From: Promethearchaeota archaeon
Lineage (GTDB): Archaea > Asgardarchaeota > Lokiarchaeia > Sigyniarchaeales > SOKP01
Length of the DNA stretch: 44,761 bases
NCBI GenBank assembly: GCA_048940645.1
Contig: JBHLOI010000030.1
Coordinates: forward strand, 1 to 44,761
Direction of reading: 5' to 3'
Under the pieces are notes generated by a model. The model did no database searches. It worked only from the letters and a program-made list of their open reading frames with translations, and was not told the DNA's origin. Both the position numbers and the translations under genes were made by a program. Positions 1 to 44,761 of this stretch are shown here, piece by piece. Within the stretch, counting starts at the first letter, position 1. Every line of letters begins with the position of its first letter.

Positions 1-1940
1 AAGCAAGCCTTATCCCAAAGTTACGGCTCTAATTTGTCGATTTCCCTAGCCTCCTTTACACGAATACGCCTTAGGCTGCTCACCTAGGGGCACCTGTGTC
101 GGTTCTGGGTACGATCACGGCGTTCCTTATGCTTGCCTTTTTATTAAGTCCTGGGCTCAGCGGAACCTTCCACAATTGGATGGCTATTCATGCTTTTAGC
201 TGGGTCTAAGTTTTACGCTATTTACCAGCTTTAATACATTTAAGTAGGGAAATATTCGACGACCCTACTCCACTTACCCGGAACTGTCAGCAAAGCATCA
301 TGCGTTACCGCTATTTGTAGCGCCGTGGTACAGGAATATAAACCTGTTTCCCTTTCGCGCAAACCAGTTAAGGGTGCGCTTAGGATCGACTAACTCTTCG
401 CTGACGACGCATTGCGAAGAAACCCTTGCCCTTTCGGCGGATGGGATTCTAACCCATCTATGCTTTTACTCTCGCCAGGATCTTCGCTCCAGGTCGCTCC
501 ACAGGAGCTCACGCACCTACTTCTACGCAACCTGGACGCTCCCCTACCAGATCATGGGGTTCTACCGCCCATGCTCTTGGGTCTCGGTGGCAGATTTGAG
601 CCCCGTCCATTTTCGGGGCTATATTTCTCGGCAAATGAGTTGTTACACACTCGTTAGGGAGTGGCTACTTCTATACCTATCCTTTTGCTGTCTTAGAAAT
701 ATAACGCCCTTTAGTGTAACACTTAACCTGCACTTAGGGACCTTAACCCAAGTCTAGGTTGTTCCCTTCTCGGCGATGGACTTTACGCCCACCAACCCGT
801 CTCCCAGAGTCTACGGTGCCAGCAGTTTCGGAGTTTAAGAGCGAAGCGAGGGATTTCTCCCCCATACTTTACAATTAGTGCTCTACGCCACTGGCTACCT
901 CATCTGAGGCTTGGCTGATACCAACTTCGGGGAGAACCAGCTATCACCGATCTAGATTAGCCTTTTGCTCCTATTCCCAGGTCATCCAAGCGAATTGCAC
1001 GTCAGCACTGGTGCAGACCTCCATCACCCTTTCGAGCGACTTCATCTTGCCCAGGAATAGATCGACCGGCTTCGGGTATTATAACAGTGACTCTTGGCCC
1101 TTTTAGACCATTCTTCTGGCTTAAACCCTTAGAAGGCTTCACTACGTCCTTTTGGAGCGGCTGAACCACCCCTTAGTACGCAGATCTACCTAATGTGATA
1201 ATTAAGTTGTAAGAATATTGGTTTCCCTTTGCCTTCGCGCCGTAAGACGCTTAAGCTCGCCACTACTATAAACTCCCTGGCCAATGATTCCAGACTGATG
1301 ATGCAACCCTAGTCCTCTACATTCTGATATTCTGTCACCAGAACTCATTCACGCAGAATCTGTCCTTTCAGGCCGCATCCTTACTAAGCTATTTGGTTTC
1401 AAGCGCTTTTCACGACCCTTCCGGGTTTCTTTTCATCTTTAGCTCGCGCTACTATTTCGCTATCGGTCTTGGGACATATTTAGATTTGCCAGCGTGTATC
1501 TGGCATGTTCGTACGAGAAAACCATCCCGCACTACTCAGGATACCACGCAGCAGCCTTCCAAATTGCGGTTACGCGGCTGTCACGCTCTATGGCTCAACG
1601 TTCCAGGAGTATTCACCTTCTTTGGAGAGGCCGTACGAGGTCCGTACACCACATTTCCACTAGGTTTCCCTAGGGATTCGGTTTGATCTATTCCGCTTTC
1701 GCTCGCCGTTACTCACGGAATCACTATTGTTTTCTTTTCCTCCTGGTACTAAAATGTTTTACTTCCCAGGGTTCCCCTTCCCTGCCGGGAATCTTGCAGA
1801 TTATTAGGCTGCAAGTGGATGTCCTATTCGAGAATCTCGGGGTCAATGTCTACATGCGACTAACCCGAGCTTATCGCAGCTTGTCACGCTCTTCATCGGT
1901 GCCCAAGCCAAGATATCCACCAAATAGCGGAGGCGTATTG
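1..1940 (-). rRNA. rrl: 23S rRNA, 5' part (runs off the window start; 5' end approximate)
   Basis: GC-rich relative to its flanks. The reverse complement matches conserved LSU motifs (+ strand GGAGAACCAGCTATC, TTCGCTCGCCGTTACT, GCTTATCGCAGCTT, CCAAGATATCCACC near the 5' end). Confidence 0.97.
1110..1216 (-). other. Expansion segment ES9 in 23S rRNA (about 107 nt)
   Basis: Insertion between conserved TTAGAC and GGTTTCCC (E. coli H28-H31 region), closed by ATTCTT/AAGAAT and CTTAA/TTAAG pairing. Confidence 0.75.
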
Positions 1941-2280
1941 GCGTCTACTTAAGGAAAGATTCAGATTGCTTGCACTAAGGCTTGTGTATTTAGAGACGAT
2001 AATATATAAAATTAATATCGAGACGATATTTGATTACTATATATGAGGAGTATGTTCCTATGAGCACGAAACCTACTTATTTTCAATGCTTGGCCCGGAA
2101 TCCCTAAAACAACCGATGTGTTGATTATTTTAAGCATACATTTCCCGTAGCACCAGACATTTTGACTAAAGTCTTTCCTGGTGTACTTCCATGAAGCCGG
2201 TGCCTGCTATTGGTCATATATCATCAGTTTATGATGAGATATTTTTACCAACCAATAACTTATCAATGGTAAAAGATTTG
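1941..2280 (-). ncRNA. Structured 23S pre-rRNA leader / processing-stem region
   Basis: Higher GC than other intergenic DNA. Inverted repeats: CACCAG/CTGGTG (2151-2183), TCATCA/TGATGA (2221-2237), TTTTACCA/TGGTAAAA (2243-2274), ATATGA/TCATAT (2041-2219). Confidence 0.55.
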
Positions 2281-2545
2281 TAATTTTATGACATACAGAA
2301 GTACCATCGACGAAATATAAGAATAATTTCTTAATTAAAAATTTTATGGTCAAAATTAATAAATTTTAAAAGTATAATACACAGATTTTAGATTTAGAAT
2401 TAAATGATTAATAAACAATAATTTTAAAAATTTAATATCTCCGAAGTCTGAAAAAGGATGATAAATCTTAATATAAATTAGGAAATAGTTTGCTTTAACC
2501 CAAATAGATTGGTAAAGTGATACAAACGAAATTAAAATATGAAAA

Positions 2546-3424
2546 GTGAATATTTTGAAAGAAAAAGTACTAATTGGAACCTCTGGGTGGAGCTATGATG
2601 AATGGATTGGACCTTTTTATCCTCAAGGATTGACTAAAAAAGATTTTCTGTCATACTACTCCCAAATTTTTTATACAAACGAAATTAATTCTACATTTTA
2701 TAATATACCATCCCGTCATATAGTGGAGAGTTGGGTTAAGAAAACTCCTAAAGATTTTCTTTTTACCGCAAAGATTCCTCAAATTATTACACATGAAAAA
2801 AGACTAAATGTTGATGAATGCCTAAATGATTTAGATTATTTTTTAAAAGTTATGAACCCATTAATAGAATCCTCAAAATTGTTAGCTTTTTTAATACAAT
2901 TACCGCCTTCATTTACTAAGGATAGAGATTTTGCCAATTTAAAAGAGTTCATTGCAAATTGGCCTGAAGATTATAAACGAGAGAATTATTACCTAGCTAT
3001 TGAATTTAGAGATAGATCATGGATGCAGGATGAAGTTTTTACTTATTTAAAACAAAAATCGTTAACATATTGTGCTGTAATTGAACCATTATTACCACCT
3101 CGTATGGATATTACTAATTCTGAATTTGCCTATATTCGATTTCATGGATATGGTAAGGATATTTGGTTCGATTATTTTTTTAATGAAGAGGAAATAAAGA
3201 ATTGGGCAGCTTCTATAAAAGATGTGATAAAGCAGACACCTAATATTGGTATTTATTTTAACAATCATTTTTCTGGATATGCTGCAAAAAATTCATTAAT
3301 GATGATGAGAGAATTAAATCTTAAGCCAAGAAATATACCAAATGAGATTAGTATTTTAGAAATTAAGAAAAAATCAGGTTCACTATCTAAAGGTCAATTA
3401 GGCCTTGACAAATTTTTAAAATGA
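2546..3424 (+). CDS. DUF72 (YecE-like) protein
   Basis: IGTSGWSY, EINSTFY, FTAKIPQ.ITH, QLPPSF, EFR, YIRFHG, YFNNH motifs. Confidence 0.92.
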   Translation: MNILKEKVLIGTSGWSYDEWIGPFYPQGLTKKDFLSYYSQIFYTNEINSTFYNIPSRHIVESWVKKTPKDFLFTAKIPQIITHEKRLNVDECLNDLDYFLKVMNPLIESSKLLAFLIQLPPSFTKDRDFANLKEFIANWPEDYKRENYYLAIEFRDRSWMQDEVFTYLKQKSLTYCAVIEPLLPPRMDITNSEFAYIRFHGYGKDIWFDYFFNEEEIKNWAASIKDVIKQTPNIGIYFNNHFSGYAAKNSLMMMRELNLKPRNIPNEISILEIKKKSGSLSKGQLGLDKFLK

Positions 3425-3446
3425 AATTAAGTTATTCAAATTATTC

Positions 3447-4430
3447 ATGGATCAAAAAAAGATTAAAATTGGATTTATTGGGGCAGGTTCTATTGGTAGC
3501 TTATTTGGTGGATATTTAGCAGCAATTCAATCTAAAAGTTATTTAATAGAAGTAATCTTTTTCTGTAAAGAAGATCATGCTAAAAAAATAAACAAAAATG
3601 GTCTTAAAATTGATCTAAAAGGTTCTGTTCGTATCGTAGATAAAATAAAAGCATTTAAAAATCTTGAAGATTATATTACTAGCCAAGTGGATAAACCTAA
3701 TGGATTCGATTTTATTTTTCTTACAACAAAAACTTATGATATTGAAAATGCTTTATTTCAATATATGGATCTAATAGAGGAAAGTAAATGGTTGATTATT
3801 TTACAAAACGGAATTGGAAATGAAGACAAGATAAAAAAATATTGTGACAAAAATAAAATTGTAAGAATTATCACATCTCATGGTGCATTATTGGAAAACC
3901 CAGGTTATGTTTATCACAAGGGGACAGGTTTTACATATATTGGATTTCCCTTTCAAGATTTAAAAAATAGAGGGGAATATCAAGATACTCGCTATTTACT
4001 TGAAGAAATATTAAAATTAGCTGGTATTGAAAGTTCCTTTACTGAAAATATTATTGAAAAATCATGGGAAAAAGCGTTTATTAACATCGGTATTAATGCT
4101 CTTGGAGCTTTAACGCGCTTAAAAAACGGAAAGTTATTAGAAAGTAAAGGATTAAAGAAGATTATGGCAGAAGCTGTTAAGGAAGCTCTAAAAGTCGCAG
4201 AATTAAAAGAAATAGAGCTTTCCAAGCAAAATTTTATTGAATTAACCTTTTCTGTAGCAAAAGAAACATGCAATAATAAAAATTCAATGTTGCAGGATGT
4301 TTTAAAAGGTAAAAAGACTGAAATTGATTTTATGAACGGAAAAATTGTTGAATATGCGAGAGAATTAGGATTGGAAGTTCCTATTAATGAAATCTTAACA
4401 GACTTAATAAAGGGTTTAGAGGAGTCTTAA
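3447..4430 (+). CDS. panE: 2-dehydropantoate 2-reductase
   Basis: GAGSIG Rossmann motif, TKTYD, LQNGIG, WEK..IN..IN, SMLQD...GKKTEID..NG. Confidence 0.93.
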   Translation: MDQKKIKIGFIGAGSIGSLFGGYLAAIQSKSYLIEVIFFCKEDHAKKINKNGLKIDLKGSVRIVDKIKAFKNLEDYITSQVDKPNGFDFIFLTTKTYDIENALFQYMDLIEESKWLIILQNGIGNEDKIKKYCDKNKIVRIITSHGALLENPGYVYHKGTGFTYIGFPFQDLKNRGEYQDTRYLLEEILKLAGIESSFTENIIEKSWEKAFINIGINALGALTRLKNGKLLESKGLKKIMAEAVKEALKVAELKEIELSKQNFIELTFSVAKETCNNKNSMLQDVLKGKKTEIDFMNGKIVEYARELGLEVPINEILTDLIKGLEES

Positions 4431-4439
4431 AGACAGAAT

Positions 4440-4964
4440 CTATGCTTTTAAAGTCATATAATAAGCATTTTCTCCATCTCGATAATATTTATTTTTTATA
4501 CTATGAGTTTTAAACTTAAATTTCTTATATAGACTTATCGCGAGATAATTACTTACTCTCACTTCCAGTACAAATTCATCAATATTATGGTTTTTTACTT
4601 TTAACATTGATTTATTTAATAAAGTTGAAGCAATTCCTAATCTCCTGTAATTTTTTAAAACAGCTATCGAGACTAAGTGCCCTTTATTTGTAAATTCTAG
4701 ATTGTATTTTGAGGGTAGTTTTTCAACTCTCCACATAATATAACCAATTACTTTCTCACTAGAATTACACGCTACTAAAAAGGAATCAGCATAGTTGTCA
4801 AGAATACTTTTATAGAAAAAATAGGGATAATCTTCTGGTAATTCTTTCTCATTTACCTCAATCACCCCCTCTAAATCTTCTAATGTACATCTTCTGATTA
4901 TGATTGAATCTTTATCAGTGAAAATATTGAAATATTTAGTCTGTGTATCCTTATCAGTACCCAT
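4440..4964 (-). CDS. N-alpha-acetyltransferase (Ard1/RimI GNAT family)
   Basis: LPEDY, GHLVSIAV...YRRLGIA, LEVRVSN..AI.LY, YYRDGENAY. Confidence 0.93.
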   Translation of the reverse strand: MGTDKDTQTKYFNIFTDKDSIIIRRCTLEDLEGVIEVNEKELPEDYPYFFYKSILDNYADSFLVACNSSEKVIGYIMWRVEKLPSKYNLEFTNKGHLVSIAVLKNYRRLGIASTLLNKSMLKVKNHNIDEFVLEVRVSNYLAISLYKKFKFKTHSIKNKYYRDGENAYYMTLKA

Positions 4965-5061
4965 CTTTAGTTTTACTCGTGCTTTAATTGAAAAAATTTA
5001 GCTATATAAGATATTATTTTAGGAATTTTTAAGCTTTTTTAATTGAAAAATAATTTTAAAT

Positions 5062-5865
5062 TTAATCCTTCAGAATCTTAAGTACTTCTTTCTTTTGTTT
5101 TTCAATATACTTAATTATTAAATCAAGAGCATCTTGTATATTTTTTTTATTATTAAATAGCTTGATTATGTTTTGAAGTTCTACTTTTTTTAACTTTTTT
5201 TGTTTTTTTGCAATTTCTATCATTTTTGGTAAGACTCTGATAATGTTATCTACAATAGTAATGTCTGCCCAGATTGATGTTCTACTTATTGGATTCAAAT
5301 CAACTGCAATAACTTTTTTATCCAATTTTTTTAAAGCTTCTGTTCTATCACCATCTTCTAATGGAACAAATACAACATCTGCTAGTTTAATTCCATGAGG
5401 ATCCACTTTTCTTCGATTACTGGAAAGTTCTTGAATTTCAATCATTATATCCTCATTAATTCCAAGAATATTCCTTGCTCCCGCATTTTCCAATAATGCT
5501 TTAATAGCTTCAATTCTTCCTTTTTTTGCATAAAATAAATTCACTTCTAATTGAGCATTTGTAACATTTGAAAAATCTACTAACTCTTTGGCGCATAGGG
5601 CAGCTGTGTTGCCATTTACACTTATTACTGGATGTTCAGCTAGTAACATTAGAGCTACTGCAGCCTCTATTGCTTTTTTCGCGTTTTCATTAGTTTTTTC
5701 TCCGAAAATATAATCAAAGCATTCTCCTCTACCATGTGCAATAAGACCGGCTTCTGCTACAATTAGTTTTTCCATTCCCTCTATAATTTTATGACGATAT
5801 TTAAGGCTTAGATAACGTGGATGATCTTCTGGTATTTCATCATAAAAATTTTTATTTGGAGTCAT
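5062..5865 (-). CDS. 4-phosphopantoate--beta-alanine ligase (phosphopantothenate synthetase)
   Basis: HPRY.SL, GLIAHGRGE.FDY, ISVNGN, VPLEDGDR, DLNP.SRT. Confidence 0.93.
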   Translation of the reverse strand: MTPNKNFYDEIPEDHPRYLSLKYRHKIIEGMEKLIVAEAGLIAHGRGECFDYIFGEKTNENAKKAIEAAVALMLLAEHPVISVNGNTAALCAKELVDFSNVTNAQLEVNLFYAKKGRIEAIKALLENAGARNILGINEDIMIEIQELSSNRRKVDPHGIKLADVVFVPLEDGDRTEALKKLDKKVIAVDLNPISRTSIWADITIVDNIIRVLPKMIEIAKKQKKLKKVELQNIIKLFNNKKNIQDALDLIIKYIEKQKKEVLKILKD

Positions 5866-5959
5866 ATTTTCGAGTTTCAGAAATTTTAGTATTATATATA
5901 GTTTAAAATAAAGAAAAACTATTAATTTTTTGTATCTTTTAATATTTCAGTTGATAAAT

Positions 5960-7234
5960 ATGAGTTCGGTTGTTGAAAAGAAAAGTAACGACTTACAGAT
6001 TTATAAAACTAAAAAATTATTAAATTATTTAAAAGGTAAAAAAGGTTTTCATACTGAGTTAGTATCGTTATATATTCCTCACGATAGAAAAATTTCTGAT
6101 GTGACTAATTATCTGAAAAACGAGGTTAGCGAGAGTCAAAATATTAAATCAAAATTAACAAGAAAAAATGTACTTGATAGTATTGCCAGTCTTTTAGGCC
6201 AATTAAAAAATATAAATACTAGTCCAGAAAATGGATTGATAATGTTTTCTGGAGCAATTCCACAAAACAATACTCCAGGTACAGAAAAAAATGAGTTATA
6301 TATTGTAGATCCCCCAGAAAAAGTTATAACCTTCAGGTATCACTGTGCAAATGAATTTCTATTATGGCCTCTAGAAGAAATGCTTGTACCAAAGGAAACT
6401 TATGGTCTTCTTGTTATCGGAAGACAAGAATCTGCTGTTGGTTATATAAAAGGAAATCATGTTGAGATTGTTAGAGAATTTACCTCAGGAATTCACAGTA
6501 AGCATAGAGCAGGAGGTCAATCCCAGAGGCGGTTTGAAAGATTAATTGAAGAGGGGGAAAAACAATTCTATAGGAGAATATCCGACGAAATTAATGAACT
6601 CTTTTTAGAAATGGAAGATTTAAGGGGGATTTTTATTGGAGGGCCAGGCCCCTCGAAAGAAAAGTTTGTAAATGATGAAAGTATGGATTATAGATTAAGA
6701 GAGAAAATATTAGATGTAGTTGATCTTGGATATGGTGGATCTGAAGGAATTCGTGCACTTATTGATAAAGTAAAAGATAAAATTCAAGATGTAAAATATA
6801 TTCGTGAAAAACAAGTTATGCAAAGATTCATGAAAGAAATTGCTAACGATACCGGAATGGTAACTTATGGTCTTGAAGATGTACAGAAAGCATTAACTAT
6901 AGGTGCTGTTGATACCTTAATATTCTCTGAAAAATTAGATACTTATAAAGTTAAGATAGAATGTTCTAATTGTGGATATATTGAAAATCGTACCACGAGT
7001 GAACAGAATATTATTAATGTAGAGTCTTCTGTACAAGAAGAAAGTTGTCCAAAATGTAATTCAAATACCTTTAATGTAACTGATAATATTTCAATGATTG
7101 AAGAACTTGGGGGTATTGCTGATACAATGGGAACAGAAATTGATATTATTTCTTCTGAAACTGAAGAAGGAGAAATGCTACATAGCACATTTGGGGGCAT
7201 TGTAGCTATCTTGCGTTTTAAACTTAACTATTAA
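5960..7234 (+). CDS. prf1: Peptide chain release factor aRF1 (ATG at 5960 preferred over TTG at 5930)
   Basis: TELVSLYIP, NIKS, YxC, GGQS, GGPG, C-terminal Zn-ribbon insert, FGGIVAILRF. Confidence 0.97.
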   Translation: MSSVVEKKSNDLQIYKTKKLLNYLKGKKGFHTELVSLYIPHDRKISDVTNYLKNEVSESQNIKSKLTRKNVLDSIASLLGQLKNINTSPENGLIMFSGAIPQNNTPGTEKNELYIVDPPEKVITFRYHCANEFLLWPLEEMLVPKETYGLLVIGRQESAVGYIKGNHVEIVREFTSGIHSKHRAGGQSQRRFERLIEEGEKQFYRRISDEINELFLEMEDLRGIFIGGPGPSKEKFVNDESMDYRLREKILDVVDLGYGGSEGIRALIDKVKDKIQDVKYIREKQVMQRFMKEIANDTGMVTYGLEDVQKALTIGAVDTLIFSEKLDTYKVKIECSNCGYIENRTTSEQNIINVESSVQEESCPKCNSNTFNVTDNISMIEELGGIADTMGTEIDIISSETEEGEMLHSTFGGIVAILRFKLNY

Positions 7235-7309
7235 TCAGAATTGAAATTAAAAGGGGTCATTCGAAATAATTTTATAAAATTTTAAGATGAATTAAATGGT
7301 AGATGATGA

Positions 7310-8302
7310 GTGTTGTTAAGAGATTTATTACTTAATTTAAAGATGATTATGTTTGGAGGGAAGGGAGGGGTAGGAAAAACTACTTGTGCAGCAAGTTCAG
7401 CAATTTGGGCTGCTGAACATGGACGAAAAACATTGATTATAAGTACTGATCCTGCTCACTCATTAGGAGATAGTTTAGGAATGGAGTTACCTCCAGGTGA
7501 ACCTGTGCCTGTAAAGGATGTTGAGAATTTAACTGCCCTGGAGATCAATCCTCAAGCTAAAGTAGCAGAAATTAAGAAATTAACTGAAATAAATCCAATA
7601 GGAGATCTAGGGATGATGGGAGATATGATGCAAAGTATGTTAGATGGGATGGCAGGAGATACAGATGAGGGAATGTCGCTAAATCCTCCTGGTATTGATG
7701 AAACTTTGGCTTTTGGAAAAGTTTTAGAATTTATTGAGACAGAACATGATTATGATTTAATTATTTTCGACACTGCTCCAACTGGACATACACTTAGATT
7801 ATTAGGACTCCCAGAAACATTGTCTAGTTGGATTGGGAAAATTCTAAAATTAAGATTAAAATTAGGGCGAATTTTTGGTAAATTTAAAAAATTATTTGGA
7901 GGAGGAAATGATCAACAAGATGATTCATTAGAGGTATTAGAAAGAATGAATGATGCTATAATAAATGCTAGAGAAGATTTAACCAATCCTAACGTAAATT
8001 CTTTTGTAATTGTTATGATTTCCGAAGAAATGGCAATAGCAGAAACAGGAAGATTATTAAATCAATTAATAAAGTATAGTATACCTAATTCAAATATTGT
8101 TATAAACCAATTATATCAGGATCCCTCTGAATTATGTGAATTTTGCAAGTCTCGTAGAGCTATGCAACAAAGAAATCTAAAAAAAATTAAAACTATTTTT
8201 CAAGACAAATTAAATAAAAATCTAATAGAAGTACCCTTATTTAAAGATGAAATAAGGGAATATGATATGTTAAAAGAATTTTCTAAACGTTTAATCGATT
8301 AA
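7310..8302 (+). CDS. Get3/TRC40 (ArsA family) ATPase
   Basis: GGKGGVGKTT, STDPAH, PGIDE, DTAPTGHTLRLL, Met-rich insert, C-terminal CEFC. Confidence 0.9.
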   Translation: MLLRDLLLNLKMIMFGGKGGVGKTTCAASSAIWAAEHGRKTLIISTDPAHSLGDSLGMELPPGEPVPVKDVENLTALEINPQAKVAEIKKLTEINPIGDLGMMGDMMQSMLDGMAGDTDEGMSLNPPGIDETLAFGKVLEFIETEHDYDLIIFDTAPTGHTLRLLGLPETLSSWIGKILKLRLKLGRIFGKFKKLFGGGNDQQDDSLEVLERMNDAIINAREDLTNPNVNSFVIVMISEEMAIAETGRLLNQLIKYSIPNSNIVINQLYQDPSELCEFCKSRRAMQQRNLKKIKTIFQDKLNKNLIEVPLFKDEIREYDMLKEFSKRLID

Positions 8303-8303
8303 C

Positions 8304-9266
8304 CTAAACGTTCAATTCTTTTTTTAGTTTACAAAAAGTGCAAATTTTAGCAATTCCAGTTGGGTATCCACAAATGTTACAACTATAATATTTTTCCTTT
8401 CCATGATGATCATAAAAAAGTTCAGAAAGTTCTAGAAATCCATTTAACAAATTAAATTCAATTTCAGGACTATACTGTTTACAAGATTGAATGAATTCTA
8501 AAACTCTCTTTCTTATTATTGGATCAACTTCTCTATAAGGACAATGAGGAGAATAATAATCAAACTTCTTTGTATTAGCATATATTTGTATTTCTTCTTC
8601 AGGCAGTTTTAATAATGGAGATATTTTTTTGATATAATAGGTTCTTAATTCTTTGTTTTCTTCTTTTAATATAAATTGACTTCCAATTAACTTTAATCTT
8701 TTATAAAGGATATTCATTAAGAATGTTTCTGCTACATCTGTTAAATTATGTCCGATAGCCAAAACATTTCCACCTAATTCTTTTGCTCCGTCATTTAGTA
8801 GTCTTCTTCTTATTGTGGCACAATAATTACACGCGTATTTATAATCAGGATCATGCTTTTTTATATTAATAATCTCATCTAAAGTTAAACCAAATCTCTC
8901 TTTGAATGAAAGAATTTTGTATTCGATATCATATTTTTTACAAAATTTTTTTGCTATTTCAATACATTTTTCTCTATAACCCCTAATCCCTTCATCTATA
9001 GTTAAAGCTATTATTGAGTTAGTTTCATGTACTCTTTTTTGAATTTTTATAAGATTATAGAGGAGAGTGGTTGAATCTTTTCCTCCAGATAAAGCAATGA
9101 TAATTTTATCTTTGGGTTTAAGCATGTTATATTTTGATATAGTTTTTGCTATAATTTTTTCAATACTCGTTTCAAAGCAATTTGCACATAAAAATTGCCC
9201 TGAATGTTTTCTAAAAATTAGAGCTTTTTTCTCACAAAGAGAACAATTTGATTTTCTTTCATGCAT
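8304..9266 (-). CDS. tRNA 2-thiolation protein, Ncs6/TtuA/CTU1-like (likely start MHERK at 9266)
   Basis: N- and C-terminal CxxC fingers, PP-loop SGGKDS, CNYC, GHNLTD.AET, CPY. Confidence 0.88.
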   Translation of the reverse strand: MHERKSNCSLCEKKALIFRKHSGQFLCANCFETSIEKIIAKTISKYNMLKPKDKIIIALSGGKDSTTLLYNLIKIQKRVHETNSIIALTIDEGIRGYREKCIEIAKKFCKKYDIEYKILSFKERFGLTLDEIINIKKHDPDYKYACNYCATIRRRLLNDGAKELGGNVLAIGHNLTDVAETFLMNILYKRLKLIGSQFILKEENKELRTYYIKKISPLLKLPEEEIQIYANTKKFDYYSPHCPYREVDPIIRKRVLEFIQSCKQYSPEIEFNLLNGFLELSELFYDHHGKEKYYSCNICGYPTGIAKICTFCKLKKELNV

Positions 9267-9303
9267 TTTAAGGTTATTAATGTGGATCACTCTGAATAAT
9301 GTA

Positions 9304-11118
9304 CTAAAGCCAAAATAGAGGCCTAAAGCCAAAATTTATAAAGGTTAAAAGGAAATTCAAGAGTACGATGATTACTGTTATAATTCGGATTATATTTAAG
9401 GTTAATTTCTTCTTTTTACTTTTTTCATCATATAAATATTCATATGAGATCTCAAAAACTGTATCTCTTTTTATTTTTGAGTCTTCTGGCAATTTTATTA
9501 AAACAGTATCTTTAAAACCATCACCTATTTTATCAATTAACTCATAATTTTCTTTACCTAATATAATTTCGCTCTTTTCTTTTAATTCTGATTTATCTTT
9601 TAATTCAATCTTTACGTATTCAATATTTTCTACGTGATATTCTGATAAATTACACTCAGTATCCTTTTCTTTGTAAACAAATCTATCTTTCTTCTTTTTC
9701 TTTAAATCTTGATACTTTTCACCATAAATCCAATTAATAACTTCTTTTACCATTCTATCTCCATCAAAAATTGGTAATGGCATTGTATTGAAAAGCACTA
9801 AACTAAAAGCAATTACGAATAACATTCCGATCTCTTTTTGCCAAAAATCTGGCCAGTTAGCTGTGAAAAACTTTGCAAAATCATTTTTATGCATCCAATA
9901 TAAATAAGGAGTTAGTACTCCTACGAAAACGCCCGTAACTGAAACATTAACCAAATAATTTTCCCCAGGACCAGCACTTAAATTTAAAAATTTTAAACTA
10001 ACACTATTTAAAAAGCTGTTATAGAAAAATTTCTCTAAAGTATCACCTTTGGTCACATTAATTGAAGTTCCATTTATTTTGGTAATTATGAGATTTAGAC
10101 TCTCTTGACTAGAATGGTTATAAGTTATTTTTAATTGCGTATTTGAGGGATATTCATATTGTAAGCCTAAATAATAGCGAGGTCCTAATGTGACGTTCTT
10201 TTCTGAATCTTTATCACTATAGGGATTATAAACTTTAAAAGTTAAATTATCACCGACTGAACATTTGATTCTTGTTTTATTATTTAGAATTGTACTTAAA
10301 CTAATTCCTTGGAGTTCATCTAAATATAGATATTTATCATTAGTTTCATTCTGTTTTTTAATTGCATCAATTACGTCTCCGTCTTCAAGATTTCCATAAT
10401 TAAATCCACCCTGATAAGGTTCTAATACATTTTGAATTTGAGTTACTTGTTTATAGAAGGGAGATACAATATAAGGGAACGCAATCAATAATAAGAAACC
10501 TATTACTGCTGTAATAGCATTTACATAAGTTCCTGCACCAGCTATTCTTAATCTTGTATTTCTATGATGTTTACTTGAATTCAATTCCCACTCATCAACT
10601 TCAACAAAAGCCCCAAAACCAATTAAGTAAAAAACTCCCACACCCAAAACCCCTGTTGATTTAATTTCAACTCCATCAATACTTGCTGAAATTCCATGGG
10701 CAAATTCATGAGTGGTTAAAATAAATAATAAAGGTAAAATTAAATAAAATAAGACTGATATATCTACAGTAACTCCCGGAATAACTGGAAATACACCTTG
10801 CTCGGGGCTAGGAATAAAGATTAACTTAATAACGTTAGAAAAAAAGAAATATAAACCATAAATCGTAAATCCAAACGAAATAAAAATCCCAATATTCCAA
10901 AAAATCCTCCAAAAGCGAGGTTTTTTAGCAGCAACTTTTCTTATAAGATTATTCAATCTTTTTGTTTTAAACATCGCAAGTAAGGGAAAAAAAAAGCTAT
11001 AAGAACCCTTTCTATTTCTTAGAAGATAAACCATTAAACTTACAATTACCCAAAAAATTAAGGAAAGTATAAAGTATGGGTTTAGAATGAATCCTAAAAT
11101 GATATCAAGAAAACTCAT
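9304..11118 (-). CDS. Site-2 protease (M50 intramembrane metalloprotease)
   Basis: HEFAH, GAFVE, AGTYVN, NTMPLPIFDG, several TM helices, large soluble inserts. Confidence 0.92.
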   Translation of the reverse strand: MSFLDIILGFILNPYFILSLIFWVIVSLMVYLLRNRKGSYSFFFPLLAMFKTKRLNNLIRKVAAKKPRFWRIFWNIGIFISFGFTIYGLYFFFSNVIKLIFIPSPEQGVFPVIPGVTVDISVLFYLILPLLFILTTHEFAHGISASIDGVEIKSTGVLGVGVFYLIGFGAFVEVDEWELNSSKHHRNTRLRIAGAGTYVNAITAVIGFLLLIAFPYIVSPFYKQVTQIQNVLEPYQGGFNYGNLEDGDVIDAIKKQNETNDKYLYLDELQGISLSTILNNKTRIKCSVGDNLTFKVYNPYSDKDSEKNVTLGPRYYLGLQYEYPSNTQLKITYNHSSQESLNLIITKINGTSINVTKGDTLEKFFYNSFLNSVSLKFLNLSAGPGENYLVNVSVTGVFVGVLTPYLYWMHKNDFAKFFTANWPDFWQKEIGMLFVIAFSLVLFNTMPLPIFDGDRMVKEVINWIYGEKYQDLKKKKKDRFVYKEKDTECNLSEYHVENIEYVKIELKDKSELKEKSEIILGKENYELIDKIGDGFKDTVLIKLPEDSKIKRDTVFEISYEYLYDEKSKKKKLTLNIIRIITVIIVLLNFLLTFINFGFRPLFWL

Positions 11119-11208
11119 TTATTCTTACTCTTAATCTAATAATTATTAACAAATCTAGATTAAAATTAAATTTATTCTATTTAAAAAGTAATGAAATAAA
11201 TTAAATAT

Positions 11209-11922
11209 TTAGGATATTAAATTATTTTTTTTTAAAATCCAGTTTTCTATTAAAAAACTTTGAGTATTATTTTTCCTTAGAATATATTGAGAATGAATAG
11301 TAGATTTAGGAATCCATACTCCCCTATCAGAATTAAATTGAACTAAAATAGCCTTATTTGACTCGGCTTTAATTGAACCCTCTATTTGAGTCATAATTGG
11401 AGTTTTTTTCATAGAAGGTCGCTCCTCTATTACCTCTTTATAAATATTGGAAAAATTTTTCTCAATAATTAAATTATGATCGAACTCATCTTGAAAGACA
11501 GTTTTATCTTTTTCTTTTGAAGATGTAGCATAGAAAATTTTTTCATTTAGTATGTGTGTTAATAATAATCTTAAGATTTCTACTTGAGCGAAATTTAGCA
11601 TTTTTGAATAATCACCAATATTTATCCATAGAACATCCGCATTAATATCTTCCCAGCTAATTGAAATGTGGGTTTTTTTATCTTGATATGAATGGTAATT
11701 TGTCCAATTGATTAATTTCCTATTTAATACCTGTAAAATCATAACAACTTCTTCTAAGGAGAATTTTATAGTTTTTCCCTCATTAGCAGAAGGCTTTTCC
11801 CAAACTCCGTTAGGTTTTTTCTTTATACATTGAAAAAGTACAAAATTTTTTGATCTTGATAAGGTTTTTACAATTATACCTGTATTTTGACCAAAGAAAC
11901 TTTGAATATGTGAATCAACCAT
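11209..11922 (-). CDS. Hypothetical protein, possible Whirly/PC4-like nucleic-acid-binding fold plus a small C-terminal domain
   Basis: Long clean ORF with a beta-beta-beta-alpha pattern twice (KTIKFSLEEV, SKMLNFAQVEIL) and C-terminal KAILV...WIPKS.I...IENW. The function call is weak. Confidence 0.55.
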   Translation of the reverse strand: MVDSHIQSFFGQNTGIIVKTLSRSKNFVLFQCIKKKPNGVWEKPSANEGKTIKFSLEEVVMILQVLNRKLINWTNYHSYQDKKTHISISWEDINADVLWINIGDYSKMLNFAQVEILRLLLTHILNEKIFYATSSKEKDKTVFQDEFDHNLIIEKNFSNIYKEVIEERPSMKKTPIMTQIEGSIKAESNKAILVQFNSDRGVWIPKSTIHSQYILRKNNTQSFLIENWILKKNNLIS

Positions 11923-12089
11923 GATGCTCTAATGATTTATTTTGATTTTAATAAATTATAAATTATTTATAACTTATTTTCATTTTAAATTAAAAAAACC
12001 CATTAAAACATCTAAAAAGGGTAAAGATTAAAATATAAAATAATTATAAAGATATATAGAAATTAGAATTTTTTCATAGGAGCACGTAT

Positions 12090-12224
12090 AGCGGGGTGGG
12101 CTAGCCTGGTTTATGCCGCAGGGCTCATATATGGTTTTTCCCATCCATAGAGACACCCTGAGATCGTTCTTCCACGCTCGAAAGAACGGCAGACTCGTTC
12201 GTTCAAATCGAACCCCCGCTACCA
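12090..12224 (+). tRNA. Initiator tRNA-Met(CAT) with two introns (12130-12154 at 37/38; 12164-12194 at about 46/47), CCA encoded
   Basis: A1-U72, GGG/CCC anticodon stem and CTCATA loop. Removing both hairpin introns gives a standard cloverleaf with T-arm GTTCG TTCAAAT CGAAC. Confidence 0.92.
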
Positions 12225-12375
12225 TTTACTTATATTATCAATTACCTTTTTTCAAATTCAAATTAATTTCAGGATTTCAATATAAAAATATTTATACTTT
12301 AATAGATACATCTTTATTTTTGAGAAATTTCATTTATTATAAAGTTAGGATTCTCAAATATTGGTATATAGTTCT

Positions 12376-13092
12376 ATGAGTGAATTTCAGAGAAGACGGT
12401 TACCTGCTATTCGTTGTTGGATTAAACACCTCCTCGAAGGTCAATTTATAGATGAGAAGAATATGTTAAATACAATTTTTGGGAGTGTAAAAAGAGTTCG
12501 CATTATAGGGACAATAATTGAAAAGAAATTAAAAGTAATTAATCAAATGTCTAATGACTCAACTTCTCAATATAATGATGAAATCTCAAATGCAAGAATA
12601 GAGCTCGAGTTAGATGATGGTACAGGATTAATTCGAGCAAATATATGGAGAGCAAATCCAAAATCCCATAATGAGCTTAATAAAGGTGATTTAGTTGATA
12701 TTATTGGGTTAATTAATTATAAATACGACAATCTCTCAATTTCAACTGAACTTATTAAAAAAATCGAAAATCCGAATAAATTATTATTAAGAAATGCGGA
12801 AATAATAAAGAAAATTAAATTTGGCAAAGAAGATGTTGTTCAGGAAACGGTCCATAAGACATCTAACATTGACTTATTATTATTTGAACAATCAAGCGAA
12901 AGTGTGGATAAATTTAAGGAGAAAATTTTTTCTATAATAGAAAATTTTTCTCAAAGTGGAAAGGGAATAAGCTTTACAGATTTATTGAAAAAGATAGATA
13001 TTTCTGAGGATAAATTAAGGAGATATATTAGAGATTTAGAAATGGAATCCAAAATTTATCAAGCAGAAGAAAATTTTTACCAAACCTATTAA
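12376..13092 (+). CDS. RPA2/RPA32-like protein (OB fold plus C-terminal winged helix)
   Basis: VKRVRIIGTI, LDDGTG.IRA..W, GDLVDIIG; C-terminal GISF..L...L..E.KIY wHTH pattern. Confidence 0.8.
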   Translation: MSEFQRRRLPAIRCWIKHLLEGQFIDEKNMLNTIFGSVKRVRIIGTIIEKKLKVINQMSNDSTSQYNDEISNARIELELDDGTGLIRANIWRANPKSHNELNKGDLVDIIGLINYKYDNLSISTELIKKIENPNKLLLRNAEIIKKIKFGKEDVVQETVHKTSNIDLLLFEQSSESVDKFKEKIFSIIENFSQSGKGISFTDLLKKIDISEDKLRRYIRDLEMESKIYQAEENFYQTY

Positions 13093-13200
13093 AAACATCC
13101 CTTATAAGACAAAATTTTAAAAAAATCTTATTAAAAATAGCAAAAATATTTTTGAAAGGGTCATTACTTATTTTATTGAATATAATTTAGGTTGATTTAG

Positions 13201-13614
13201 ATGGATTTAAATGATTATGAAAAACTTCTCGAAAGAGCATATGAAAATATACCAGAAAACGTAAAAAAGCTTTCAAGATTTGAAATACCTAAAGTTCAAA
13301 TAAGAATAGAGTCAAAAAATACATACATTATAAATTTTAATAAGATTATCAATACTCTAAATCGAGATAGACGTCATTTTTTAGGAATTTTTCTTAAGAA
13401 AGCAGGTACGATGGGTGAAATTCGTGGACAACAATTGTTTTTAAAAGGTACCTATAAAGAGCAAGTCTTAAATAGATTAATTGAGCAATATTCTAAAACC
13501 TACGTATTATGTAAAATATGTAATAAACCAGATACTGAAATTCAGCGAGAAGGTAAAAAGGAATTCCTTAAATGTACCGCTTGTGGAGCAAGAGAAGAAA
13601 TTAAAGAAAGGTAA
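13201..13614 (+). CDS. Translation initiation factor aIF2 beta
   Basis: YEKLLERAY, RFEIP, NF..I...LNR, YVLCKICNKPDT...CTACGA. Confidence 0.96.
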   Translation: MDLNDYEKLLERAYENIPENVKKLSRFEIPKVQIRIESKNTYIINFNKIINTLNRDRRHFLGIFLKKAGTMGEIRGQQLFLKGTYKEQVLNRLIEQYSKTYVLCKICNKPDTEIQREGKKEFLKCTACGAREEIKER

Positions 13615-13631
13615 AATATTAACTTAAAGCT

Positions 13632-13928
13632 ATGAGAGTATATCTTAAAATTCACATAAGAAATGAGATTGAAACTGTGGCTTGTTGTGATGAATTATTA
13701 TTAAATCAGATTTTCACTGAAGGTAACTTAAGAATTGAGATTAATGAACAATTTTTTGGTGGTAATCTTATAGATATTGATGATGCTATAGAAATTTTAA
13801 AAGATGCCTCTTATTTCAATATTGTAGGAGAAAATATTATTAATAAAGTAATAGAACTTAAAATCCTTCCGAAGGAAGGTGTTCGTTCAATAAATGGCGT
13901 TCCAATGGCTTTAAAGATGATGTTTTGA
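13632..13928 (+). CDS. DUF424 family protein
   Basis: VACCDELL, FFGG, NIVGE, INGVP; conserved position between aIF2-beta and NMD3. Confidence 0.88.
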   Translation: MRVYLKIHIRNEIETVACCDELLLNQIFTEGNLRIEINEQFFGGNLIDIDDAIEILKDASYFNIVGENIINKVIELKILPKEGVRSINGVPMALKMMF

Positions 13929-15667
13929 TGCCTCATAGGTTTTGTGCTATATGTGGAAGAAATATAAAAAATGATTCACCTCATTTTGGAATGTGTCTTT
14001 CTTGCTTTTTGAAAGAACATCCGTTATTTGAATTACCTATAAATTTTAATTTTAAAGTTTGTCTTGACTGTGGAAGTTATTCCAAGAAAGATAATTGGAT
14101 TTCAGTAGATACAGATGACATTTTTTTTATTATTGAACAATCTATTTTTAGGTTTTTGTTAAAAAACTATATGAAAATAGAGAAAATTGCATTTTCCATT
14201 AACTATGAGGAAAATAGTTTTATTTACTCTTCAAAAGATGTATTAACCTCTTTAGATGTTAAAATTAAAGGAGTACTAAAAGAAGATAAGAAAATTTGCT
14301 ATGAACAAAAAGTAAGGATAAATATTAGTTATGATTTTTGTGTTAATTGTTTAAATTTGAGAGGAGGTAAATACTATTTATCTATACTACAATTACGAGT
14401 TATTAATGAAAACTATTTTGATTTAATTGAACAAGTTTTAGATAGCATCCAAATATATGTTGAAAAACTATTTGAAAGAGATAAGAAACAATATATTTCA
14501 AAAATAATAGATCAAAAGTATGGTGTTGACCTTTTATTAAGTAGTAATGAATTACTAAACCATATTATCTCCTTTCTAAGGCCTAAATACCATTTCCTTC
14601 TAAAAAGAACTAAAAAGTTAGTTGGTAGAGACATTCAAAAAGGAAAAAATCTATATAGATTAAAAGCTTTAGTAAAATTTTTACCTTTTAAAAAAAATGA
14701 TACGATTAAGATTGAAAATGATAAATTTGTTGTTGATAACATAACTAAAAATAAAATTGTATTAAGGAGCGAAGATAATTCAAAATCAGTAAAAAATTAT
14801 TCATTTTTTTTCAATGATAAAAATTTTATTAAGATTATTGGAGGAGATTACTTGAGTAACGATAAAGATTTTGATAATAATTCTTTAAATGATAATTTTA
14901 ACTCTGAAATTGATGAATTAGAAAAAAAGAGCATAGATTTTAAAAGAATAAGGAAAATTGATCAGACAAAAAAGAGAGCTACTGTAGATTCTGTATTTGA
15001 TGAGCGAACAGTTTTTAATTTAAATAACCTATTAATTAATGGTCCGTTAGATAAGATTGAGGGAATTATTTCAGCAGGTAAAGAAGCTAACATTTATTTA
15101 GCTTATGATAAAGATGGTCGAGAGGTCGCGGTGAAAATTTATAAAATTGATAGTAATACATCAAAATGGATGCGTAATTATATCATTGGTGATCCTCGAT
15201 TTAAAAAGATACCTAATAACCCTTCAAAAATTATTTTTTTATGGGCAAGTAAAGAATTTAAAAATTTGAAGAGAGCATTTAAAGAAGGTTTAAGCGTGCC
15301 AAAGCCTATTCATATTAAGAATAATATATTAATTATGGAATATATTGGCTTTGAATCTATCCCTGCTCCTAAACTTAAAGATATCAAGAGACCAAAAAAT
15401 CCTGAGGGTTTATTAAAACAGATATTCGCATTTATCAAGGAATTATATCAAAAAGCTAATCTAGTGCATGCTGATTTATCTGAATTCAACATTTTATATC
15501 ATAATCAAAAACCCGTTTTTATTGATATCTCTCAAGCAGTTGATACTCAACACCCTAAAGCAGAGATTTATTTAGTAAGAGATATTAAAAATATTGCTAA
15601 ATATTTCGAAAAATTGGGAGTTGAAGTACCAAATCAAGAAACTTTTTATTATGGAATAATTAAATAG
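13925..15667 (+). CDS. NMD3-like protein fused in frame to RIO1 kinase
   Basis: N-half: FCAICG..CLSC..CLDCG..CVNC...Y.SILQLR, G.D, KLVG.D...GK..YR. C-half: ISAGKEANIY, AVKIY, WA.KEF.NL, LVHADLSEFNIL, IDISQAV. Confidence 0.9.
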   Translation: MMPHRFCAICGRNIKNDSPHFGMCLSCFLKEHPLFELPINFNFKVCLDCGSYSKKDNWISVDTDDIFFIIEQSIFRFLLKNYMKIEKIAFSINYEENSFIYSSKDVLTSLDVKIKGVLKEDKKICYEQKVRINISYDFCVNCLNLRGGKYYLSILQLRVINENYFDLIEQVLDSIQIYVEKLFERDKKQYISKIIDQKYGVDLLLSSNELLNHIISFLRPKYHFLLKRTKKLVGRDIQKGKNLYRLKALVKFLPFKKNDTIKIENDKFVVDNITKNKIVLRSEDNSKSVKNYSFFFNDKNFIKIIGGDYLSNDKDFDNNSLNDNFNSEIDELEKKSIDFKRIRKIDQTKKRATVDSVFDERTVFNLNNLLINGPLDKIEGIISAGKEANIYLAYDKDGREVAVKIYKIDSNTSKWMRNYIIGDPRFKKIPNNPSKIIFLWASKEFKNLKRAFKEGLSVPKPIHIKNNILIMEYIGFESIPAPKLKDIKRPKNPEGLLKQIFAFIKELYQKANLVHADLSEFNILYHNQKPVFIDISQAVDTQHPKAEIYLVRDIKNIAKYFEKLGVEVPNQETFYYGIIK

Positions 15668-15694
15668 ATATTTACTACTAAATTCGATGGTATA

Positions 15695-16252
15695 ATGAAG
15701 ATTGGAAAAAATAGAATTGCTGTAATTATTGGTAAAGGTGGAGAAACTAAAAAAATAATTGAAGATGCTCTAAATGTGAAAATTTTATTAGACAGTAAAA
15801 CAGGAGATTGTGAAATAAAACCAATAATAAAAAGTCCTGAGTATAATCCTTTGAATGTTCTTACAGCAGAAAAAATTATAAATGCAATTAATAGGGGCTT
15901 CAATCCCGTAAAAGCTATGAAATTAATAGAGGTTACGTATGATCTTCAAATATTCAATCTTTATGATATTTTAGGAAAATCTGAGAAAAAAGTAAAAAGA
16001 ATGAAAGGACGGATAATTGGAAGGGGAGGTGAAATGAGAAAAGCGATAGAGAGATATGCTGAAAGTTTTATCTCCGTTTATGGTAAAACTATATCTATAA
16101 TAGCAGATTATGAAAATTTACAAATATCAAGAAAAGCCATAAATATGTTATTAAGCGGAGTTCCACATCATACCGTATTAAGATTTTTAGAAAATAAGTA
16201 CAATGAGAAAAAAAGAGAAGAATTCCGTAAAATGTATAAACCTCAATTTTAA
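15695..16252 (+). CDS. KH-domain pre-rRNA processing protein (Pno1/Dim2)
   Basis: RIAVIIGKGG, I.RGF.P..A, GRIIGRGG, G.PH. Confidence 0.92.
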   Translation: MKIGKNRIAVIIGKGGETKKIIEDALNVKILLDSKTGDCEIKPIIKSPEYNPLNVLTAEKIINAINRGFNPVKAMKLIEVTYDLQIFNLYDILGKSEKKVKRMKGRIIGRGGEMRKAIERYAESFISVYGKTISIIADYENLQISRKAINMLLSGVPHHTVLRFLENKYNEKKREEFRKMYKPQF

Positions 16253-16257
16253 AAGAA

Positions 16258-16614
16258 TTATTTTTTTAATCCTTTTATAAGATCATTAGCAATATCTTTC
16301 CCATAAATTATTTCTTTAATTTCGCATATTAGTTCATTTAAATTATAAATATTTTGATTAAAGTAAAGCTCGTTGAAGATTTCCTTGTTTTCACAATCAA
16401 AATGAATTTCAAAACTTTTAATTGAATAGAAATTTAACTCATAAGGTTTAAAAATAACAATATATCTTGGATATAAGTTTTTCTCTCTTAAAGAAATAGC
16501 CCATCCTTCTTGGTAATAATTAATTTTAATAGAAAATAACTCTCTCCATGTATCAAGAAAGTTTAATATATCATTAATCTGATTTTGTGTGGTAGAAGAA
16601 TACTTCTTTTCCAT
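16258..16614 (-). CDS. Hypothetical protein
   Basis: 118-aa ORF filling the gap after ftsZ on the same strand; no recognised motif. Confidence 0.6.
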   Translation of the reverse strand: MEKKYSSTTQNQINDILNFLDTWRELFSIKINYYQEGWAISLREKNLYPRYIVIFKPYELNFYSIKSFEIHFDCENKEIFNELYFNQNIYNLNELICEIKEIIYGKDIANDLIKGLKK

Positions 16615-16662
16615 ATAAAAGAATATATAAAGGAGTTTATAAAGAGAAATTAAATTTTAGAT

Positions 16663-17769
16663 TTAATCAAAAGCGATCTCTCCAATATTAAAAATATCAT
16701 CAGATAAACCTATCTTCTGCTTTTGGGTTTGCTTACTAGGAATCGGTGAGTTATAGCTATTATCTTTACCAAAAATTTGTGGGGATTTGATACCTGTTAT
16801 TAGAAGCATAACTCTTAAATACCCATCATATTCATCATTTACTCTAGCACCCCATATTACCATTGAATCATTTACATCCATTTTTTCTGTAATTTTTTTC
16901 GCTACTGAATTTGCTTCTGCTAAAGTCATATCATTTCCACCACATATATGGATTAAAGCGCCTTTTGCTCCATCGATAGATACATCTAATAAGGGAGAAC
17001 TAAGAGCATCTTCGATTGCCTCTTTAACACGATTTTCTTTATTCCCAGATTCGCCAACTCCTACGATTGCTACCCCTCCTGTGCTTAATATGGTTCGAAC
17101 ATCAGCAAAATCTAAATTTATTAATGACGGAAGCGAAATTGTTTCAGTTATTCCTTTAACCATTGTTGCTAAGACTTCATCTGCTACACTAAAAGCTTCT
17201 ATAATTGGTAGATCAGGTGCTATTTCTAATAAACGATTATTATCAATTACAACTAAAGTGTCTGCATATTTCTTTAATTCATTTAAACCTATTTGAGCTT
17301 TTTCAATACGACCAATTTCTGTATCAAAGGGTAAAGTAACAACACCAACTACAATGGCACCTTCTAGTTTAGCGATTTCCGCTACAATTGGGGCACTTCC
17401 AGTACCAGTGCCGCCACCTTCTCCGCAGGTGATGAATACTAAATTTGATTCTCTTAATACCTTTGTTAAGTCTTCTCTTGATTCTTCAGCAGCAGCGTGC
17501 CCTATTTCTGGATTCCCTCCTGCCCCTAATCCCCTTGTCAAATTCTTCCCTATTAAAATCTTTATATGAGCCTCAACCATATCTAAATGTTGACAATCAG
17601 TATTAATAGCAACACATTTTGCACCACGAATACCAATTTTCATCAATCTATCAATAGTATTGTTTCCAGCACCACCACAACCTATAATTTTTATATTCGC
17701 ATATCCAAAATTTTCTTTAGTTGGCCTAACTATTTCTCTTTTTCGACCAGTTCTTATTAACGATTCCAT
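16663..17769 (-). CDS. ftsZ: Cell division protein FtsZ
   Basis: GCGGAGNN, NTD, GLGAGGNP, GGGTGTG, INLDFADV. Confidence 0.98.
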   Translation of the reverse strand: MESLIRTGRKREIVRPTKENFGYANIKIIGCGGAGNNTIDRLMKIGIRGAKCVAINTDCQHLDMVEAHIKILIGKNLTRGLGAGGNPEIGHAAAEESREDLTKVLRESNLVFITCGEGGGTGTGSAPIVAEIAKLEGAIVVGVVTLPFDTEIGRIEKAQIGLNELKKYADTLVVIDNNRLLEIAPDLPIIEAFSVADEVLATMVKGITETISLPSLINLDFADVRTILSTGGVAIVGVGESGNKENRVKEAIEDALSSPLLDVSIDGAKGALIHICGGNDMTLAEANSVAKKITEKMDVNDSMVIWGARVNDEYDGYLRVMLLITGIKSPQIFGKDNSYNSPIPSKQTQKQKIGLSDDIFNIGEIAFD

Positions 17770-17875
17770 TTATGGTACGCTCTTAGTTTAGTTATATCTT
17801 ACTGAAATAATATAACTGAAAAATTAGAATTATTATAATATGCACATATTATCTCCAGAATATGACTCAATTATA

Positions 17876-19096
17876 TTAAACCAATGAGAAATCATGATCG
17901 ATAACAGTATTAAATATTTGTTCAATATCTTTGTTTTTCACGAGGAAAATATTAGGTAAACCATAAGGAAAGCGATTAGAAAAAGTTAAAGTATAAGCAC
18001 CTACATTGGTTATTAAAACTATCTCTTCTTCATTGAATTCTTTAGTGAAGAAATAATCTTTAGCTAATACATCTTGATCTGTGGGAATAATTCCTCCAAT
18101 TGACGTTTTGTATTTATGTGGACTATTAATTTGCGATGCATTATAAAATCTTAAAGAGCATTTAGCAAATTTAGGACAAATATGGTTTCCTATATCTAAA
18201 AAAATCCATCTATTTTCTGTTTTATTAACTATTTTAGCAATAATCAGTCCAGAGTCTCCGACAAAATACCTACCTGGTTCTAAATAAATATTTTTTCCAT
18301 CTAAATTATAATTCACCAATTGGTCCTTAATATTAAGTGCCAGCTTTTCTAATTGTTTTTCTGACATAATAGTTGCTTCAGGGAATCCGCCTCCTAAGTT
18401 AATATTCGTCGGATTTAATCCTTGTCCTAAAAGAAGATGAAAGGCATTGCCTAAAGTTTTTACATTTTTGTTAAATTGATCTAAACTATTCATTTGAGTT
18501 GCATAGTGGGATAGGATGGTAGTAACTTTAATATTTTTGTAATTCTTCACAAAACTCACTAATTCTTTTAAACTTTCATTAGTTAACTGAATTCCTAATT
18601 TGCTATTAAATTTTGAAGATCTTATTCTTAAACATATATTCTGAATTTTATTCAACTTTTTAGCGATATTATCTATTTGATTTAGATAATTTATATTATA
18701 AACAATTATTTCTTTTACTCCTTTATCAATACTCATCTCAATTAGTTCTTTTGTTAAATATGGCCCTCCTATAATGATTTTTTCAGGAGGAAAACCTATT
18801 TCTAAAGCTAACTTAAGTTCTGGTAATCCAATTAATTCAGCGCCTATTCCTTCAGAATTAATTATTTTACAAATTTCTGGAAGAAAATTAGCTTTAAATG
18901 AATAGAAAACTTGGATGTTATCAAAAAGAGACTTAAATACCCTAGTAAAGGTCCTGACATTTTCTCTAATCTTGTTTTCCAAAAATATAAAAAATGGGGT
19001 TTTCGACCTTCCTAACAGATTAGAAAGACTTATTGAATCTATTAAAATATCATTATCTCTTTTGATTAAATAAGGATTACCAGCAATTTTTTTCAT
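17876..19096 (-). CDS. PLP-dependent fold-type III enzyme (LysA/ornithine decarboxylase-like, divergent)
   Basis: TPFFIF, YSFKAN, SKLG, NLGGGF, EPGRYFV, GAY. Confidence 0.85.
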   Translation of the reverse strand: MKKIAGNPYLIKRDNDILIDSISLSNLLGRSKTPFFIFLENKIRENVRTFTRVFKSLFDNIQVFYSFKANFLPEICKIINSEGIGAELIGLPELKLALEIGFPPEKIIIGGPYLTKELIEMSIDKGVKEIIVYNINYLNQIDNIAKKLNKIQNICLRIRSSKFNSKLGIQLTNESLKELVSFVKNYKNIKVTTILSHYATQMNSLDQFNKNVKTLGNAFHLLLGQGLNPTNINLGGGFPEATIMSEKQLEKLALNIKDQLVNYNLDGKNIYLEPGRYFVGDSGLIIAKIVNKTENRWIFLDIGNHICPKFAKCSLRFYNASQINSPHKYKTSIGGIIPTDQDVLAKDYFFTKEFNEEEIVLITNVGAYTLTFSNRFPYGLPNIFLVKNKDIEQIFNTVIDHDFSLV

Positions 19097-20397
19097 TTTA
19101 ATTTATTAAATAGAATTAATTTTTGATAAAGTTTATCAGTCTTTTTAGCTATAGCATCCCATTTATGACTTTCAAATACCTTTTTCTTTCCTTGTGACCC
19201 TAGGGCTTTTTTTATTCTCTTTTTCTTTAAGAGATAAATTATTTTTTCTGCAATGTCAATATGATTGTCAAACTCTACTAATAATCCATCTATATTATTT
19301 CTTATCACTTCAGGAGTCGCTCCAATATTTGCTCCTATAACTGGTTTTCCTGAAGCCCATGCCTCTAAAAATGCAATACCAAAAGCATCACTTCTACTTG
19401 GCATCACATACAGATCAGTTTCTATGAACGCAGCAATCTTTTTTTTATCATAATATCCAGTAAGATTATCAGGTGTGAAGTTTATGATTCGTAGATTCTT
19501 CATCTTATTTATCTTTGAAAGTTCCATGTTAAAAGCAGTAGTTGACGGGCCAATAAATACGAAATAGATTTTACTATACCTCTTAATAATAAATGGGATA
19601 GCTTTTAAAATCGATATTGCTCCTTTCTCATAGTTTTTGTAACCACAGAAGAGAACCATCTTGAATTTTCTTTCATTGGGTTTAAAAAATTTCTGCTTAA
19701 AGTTATAGATTTCCGTGTTATTAGGATTTGGATTAAATTTTTCATAATCTACTCCCATTGGAATAACTTCTATAGATGATTTGGGGAATTGTAATAATGT
19801 CGTTAATTTTCTCTTTTCCAAATTTGTACAAGCTATTAACATATCAAATTTCTTTAATACACTTAAGAAATCTGAATTTAAATATCTAGGATTGGAAAAG
19901 TGAAAAAAAGGAGTACAAATAGTTGGTTTATTTGTTAGTTTTCCTAATATTAAACTAATTATAAGATTAAAGTAAGGATAAAAAGTAGTATGGATCAAAT
20001 CATAGTTTTGATTTTTACTATTTAAAAAAAAATTGATCAAATCATACAGATATGGCCCATTTTTTAGATATGCTTTTAATGAGTCATCAGATATATCTAA
20101 TATTCTATAAGCAGGAATTCTTTTTACTTTTTTTATCTTATCATTAAGTGAATTATTATAATTTATAGAATAACGGTTAATACTCAAATTATTTACGTTA
20201 TTGAAATATTTATTATTACTTTTAATGACTTTTCCTTTAGAATCTCTTAAACTTTTAAAATCTACTCCGTTTGATGTAAAAATATCTATCACGTAGTTAT
20301 ATTTAGATGTTAATATCTCTGCCATTCGTTGCATATAGAATTCTGCTCCTGAAATCGCTGGGAAATATCTCGTTGGTAAATATAAAATTTTACTCAA
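19093..20397 (-). CDS. Glycosyltransferase family 4
   Basis: YFP.ISGAE, IPMGVD, EKG, PSRSDAFGIAFLEAW..GKPVI. Confidence 0.93.
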   Translation of the reverse strand: MSKILYLPTRYFPAISGAEFYMQRMAEILTSKYNYVIDIFTSNGVDFKSLRDSKGKVIKSNNKYFNNVNNLSINRYSINYNNSLNDKIKKVKRIPAYRILDISDDSLKAYLKNGPYLYDLINFFLNSKNQNYDLIHTTFYPYFNLIISLILGKLTNKPTICTPFFHFSNPRYLNSDFLSVLKKFDMLIACTNLEKRKLTTLLQFPKSSIEVIPMGVDYEKFNPNPNNTEIYNFKQKFFKPNERKFKMVLFCGYKNYEKGAISILKAIPFIIKRYSKIYFVFIGPSTTAFNMELSKINKMKNLRIINFTPDNLTGYYDKKKIAAFIETDLYVMPSRSDAFGIAFLEAWASGKPVIGANIGATPEVIRNNIDGLLVEFDNHIDIAEKIIYLLKKKRIKKALGSQGKKKVFESHKWDAIAKKTDKLYQKLILFNKLK

Positions 20398-20446
20398 ATT
20401 AATGATCCTTATTACTAATTATTGCTAATAATAATATGAATTACAT

Positions 20447-20842
20447 ATGACTAAAGATTTACTGAGTAACTTTTTGCAAATTCTTAAGAAAAAGAGAGCT
20501 ATGGATGATGAGCTAATTAATTATTTAGAAGATATTTTACCAAATAAGTCACAAAAAGTATTAGAAGTTATAAATAAGGGAGTCTCTAAATATATTTACA
20601 AGCCTTCTAATCGAACTGTTTGGATAACATTAGGAGAAAATTGTGAACACCTAATATACCCAAATATATTTTGCTCTTGCCAAGATTTTTATAAAAACGT
20701 AGTTGTTAAAAGAAAGCGGAATTTCTGTAAACACATTCTAGCACAAATTATTTGTGATGCATTAAATCTATATAAGGAAGTTGAATTAAAAGATGAAGAT
20801 TTTAAGAAATTATTAAATGATTTAGATATGAAATTCCAATAA
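20447..20842 (+). CDS. SWIM zinc-finger protein (SWS1/ZSWIM7-like)
   Basis: FCSCQDF...CKHILA. Confidence 0.85.
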   Translation: MTKDLLSNFLQILKKKRAMDDELINYLEDILPNKSQKVLEVINKGVSKYIYKPSNRTVWITLGENCEHLIYPNIFCSCQDFYKNVVVKRKRNFCKHILAQIICDALNLYKEVELKDEDFKKLLNDLDMKFQ

Positions 20843-21496
20843 TTCAGCAGAGTTCACTGCTTTTCGTACGAGATTATGAATTGCTATTTTAGATTCGCTA
20901 TTTTGGATTTCATGCAATTTTGCATGGGTTTCAGGAAATTGTGGATTATAATGGCATGAAATCGATAAATTTGAACTAATTTCATATAGCCCAAGCTTTT
21001 TATTCAAATTAATAACTTCTAACTTATCCCATCCAATAAGAGGCCTCATAATCACATAATCTTCAATGAGATTATTGTATGCATATATATTGTCTAAGGT
21101 TTGACTAGCTTGTTCTCCTAAAATATCTCCAGTAACTATTAGATTTGTGTTTTCTATTGCTGCAATTTTAATTGCAATTCGTATCATTAGTCGTTTACAT
21201 AGAATGCATGTTAATTTTCTTTCACATAATTGTTTTAGTAGATTTAAATTTAAGTCATGTCTAATAAAATATATTTTAAACTTATTTTTTCCATATTTCG
21301 CTAAGATTTTAACTATTTCAACAACTTTTTCCTTCATTATTAGATTTTGATTATTAAAAGTCAAAAAAGTTAGAAATACTGGATGGAAGTTTTTTTTTAT
21401 CATTAAATATGCTGCTACAGGGCTATCTAAGCCTGTTGATAATAACGAAACAATTTTCTTCACATTTTGTCCCGAGTTTTTTAAATTATTTAGCAA
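20822..21496 (-). CDS. ThiI-like sulfurtransferase, PP-loop domain only (no THUMP)
   Basis: LLSTGLDSPVA, CILCKR.M, IVTGD.LGEQASQT, RPLIG.DK.E. Confidence 0.85.
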   Translation of the reverse strand: MLNNLKNSGQNVKKIVSLLSTGLDSPVAAYLMIKKNFHPVFLTFLTFNNQNLIMKEKVVEIVKILAKYGKNKFKIYFIRHDLNLNLLKQLCERKLTCILCKRLMIRIAIKIAAIENTNLIVTGDILGEQASQTLDNIYAYNNLIEDYVIMRPLIGWDKLEVINLNKKLGLYEISSNLSISCHYNPQFPETHAKLHEIQNSESKIAIHNLVRKAVNSAELLEFHI

Positions 21497-22079
21497 TTAT
21501 TTCTTTCCTATCCCATTTTCTTAAATAATTATTAAAATTTTCTAATGTAATTTCACGTGGAATTATGATCTTTCTTTCATACTCCCATCTTTTTATTTTT
21601 AACTGTAATTTCTTGTTTTTTTTGTAGAATTTTTGCGCTTTAGGGAACTCATCTTTAAATACTTCTTCTAACTGTTTTATACCTATATTTTTTAACTCTT
21701 CGTAATTATTAATAACATAATTACATAATGGATCTATTGATATTTGAAAATTGAAGGCATCTATACGTTTTAAAGCTAATGGATATGCTTGACAAGCTAT
21801 TGGTTTTTTTTCATGTATTATGCAGCCTTTTAAAGAATTATAAAAGGGACACCTTTTTTCAAAATTATCTAAATTTATTTTATATGTAATAACAATAATT
21901 TCCTTATTTTTTATATCAGGAAATACTAAATCTTCTATAACGCTAAATTTAATGTCGTTTTTTTCTGCAATTTCTATTAAATAATCAACTTCTTCTGGAT
22001 AAATAGGTATCCTTTTCAAACCTGGATTTTGAGTAATTTCATGACAACAAGTCCCACATTTTAAACATTGATATCTTAT
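21486..22079 (-). CDS. YkgJ/CxxCxxCC cysteine-cluster protein (extended to an ATA start at 22079)
   Basis: Upstream in-frame IRYQCLKCGTCCH, then CPF...C.IHE.KP.AC.AYP. Confidence 0.85.
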   Translation of the reverse strand: MRYQCLKCGTCCHEITQNPGLKRIPIYPEEVDYLIEIAEKNDIKFSVIEDLVFPDIKNKEIIVITYKINLDNFEKRCPFYNSLKGCIIHEKKPIACQAYPLALKRIDAFNFQISIDPLCNYVINNYEELKNIGIKQLEEVFKDEFPKAQKFYKKNKKLQLKIKRWEYERKIIIPREITLENFNNYLRKWDRKEIIAK

Positions 22080-22278
22080 TTAAATCACTGGCTTTGGTTA
22101 ACTTGTTCTATAAAAGAAAGATATTATTCCATTTATACTATCTAAAATTCCTTATCAATTAATCTTTGTGATATTATGAAAATATTACTTTAATAGTAAA
22201 TCATGTGTCTATTAGGATAACACATTGTTTTTAAAGATAAGATTTTAACTCTTTTTATAATGAAAAAATTGGCTAAAA

Positions 22279-23100
22279 ATGAAAATGTCTGAAAATGGAA
22301 TAAGGATCATAACTCATATTAATATCTCTAAAGATGAATTTAAAAATCCGATTTGCATTTTGGGAATGCCGGGAATTGCTGATGTAGGAAAATTTGCTTT
22401 AGATTCGCTAATTGGTCAGCTTGATGCAAAAAATTTTATGGATATCATTTTTGACGATTATCCAGCAGGAGCAATTGTAGATGATAGCATTCTTTCTGCT
22501 CCAAAAGCAGAAATCTTGTATTGGAAAGACCCGAATAACTTAAGAGATATAATCCTCATTACTGCTGATGCCCAAAGTTTAACACCAAAAGGCATATATA
22601 ATATATCTAACTTTATTACAGAAATAATCCATAAATACAACATTAAACTAATTATAGCTTTAGGAGCTTATCCAGTAAGTCGTCGAAAGATAAATACGAA
22701 GATACCAAAAATCTATGCAAGTTCTACAAATCGAGAGTTATTAATCGATTTTTTAATTGAAAATAAATGTGATAAAATTCAAAAAGGAGTGATTATTGGA
22801 GCTAATGGCTTAATACCTACTTTAGCAAAAGCAAGATTTAATATAGATGGGATAGTGCTTTTGGCTGAGACAGATAACCTCGCAATGATTAATGAAGATA
22901 TTACTGATTTAAAAGCATCAATAACGCTTTTAGAAATGCTTAAACGATCATTTACCTTACCGATTAAAAATAAATATTCTCTTGAAAATCTTGACGATAT
23001 TACAAAAAATTTACAAAGTAAAAAAGATCAATTAGAAAGAGACTTGGATACATTTCAATTCGCTGATACAGATGATAAGAAGAAATCTTTATATATTTAA
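22279..23100 (+). CDS. PAC2-family proteasome assembly chaperone (PbaA/PbaB-like)
   Basis: GMPGIADVGK, DAQ, LG, IIGANGL; C-terminal HbYX motif (LYI). Confidence 0.88.
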   Translation: MKMSENGIRIITHINISKDEFKNPICILGMPGIADVGKFALDSLIGQLDAKNFMDIIFDDYPAGAIVDDSILSAPKAEILYWKDPNNLRDIILITADAQSLTPKGIYNISNFITEIIHKYNIKLIIALGAYPVSRRKINTKIPKIYASSTNRELLIDFLIENKCDKIQKGVIIGANGLIPTLAKARFNIDGIVLLAETDNLAMINEDITDLKASITLLEMLKRSFTLPIKNKYSLENLDDITKNLQSKKDQLERDLDTFQFADTDDKKKSLYI

Positions 23101-23181
23101 TTAATTTGATTACATAAAATGATTCCTGTTTAATCTTGTTTTTACGAAAAATATTTTAATTATGGTATATTTTAGGAAATT

Positions 23182-23331
23182 ATGAAATATGTATGTGCGA
23201 GAAAAAGTTGTGGGAAAGAAGTTTCTAAAAAAGAACTTAATGCGCTTCCTGGTATTAAATGTTCCCACTGTGGTTTTCGCATACTCTTTAAGAAAAGACC
23301 TGATGTTATTAAAAGGATAAAAATTAGATAA
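23182..23331 (+). CDS. rpoP: RNA polymerase subunit Rpo12/P (49 aa, absent from the ORF track)
   Basis: Hand translation MKYVCARKSCGKEVSKKELNALPGIKCSHCGFRILFKKRPDVIKRIKIR*. Confidence 0.92.
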   Translation: MKYVCARKSCGKEVSKKELNALPGIKCSHCGFRILFKKRPDVIKRIKIR

Positions 23332-23374
23332 TTTCTTAAATCTAATTAATTCAAATCTAATTTATAAAGAATTA

Positions 23375-24304
23375 TTAAAGATTCAATTCAAATTTTAGAT
23401 GACCTAATAATTCTTTATAGCGATTGCGAATGGTAGCTTCAGTAACACCTGCAGCTAATGATATTTCTTTTTGAGTACGGCGTTCACCCTCTTGTATTGC
23501 TGCAACATATAATGCAGCCCCTGCAAGACCTGTTGGAGCTTTACCCGCAGTGATATGGTATTTTTTTGCTAATTTTAAAAGTTCAGCTGCACGATTTTGG
23601 GTTCTTCCAGAAAGTTTTAATTCAGCGCAGAATCGGGGTATGAAGTTTATTGGAGAAGAGACATGTATATTGATTTTTAATTCACTTAATATTAAACGAT
23701 AACATCGTGCAATTTTTTTTTTATCTACCATAGCAAACTCTATGAAATCATCTAAAGTTTTTGGAATATTATTTAATCTACAAGATAGGTATATTGAGGC
23801 AATTAACATTGCTTCAATAGATCTTCCCCTTATTAAGTTCTTTTGTGCCATTTTTCTGTATATGTGAGCCGCTGATTCCTTAATATCCTTTGATAAGTTC
23901 AACTGTGAAGCAAATCGATCTAACTCATTCATGGCATATGCCAAATTACGATCAATTGATTTATTCGTACGTGTTCGAACATGCCATTTCCTTAAGCGGT
24001 AAACTTCTGCTTTCATTTTTGGACTTATACTCTTTCCAAATGCATCTTTGTTTTTCCAGCCAATCATAGTACTAAGTCCTTTGTCATGCAATGTGAGTGT
24101 TGTAGGTGCTCCTACTCTTACTTTTTTATTAGCTTCTTCTGATGAAAAAGCTCTCCATTCTGGACCAGAATCAATAATTTTTTGTCTCAAAACTAGACCA
24201 CATACATTGCATACAATCTCGCCCCGCGCCTCATCAGATATTAAATTAGCATTTCCACATTCTGGGCATAAATTTATAATATTTTGAGGCATTGAAAGAT
24301 CCAA
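23375..24304 (-). CDS. tfb: Transcription initiation factor IIB
   Basis: CPECG..CNVCG, GPEWRAF, HDKGLST, RGRS, GK.P.GLA, TIRNRYKEL. Confidence 0.98.
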   Translation of the reverse strand: MDLSMPQNIINLCPECGNANLISDEARGEIVCNVCGLVLRQKIIDSGPEWRAFSSEEANKKVRVGAPTTLTLHDKGLSTMIGWKNKDAFGKSISPKMKAEVYRLRKWHVRTRTNKSIDRNLAYAMNELDRFASQLNLSKDIKESAAHIYRKMAQKNLIRGRSIEAMLIASIYLSCRLNNIPKTLDDFIEFAMVDKKKIARCYRLILSELKINIHVSSPINFIPRFCAELKLSGRTQNRAAELLKLAKKYHITAGKAPTGLAGAALYVAAIQEGERRTQKEISLAAGVTEATIRNRYKELLGHLKFELNL

Positions 24305-24472
24305 ATACGTCTACCCTTCAATATTTCAATTCCTTAACTTCTATAATTAAACTCATACATTTAAATGTTTGCGTTTTAAAGCTTTATCAGTTAATAATTA
24401 TCCTATTTTTTAATATTTGATTTTCAAGATGTCCCAAAAAATTTTAATTAAATCGAATTTTCTATTCATATA

Positions 24473-24949
24473 ATGCGACATTATTATAAAAGTCACGGAA
24501 AGCATTGTTATCTCCGTTCTTTTCAAACAACTTGTCCGAAGTGTGGGATAGATGTGTTGTATTGGGAATGTACTCACGGTAGTAAAGTTTTTTTTCAATA
24601 CCCTCCTTATGGAAAGTTGATAAGGCATTATTGTCGGCGTTCTTCCAAAATATCAAGGCAAAATGGAAAATTCCAAGTAATAGTGAAAACGCCTAATTAC
24701 CTTCTAAATAGTTTATTTTTAAATTGTCCTATATGTGGAAAACCTTTTAAAGATCTTAAAAATTTAAAAGATCATTTAAAACAGATGAAAAAAAATGATG
24801 AAAAACATAGGTTATTTTTTACTAATACAATAAAATTTGAAGAGGATTTAATAAATTTCAAAGATGAGAAATACCTGCAAGTAAATTCTAAATATAAACC
24901 TAAATTCGGAAAGATTAATATTAAGAAAAAGGAAAACAAAAGTCATTAA
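24473..24949 (+). CDS. Hypothetical zinc-finger protein
   Basis: CPKC..GSKVFF..HYC domain plus C2H2-like CPICGKPF.....L.DH...H. Confidence 0.65.
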   Translation: MRHYYKSHGKHCYLRSFQTTCPKCGIDVLYWECTHGSKVFFQYPPYGKLIRHYCRRSSKISRQNGKFQVIVKTPNYLLNSLFLNCPICGKPFKDLKNLKDHLKQMKKNDEKHRLFFTNTIKFEEDLINFKDEKYLQVNSKYKPKFGKINIKKKENKSH

Positions 24950-25054
24950 GCGTAAATTTTTAATAAAAATTTTATAATTATATTAATACTATTAAATTAA
25001 AATTAAATTATTCTCTTTTAAGGATTTTAATTACTTAAAATTTGATGATTAAAA

Positions 25055-25663
25055 ATGCCAATAGATCCTGCAACTGCAGTTTACAATTTAATGCTAAAAG
25101 ATCCTAGTATTATAGCAGCAGCTGTTGTTCAAGGTAGAGATAATATTCTTTACTCCACAGATAATTGGGATATTAGTCCAGATGTAGCAAAAGTAATGTC
25201 AAGCTGGAGTAGCTTGACTGCCCAATTTATTATGATTTCTGGAGTAAAATATTCAATTTTACAATGTACGTCAGAAAGATTAGTGGCAACTTCTATAAAA
25301 GGTGAAGGACACATCCTCGGAGCAAAGGATGAAGAACATAAATTGATTGTATACCTTGAACCTGATGGTGAACCTATGGGGGCTACAATGGATACATCTA
25401 GAGCTTTAGCGGAAATGAGTTCTAAAGGAAGCTATATGGACCAGAATGCTCAATTAGGTAAGAGCAATGGCTCAGTTGCACCTTCAGGAGCAATTAGTAT
25501 AGATTCACAGTTAAAAGGTGAAGTCGAATCCTTTTTAGAATGGATTAAAGCCAGTGATGGTTTATCTGGATATATTAATTATTATCTTCAACAAAATAAT
25601 AGTTACATAATTTCTGAATTATCAAAAATATATGCTGAATTAAGGCAAATATTTGGTGTTTAA
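25055..25663 (+). CDS. Loki-type profilin with C-terminal extension
   Basis: ILYSTDNWDI, ISGVKYSILQCTSERLVATSIKGEGHI and IVYLEP match the Asgard profilin pattern as recalled (QTENW, GIKY, EERKIGTN..GKGH). Confidence 0.8.
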   Translation: MPIDPATAVYNLMLKDPSIIAAAVVQGRDNILYSTDNWDISPDVAKVMSSWSSLTAQFIMISGVKYSILQCTSERLVATSIKGEGHILGAKDEEHKLIVYLEPDGEPMGATMDTSRALAEMSSKGSYMDQNAQLGKSNGSVAPSGAISIDSQLKGEVESFLEWIKASDGLSGYINYYLQQNNSYIISELSKIYAELRQIFGV

Positions 25664-25774
25664 CTTATTTTTAGTTTTTCCGTTATTTTTAAATAATTTA
25701 AATAAGGCTAAATTATTATAATATTTTATTTGCTTTTATCAATTATTAAAATTATTGTTAACCAAGGGACTCCT

Positions 25775-26221
25775 ATGAAACAACATATTCAAAAGGATGA
25801 AAAATCTAAACAAGATCGTACAACGCCTCAAAAAACAAAAATTACAAACGATAAAAAGCCTAAGTCAAAATCTATTGAAAATTTTGAATTGCATGTACCC
25901 CCTATACCTGAGGCACCAAAAAAAAAAGATAAATTAACTGCAAACTCGCCAGGCTTATCAACTGATTTATTAGAAAAAATAAAAAAACTCAAATCAAAAG
26001 ATAATCAAGTTGTTTTAGTCAACTGTGAAAGGTGTGCAGGAGTTATTCCGATCCCCATTCCAAAGAAGATAGTACTTAAATCTAAATTGCCTGTAGTTCC
26101 TGTTAGTTTTATTCATAAAAATCCTATGGGTAAAGACCAACATTGTATAACAGTTCATTTAGACCATGATTTTGATATTCGAAGGCAAAGGATATCGGAT
26201 ATAGTAATTTCTTTAGATTAG
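25775..26221 (+). CDS. Hypothetical protein with a low-complexity Pro/Lys N-terminus and a CxxC...H...H C-terminal domain
   Basis: PPIPEAP; CERC, FIH, HCITVHLD.DF.IR; ATG at 25775 preferred. Confidence 0.65.
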   Translation: MKQHIQKDEKSKQDRTTPQKTKITNDKKPKSKSIENFELHVPPIPEAPKKKDKLTANSPGLSTDLLEKIKKLKSKDNQVVLVNCERCAGVIPIPIPKKIVLKSKLPVVPVSFIHKNPMGKDQHCITVHLDHDFDIRRQRISDIVISLD

Positions 26222-26254
26222 AAGAATATCTATATTGAAATATCATTCGGAGAA

Positions 26255-26473
26255 TTATAATATAGAAATTAAAGCAATAAGAAATGGTATTAAACATAAT
26301 AAGCAAATACAAAGAATGAAACTATTCCTCCATTTTAATTCGTTAGGTTTTAAAATAGCATTACAATTTTGACAATACTTTTGAGAAAAATCAAAAATTT
26401 CACAATCACATCTATAACATTTTGTAAGTGATTTTTTCTCCTTGATTTTTGAGTTTAAATTAGCATTCGACAT
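26255..26473 (-). CDS. Small double zinc-ribbon protein with C-terminal TM helix
   Basis: CYRC..YCQNC and a hydrophobic tail. Confidence 0.7.
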   Translation of the reverse strand: MSNANLNSKIKEKKSLTKCYRCDCEIFDFSQKYCQNCNAILKPNELKWRNSFILCICLLCLIPFLIALISIL

Positions 26474-26597
26474 TAACGCATTCCAATTTTAATATAAATA
26501 TAATTAAAAAGATATCTTATACTATGATAATTAATTCTTAATTAAATTTAAATTATAAAAAAATTGGTTTCGCCTTTAAACGAAATTATTCTGATTA

Positions 26598-26972
26598 ATG
26601 AGTGTCTTTTTTATGAGATTATTAATAGAAAAAGAGGAGTCACTCGAAGAAATCAAGATATACTTGAAAATTTTTGAGCTTTTCAAAAGTTATCTCATTT
26701 TAATTTCTGATCAAGAGCAAATGGGTATTGGAAATGTGACATTAGCTAGTCCCCCTTTAATAGAAGGAATGAAATCTACATCTACATCTTATAAATTATT
26801 TGGTGTTGAGGAGGAGTTAGTCAGTACAATTATTGCAGAGAAGAGTTCTTATATCCTCAAGGCACCAGTATTACTCTTAACATTTATAAAATCTAAAGAG
26901 ATTATTAAGAACAATATTAAATTTTTAGTTGATTTTCTAAATAATTCCCTACATTCTATTCAAAATGAATAG
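26598..26972 (+). CDS. Putative PAC4 (PSMG4)-like proteasome assembly chaperone
   Basis: Size and pattern (IFEL..SYLILIS, GNVTLA, S..LFG, STIIAEK, PVLL) resemble PAC4; judged by eye. Confidence 0.55.
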   Translation: MSVFFMRLLIEKEESLEEIKIYLKIFELFKSYLILISDQEQMGIGNVTLASPPLIEGMKSTSTSYKLFGVEEELVSTIIAEKSSYILKAPVLLLTFIKSKEIIKNNIKFLVDFLNNSLHSIQNE

Positions 26973-26989
26973 AGAGATTTCTAAAGAAA

Positions 26990-27146
26990 TGCAGAGAGGG
27001 GGATTCCCGAACTTTCAAATATACGAGAAATTTTTCGAACCCCCGCAGTCCTATGACAATGGATCTTGAGTCCATCACCGGTCGTCGCATAAATCTCAAT
27101 TATATAGAATTTGTTTCATGCTTTGACCTGGCTTGGTTATCTCTGC
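26990..27146 (-). tRNA. tRNA-Leu(CAA) with two introns (27081-27122 at about 21/22; 27004-27033 at 59/60)
   Basis: GCAGAGA/TCTCTGC acceptor stem, ATGGA CTCAAGA TCCAT anticodon arm, long variable arm; both inserts form BHB-like junctions. Confidence 0.9.
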
Positions 27147-27226
27147 ATTAAAGAACTTTTAGAAATTATTAAATTATTATAGTTATAATATAAGCTGTCT
27201 AAAAAACTTTCATTTTAGTTGGGTTA

Positions 27227-27478
27227 TTAACCCCAGGGTATAAACATAATTACCATCAATACTACCATTATTACAGCAAAGAAAATACATTGCAGTCTTC
27301 CTTTTTTCTTTTGCTTCCTTTCACGTGTCAAATAATTATCTCTACAGCTCTGACTGCAAAATTGTTTATCCGAAGACATTGCTTTGCCACATATAGGACA
27401 ATGAATGTGAGGACCCCATTTTTTCTGAATCTTTTCTTTCCATGAGGATTGAGACATATTATTTTTAAAAATTTGCAA
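27227..27478 (-). CDS. DUF2116-family Zn-ribbon membrane protein
   Basis: PHIHCPICGK......FCS..C and a C-terminal TM helix. Confidence 0.85.
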   Translation of the reverse strand: MQIFKNNMSQSSWKEKIQKKWGPHIHCPICGKAMSSDKQFCSQSCRDNYLTRERKQKKKGRLQCIFFAVIMVVLMVIMFIPWG

Positions 27479-27537
27479 TATGATTAGTAATATATTAGTA
27501 AAATCTTAAAGTTTAAAATAATTTATGATATTATTGA

Positions 27538-28251
27538 TTAATTTGTTATTATTGTTCCCTTTATTTTTGTAATCCCATTCCAAAATTTGCTAAATTCATT
27601 TAAATCTTTTCCAGAAATGATATAAACAGTAATTTTGCTTCTTTTTAGAATTTGTAATGAAACTAAATCAAATATTCTATACTCCCCTGCTGCTGCTTGT
27701 GTATTTCCAGATTGTTTAAGCATTATATTTTGTAATTCATCGTAATCTAAAGACTTAATCAATTTAGCATCGGTATATTTTTTTGGATCTTTATCATAAA
27801 TTCCTTCAACATCTGTTAAAATCACCAAGCTTTCAGCATTGATCAATTCTGCTGCCTCAAATGCAACAGAGGTAGTTGATTGTCCTGGTTGTAAACCTCC
27901 CATTACTACGATTTTATTAAAGAGTAAAGCTTTGGATAAATCCTCAACATTTGTAGGTACTGCAGGGAATGCGTTTTCTCCTAAACTAGCAATAATTAAT
28001 CTAGAATTAATTTGAGAAATATTAATGCCAATAGTATCACAAAATGCTTCATTTCTTTTAAAAAGGCGTACAGTTTTAATATATTCCCTTGCTATCAAAC
28101 CTCCACCACAAACAACTACAATTGAGTCATATTTAACTTTATTTCTAATAATAGTGGAAAATTGGAGAATTTTTTCAGCATTGATTTTAAAATTATTATT
28201 AAAGAGAAGTGATCCTCCTATTTTTATAACAATATTTTTCATAATAATCAA
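27538..28251 (-). CDS. pyrH: UMP kinase
   Basis: VIKIGGS, GGG.IAREYI, GGLQPGQST, TDVEGIYDKDP. Confidence 0.95.
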   Translation of the reverse strand: MIIMKNIVIKIGGSLLFNNNFKINAEKILQFSTIIRNKVKYDSIVVVCGGGLIAREYIKTVRLFKRNEAFCDTIGINISQINSRLIIASLGENAFPAVPTNVEDLSKALLFNKIVVMGGLQPGQSTTSVAFEAAELINAESLVILTDVEGIYDKDPKKYTDAKLIKSLDYDELQNIMLKQSGNTQAAAGEYRIFDLVSLQILKRSKITVYIISGKDLNEFSKFWNGITKIKGTIITN

Positions 28252-28306
28252 ATTTGATTTTTCTTTCTATTTATTAATAAATAGGTGATATGATAAAATA
28301 AGTTTC

Positions 28307-29269
28307 ATGATTCCTCAGAAACACAAAATTATAGTAGAAGTTCCACATAGAATCTCTGGTTTTTTCGAAATAGTTGATGAAATCAATGGCATAAAAATTA
28401 ACAATCCAGAAAGAATAGGATCCAGAGGTGCTGGGTTCAATTTAAATAGTTTTGGAAGAACTGAGATAATAATTGAAGATCAGGAGGATTTAAAACAAAA
28501 TCATTGTCAAATCTATATCAACAATGAACAATTGAATGAGAATGCAGAAACTACATATTATGTTTTTAATTACTTAAAAAATTTCTTTAAAAAATATATA
28601 AAAGTAAAAATTTTTCATAAATTTGATTTACCAGTAGGTTGTGGATATGGAGCGAGTGGTTCTGGAGCTCTAGGAACAGTTTATGGTTTAGATTGTTTAT
28701 TAAATTTAGGTTTTTCTCTTTATGAAAAAGGAAAGATAGCCCATATAGCAGAAGTGATTAATAAGACGGGCTTAGGTACAGTTTGTGGGCAATTAGCAGG
28801 GGGTTTATGTATGTTAAAAGAGCCAGGATATCCATGTAATTTTGAAACGATATCGATTCCTCATAATTTAACAATAATATGTGGAACTTTTGGCATAATT
28901 GCTACAAAATCTATTTTGTCTAATCCAGAATTAAGTTTAAGAATAAAAAAAGCTGGTAATAAAGCCCTAGCTAAATTAATGAAAAATCCTAATATTAAAA
29001 CATTTGTTTCAGTATCAAATGATTTTGTCAAAGACACTGAAATGCTTAGAATACTAGATTTAAAGGAAGTTAAGGAACTAATTGAGAATTTAAATCAATT
29101 AAGTATTATAGGAGCTAGTATGAATCAATTAGGAAAGTCAGTATATGCAATTTGTAGAAAAAGAGATGAGCGTAAAGTATTAGAAATTTTTGAATGCTTT
29201 CAACCAAAAATAGGGATCTTTAAATCTTCTATTCGTGAAAGCAAAAAAATTCCTTTAGAGAAAAGTTAA
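28307..29269 (+). CDS. Pantoate kinase (GHMP family)
   Basis: P.RISGFF, GSRGAG, LPVGCGYGASG, AHIAEV..TGLGTV, SM.QLG. Confidence 0.9.
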   Translation: MIPQKHKIIVEVPHRISGFFEIVDEINGIKINNPERIGSRGAGFNLNSFGRTEIIIEDQEDLKQNHCQIYINNEQLNENAETTYYVFNYLKNFFKKYIKVKIFHKFDLPVGCGYGASGSGALGTVYGLDCLLNLGFSLYEKGKIAHIAEVINKTGLGTVCGQLAGGLCMLKEPGYPCNFETISIPHNLTIICGTFGIIATKSILSNPELSLRIKKAGNKALAKLMKNPNIKTFVSVSNDFVKDTEMLRILDLKEVKELIENLNQLSIIGASMNQLGKSVYAICRKRDERKVLEIFECFQPKIGIFKSSIRESKKIPLEKS

Positions 29270-29279
29270 ATATAACTCA

Positions 29280-30101
29280 TTATTTGTCTTTCGAAGAATT
29301 CAGTGATTTTGATTTTATACTTGCAGCTTCTACAGCTCTAATTAAGGTTGCTCTTAATTTTGCTGATTCAATTTCATGTATAGCGGTTATTGTAGTACCT
29401 CCAGGTGTTGCTACCATATCTTTTAATTCACCTGGATGTTTATTCGTTTCTAACAATAACTTAGCTGACCCTAACACTGTTTGAGCAGCCAATTTTTGAG
29501 ATATGTCTCTTGGTATCCCCATTTTTACACCTCCATCAGCTAGAGCTTCAATTATAATAAAAATGTATGCTGGACCACTACCAGATAATCCAGTAACTGC
29601 ATCTAAATGTGTTTCATCGAGTTCAACAACCATACCGACTGAATCAAAAAGATTTTGTACATAACTTTTTTCTTTTTCAGTAACGTCTGCATTGGGAGCG
29701 ATAACTGTAGCAGCGGCTCCAACTATAGCAGGTGTATTAGTCATAATTCTTACAATTCCAACAGGTTTATTTAGAAATTTTTCAATATGACTAATAGATA
29801 CGCCTGCTACGATAGATATTATGGTATGTTGTTTTGTTATTGCTGGGCTGATTTCATCTAAAACTTTATCTATAACTTGAGGAATTACTGCAATTAATAT
29901 ATATTTTGCAGATCTAACAAGTGAGACATTATTTTCAGCATATTCAACATTTAGTTCCTTAGATCTTTCAATAAGTCTATGGTTATCAATATCGAATATT
30001 ATAATTTCATTTTTTTCAATTGTTTTCGTAGAAATAAATCGATTTATTAAAGCATTTCCAATCTTTCCGACACCAATCACACCTAATTGTTTCTCAAACA
30101 T
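29280..30101 (-). CDS. proC: Pyrroline-5-carboxylate reductase
   Basis: SIVAG, RIMTNTP, TGLSGSGPAY, V.TPGGTTI. Confidence 0.95.
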   Translation of the reverse strand: MFEKQLGVIGVGKIGNALINRFISTKTIEKNEIIIFDIDNHRLIERSKELNVEYAENNVSLVRSAKYILIAVIPQVIDKVLDEISPAITKQHTIISIVAGVSISHIEKFLNKPVGIVRIMTNTPAIVGAAATVIAPNADVTEKEKSYVQNLFDSVGMVVELDETHLDAVTGLSGSGPAYIFIIIEALADGGVKMGIPRDISQKLAAQTVLGSAKLLLETNKHPGELKDMVATPGGTTITAIHEIESAKLRATLIRAVEAASIKSKSLNSSKDK

Positions 30102-30318
30102 ACTTTTAAATTAGAAGCGTAACCAAAATAATTTTACTATTAAATAGTGTCTAGTGTTGGGTTTGATGAAATATTTAAAGCATAAAATGAAGCAATCTTT
30201 ATTATGAATTCAATTAGAATTTCTAATCATTATAATTGGCTCAGATTTTGAAAATTTTTAGATTTAAATTAATTAACCTTAATTTTAAGAAGATACATTT
30301 ATCAGTTATTATCTATAG

Positions 30319-31050
30319 TTATGAATATAATTCATTTCTTAATTCTTCAATAAGATGATGTTGAATAGTTCCGTTTTGTCTATCAAATCCTTCACAAACA
30401 ACACTTCTAACACCTATTAAATCAGGAGAGATTTCTTTTATTTTAGAAATAGAATCTTTTCTTAAATTACCTGCTAAAGCAACTTCTAAATTCAAACTCT
30501 TTGCTAAATTCTTAAACTGAAGTAACTGCTTAACACTTAAAAAGTCAAATAACCCTTTATTATCTTTTATGAAAGTATCTAGCATTACAATTTCAGAACC
30601 AGAATTAGCAGCAATTTTAGGAAGATCTAAATAACCAGGTGAAGAATCCATTCTTTTTTTATCTGCATATCCTGCCGTTACAATTTTTATCTCATTATTA
30701 TAATGTTTAACTGTTTTAACAACTTTTTGCATCAAATTAATACCTTCTTCTAAATTTCTGGGGCCTTTCAAGCCCACTTTAATTATATCCGCTCCTGATA
30801 CTGCAGCTCCTAAGGCAGCTAATGAAGCAGATCCAGGTAAGTAGGGGAAATCTCCGATTGTAGCACTTAACAACTGAGAGCTGTTAGGGGGAATTAATTT
30901 CTTCATTTCTCTAATGATCCATGGAAAATTTGCTCCCAGCGAGCCTTCATCAGGATTTTTACAATCGATATAATCTACATTCGATTCAATAGCTACAGCA
31001 GCTTCTTTTAAATTTCTTGGGCTTACTAAAAGTTTTATTATTTTTCGCAT
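30319..31050 (-). CDS. mfnB: (5-formylfuran-3-yl)methyl phosphate synthase
   Basis: LLVSP, D.KNP.EGSLGANFPW, SATIGD, KVGL, MLDT..KD, LAG.L, GVR..VC. Confidence 0.93.
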   Translation of the reverse strand: MRKIIKLLVSPRNLKEAAVAIESNVDYIDCKNPDEGSLGANFPWIIREMKKLIPPNSSQLLSATIGDFPYLPGSASLAALGAAVSGADIIKVGLKGPRNLEEGINLMQKVVKTVKHYNNEIKIVTAGYADKKRMDSSPGYLDLPKIAANSGSEIVMLDTFIKDNKGLFDFLSVKQLLQFKNLAKSLNLEVALAGNLRKDSISKIKEISPDLIGVRSVVCEGFDRQNGTIQHHLIEELRNELYS

Positions 31051-31203
31051 ATCAAATCATATTTAATGTAAAAGGTCCAATAAAATTTTTTAGCCTTATT
31101 AATAAATTAGCTTATCTTTTTCAAAACAATTAATTAAATATAATGATATAAAAATTTAAATTAAATAATTATTATTAAATATCAAAAAAATTATGATTTA
31201 AAT

Positions 31204-31734
31204 ATGTCGCCTAAAGAAATTACGAAATTAGACATCACTGATGAAGTTTTTAAAGAACCATTCGAAGTAATAAGACAGATCGCCTCAAACTTAGAAGATA
31301 TGAAATATACAAAAGTGATACAAACCTTTGTTATGGAAGACCGTAGATTAAATTTATCTTTAGAAAGAGACGGCTCCAGTTATTTTAAAGGTAAAGTTGT
31401 TTGGATTGGAAATAAGAAAGATGATAGTGAAGGTACAATTTTTTGTGTTGACAATAAAACAGAATTAAAACAAATTAATCCAAATCCAGAAAATACTGAA
31501 AAAGTAATACTTGATATTAAAAAGGAAACTATTAAAGTGTCCACCGCTTCAAAAACTAAATGTGCTGTATGTGGAAAGAATATTGAAATTTTTGATGAAG
31601 TTGCTGGATGCCCGTTATGCCAATCAAGAGCCCATAAAGAACATATGATTGATTGGGTAAGAATGAAACATTCTTGTCCTATTTGTAAGAAATCTTTAAA
31701 TGTTTCAAGCTCAGGAGTAATTTTTATTGATTAG
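31204..31734 (+). CDS. Protein with C-terminal RING-like zinc finger
   Basis: CAVC...CPLC...AH.EH...W......CPIC. Confidence 0.75.
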   Translation: MSPKEITKLDITDEVFKEPFEVIRQIASNLEDMKYTKVIQTFVMEDRRLNLSLERDGSSYFKGKVVWIGNKKDDSEGTIFCVDNKTELKQINPNPENTEKVILDIKKETIKVSTASKTKCAVCGKNIEIFDEVAGCPLCQSRAHKEHMIDWVRMKHSCPICKKSLNVSSSGVIFID

Positions 31735-32473
31735 TTTTGGTAAATATATTTAATTTTTTAAGATTTATTGTTCCATCATATATAGCGGTTCCAATTAAAA
31801 CTCCTGAAAAACTATTTTCATAATAAAACAGAACATCATTTAAATTTTTAATTCCTCCTCCTACTAAAACATTACCATTAAAATTCTTTTTAATTTTAAG
31901 ATATAGTGGGGGTATTCCTCCAATTTTCTGACCAACTTTAAAAAGATCTAATAAAATAATGTTTTTTATTCCAATTTTTTCTAATTTTCTAACTACGGTT
32001 AATGGTGTTAAATTTTTTAGTTTATTTATCTTAGTAATTATTATTCCTTTATACATATCTAAGCTGATTATAATCTTATTTTTATTGAAAATCTTAAAGC
32101 TTTGTTCGATGGTTTTTATTTTTTGGATAGTCTCTAAACCCAGAATTAAACTCTCCATTTTAAATTCTGAAAATAATTCTAGATCATTGATATTTTTAAT
32201 TCCAGGGTCAATAATTATTTCAATATTTTCAATTTCCAAAATTTTTTTAAGTAGGTGAAAATTAGGTTTTTGTTTCATAATAGCATCTAAATCGGCAATA
32301 TAAAATTGTTTAATATTAAATTTTTCTTTTAAGTTTCTGACAATATCAAAAGGTTCACTTGTATTAAATAAAGGAGATTTCAAAGGTTTATAATTATCTC
32401 TTTCACCCTTAATCGCTTGTACTGCTGTTGAATTTAAAATATCAATTACAGGAAATATTTTAAAATTAGACAT
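31724..32473 (-). CDS. HisA/HisF-related TIM-barrel protein (C1-cofactor-linked type)
   Basis: PVIDI....V.A..GER..Y.P, YIADLDAI, LDL..VG...G, VGGGI, GTAIY.G. Confidence 0.85.
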   Translation of the reverse strand: MSNFKIFPVIDILNSTAVQAIKGERDNYKPLKSPLFNTSEPFDIVRNLKEKFNIKQFYIADLDAIMKQKPNFHLLKKILEIENIEIIIDPGIKNINDLELFSEFKMESLILGLETIQKIKTIEQSFKIFNKNKIIISLDMYKGIIITKINKLKNLTPLTVVRKLEKIGIKNIILLDLFKVGQKIGGIPPLYLKIKKNFNGNVLVGGGIKNLNDVLFYYENSFSGVLIGTAIYDGTINLKKLNIFTKTNQ

Positions 32474-32650
32474 AATCTCGACAAAATTTTAACTAAATCA
32501 ATTTAATAAAAAATAACAAATTACCATTTTGAAATACTCTTTTTTTTTAAAAGTATTGATTATTTAATTAATTACTAAATAAATTTATTTTTAAGGTATA
32601 GAATTAACTTTTTCATTAAATATTCTAAATAATTTTTATTGATGAGATAA

Positions 32651-34357
32651 ATGAAAACAGATTCTTATATTACGAAAATTATACAAGATACTGGATTAAC
32701 TAGGAGTGAAATCCATAATAAAGTTGAAGAAAAAAAAAATGAGTTAAAAGGGTTGATATCTGATGAAGGAGCATTATTTTTAATTGCTAAAGAGTTTGGT
32801 GTAGATGTTTCAAATGAAAATACTGATTTAATAAAAGATATTGAAATAAACATCTCCGATATTAGTTTAAACATGAAAAATATCACATTAGTTGGAAGAA
32901 TTAAAGAAATATATGATATTTTTGAATTTAATAAGGAAAATCAAGAGAAGGGATATGTCGGATCCTTTTTATTACACGATAATACTGGGGATATTCGAAT
33001 AACTCTATGGAATGAACACGTCAGTATTTTTAATGATGAAAATTTTAAAATAAATGAACTGGTTAAAATTTTAAACGGTAATTCCAAGGAAGGTAGATTT
33101 GGTACAGAGTTACATATTGGAAGATTTGGAAAAATTGTTTTATCTCCGGATGATGTTGACTATAAGAAATATCCAAAAATAAAAGAAGAATTCATAGATA
33201 TAAACAAAATAAATAAAATGTTAAAATCTGTATCTATTGAAGGAAAAATTTTACAAAAATTTCCAATCAAAACATTTACCAAAAAATCTGGAGAAAATGG
33301 CACTTTAGCTACAATTATTTTAATGGATACTACAAGTACCGTAAGGGTTAATTTTTGGAATGATGATACCTCTAAAATGAATAATATTAAAATAGGTGAT
33401 TATGTTTCGATCACTTCTTTAAGGCCAAGAGAGAGCAATTTAAATCCTAATTTAATGACTTTACATGCAACAAGAAATACAATTGTATTGAAAAAAGAAA
33501 AAAAACTGAAATTAGAAATAGATTTGACTAAATCAATAAAAGAACTCCAAGAGAAAGAAAATCTTGTATCATTTAAAGGAATTATTACCTCTATTGACAA
33601 CTTGAGAAAAGTTACACTAAAATCAGGAGATGAAGTTAATTTATTGAATTTTATAGTAAGTGATGATACAGATTTCATTAGAATTGCAGCATGGCGTGAA
33701 ACAGCAGAAAGTCTATCGAAAAAACTATCAAATGATACAGGAGTAATGATTAAAAATGCACTTTTAAAATATAGTAATTTTTCAGGGAGAAAAGAAGCTT
33801 CTATAATAGAGGAAACAAATTTAGAGATAATAAACCTTAATCTTAGCAACCTTAAGAAATTTGAAGGTATTTCAGAAACTAGAAATATTTCTCATTCGAA
33901 TAATATTACAAAAATTAGTGATATAAACTCACCAGGTATCTTTGAAATAAAAGGTTTAATTGCTAAAGAAATAAACAGAATAAATATCTATAATGCCTGT
34001 TCTAAATGTTTTAGAAAGATAGAAAATTGTAATTGTGAAGAAAAGGGTGAAATAAAACCTAGAATGATTTTAAACCTTTTAATTGACGATGAGAGTGGTA
34101 TAATACGTTCTTCATTTATAGGTGATATTGCTGAGAAATTACTTGGAAAAGAAACTGAAATTATAATGAAAGTAATGGATACTCCTGATTATGATAAAGT
34201 TTTAGAAAAGCTTTCAAGCCAGTTAGTAGGAAGAGATATTTACATCAAAGGAAAAGTTAAATTCAATGATTATTCAAATGCATATGAATTAAGTGCTTTT
34301 GATTTTCAAGAAGTCGATGTCAATTATGATTTAGAACAAATAATCAACGAAATTTAA
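32651..34357 (+). CDS. Replication protein A large subunit (multiple OB folds plus Zn finger)
   Basis: GLI.DEGA...IA N-terminal helical domain, repeated D.TG.IR..LW, YNACSKC..K....C.C. Confidence 0.88.
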   Translation: MKTDSYITKIIQDTGLTRSEIHNKVEEKKNELKGLISDEGALFLIAKEFGVDVSNENTDLIKDIEINISDISLNMKNITLVGRIKEIYDIFEFNKENQEKGYVGSFLLHDNTGDIRITLWNEHVSIFNDENFKINELVKILNGNSKEGRFGTELHIGRFGKIVLSPDDVDYKKYPKIKEEFIDINKINKMLKSVSIEGKILQKFPIKTFTKKSGENGTLATIILMDTTSTVRVNFWNDDTSKMNNIKIGDYVSITSLRPRESNLNPNLMTLHATRNTIVLKKEKKLKLEIDLTKSIKELQEKENLVSFKGIITSIDNLRKVTLKSGDEVNLLNFIVSDDTDFIRIAAWRETAESLSKKLSNDTGVMIKNALLKYSNFSGRKEASIIEETNLEIINLNLSNLKKFEGISETRNISHSNNITKISDINSPGIFEIKGLIAKEINRINIYNACSKCFRKIENCNCEEKGEIKPRMILNLLIDDESGIIRSSFIGDIAEKLLGKETEIIMKVMDTPDYDKVLEKLSSQLVGRDIYIKGKVKFNDYSNAYELSAFDFQEVDVNYDLEQIINEI

Positions 34358-34476
34358 TTCTAATTTGATAGTTTAATAAACCTTTTCTAACTGATTTTTA
34401 TTGCTTTTATCATTATTTTTATAAATAGATTAATTTGGTAGATTATAGTTAGTATAGAAATTAAGATTTATTTTGT

Positions 34477-35412
34477 ATGAAGGAAGTTGATATTATAGGA
34501 TTAGGGGAAGCTGTCATAGATTGGGTGGCTGAAATACCACATTTCCCGAAACCTGATGAAAAAATTGATGCAATAACTGAGAACTATTTCCCAGGTGGAG
34601 TAACTGCCAATTTTTTAGTAGCAATAGCTAGACTAGGGGGTAAGTGTGGATTTATTGGTGCTGTTGGTGATGATTTTTATGGAGATTACTTGATAGAAGA
34701 TTTTAAACGTGAAGATATAGATACAACCTTTACCCTTAAAAAAAAGGGTAAAAAAACTCCTATGAATTTTATTTTTGTTGCAAAGGGAGAAAAGACAATC
34801 ATACAATCTCCACATATGCAAGAAACGAAAATAACTCTCACTGATTTAGACCAACAATATATAATGAATTCAAAAGTACTTCATACTACAATGATACATC
34901 CAGAAATCGCTGGAAGAGCTATAGCTATAGCAAAAAGGAATGAAGTTAAGGTAACTATAGATTTAGAATCGCAAATAGCAAAGAGAGGATGGAAAAGTTT
35001 ACGTGAAATGATTTTAAATGCTGATATACTAATCCCTAATAAAGAAGGAGCAAAATTAATCACAAATCGTGAAAAACTTGATGATGCTGCTAAAATTTTG
35101 GTTGAAAAAGGGATTCCAATTGTAATTATTACTTTGGGGCATGACGGGGTGTTAATTACTACAGAAAAATATCAAAAAAAGATTCCGGCATTTAAAGTTG
35201 GAAAAATTATCGACACAACTGGTGCAGGAGATACTTTTAATGGAGCATTCTCATATGCGTATTGGATTAAAAAATGGGATTTAGAAAAATCTTGTAAATA
35301 TGCTAATGCTGCTGCTGCTTTAAAGATTCAGAAGTTGGGAGCGAGAACTGGTATGCCTAATGAGAGAATGCTAATGAACTTCTTAAAAAGGCATAAGGGA
35401 ACTTTTCTGTAG
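34477..35412 (+). CDS. PfkB/ribokinase family carbohydrate kinase
   Basis: PGG..AN, VGDD..G, ITLG..G, DTTGAGDTFNG. Confidence 0.93.
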   Translation: MKEVDIIGLGEAVIDWVAEIPHFPKPDEKIDAITENYFPGGVTANFLVAIARLGGKCGFIGAVGDDFYGDYLIEDFKREDIDTTFTLKKKGKKTPMNFIFVAKGEKTIIQSPHMQETKITLTDLDQQYIMNSKVLHTTMIHPEIAGRAIAIAKRNEVKVTIDLESQIAKRGWKSLREMILNADILIPNKEGAKLITNREKLDDAAKILVEKGIPIVIITLGHDGVLITTEKYQKKIPAFKVGKIIDTTGAGDTFNGAFSYAYWIKKWDLEKSCKYANAAAALKIQKLGARTGMPNERMLMNFLKRHKGTFL

Positions 35413-35419
35413 ATATCTC

Positions 35420-35860
35420 TTAAGAATAAATAAGGCAAATTTTGCTATAATTTTGTGGTTTAGCAATAAGATCATTAAAAATCACATCGATTTCCTCTGG
35501 TGCTGTAATATCTGATTTTTCTGTAAAAGGCCAGATTCCCAGTAAAATATCACCCTTTTTTTTTATGTTACCAATTAGAAAGCCCTTTTTATTTCCATTT
35601 AATTTGGTTATATAAAGTAATATAATATAATAATTAATTAGAAAACCCGATATATTCTCACCAATTCTAATTACTTCTTTAATATTTTGGAAATTAATAA
35701 TATTCTGGCTTGTTTGACTTAGTTTCTTTAGCATGGAAAGATATTTAGGGGATACATTAATTGGTTCACTGTAAGAAACTTCCTTAAAGGTTAAAGTTAA
35801 ATCTTTTATCTCATTCTCTATATTGCCTTTAAAGATTACCTTATAAACTATTAGACTCAT
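35420..35860 (-). CDS. Hypothetical protein
   Basis: 146-aa ORF downstream of aIF1; no recognised motif. Confidence 0.6.
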   Translation of the reverse strand: MSLIVYKVIFKGNIENEIKDLTLTFKEVSYSEPINVSPKYLSMLKKLSQTSQNIINFQNIKEVIRIGENISGFLINYYIILLYITKLNGNKKGFLIGNIKKKGDILLGIWPFTEKSDITAPEEIDVIFNDLIAKPQNYSKICLIYS

Positions 35861-35929
35861 TGAAAACTGGAAATTATTTATTCTTATGAAAAAAGTTTTT
35901 TACTTTTCCCTTATGATGTTCAGGTATTC

Positions 35930-36271
35930 TTAATCTTTATATGATGTTTTCATCTTTTCCTGAATCAATATATTTTCTTCTGGAAACCCTAAATCCATTA
36001 AGAATTTTTTAAGTTTAAATTTATGATCTCCTTGAAGTTCAATTTCATTTCCCCTTACTGTTCCCCCTGAAGCACACTTTTTTTTTGCTTTAGTTAAAAT
36101 ATCTTTCAAATTAGCATCAAAATTACCTTCAAATTTGATGACTGTAACCACTCGCCCCCATTTTCTTCTGTCATTGGTAATAATTATTTGTTGTTCGCCA
36201 GCACTTAAGCTATCACATATACATAGCTCTTTCGGAAAACTACATATAGGACAAATCTCGTCGTCTTTAAT
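35930..36271 (-). CDS. sui1: Translation initiation factor aIF1/SUI1 (extended to an ATT start at 36271)
   Basis: In-frame upstream IKDDEICPICSFPKELCICD...RRKWGR joins VTVI...KKCASGGTV...IELQGDH. Confidence 0.92.
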   Translation of the reverse strand: MKDDEICPICSFPKELCICDSLSAGEQQIIITNDRRKWGRVVTVIKFEGNFDANLKDILTKAKKKCASGGTVRGNEIELQGDHKFKLKKFLMDLGFPEENILIQEKMKTSYKD

Positions 36272-36447
36272 ACTCTTTTTTCACAACCTTTTATATTAAA
36301 AACTTAATATAGTACAGTATAAAAAATAATAGAATAAAATCTTATAAAAATCTTTTTTTTATTTTATGATTTTATCGTTAAACAATATTATAAAAATAAA
36401 TTCTTTCATATTATAATTAGAAAAATTCTTTATGATATGGTTTAAAA

Positions 36448-36978
36448 ATGTTTAGCTCATGGATCTTTAAGGTAATTATAGCGGGTGCAGGTGGAGTCGG
36501 CAAAACTGCAATGGTTACTCGATATTGTACGGGTAAATTTGAAGAAGGTTATAAAATGACTATAGGAGCTGGTTTTCATACAAAATCAGAAACTCTTGAT
36601 ACAGGAGAAGCTGTCAAAATGCAATTATGGGATTTTGCCGGAGAAAAACGTTTTCGTGAACTATTACCAGATTATTGTAAAGGTGCAAGTGGCGCTTTCA
36701 TTTGCTTTGATATAACAGATTATGATACGTTTAGAGATATTCCTGAATGGTTAAGAATTATACGCCAAAAAGCAGGATTTATTCCTATAATTCTTTTAGG
36801 AATGAAATGGGATCTTGATAATCATGAAGTTGATTATAATGTGGCTAATGATTATGCGGGAAAAGCAAAATGTAATCAATGCGTTTACAGCTCTTCTAAA
36901 CAGAATATCAATGTTAATGAATCATTTCAAGCAATGGCGAAATGGTTGATTTATTATGCTAAACAATCCGAAACTTAA
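36448..36978 (+). CDS. Rab/Ras-like small GTPase
   Basis: G1 GAGGVGKT, G2 TIG, G3 WDFAGE, G4 MKWD, G5 SSK. Confidence 0.93.
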   Translation: MFSSWIFKVIIAGAGGVGKTAMVTRYCTGKFEEGYKMTIGAGFHTKSETLDTGEAVKMQLWDFAGEKRFRELLPDYCKGASGAFICFDITDYDTFRDIPEWLRIIRQKAGFIPIILLGMKWDLDNHEVDYNVANDYAGKAKCNQCVYSSSKQNINVNESFQAMAKWLIYYAKQSET

Positions 36979-37052
36979 GTTAATAGAATATTATATTTAA
37001 TGCTATTTTTTCTTATCATTTTAGAAAATTCAAGTTTGAATAAATTAAAAAG

Positions 37053-37155
37053 CGCCCCCGGCTTCGCCAAACCTCAGAGATTGAGTGTCTTATGGCTCGA
37101 ACATGCGACCGCCCGGTTAACAGCCGGGTGCTCTACCTAACTGAGCTACGGAGGC
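37053..37155 (-). tRNA. tRNA-Asn(GTT) with a 29-nt intron (37063-37091) at about 63/64
   Basis: GCCTCCG acceptor strand and CCCGG CTGTTAA CCGGG anticodon arm. The T-stem GCATG/CATGC is restored only by removing the insert. Confidence 0.88.
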
Positions 37156-37193
37156 GTACTTCTCAATTCTTTAAACACTAAATTGTATTTTTA

Positions 37194-37345
37194 TGCTCCC
37201 GCCGGGATTCGAACCCGGTTCGCGAACAGAAGCTAAAATGCATCCGTATGTCGCGGGGGTGAAGGCCCCGTATGTTGCCATAATCTGCTTTCAGTTAACA
37301 TAATTTTAGATGGAGATTAACTTGGCCGGACTACACTACGGGAGC
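37194..37345 (-). tRNA. tRNA-Glu(TTC) with two introns (37275-37320 at about 22/23; 37219-37249 at about 48/49)
   Basis: GCTCCCG/CGGGAGC acceptor stem, Glu-type D-arm, CGGGG CCTTCAC CCCCG anticodon arm, BHB junctions. Confidence 0.85.
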
Positions 37346-37501
37346 AGCTTTTTATTTTCTTTGATTTTTAATACAAATTTCAAATTATCCTAAATATAAT
37401 TTTCTAATTAATATTAAATTTTAAATTTTTTTATAATAGAAAAGGAGGACGTCTTATTTTTTATCCTTTTGAAAAAAATTAAATAGTTTTAAATATAATA
37501 A

Positions 37502-37586
37502 TGCGGGAAGGGAGATTTGAACTCCCGAACTCCTATGAGACTGGATTCTAAGTCCAGCGCCTTTAACCAGACTTGGCAATTCCCGC
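37502..37586 (-). tRNA. tRNA-Leu(TAG), intronless
   Basis: GCGGGAA/TTCCCGC acceptor stem, CTGGA CTTAGAA TCCAG anticodon arm, long variable arm, GGGAG TTCAAAT CTCCC T-arm. Confidence 0.95.
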
Positions 37587-37778
37587 GAAATATAATAAAG
37601 ATTAGCAATGCAAATAATAAAAGTAACAAAAATTAAATAAATTTTTAGATCAAAAAGAACTATTTAAAACTCAATCGATACATAAAATTAAAAATTAGAA
37701 ATATTTAAGAATTAATATTATTGTTATTAAAACAAATAATAGCATTAGATTAAGATAAAAAATTTCGGTATTTTTTTA

Positions 37779-38777
37779 ATGAGCGTAAGAGATTCGTTAA
37801 TTAAGCATTTAACCTCTATTTTAAGAGCCTCTCAAGGAACTATCTTAGTAATATTGTGTGATTTAAATGGTTTATCTATTGCAAAAATTGGAAGAAAGAG
37901 TGAAATTGAGATAAATCCAAATCAAATAACAAGTTTAGCATCAGCAGCTTTTTCTTCTAGTGAAGAAAATTGGGATGACATGAATATTAAAGATCAAGTA
38001 ATTTCTTTCTCTTATTTCGAAAAAATGTGTTTAATAACAATCAGAATAAATGAAACTCTTTTAACAATTGTACATGATTATCATAAAGAATGGCCGTTAG
38101 ATGCAGATAACCTCGCAAGCTCCATGTATTATTTAAAGCAAAAATTAGGAGAATTTTTCGGTTATAAGACAGAAAGTGAAGGCGATTTTGAACTTTTTTC
38201 TAATAAAGTTAGAAGTGCAATTTATTTATTCGGTATGGGTTCTGAAGTTCCATTTGTGTCTTATTCTCCTGAAAATTTTGACCAGACAAATTTGTTACCC
38301 GCAATTAGTTATGTTTTAGACTCATTAAAAAATCCCATCTTTATTAGATATAGTTTAGTAAGTCCAAATGGATTAACTTTGGATGCGCGAGAAGTTTCAG
38401 GACAGAAATTACCATTATCTGTTGAAGCTTTTTCTGCTAATGCGAATGTTGCCTTTCAAAAAATGAAAGAAGAATCAGAAGGAAGCTCAATTGGGGAACT
38501 TCTGAGTTATATTGCAATTTCAGGGAATGATCCTAATAATTTTTATGGAATTATTACCTGCCCATCAGGAACGTTAAAATATTCAGAAACAAAAACTAAT
38601 TTCAATATTCAAGAAATCTCATTCGTTGGACTTTTTACTTTGACTTATGGAGGGATTCCTATTATGTGTGAGTCTAGAAACATTATTTATTCAATATTAA
38701 ATATTATAGGATCAGAACCAATCACAGAAAATTTTATTAAATCTGTTAATGTTTTAACTAGTTCTCGATATGATTAA
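37779..38777 (+). CDS. Tandem roadblock/LC7-like domain protein
   Basis: Two repeats of the pattern (ILCDLNGLSIA...SLASAAF and SLVSPNGLTL...AFSANANVAF). Confidence 0.7.
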   Translation: MSVRDSLIKHLTSILRASQGTILVILCDLNGLSIAKIGRKSEIEINPNQITSLASAAFSSSEENWDDMNIKDQVISFSYFEKMCLITIRINETLLTIVHDYHKEWPLDADNLASSMYYLKQKLGEFFGYKTESEGDFELFSNKVRSAIYLFGMGSEVPFVSYSPENFDQTNLLPAISYVLDSLKNPIFIRYSLVSPNGLTLDAREVSGQKLPLSVEAFSANANVAFQKMKEESEGSSIGELLSYIAISGNDPNNFYGIITCPSGTLKYSETKTNFNIQEISFVGLFTLTYGGIPIMCESRNIIYSILNIIGSEPITENFIKSVNVLTSSRYD

Positions 38778-38812
38778 TTTATTAGTTAAAGCATTAAACC
38801 TTTAAAAAAAAA

Positions 38813-39268
38813 ATGAACCATTCAGAATTTATTACTCCAAATCTTTATTGCATCCATTTTAATGAGTGCGATCCAAAAAAATGCACTGCATTTAAATTAA
38901 AAAAGTTTAAACTTTTAAAATCAATAAGAAAAATACAAGGAAAATTAAAAAAAGCTATCCTTTTAAATCCATTTTCCCAAAAAACATTATTATCTTATGA
39001 TAGGGAAATAATTTTAAATTATGGTTTAATTGTAATTGATTGTTCATGGAAAACTATCTTAAATTTTGGAACCATAAAAAGTGAGAATAATAGAAAATTA
39101 CCTCCGCTCATTGCTAGTAATCCAATTAATTATGGGAAATGGGAAAAATTAAGTTCAGTTGAAGCTTTGGCTGCTGCCTTATATATTACTAATTTTAAAG
39201 AATATGCGGATTTCATCCTTTCAAAATTCTCTTGGGGTTTGGAATTTAAAAGAATAAATAAGTTTTAA
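38813..39268 (+). CDS. tsr3: 16S rRNA aminocarboxypropyltransferase Tsr3
   Basis: CDPKKCT..KL, IDCSW, R.LP.L.A.NPINYG...KLSSVEA.AAAL, F.WG..F...N. Confidence 0.95.
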   Translation: MNHSEFITPNLYCIHFNECDPKKCTAFKLKKFKLLKSIRKIQGKLKKAILLNPFSQKTLLSYDREIILNYGLIVIDCSWKTILNFGTIKSENNRKLPPLIASNPINYGKWEKLSSVEALAAALYITNFKEYADFILSKFSWGLEFKRINKF

Positions 39269-39321
39269 GCCGTTAATAAATGAATTACATATAAAAAAAT
39301 AATAAAATAATAAAAAAAATC

Positions 39322-40926
39322 TCAATCTTCGCTCTTTTTAGAAAGTCCTGATGCGGCTATAACATCGTCTATTTTTAAGATCATTGAAGCTACTTCAGTA
39401 GCAGATTGAATAGCTTGAGTTAATACGGATAGAGGCTCGAGAACTCCTAATTCCATCATATTATCTGGTTTACCAGAATCAATATTTACGCCATAATCAT
39501 TTCCATTCTCTGATTCATGTTTTGATCTCAATTCAACAAGTGCATCTACAGGATTATATCCTGCATTTTCAACTAAAGTTTTGGGAATAATTTCTAAAGC
39601 ATTTGCATATATTTCAATTGCTAATTGTTCTCTTCCACCGATTGAGCTGGCAAAGGATCTTAATCTTTTTGCTAACTCAATTTCTGCAGCTCCTCCTCCA
39701 GATAATACATATGGAACCTCCATTGCAGCTTTTACCACAGAAAGAGCATCATTTATCATTCTCTCCGCTTCATCAACTACATGTTCTATTCCTGCTCTAA
39801 TTAAAATACTCACTGCCTTGGGATCAGCACATTCAGAGACAAAAATCATATTATCATCTCCAATCTTTTTCTCTTCTACTTTTCCAGCTTTTCCAAGGTC
39901 ATTTTCAGATATCTCGAATAGATTATTCACAATTTTTGCATTAGTGGCTCTTGCTAATTTCTCCATATCTGATTTTTTCACTCTCCTAACTGTAATTATA
40001 TTATTCTGTGCAAGAAAATTTTGCGCTTTATCATCAACTCCTTTTTGACAGAAAACCACGTTAGCCCCGATCTCTTTTAATTTTTTTACCTTATTTTTTA
40101 ACATATTTGCTTCTTCTTCAAGGAATTTATTAATTTGATCTGGAGTTTGCACTCGTATTTCAGCATCAAATTCCGTTTTTTCTATCTCTAATGCTGAATT
40201 TATCAATGCTATATTTGCATTTCTAACGGATTTTGGCATCATTGGATGGACAACTTCTTTATCGACAATAATTCCATCAATTATATTTGAATCTAAAAGA
40301 CTTTTTCCTTCTTTTTTAATTATTTGAATTTGTTCTAAATCAATAAATATGTGTTCGCCCCTGTTTTCTTTGATTTGACTAACAGCTTTTACTGCTATGT
40401 CCGCAAAATGACTTTTTGCTCCAGCAATCAATTTACTATTCATTGAAGTCTCTGCAACCTTGTGAAGTGTCTTTTTGTCTTCAATATCTATCTCTGTTGC
40501 TAAATCTTTTAAAATAGCCTTGCTTTTTACTAATGCTTTTCTATATCCGCGAAATATAATTGTTGGATGAACTGCTTGTTCCATTAATTCTTGTGCCAAA
40601 CTTAATAATTCACCTGATATAATCACACTTGTAGTAGTACCATCTCCAACTTTATCATCTTGTGTTTTAGCCACTTCCACCATCATTTTTGCTGCAGGAT
40701 GTTCAACATCAATAGTATCCAAAATAGTTGCACCATCATTGGTTATTGTAACATCACCAAGAGAATCAACAAGCATTTTATCCATACCTTTTGGACCTAA
40801 AGTTGTTCTAACTGCTTCTGATACTGCTTTTGCCGCAGCGATATTATTCTTCTGGGCATCTTTACCCCTCTTTCTTTCAGTACCCTCCTTTAAAATAAGT
40901 ATAGGGACTCCGGATAGTTGAGCCAT
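39322..40926 (-). CDS. ths: Thermosome (group II chaperonin) subunit
   Basis: [32 protein letters not shown]. Confidence 0.98.
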
Positions 40927-41141
40927 TTTAATTCACTCTTTTGTTATTATTAATTAGAAATATTAATTTATTATATAATGATCTCTAAGTCATAAAATTA
41001 AAAAAGTTTACGGAATTAAAACATAATATTTTTACGGCTAAAATGATATAAGGTAAAAAATTAAGTAATTGATATTTAACTTTTATAATATAACACAAAC
41101 TTTGAGAGTACTTTAAAAAACTCTTTTTATAAATAAGCTAG

Positions 41142-42848
41142 ATGTCTTTAATCTTTTTGATTCTAAGTTTATTTATTCTAATAATTAACATTTTTTACCG
41201 TATTTATAATAAAAAAGGGCGTTCTTCCAGAATTTTAAAAACTTTGATTTTAGGAATCTTTTTTGTGTCGATGTTTTTCTTTATATTTGAGATTATTTCT
41301 TTTATAGCAATCGATTCTAAATATATTTTAGAAAATTTTAATGATAATATTGAAGGAATTGCGCTTCTTAATTTATCAATTTTTTTTTTTGGAATCTCAA
41401 TCACAACTTATTTGATTAATTTCATAAGTCTAAATGAAAAAAATATAAGATTAGAATCTCCCTCGTATCGTAAAGCAAAAAAAGGAGAAATACAAATAGG
41501 TAAAGTAATAAGAAATTCTTCTAAAAAACATAAATTTTTACTTTCTCTAAAAGATCTTGAAAAGCATGTATTCATATGCGGATCAACCGGTAGCGGGAAA
41601 AGTAATTTCATGCAAAGTTTTTTGGTTAATTTTTACAAAAAGTATGATATTCCATTTTTTCTTGTTGAATTTAAAGGTGAATACCATTTCCTCCAAGAGA
41701 AAATAAAAGATATACTAATATTATGGCCTGGTGAAAATTTTTCTATTAATATTTTTAATCCAGAAGGTTCAAATCCGATTGTACATGCTGAGCGAATTTT
41801 TGATATTCTTAAAAGTGGGAATTTTTTAGATACCCCCTCATCCGACTATTCTCCTCAGATGGAAAAAGTTTTAGTTGAAATCTTAATAGAAGTATGTAAA
41901 AATAAAGATACTAGAAGTTGGAACGGATTTTTTAGAATTTGCGAGGAATTTTTGGATGAAAATAAAACATTAATACCAATGCTAAAGCAAACATTGATAA
42001 GTATTAAAAACCGAATTAGAAGATTTTCAAGTGGTCCATTAAGAAAAATCTTTGAATCACATAATGAATTATCGATAAAAAAATTGTTTTCAATGAATAT
42101 TATTCTTGATCTAAGCTCAATAATTCGCTTAGGAGGAGAAAAAGAAGATGCTTTCTTCTTCCTTAATATGATTTTGAAATATTTATGGGATTTGAATTTA
42201 ACTTCAGGATCAAGTAAATATAATGGAATTAAACACATAACGATTATTGAGGATGCTCAATATTTTGCTCCTCAAGATTATATAAAAAAATCTAAATTGA
42301 CAACTTATTTGGAAGATATTGCTCTTCTTCAAAGAGGCACTGGAGAATGCCTTATATCCTTAGCAACTAGACCAAATATTAGCAGTGAGATATTAGCAAA
42401 CTGTGGGGTATTAGTTTCATTTCAAAGCCATATGCAAAAAGATTTAATCCAAGAATTGTTAAATTTAGAAGAAGAGAAAAAAAAATATGTGTCTTTTTTA
42501 GATGAGGGACAATGTATCATTCGGATTAACTCAATAAAAGATCCATTTTTACTTTGGGTTCCCTATATTAAACGCAATCATCCAACTGTCTCTGAGATTG
42601 AAGAGAAAAACAAACAAATTTTGACTAAAGTAAAATTTAACAAGGAAAACATTGATGTTATAAAAAAAAGAAACTTAATTTTTAAAAAGATAAGAGTATT
42701 TATAAGAAAAGTGTTTCCAAAAATTATAAATTCAAACAATAATGAAGAGTTTGAGAATAAATTCTCCTCAAATAAAGAGATAGATGATCAAGAGATTTTT
42801 AAAGAGTTTATTAACAACTTATATGATTCACAAAAGAATAACAAATAA
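41142..42848 (+). CDS. Membrane-anchored HerA/VirB4/FtsK-clade ATPase (DUF87-like)
   Basis: About 3 N-terminal TM helices, KHVFICGSTGSGKS, EFKGEY, INIF, IIEDAQ, RG.G, ILANC. Confidence 0.8.
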   Translation: MSLIFLILSLFILIINIFYRIYNKKGRSSRILKTLILGIFFVSMFFFIFEIISFIAIDSKYILENFNDNIEGIALLNLSIFFFGISITTYLINFISLNEKNIRLESPSYRKAKKGEIQIGKVIRNSSKKHKFLLSLKDLEKHVFICGSTGSGKSNFMQSFLVNFYKKYDIPFFLVEFKGEYHFLQEKIKDILILWPGENFSINIFNPEGSNPIVHAERIFDILKSGNFLDTPSSDYSPQMEKVLVEILIEVCKNKDTRSWNGFFRICEEFLDENKTLIPMLKQTLISIKNRIRRFSSGPLRKIFESHNELSIKKLFSMNIILDLSSIIRLGGEKEDAFFFLNMILKYLWDLNLTSGSSKYNGIKHITIIEDAQYFAPQDYIKKSKLTTYLEDIALLQRGTGECLISLATRPNISSEILANCGVLVSFQSHMQKDLIQELLNLEEEKKKYVSFLDEGQCIIRINSIKDPFLLWVPYIKRNHPTVSEIEEKNKQILTKVKFNKENIDVIKKRNLIFKKIRVFIRKVFPKIINSNNNEEFENKFSSNKEIDDQEIFKEFINNLYDSQKNNK

Positions 42849-42880
42849 ATTTTAAGATTTAAAAATCTTATCTTAATTTA

Positions 42881-44092
42881 ATGACATTAATAATCGGTAT
42901 TATCGGAAAACCTAGTGCGGGTAAGTCAACCTTCTTAAATGCGGCTTGTATGACACATGCAAAGGTAAGTGAATTACCATTTACAACAATAGACCCTAAT
43001 AAAGGCATAGCTTATGTAAAAACAAATTGTATGTGCAAGAAATTAAATTTGAAAGATAACCCAAAAAATTCTATATGTATCGAAGGAAACCGTTTTATTC
43101 CTGTTAATTTGTTAGACGTAGCAGGATTAGTTCCAGATGCTCATAAAGGAAAAGGACTAGGAAATAAATTTTTAAATGATTTAAGTAAAGCAGATATATT
43201 AATCCATATTTTAGATATCTCTGGAGAGTTAGATAAGACTGGAAAAAGAATTATTCTCGGTGAAAATGATCCTTATGAAGATATTATATTTCTTGAAAAG
43301 GAGATAAATTTATGGTTTAAAGAAATTATAGAAAGAAGCGATTGGACGAAATTTATAAAATCCTATTCTCGAGAAAAAACAAAATTTATTGAAGCTTTAT
43401 ATAAAAGACTTTCTGGGGTAAAGGTTAAGAAAAAGCATATAATTCTAGCTATAAATAATTCTGGGCTTGAAAATAAAGATCCAATAAATTGGACTGATGA
43501 GGATTTATATGACTTTTCAAAAATAGTAAGAGAAAATTCAAAACCGATTTTAATAGTTGCTAATAAAATTGATAAACTAAATGGTTTAGAAAATTTAGTA
43601 AGGTTAAAAGAAAAGTATAATAACCCAATTATCCCTTGTAGTGCTTTAGCAGAATATGTCTTAAGGAAGTACCATGAAGATAAAGTTATTAAATATATTC
43701 CTGGTCTAAATAACTTTAAAATATTAAATCATGAGAAATTAAAACCTAAAGAATTAGAAACGTTAGAAAGAATTAGAGGTAAAATTCTTGGTGAATTAAG
43801 TGAGACTGGAGTTCAGAAAACTTTAAATCACGCTATTTTCAAAATCGCAAATCAAATATGTATTTTTCCAGTTTCCGATATCAACACTTTTACGGATCAC
43901 GATGACAATATATTACCCGATGTTTTTTTAGTTGAAAAAGGAACTACTTTAAAAGATTTTGTTCAACAAAAAATCCATACCGACTTAGCTGAGCATTTTA
44001 TGTTCGGGATAGATGCATTGACTAAAAAAAGACTAGGAGAAAATTATGAATTAAAACATAATGATGTAATAAAAATAGTTTCTAGTAGGTAA
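42881..44092 (+). CDS. YchF/Ygr210-related Obg-family GTPase
   Basis: GKPSAGKST, PFTTIDPN, DVAGLVP.AH.GKGLGNKFL, ANKID, C-terminal TGS domain (IHTDL). Confidence 0.94.
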   Translation: MTLIIGIIGKPSAGKSTFLNAACMTHAKVSELPFTTIDPNKGIAYVKTNCMCKKLNLKDNPKNSICIEGNRFIPVNLLDVAGLVPDAHKGKGLGNKFLNDLSKADILIHILDISGELDKTGKRIILGENDPYEDIIFLEKEINLWFKEIIERSDWTKFIKSYSREKTKFIEALYKRLSGVKVKKKHIILAINNSGLENKDPINWTDEDLYDFSKIVRENSKPILIVANKIDKLNGLENLVRLKEKYNNPIIPCSALAEYVLRKYHEDKVIKYIPGLNNFKILNHEKLKPKELETLERIRGKILGELSETGVQKTLNHAIFKIANQICIFPVSDINTFTDHDDNILPDVFLVEKGTTLKDFVQQKIHTDLAEHFMFGIDALTKKRLGENYELKHNDVIKIVSSR

Positions 44093-44096
44093 CTAA

Positions 44097-44255
44097 TTAT
44101 TCTTCCTTTGAAGACAATAGAATATATATTAAAATAATTATTAGTAATACAATTCCTAAGATAATAACAAAAAAATTAAAAAATTCTTGATCTGGAGTTA
44201 ATGCTTGAAAAAGAAATAATACAAAAAATCCAATTACATTTAAAAATCTCATCAT
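44097..44255 (-). CDS. Small membrane protein (52 aa, absent from the ORF track)
   Basis: Hand translation MMRFLNVIGFFVLFLFQALTPDQEFFNFFVIILGIVLLIIILIYILLSSKEE*. Confidence 0.5.
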   Translation of the reverse strand: MMRFLNVIGFFVLFLFQALTPDQEFFNFFVIILGIVLLIIILIYILLSSKEE

Positions 44256-44342
44256 AATTTCATTAATAAAAAATCTATAACTTTACTTAAATTTATTTGA
44301 TTAAGTTTGAAATCTAAATTAAATTTTGAATAAATAATAAAG

Positions 44343-44444
44343 TGGACCTGACGGGAATTGAACCCGTGACCTCTTGAGTGCAAGTCAAGCATAAAATTAA
44401 TTTGTTAAACACAAAATAATGATCTTCCGCTGATCTACAGGCCC
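44343..44444 (-). tRNA. tRNA-Ala(TGC) with a 30-nt intron (44391-44420) at about 25/26
   Basis: GGGCCTG/CAGGTCC acceptor stem with G3:U70, CTTGA CTTGCAC TCAAG anticodon arm, ACGGG TTCAATT CCCGT T-arm. Confidence 0.92.
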
Positions 44445-44605
44445 GTATTTTTCTTATTTATATTTAGTTCTATACGTTTTATTTCTTAAATTTTTTATTA
44501 TTTTTAGAATATATTAACAATTTTTATCTTTTTGAAATTATTTCAATAGCTTCTTAATTATTCAAAAAAAAGAATGAGTTAAATAAGAACTCTAGAAATA
44601 ATAAA

Positions 44606-44761
<156 letters not shown>

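Follow-up and report, generated by a model that had tools for sequence, protein, structure and literature searches.

The aIF1/SUI1 gene of the window (the whole 44,761-nt stretch of Promethearchaeota DNA analysed here) is very probably translated from an AUU codon at position 36271 of the minus strand, behind a Shine-Dalgarno (SD)-like element held at a fixed distance of 9 nt, and 74 of 77 named relatives show the same arrangement with no in-frame canonical start codon (ATG, GTG or TTG). The explanation that we favour as a whole, with a little better than even confidence, is that of an intact aIF1 gene whose AUU start would make synthesis of the factor self-limiting, like that of bacterial IF3 and eukaryotic eIF1. 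The features on which the argument turns are the following.

35930-36271, minus strand: aIF1/SUI1 coding sequence from ATT, 113 codons plus the TAA stop (35930-35932)
36149-36151, minus strand: GTG, the first in-frame canonical start in the ORF listing, yielding a 73-aa product
36215-36253, minus strand: zinc knuckle CPICSFPKELCIC, upstream of the first canonical codon and aligning with PDB 4MO0
36254-36256, minus strand: second ATT (coding for the Ile ahead of the first Cys), a minor alternative at which one NCBI record begins
36267-36284, minus strand: out-of-frame mini-ORF GTG AAA AAA GAG TAT TAA, judged incidental
36269-36271, minus strand: ATT, the proposed near-cognate start (ATT in 71 and ATC in 3 of the 77 named relatives; coding periodicity from +4)
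36272-36280, minus strand: 9-nt purine-rich spacer AAAAAGAGT, noncoding
36276-36281, minus strand: A6 run (T6 on the plus strand), suspected error or slippage site, not conserved
36281-36283, minus strand: in-frame TGA closing the aIF1 frame, read from the sequence
36281-36289, minus strand: SD-like element AGGTTGTGA, whose last three bases are the in-frame TGA; 7/9 match to AGGAGGTGA
36291-36300, minus strand: TATA-like TTTAATATAA, centred about 26 nt upstream of ATT, one of several AT-rich candidates, known from sequence only
44607-44761, minus strand: 3' end of the 16S rRNA gene (...GGATCACCTCCT), located by motif search, which defines the anti-SD AGGAGGTGA

The aIF1 gene and its annotation

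The minus strand reads AAGG TTG TGA AAA AAG AGT ATT AAA GAC GAC GAG ATT TGT CCT ATA TGT across the start region, and re-reading of the sequence bore out the original prediction in its letters and coordinates, with the ATT start in place and the knuckle lying ahead of the first GTG. In the ORF listing for the aIF1 frame, no ATG, GTG or TTG occurs between the in-frame TGA and the knuckle. Judged from its sequence, the gene is a true and intact SUI1/aIF1. The SUI1 domain (residues 26-97) clears the curated cut-off of Pfam PF01253 (62 bits vs 25.5), the protein read from ATT passes that of NF002096 (108.6 bits vs 98; profile positions 2-101 of 102), and its residues 5-103, from the EICP at residue 5, match the aIF1 of M. 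jannaschii in PDB 4MO0 with an E value of 2.3e-23. The M. jannaschii and P. abyssi proteins (4MO0, 5JB3) have both the zinc knuckle and the SUI1 domain in common with it; the solved 4MO0 chain starts two residues before EICP, and the ATT-start protein extends two residues farther at the N-terminus. Across 16 aligned aIF1 proteins from Asgard archaea, the archaeal knuckle, CxxC...CxC, keeps all four of its cysteines without exception. Translation from GTG 36151 would give a 73-aa product without the knuckle and without SUI1 profile positions 2 to ~17, approximately the first strand of the domain. The 3.83-Mb, 90%-complete assembly contains one copy of the SUI1 gene.

Some other genomes of the genus (L050, which is G007:C23, as well as G005:C60, L289 and L291) carry a second aIF1 paralog of about 60% identity, which has a textbook GAGGTGA followed by 8 nt and ATT or ATA, the GTG of its SD being in frame. 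At the RNA level, RNAalifold analysis of the region around the start in 19 family members gave zero conserved pairs. A 13-bp hairpin is predicted within the knuckle-coding sequence (36215-36253, minus strand; z -3.45 in a 95-nt window), to which alignment folding lends no support.

The AUU-initiated protein is already present in public records. The NCBI annotation pipeline calls a 113-aa MKDDEICPIC protein, equivalent to the ATT start, in many metagenome-assembled genomes (MAGs) of the family, and the recorded protein is 96% identical to the aIF1 of the window. Prodigal-type calls shorten aIF1 to 73-90 aa, and the 73-aa form is found in the protein collection (P0083). Several records (P0001, P0004 and others) bear the bacterial family name "stress response translation initiation inhibitor YciH", of which NF002096 is the source, on an archaeal aIF1. 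One ENA call, P0002 (MWKKSIKDDD...), comes from a Lokiarchaeial contig seemingly called under code 4 or 25, with a TTG start and TGA read as W. The aIF1 of S. solfataricus P2 was once annotated as frameshifted, according to a 2021 review (PMC8211752). A full-text literature search returned no account of near-cognate starts on archaeal aIF1, nor of aIF1 autoregulation.

Conservation of the AUU start and other readings of the leader

A search of named GenBank entries with a single protein query gave 80 loci, all in Promethearchaeota (Lokiarchaeota) MAGs, of which 77 could be evaluated. In 74 of these, GTGA is followed by exactly 9 nt and then by ATT (71) or ATC (3), and an in-frame canonical start is absent. 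The arrangement is present in every genus of the family (f1) but two, and all 18 of the same-genus species carry AAAGGTTGTGA, nine variable purine-rich nucleotides and ATT AAA GA. The proposed ATT lines up with the ATG, TTG, GTG or ATA starts of other genera, and within the family ATG, GTG or TTG stands at its position in no close ortholog. Given this conservation, the arrangement is far beyond chance, and the claim that aIF1 has a non-canonical AUU start is strongly supported by the comparison.

The boundary between noncoding and coding sequence can be placed closely. The spacer, always 9 nt long, varies freely within the genus (AAAAAGAGT, ATAAAAAGT, AGAAAGAAC, AACAAGAGT and AAAAGGAGT), and in the 75 distinct sequences used for column entropies it averages 0.93 bits and shows no 3-periodicity. 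From +4 on, the entropies of codon positions 1, 2 and 3 are 0.44, 0.28 and 0.88 bits in the same 75 sequences; in the four codons after ATT the third-position values are 0.50, 0.78, 0.98 and 1.90, with positions 1 and 2 at most 0.35. Many species have an in-frame TAA or TAG inside the spacer, and in many the in-frame stops number two or three. TAA opens the spacer of one large genus, giving TGA TAA in frame, and in L040 and L253 the sequence is TGA TAA TAG AGT ATT, in which a single sense codon separates the stops from ATT. From the sharp entropy boundary it follows that translation should begin at ATT or within one codon of it, and ATT is the sole near-cognate codon in that interval. We consider it highly probable, from this pattern of conservation, that AUU 36271 is the start of aIF1.

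Translation from the second ATT at 36256, directly before the first Cys, is a competing choice that we regard as improbable. P0027 (100 aa, MCAICSFPK) is annotated from this codon, and ATT, ATC or ATA at this site is also highly conserved; where a lineage has a canonical start, however, the codon specifies a conserved Ile (GICPKC). Its distance to the SD is 24 nt, and in the four codons that separate the two ATTs most of the variation falls on third positions, as expected of coding sequence.

A reading to which we give hardly any credence places the start at GTG 36284 or TTG 36286, the frame being regained by +1 frameshifting, slippage on the A run or read-through of TGA, or else explains the frame by an assembly error in the A6 run. 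Removal of one A would give MKKSIKDD; genera g10, g14 and g18 have the GTG in frame and a similar MK(K/N)xI N-terminus; and TGA is translated as W in one ENA call, MWKKSIKDD. Against this, the relatives have GTGAATAAAAAGT, GTGAAGAAAGAAC, GTGAAACAAGAGT, GTGAAAAGGAGT and GTGATAAGACAGC at the site of the A6 run with an identical frame relation in all, and more than 74 species, each assembled independently, retain the +1 offset despite the variable run, which refutes the homopolymer error or slippage offered as an alternative in the original prediction. No slippery site is common to the relatives, in which the GTG frame ends at various places or, in the ATC species, never; consecutive in-frame stops (TGA TAA, TGA TAA TAG) rule out read-through; and the GTG has no SD ahead of it and itself sits inside the SD motif. 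A search for a prfB-like conserved slippery site at a fixed stop was negative, the codon before the stop being variable (TAT, CAT). The leader does resemble those of prfB (RF2) and antizyme, the known cases of +1 frameshifting, in its SD-like element, its short upstream frame with a stop and its +1 offset, but it differs from them in having no conserved slippery codon and a stop whose position varies or which is missing altogether.

The mini-ORF and the in-frame TTG-TGA start-stop, once put forward as regulatory elements upstream of an AUU-started aIF1, are present in the letters and fail as conserved features. The mini-ORF occurs wherever GTGA, 9 nt and ATTAAA occur, and its TAA overlaps ATT because AAA follows ATT. 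In the ATC species (L047, L048, L058) its frame meets no stop nearby, and in L285 a TAG closes it ahead of ATT. The TTG of TTG-TGA is missing in g13 and g17, where the motif is CCGTGA or GGTCGTGA. Both features thus look like by-products of a GTGA placed 9 nt before ATTAAA, and a role of the TTG-TGA start-stop, termination-reinitiation from the mini-ORF and recoding of the TGA were each rejected for want of conservation.

With AUU 36271 as the preferred start, the element in front of it can be compared with the SDs of the genome. The predicted duplex of AGGTTGTGA with the 16S tail has an energy of -7.9 kcal/mol, at the 10th percentile (the strongest 10%) of ATG-start genes. The GTGA is found at this position in every motif-fitting species of the family (74/77 named relatives), and the paralog and outgroups have GAGGTGA, AGGTGA, GGAGTGA, GAGATGA or AGGAGG there. 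Because textbook SDs occupy the same place in the paralog and in other genera, the motif is read as a probable SD with a long and strictly fixed spacing. Across the genome, the share of G ahead of ATG starts climbs from 9% to 23-29% at -11 to -8, and GTGA peaks 6-7 nt upstream of starts with a lesser peak at 9; the 9-nt spacing of aIF1 exceeds this optimum of 6-7. It had been held similar to that of the thermosome gene (39322-40926, minus strand), which turned out to have GAGTGA, 6 nt and ATG, that is a spacing of 6 rather than 9, with a duplex of -4.7 kcal/mol that is weaker than that of aIF1.

The same region could be read as a leaderless or very short leader, with a 5'-terminal AUU and with GGTTGTGA acting as a promoter-proximal element in place of an SD. 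We see only a slim chance of this, although TTTAATAT lies about 26 nt upstream of ATT, TA at -1/+1 suits an archaeal initiator, and SD sequences were reported not to be prevalent in Prometheoarchaeum (PMC7531240). The motif complements the 16S tail and is replaced in the paralog and outgroups by GAGGTGA, AGGTGA or AGGAGG, and genome-wide there is a clear SD signal at -11 to -7 but a weak TATA-like enrichment around -30. In this genome SD-led initiation stands out clearly as the main signal, and hints of leaderless starts are few. Farther upstream (36320-36346, minus strand), a 27-nt block TATAAGATTTnnTTCTATTATTTTTTA in the interval that separates aIF1 from the divergent small-GTPase gene has hardly changed in four genera (g1, g12, g14, g17); it may serve both genes as a promoter or regulatory element.

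Near-cognate starts in other genes and other Asgard families

The use of near-cognate codons extends beyond aIF1. We scanned 2635 coding-like stop-to-stop frames for codons that lay no more than 12 codons past the upstream stop and 15 or more codons ahead of the first canonical start, and counted those preceded by an exact SD (at least 5 nt, aligned spacing 5-7). Such an SD preceded AUU, AUA or AUC in 32 of 507 cases vs 25 of 2783 for all other codons (odds ratio 7.4, p ~1e-12); the equally common AAT, TTA, TTT and TAT were SD-preceded in 1, 1, 0 and 0 cases. Apart from aIF1, at least 32 to 39 genes appear to have SD-led ATT, ATA or ATC starts (a few CTG or ACG) with the canonical start at least 15 codons away, and standard gene callers would shorten every one of them. 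Examples in the genome of the window (G000) are:

C11:13156, minus strand: candidate near-cognate-start gene
C120:731, plus strand: candidate near-cognate-start gene
C92:77733, minus strand: candidate near-cognate-start gene
C107:21979, plus strand: candidate near-cognate-start gene
C10:14324, minus strand: candidate near-cognate-start gene

In four genes (succinyl-CoA synthetase beta, GPN GTPase, nitroreductase and RagA-like GTPase) the Pfam domain begins before the first canonical codon. The near-cognate starts of succinyl-CoA synthetase beta and GPN GTPase are kept across the genus and family, less strictly than that of aIF1: most members of the genus and four further genera of the family start GPN GTPase with ATT or ATA, and 5 of the 23 genus members and three more genera start it with ATG; in two of these three genera aIF1 has an in-frame GTG. 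These comparisons indicate that near-cognate initiation is widely used in the family.

Some further observations concern individual genes. The succinyl-CoA synthetase beta gene of L121 (G021) has GTA at the position of ATT/ATA and ATC one codon upstream, either a variant or a shifted start. In the window, a probable ATA start (GTGATttaa ATA RYQCLKCGTCC...) is located at 22077-22079 on the minus strand, 20 codons upstream of the called TTG at 22019, a start that would drop the Cys-rich motif of that gene. No recognisable initiator tRNA was among 30 tRNA matches in the 90%-complete MAG, as searched with ARAGORN with and without introns, by motif and with Rfam RF00005; many tRNAs of this genome have long or multiple introns.

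Outside the family, 250 Asgard genomes were sampled and the start regions of about 50 aIF1 loci were inspected. Nine of 49 such loci have no canonical start before the knuckle and carry, behind strong SDs, ATA, CTG or ATT in its place, a codon that aligns with the ATG, GTG or TTG start of related genera where these are available. The arrangements are:

f2, genus g5 (two species): GAG(A/T)TGA, 6 nt, ATA CCA AAA
f5: GGTGA, 4 nt, ATA
f12 and f18: AGGAGG, 9 nt, ATA TC(T/C)
f10 (two genera): AGGAG, 10 nt, CTG TC(G/A) GAC
f7: GGAAGGTG, 7 nt, CTG
f17 (one genus): ATT TTC GAC

Sister species agree in three lineages (3/3 in g45 of f10, 3/3 in g33 of f18 and 2/2 in g21 of f7). Many of the remaining loci outside the family have GTG or TTG starts, and at the locus that we take to be that of Prometheoarchaeum the aIF1 start is TTG. 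A near-cognate start of aIF1 is therefore not universal in Asgard archaea, many of whose aIF1 genes use canonical starts. As a matched control we used the GPN-loop GTPase, whose P-loop lies 7-11 codons from the start, at 40 loci from the same non-family genomes and 7 from the order. A canonical start was lacking in none of the 47 control loci vs 9 of the 49 aIF1 loci, a difference to be taken as indicative, since relatives are not independent of one another. Within this genome, the five other initiation-factor genes (two aIF1A, and aIF2 alpha, beta and gamma) all start with ATG, and the weak start is thus specific to aIF1 among the initiation-factor genes checked.

These data bear on a reading in which aIF1 has an AUU start and no dedicated feedback, start-codon use being relaxed in the lineage and the gene having drifted to, or been set low by, AUU, AUA or AUC. 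We hold this to be possible, if on the unlikely side. The 32 to 39 or more other SD-led AUU, AUA and AUC genes, four of them Pfam-confirmed, suggest that a weak start could be merely tolerated, the near-cognate starts of succinyl-CoA synthetase beta and GPN GTPase are likewise kept, and a tubulin gene of an Asgard archaeon has been noted, in a 2026 paper, for its "rare ATT start codon" (PMC13394414). Mere relaxation accords less well with the excess of near-cognate starts in aIF1 over the GPN control outside the family, with the in-frame canonical start seen in 0 of 74 motif-fitting aIF1 relatives as compared with the ATG starts of GPN GTPase in the genus and in three other genera, and with the ATG starts of the other five initiation-factor genes. 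Moreover, discrimination against AUU of the kind known from S. solfataricus would entail some feedback automatically.

Self-limiting feedback and comparison with known systems

aIF1 destabilises initiation complexes on near-cognate codons. Since the factor rejects such codons, more aIF1 should lower initiation at its own AUU. In the mechanism that we propose, the SD-like element AGGTTGTGA, of an AGGTTGVGA type and 9 nt upstream, would position the ribosome; initiation would occur at AUU 36271, most likely by mispairing of the initiator tRNA at the third codon position; and a rising level of aIF1 would reduce initiation at this AUU, closing a self-limiting loop like those of infC and eIF1. According to two reviews (PMC4705826, PMC6237735), the aIF1 proteins of S. 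solfataricus and P. abyssi bind the 30S subunit and discriminate against non-cognate starts, that of S. solfataricus blocks 30S complexes on an AUU mRNA in vitro and permits those on AUG, and a weak start site is the means of autoregulation for IF3 as well as for eIF1. If the Lokiarchaeial aIF1 acts like that of S. solfataricus, the AUU start gives negative feedback automatically. The recurrence of near-cognate aIF1 starts in other Asgard families as compared with the GPN control, together with the ATG starts of the five other initiation-factor genes, supports the feedback; the feedback reading is made less specific by the fact that at least 32 other genes here start with AUU, AUA or AUC. Self-limiting feedback is in our opinion plausible, and given the AUU start we think it rather likely that the loop has a meaningful effect of some strength. 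A more speculative extension, which we put forward as a tentative idea more apt to be wrong than right, is that the AUU start serves as a set-point controller, by which aIF1 synthesis would be tied to the permissiveness of the ribosome and initiation at AUU, AUA and AUC would be held stable, with at least 32 genes dependent on it, among them those for succinyl-CoA synthetase beta, a GPN GTPase and a RagA-like GTPase.

If this extension is true, feedback on start-codon stringency would have been invented a third time, independently of bacterial IF3 and eukaryotic eIF1, in the archaea most closely related to eukaryotes and together with a full set of dependent genes. A codon-based version in an eIF1 homolog would, if real, make the logic universal across the domains and would bear on the evolution of stringent AUG selection toward eukaryotes. 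The wide use of near-cognate codons cuts both ways: it makes the start of aIF1 less singular, yet the level of aIF1 would then govern many genes. Standard gene callers probably mis-call dozens of other AUU-, AUA- or AUC-start genes in these genomes, and truncated or mis-called genes affect inventories of Asgard proteomes.

Among known systems, the nearest parallel in logic is bacterial infC, the gene for IF3. There, too, a fidelity factor is encoded behind a conserved, SD-led AUU, and aIF1 is likewise the sole initiation-factor gene with such a start among those checked in this genome, the five others having ATG. The negative-feedback logic would be the same (PMC4705826). The two cases differ in that IF3 and aIF1 are unrelated proteins, and in that AUU, AUA and AUC starts are common here to dozens of other genes. 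Eukaryotic eIF1 (SUI1) is related to aIF1 by a homologous SUI1 fold, by its role in rejecting poor start sites and by a weak start on its own mRNA; it regulates its own synthesis by way of an AUG whose Kozak context is poor (Ivanov et al. 2010, as cited in PMC6237735). In the Lokiarchaeial gene, unlike that of eIF1, the weakness lies in the codon itself (AUU here, AUA or CUG in other Asgard families) and not in the context of an AUG, and initiation would be led by an SD instead of by scanning.
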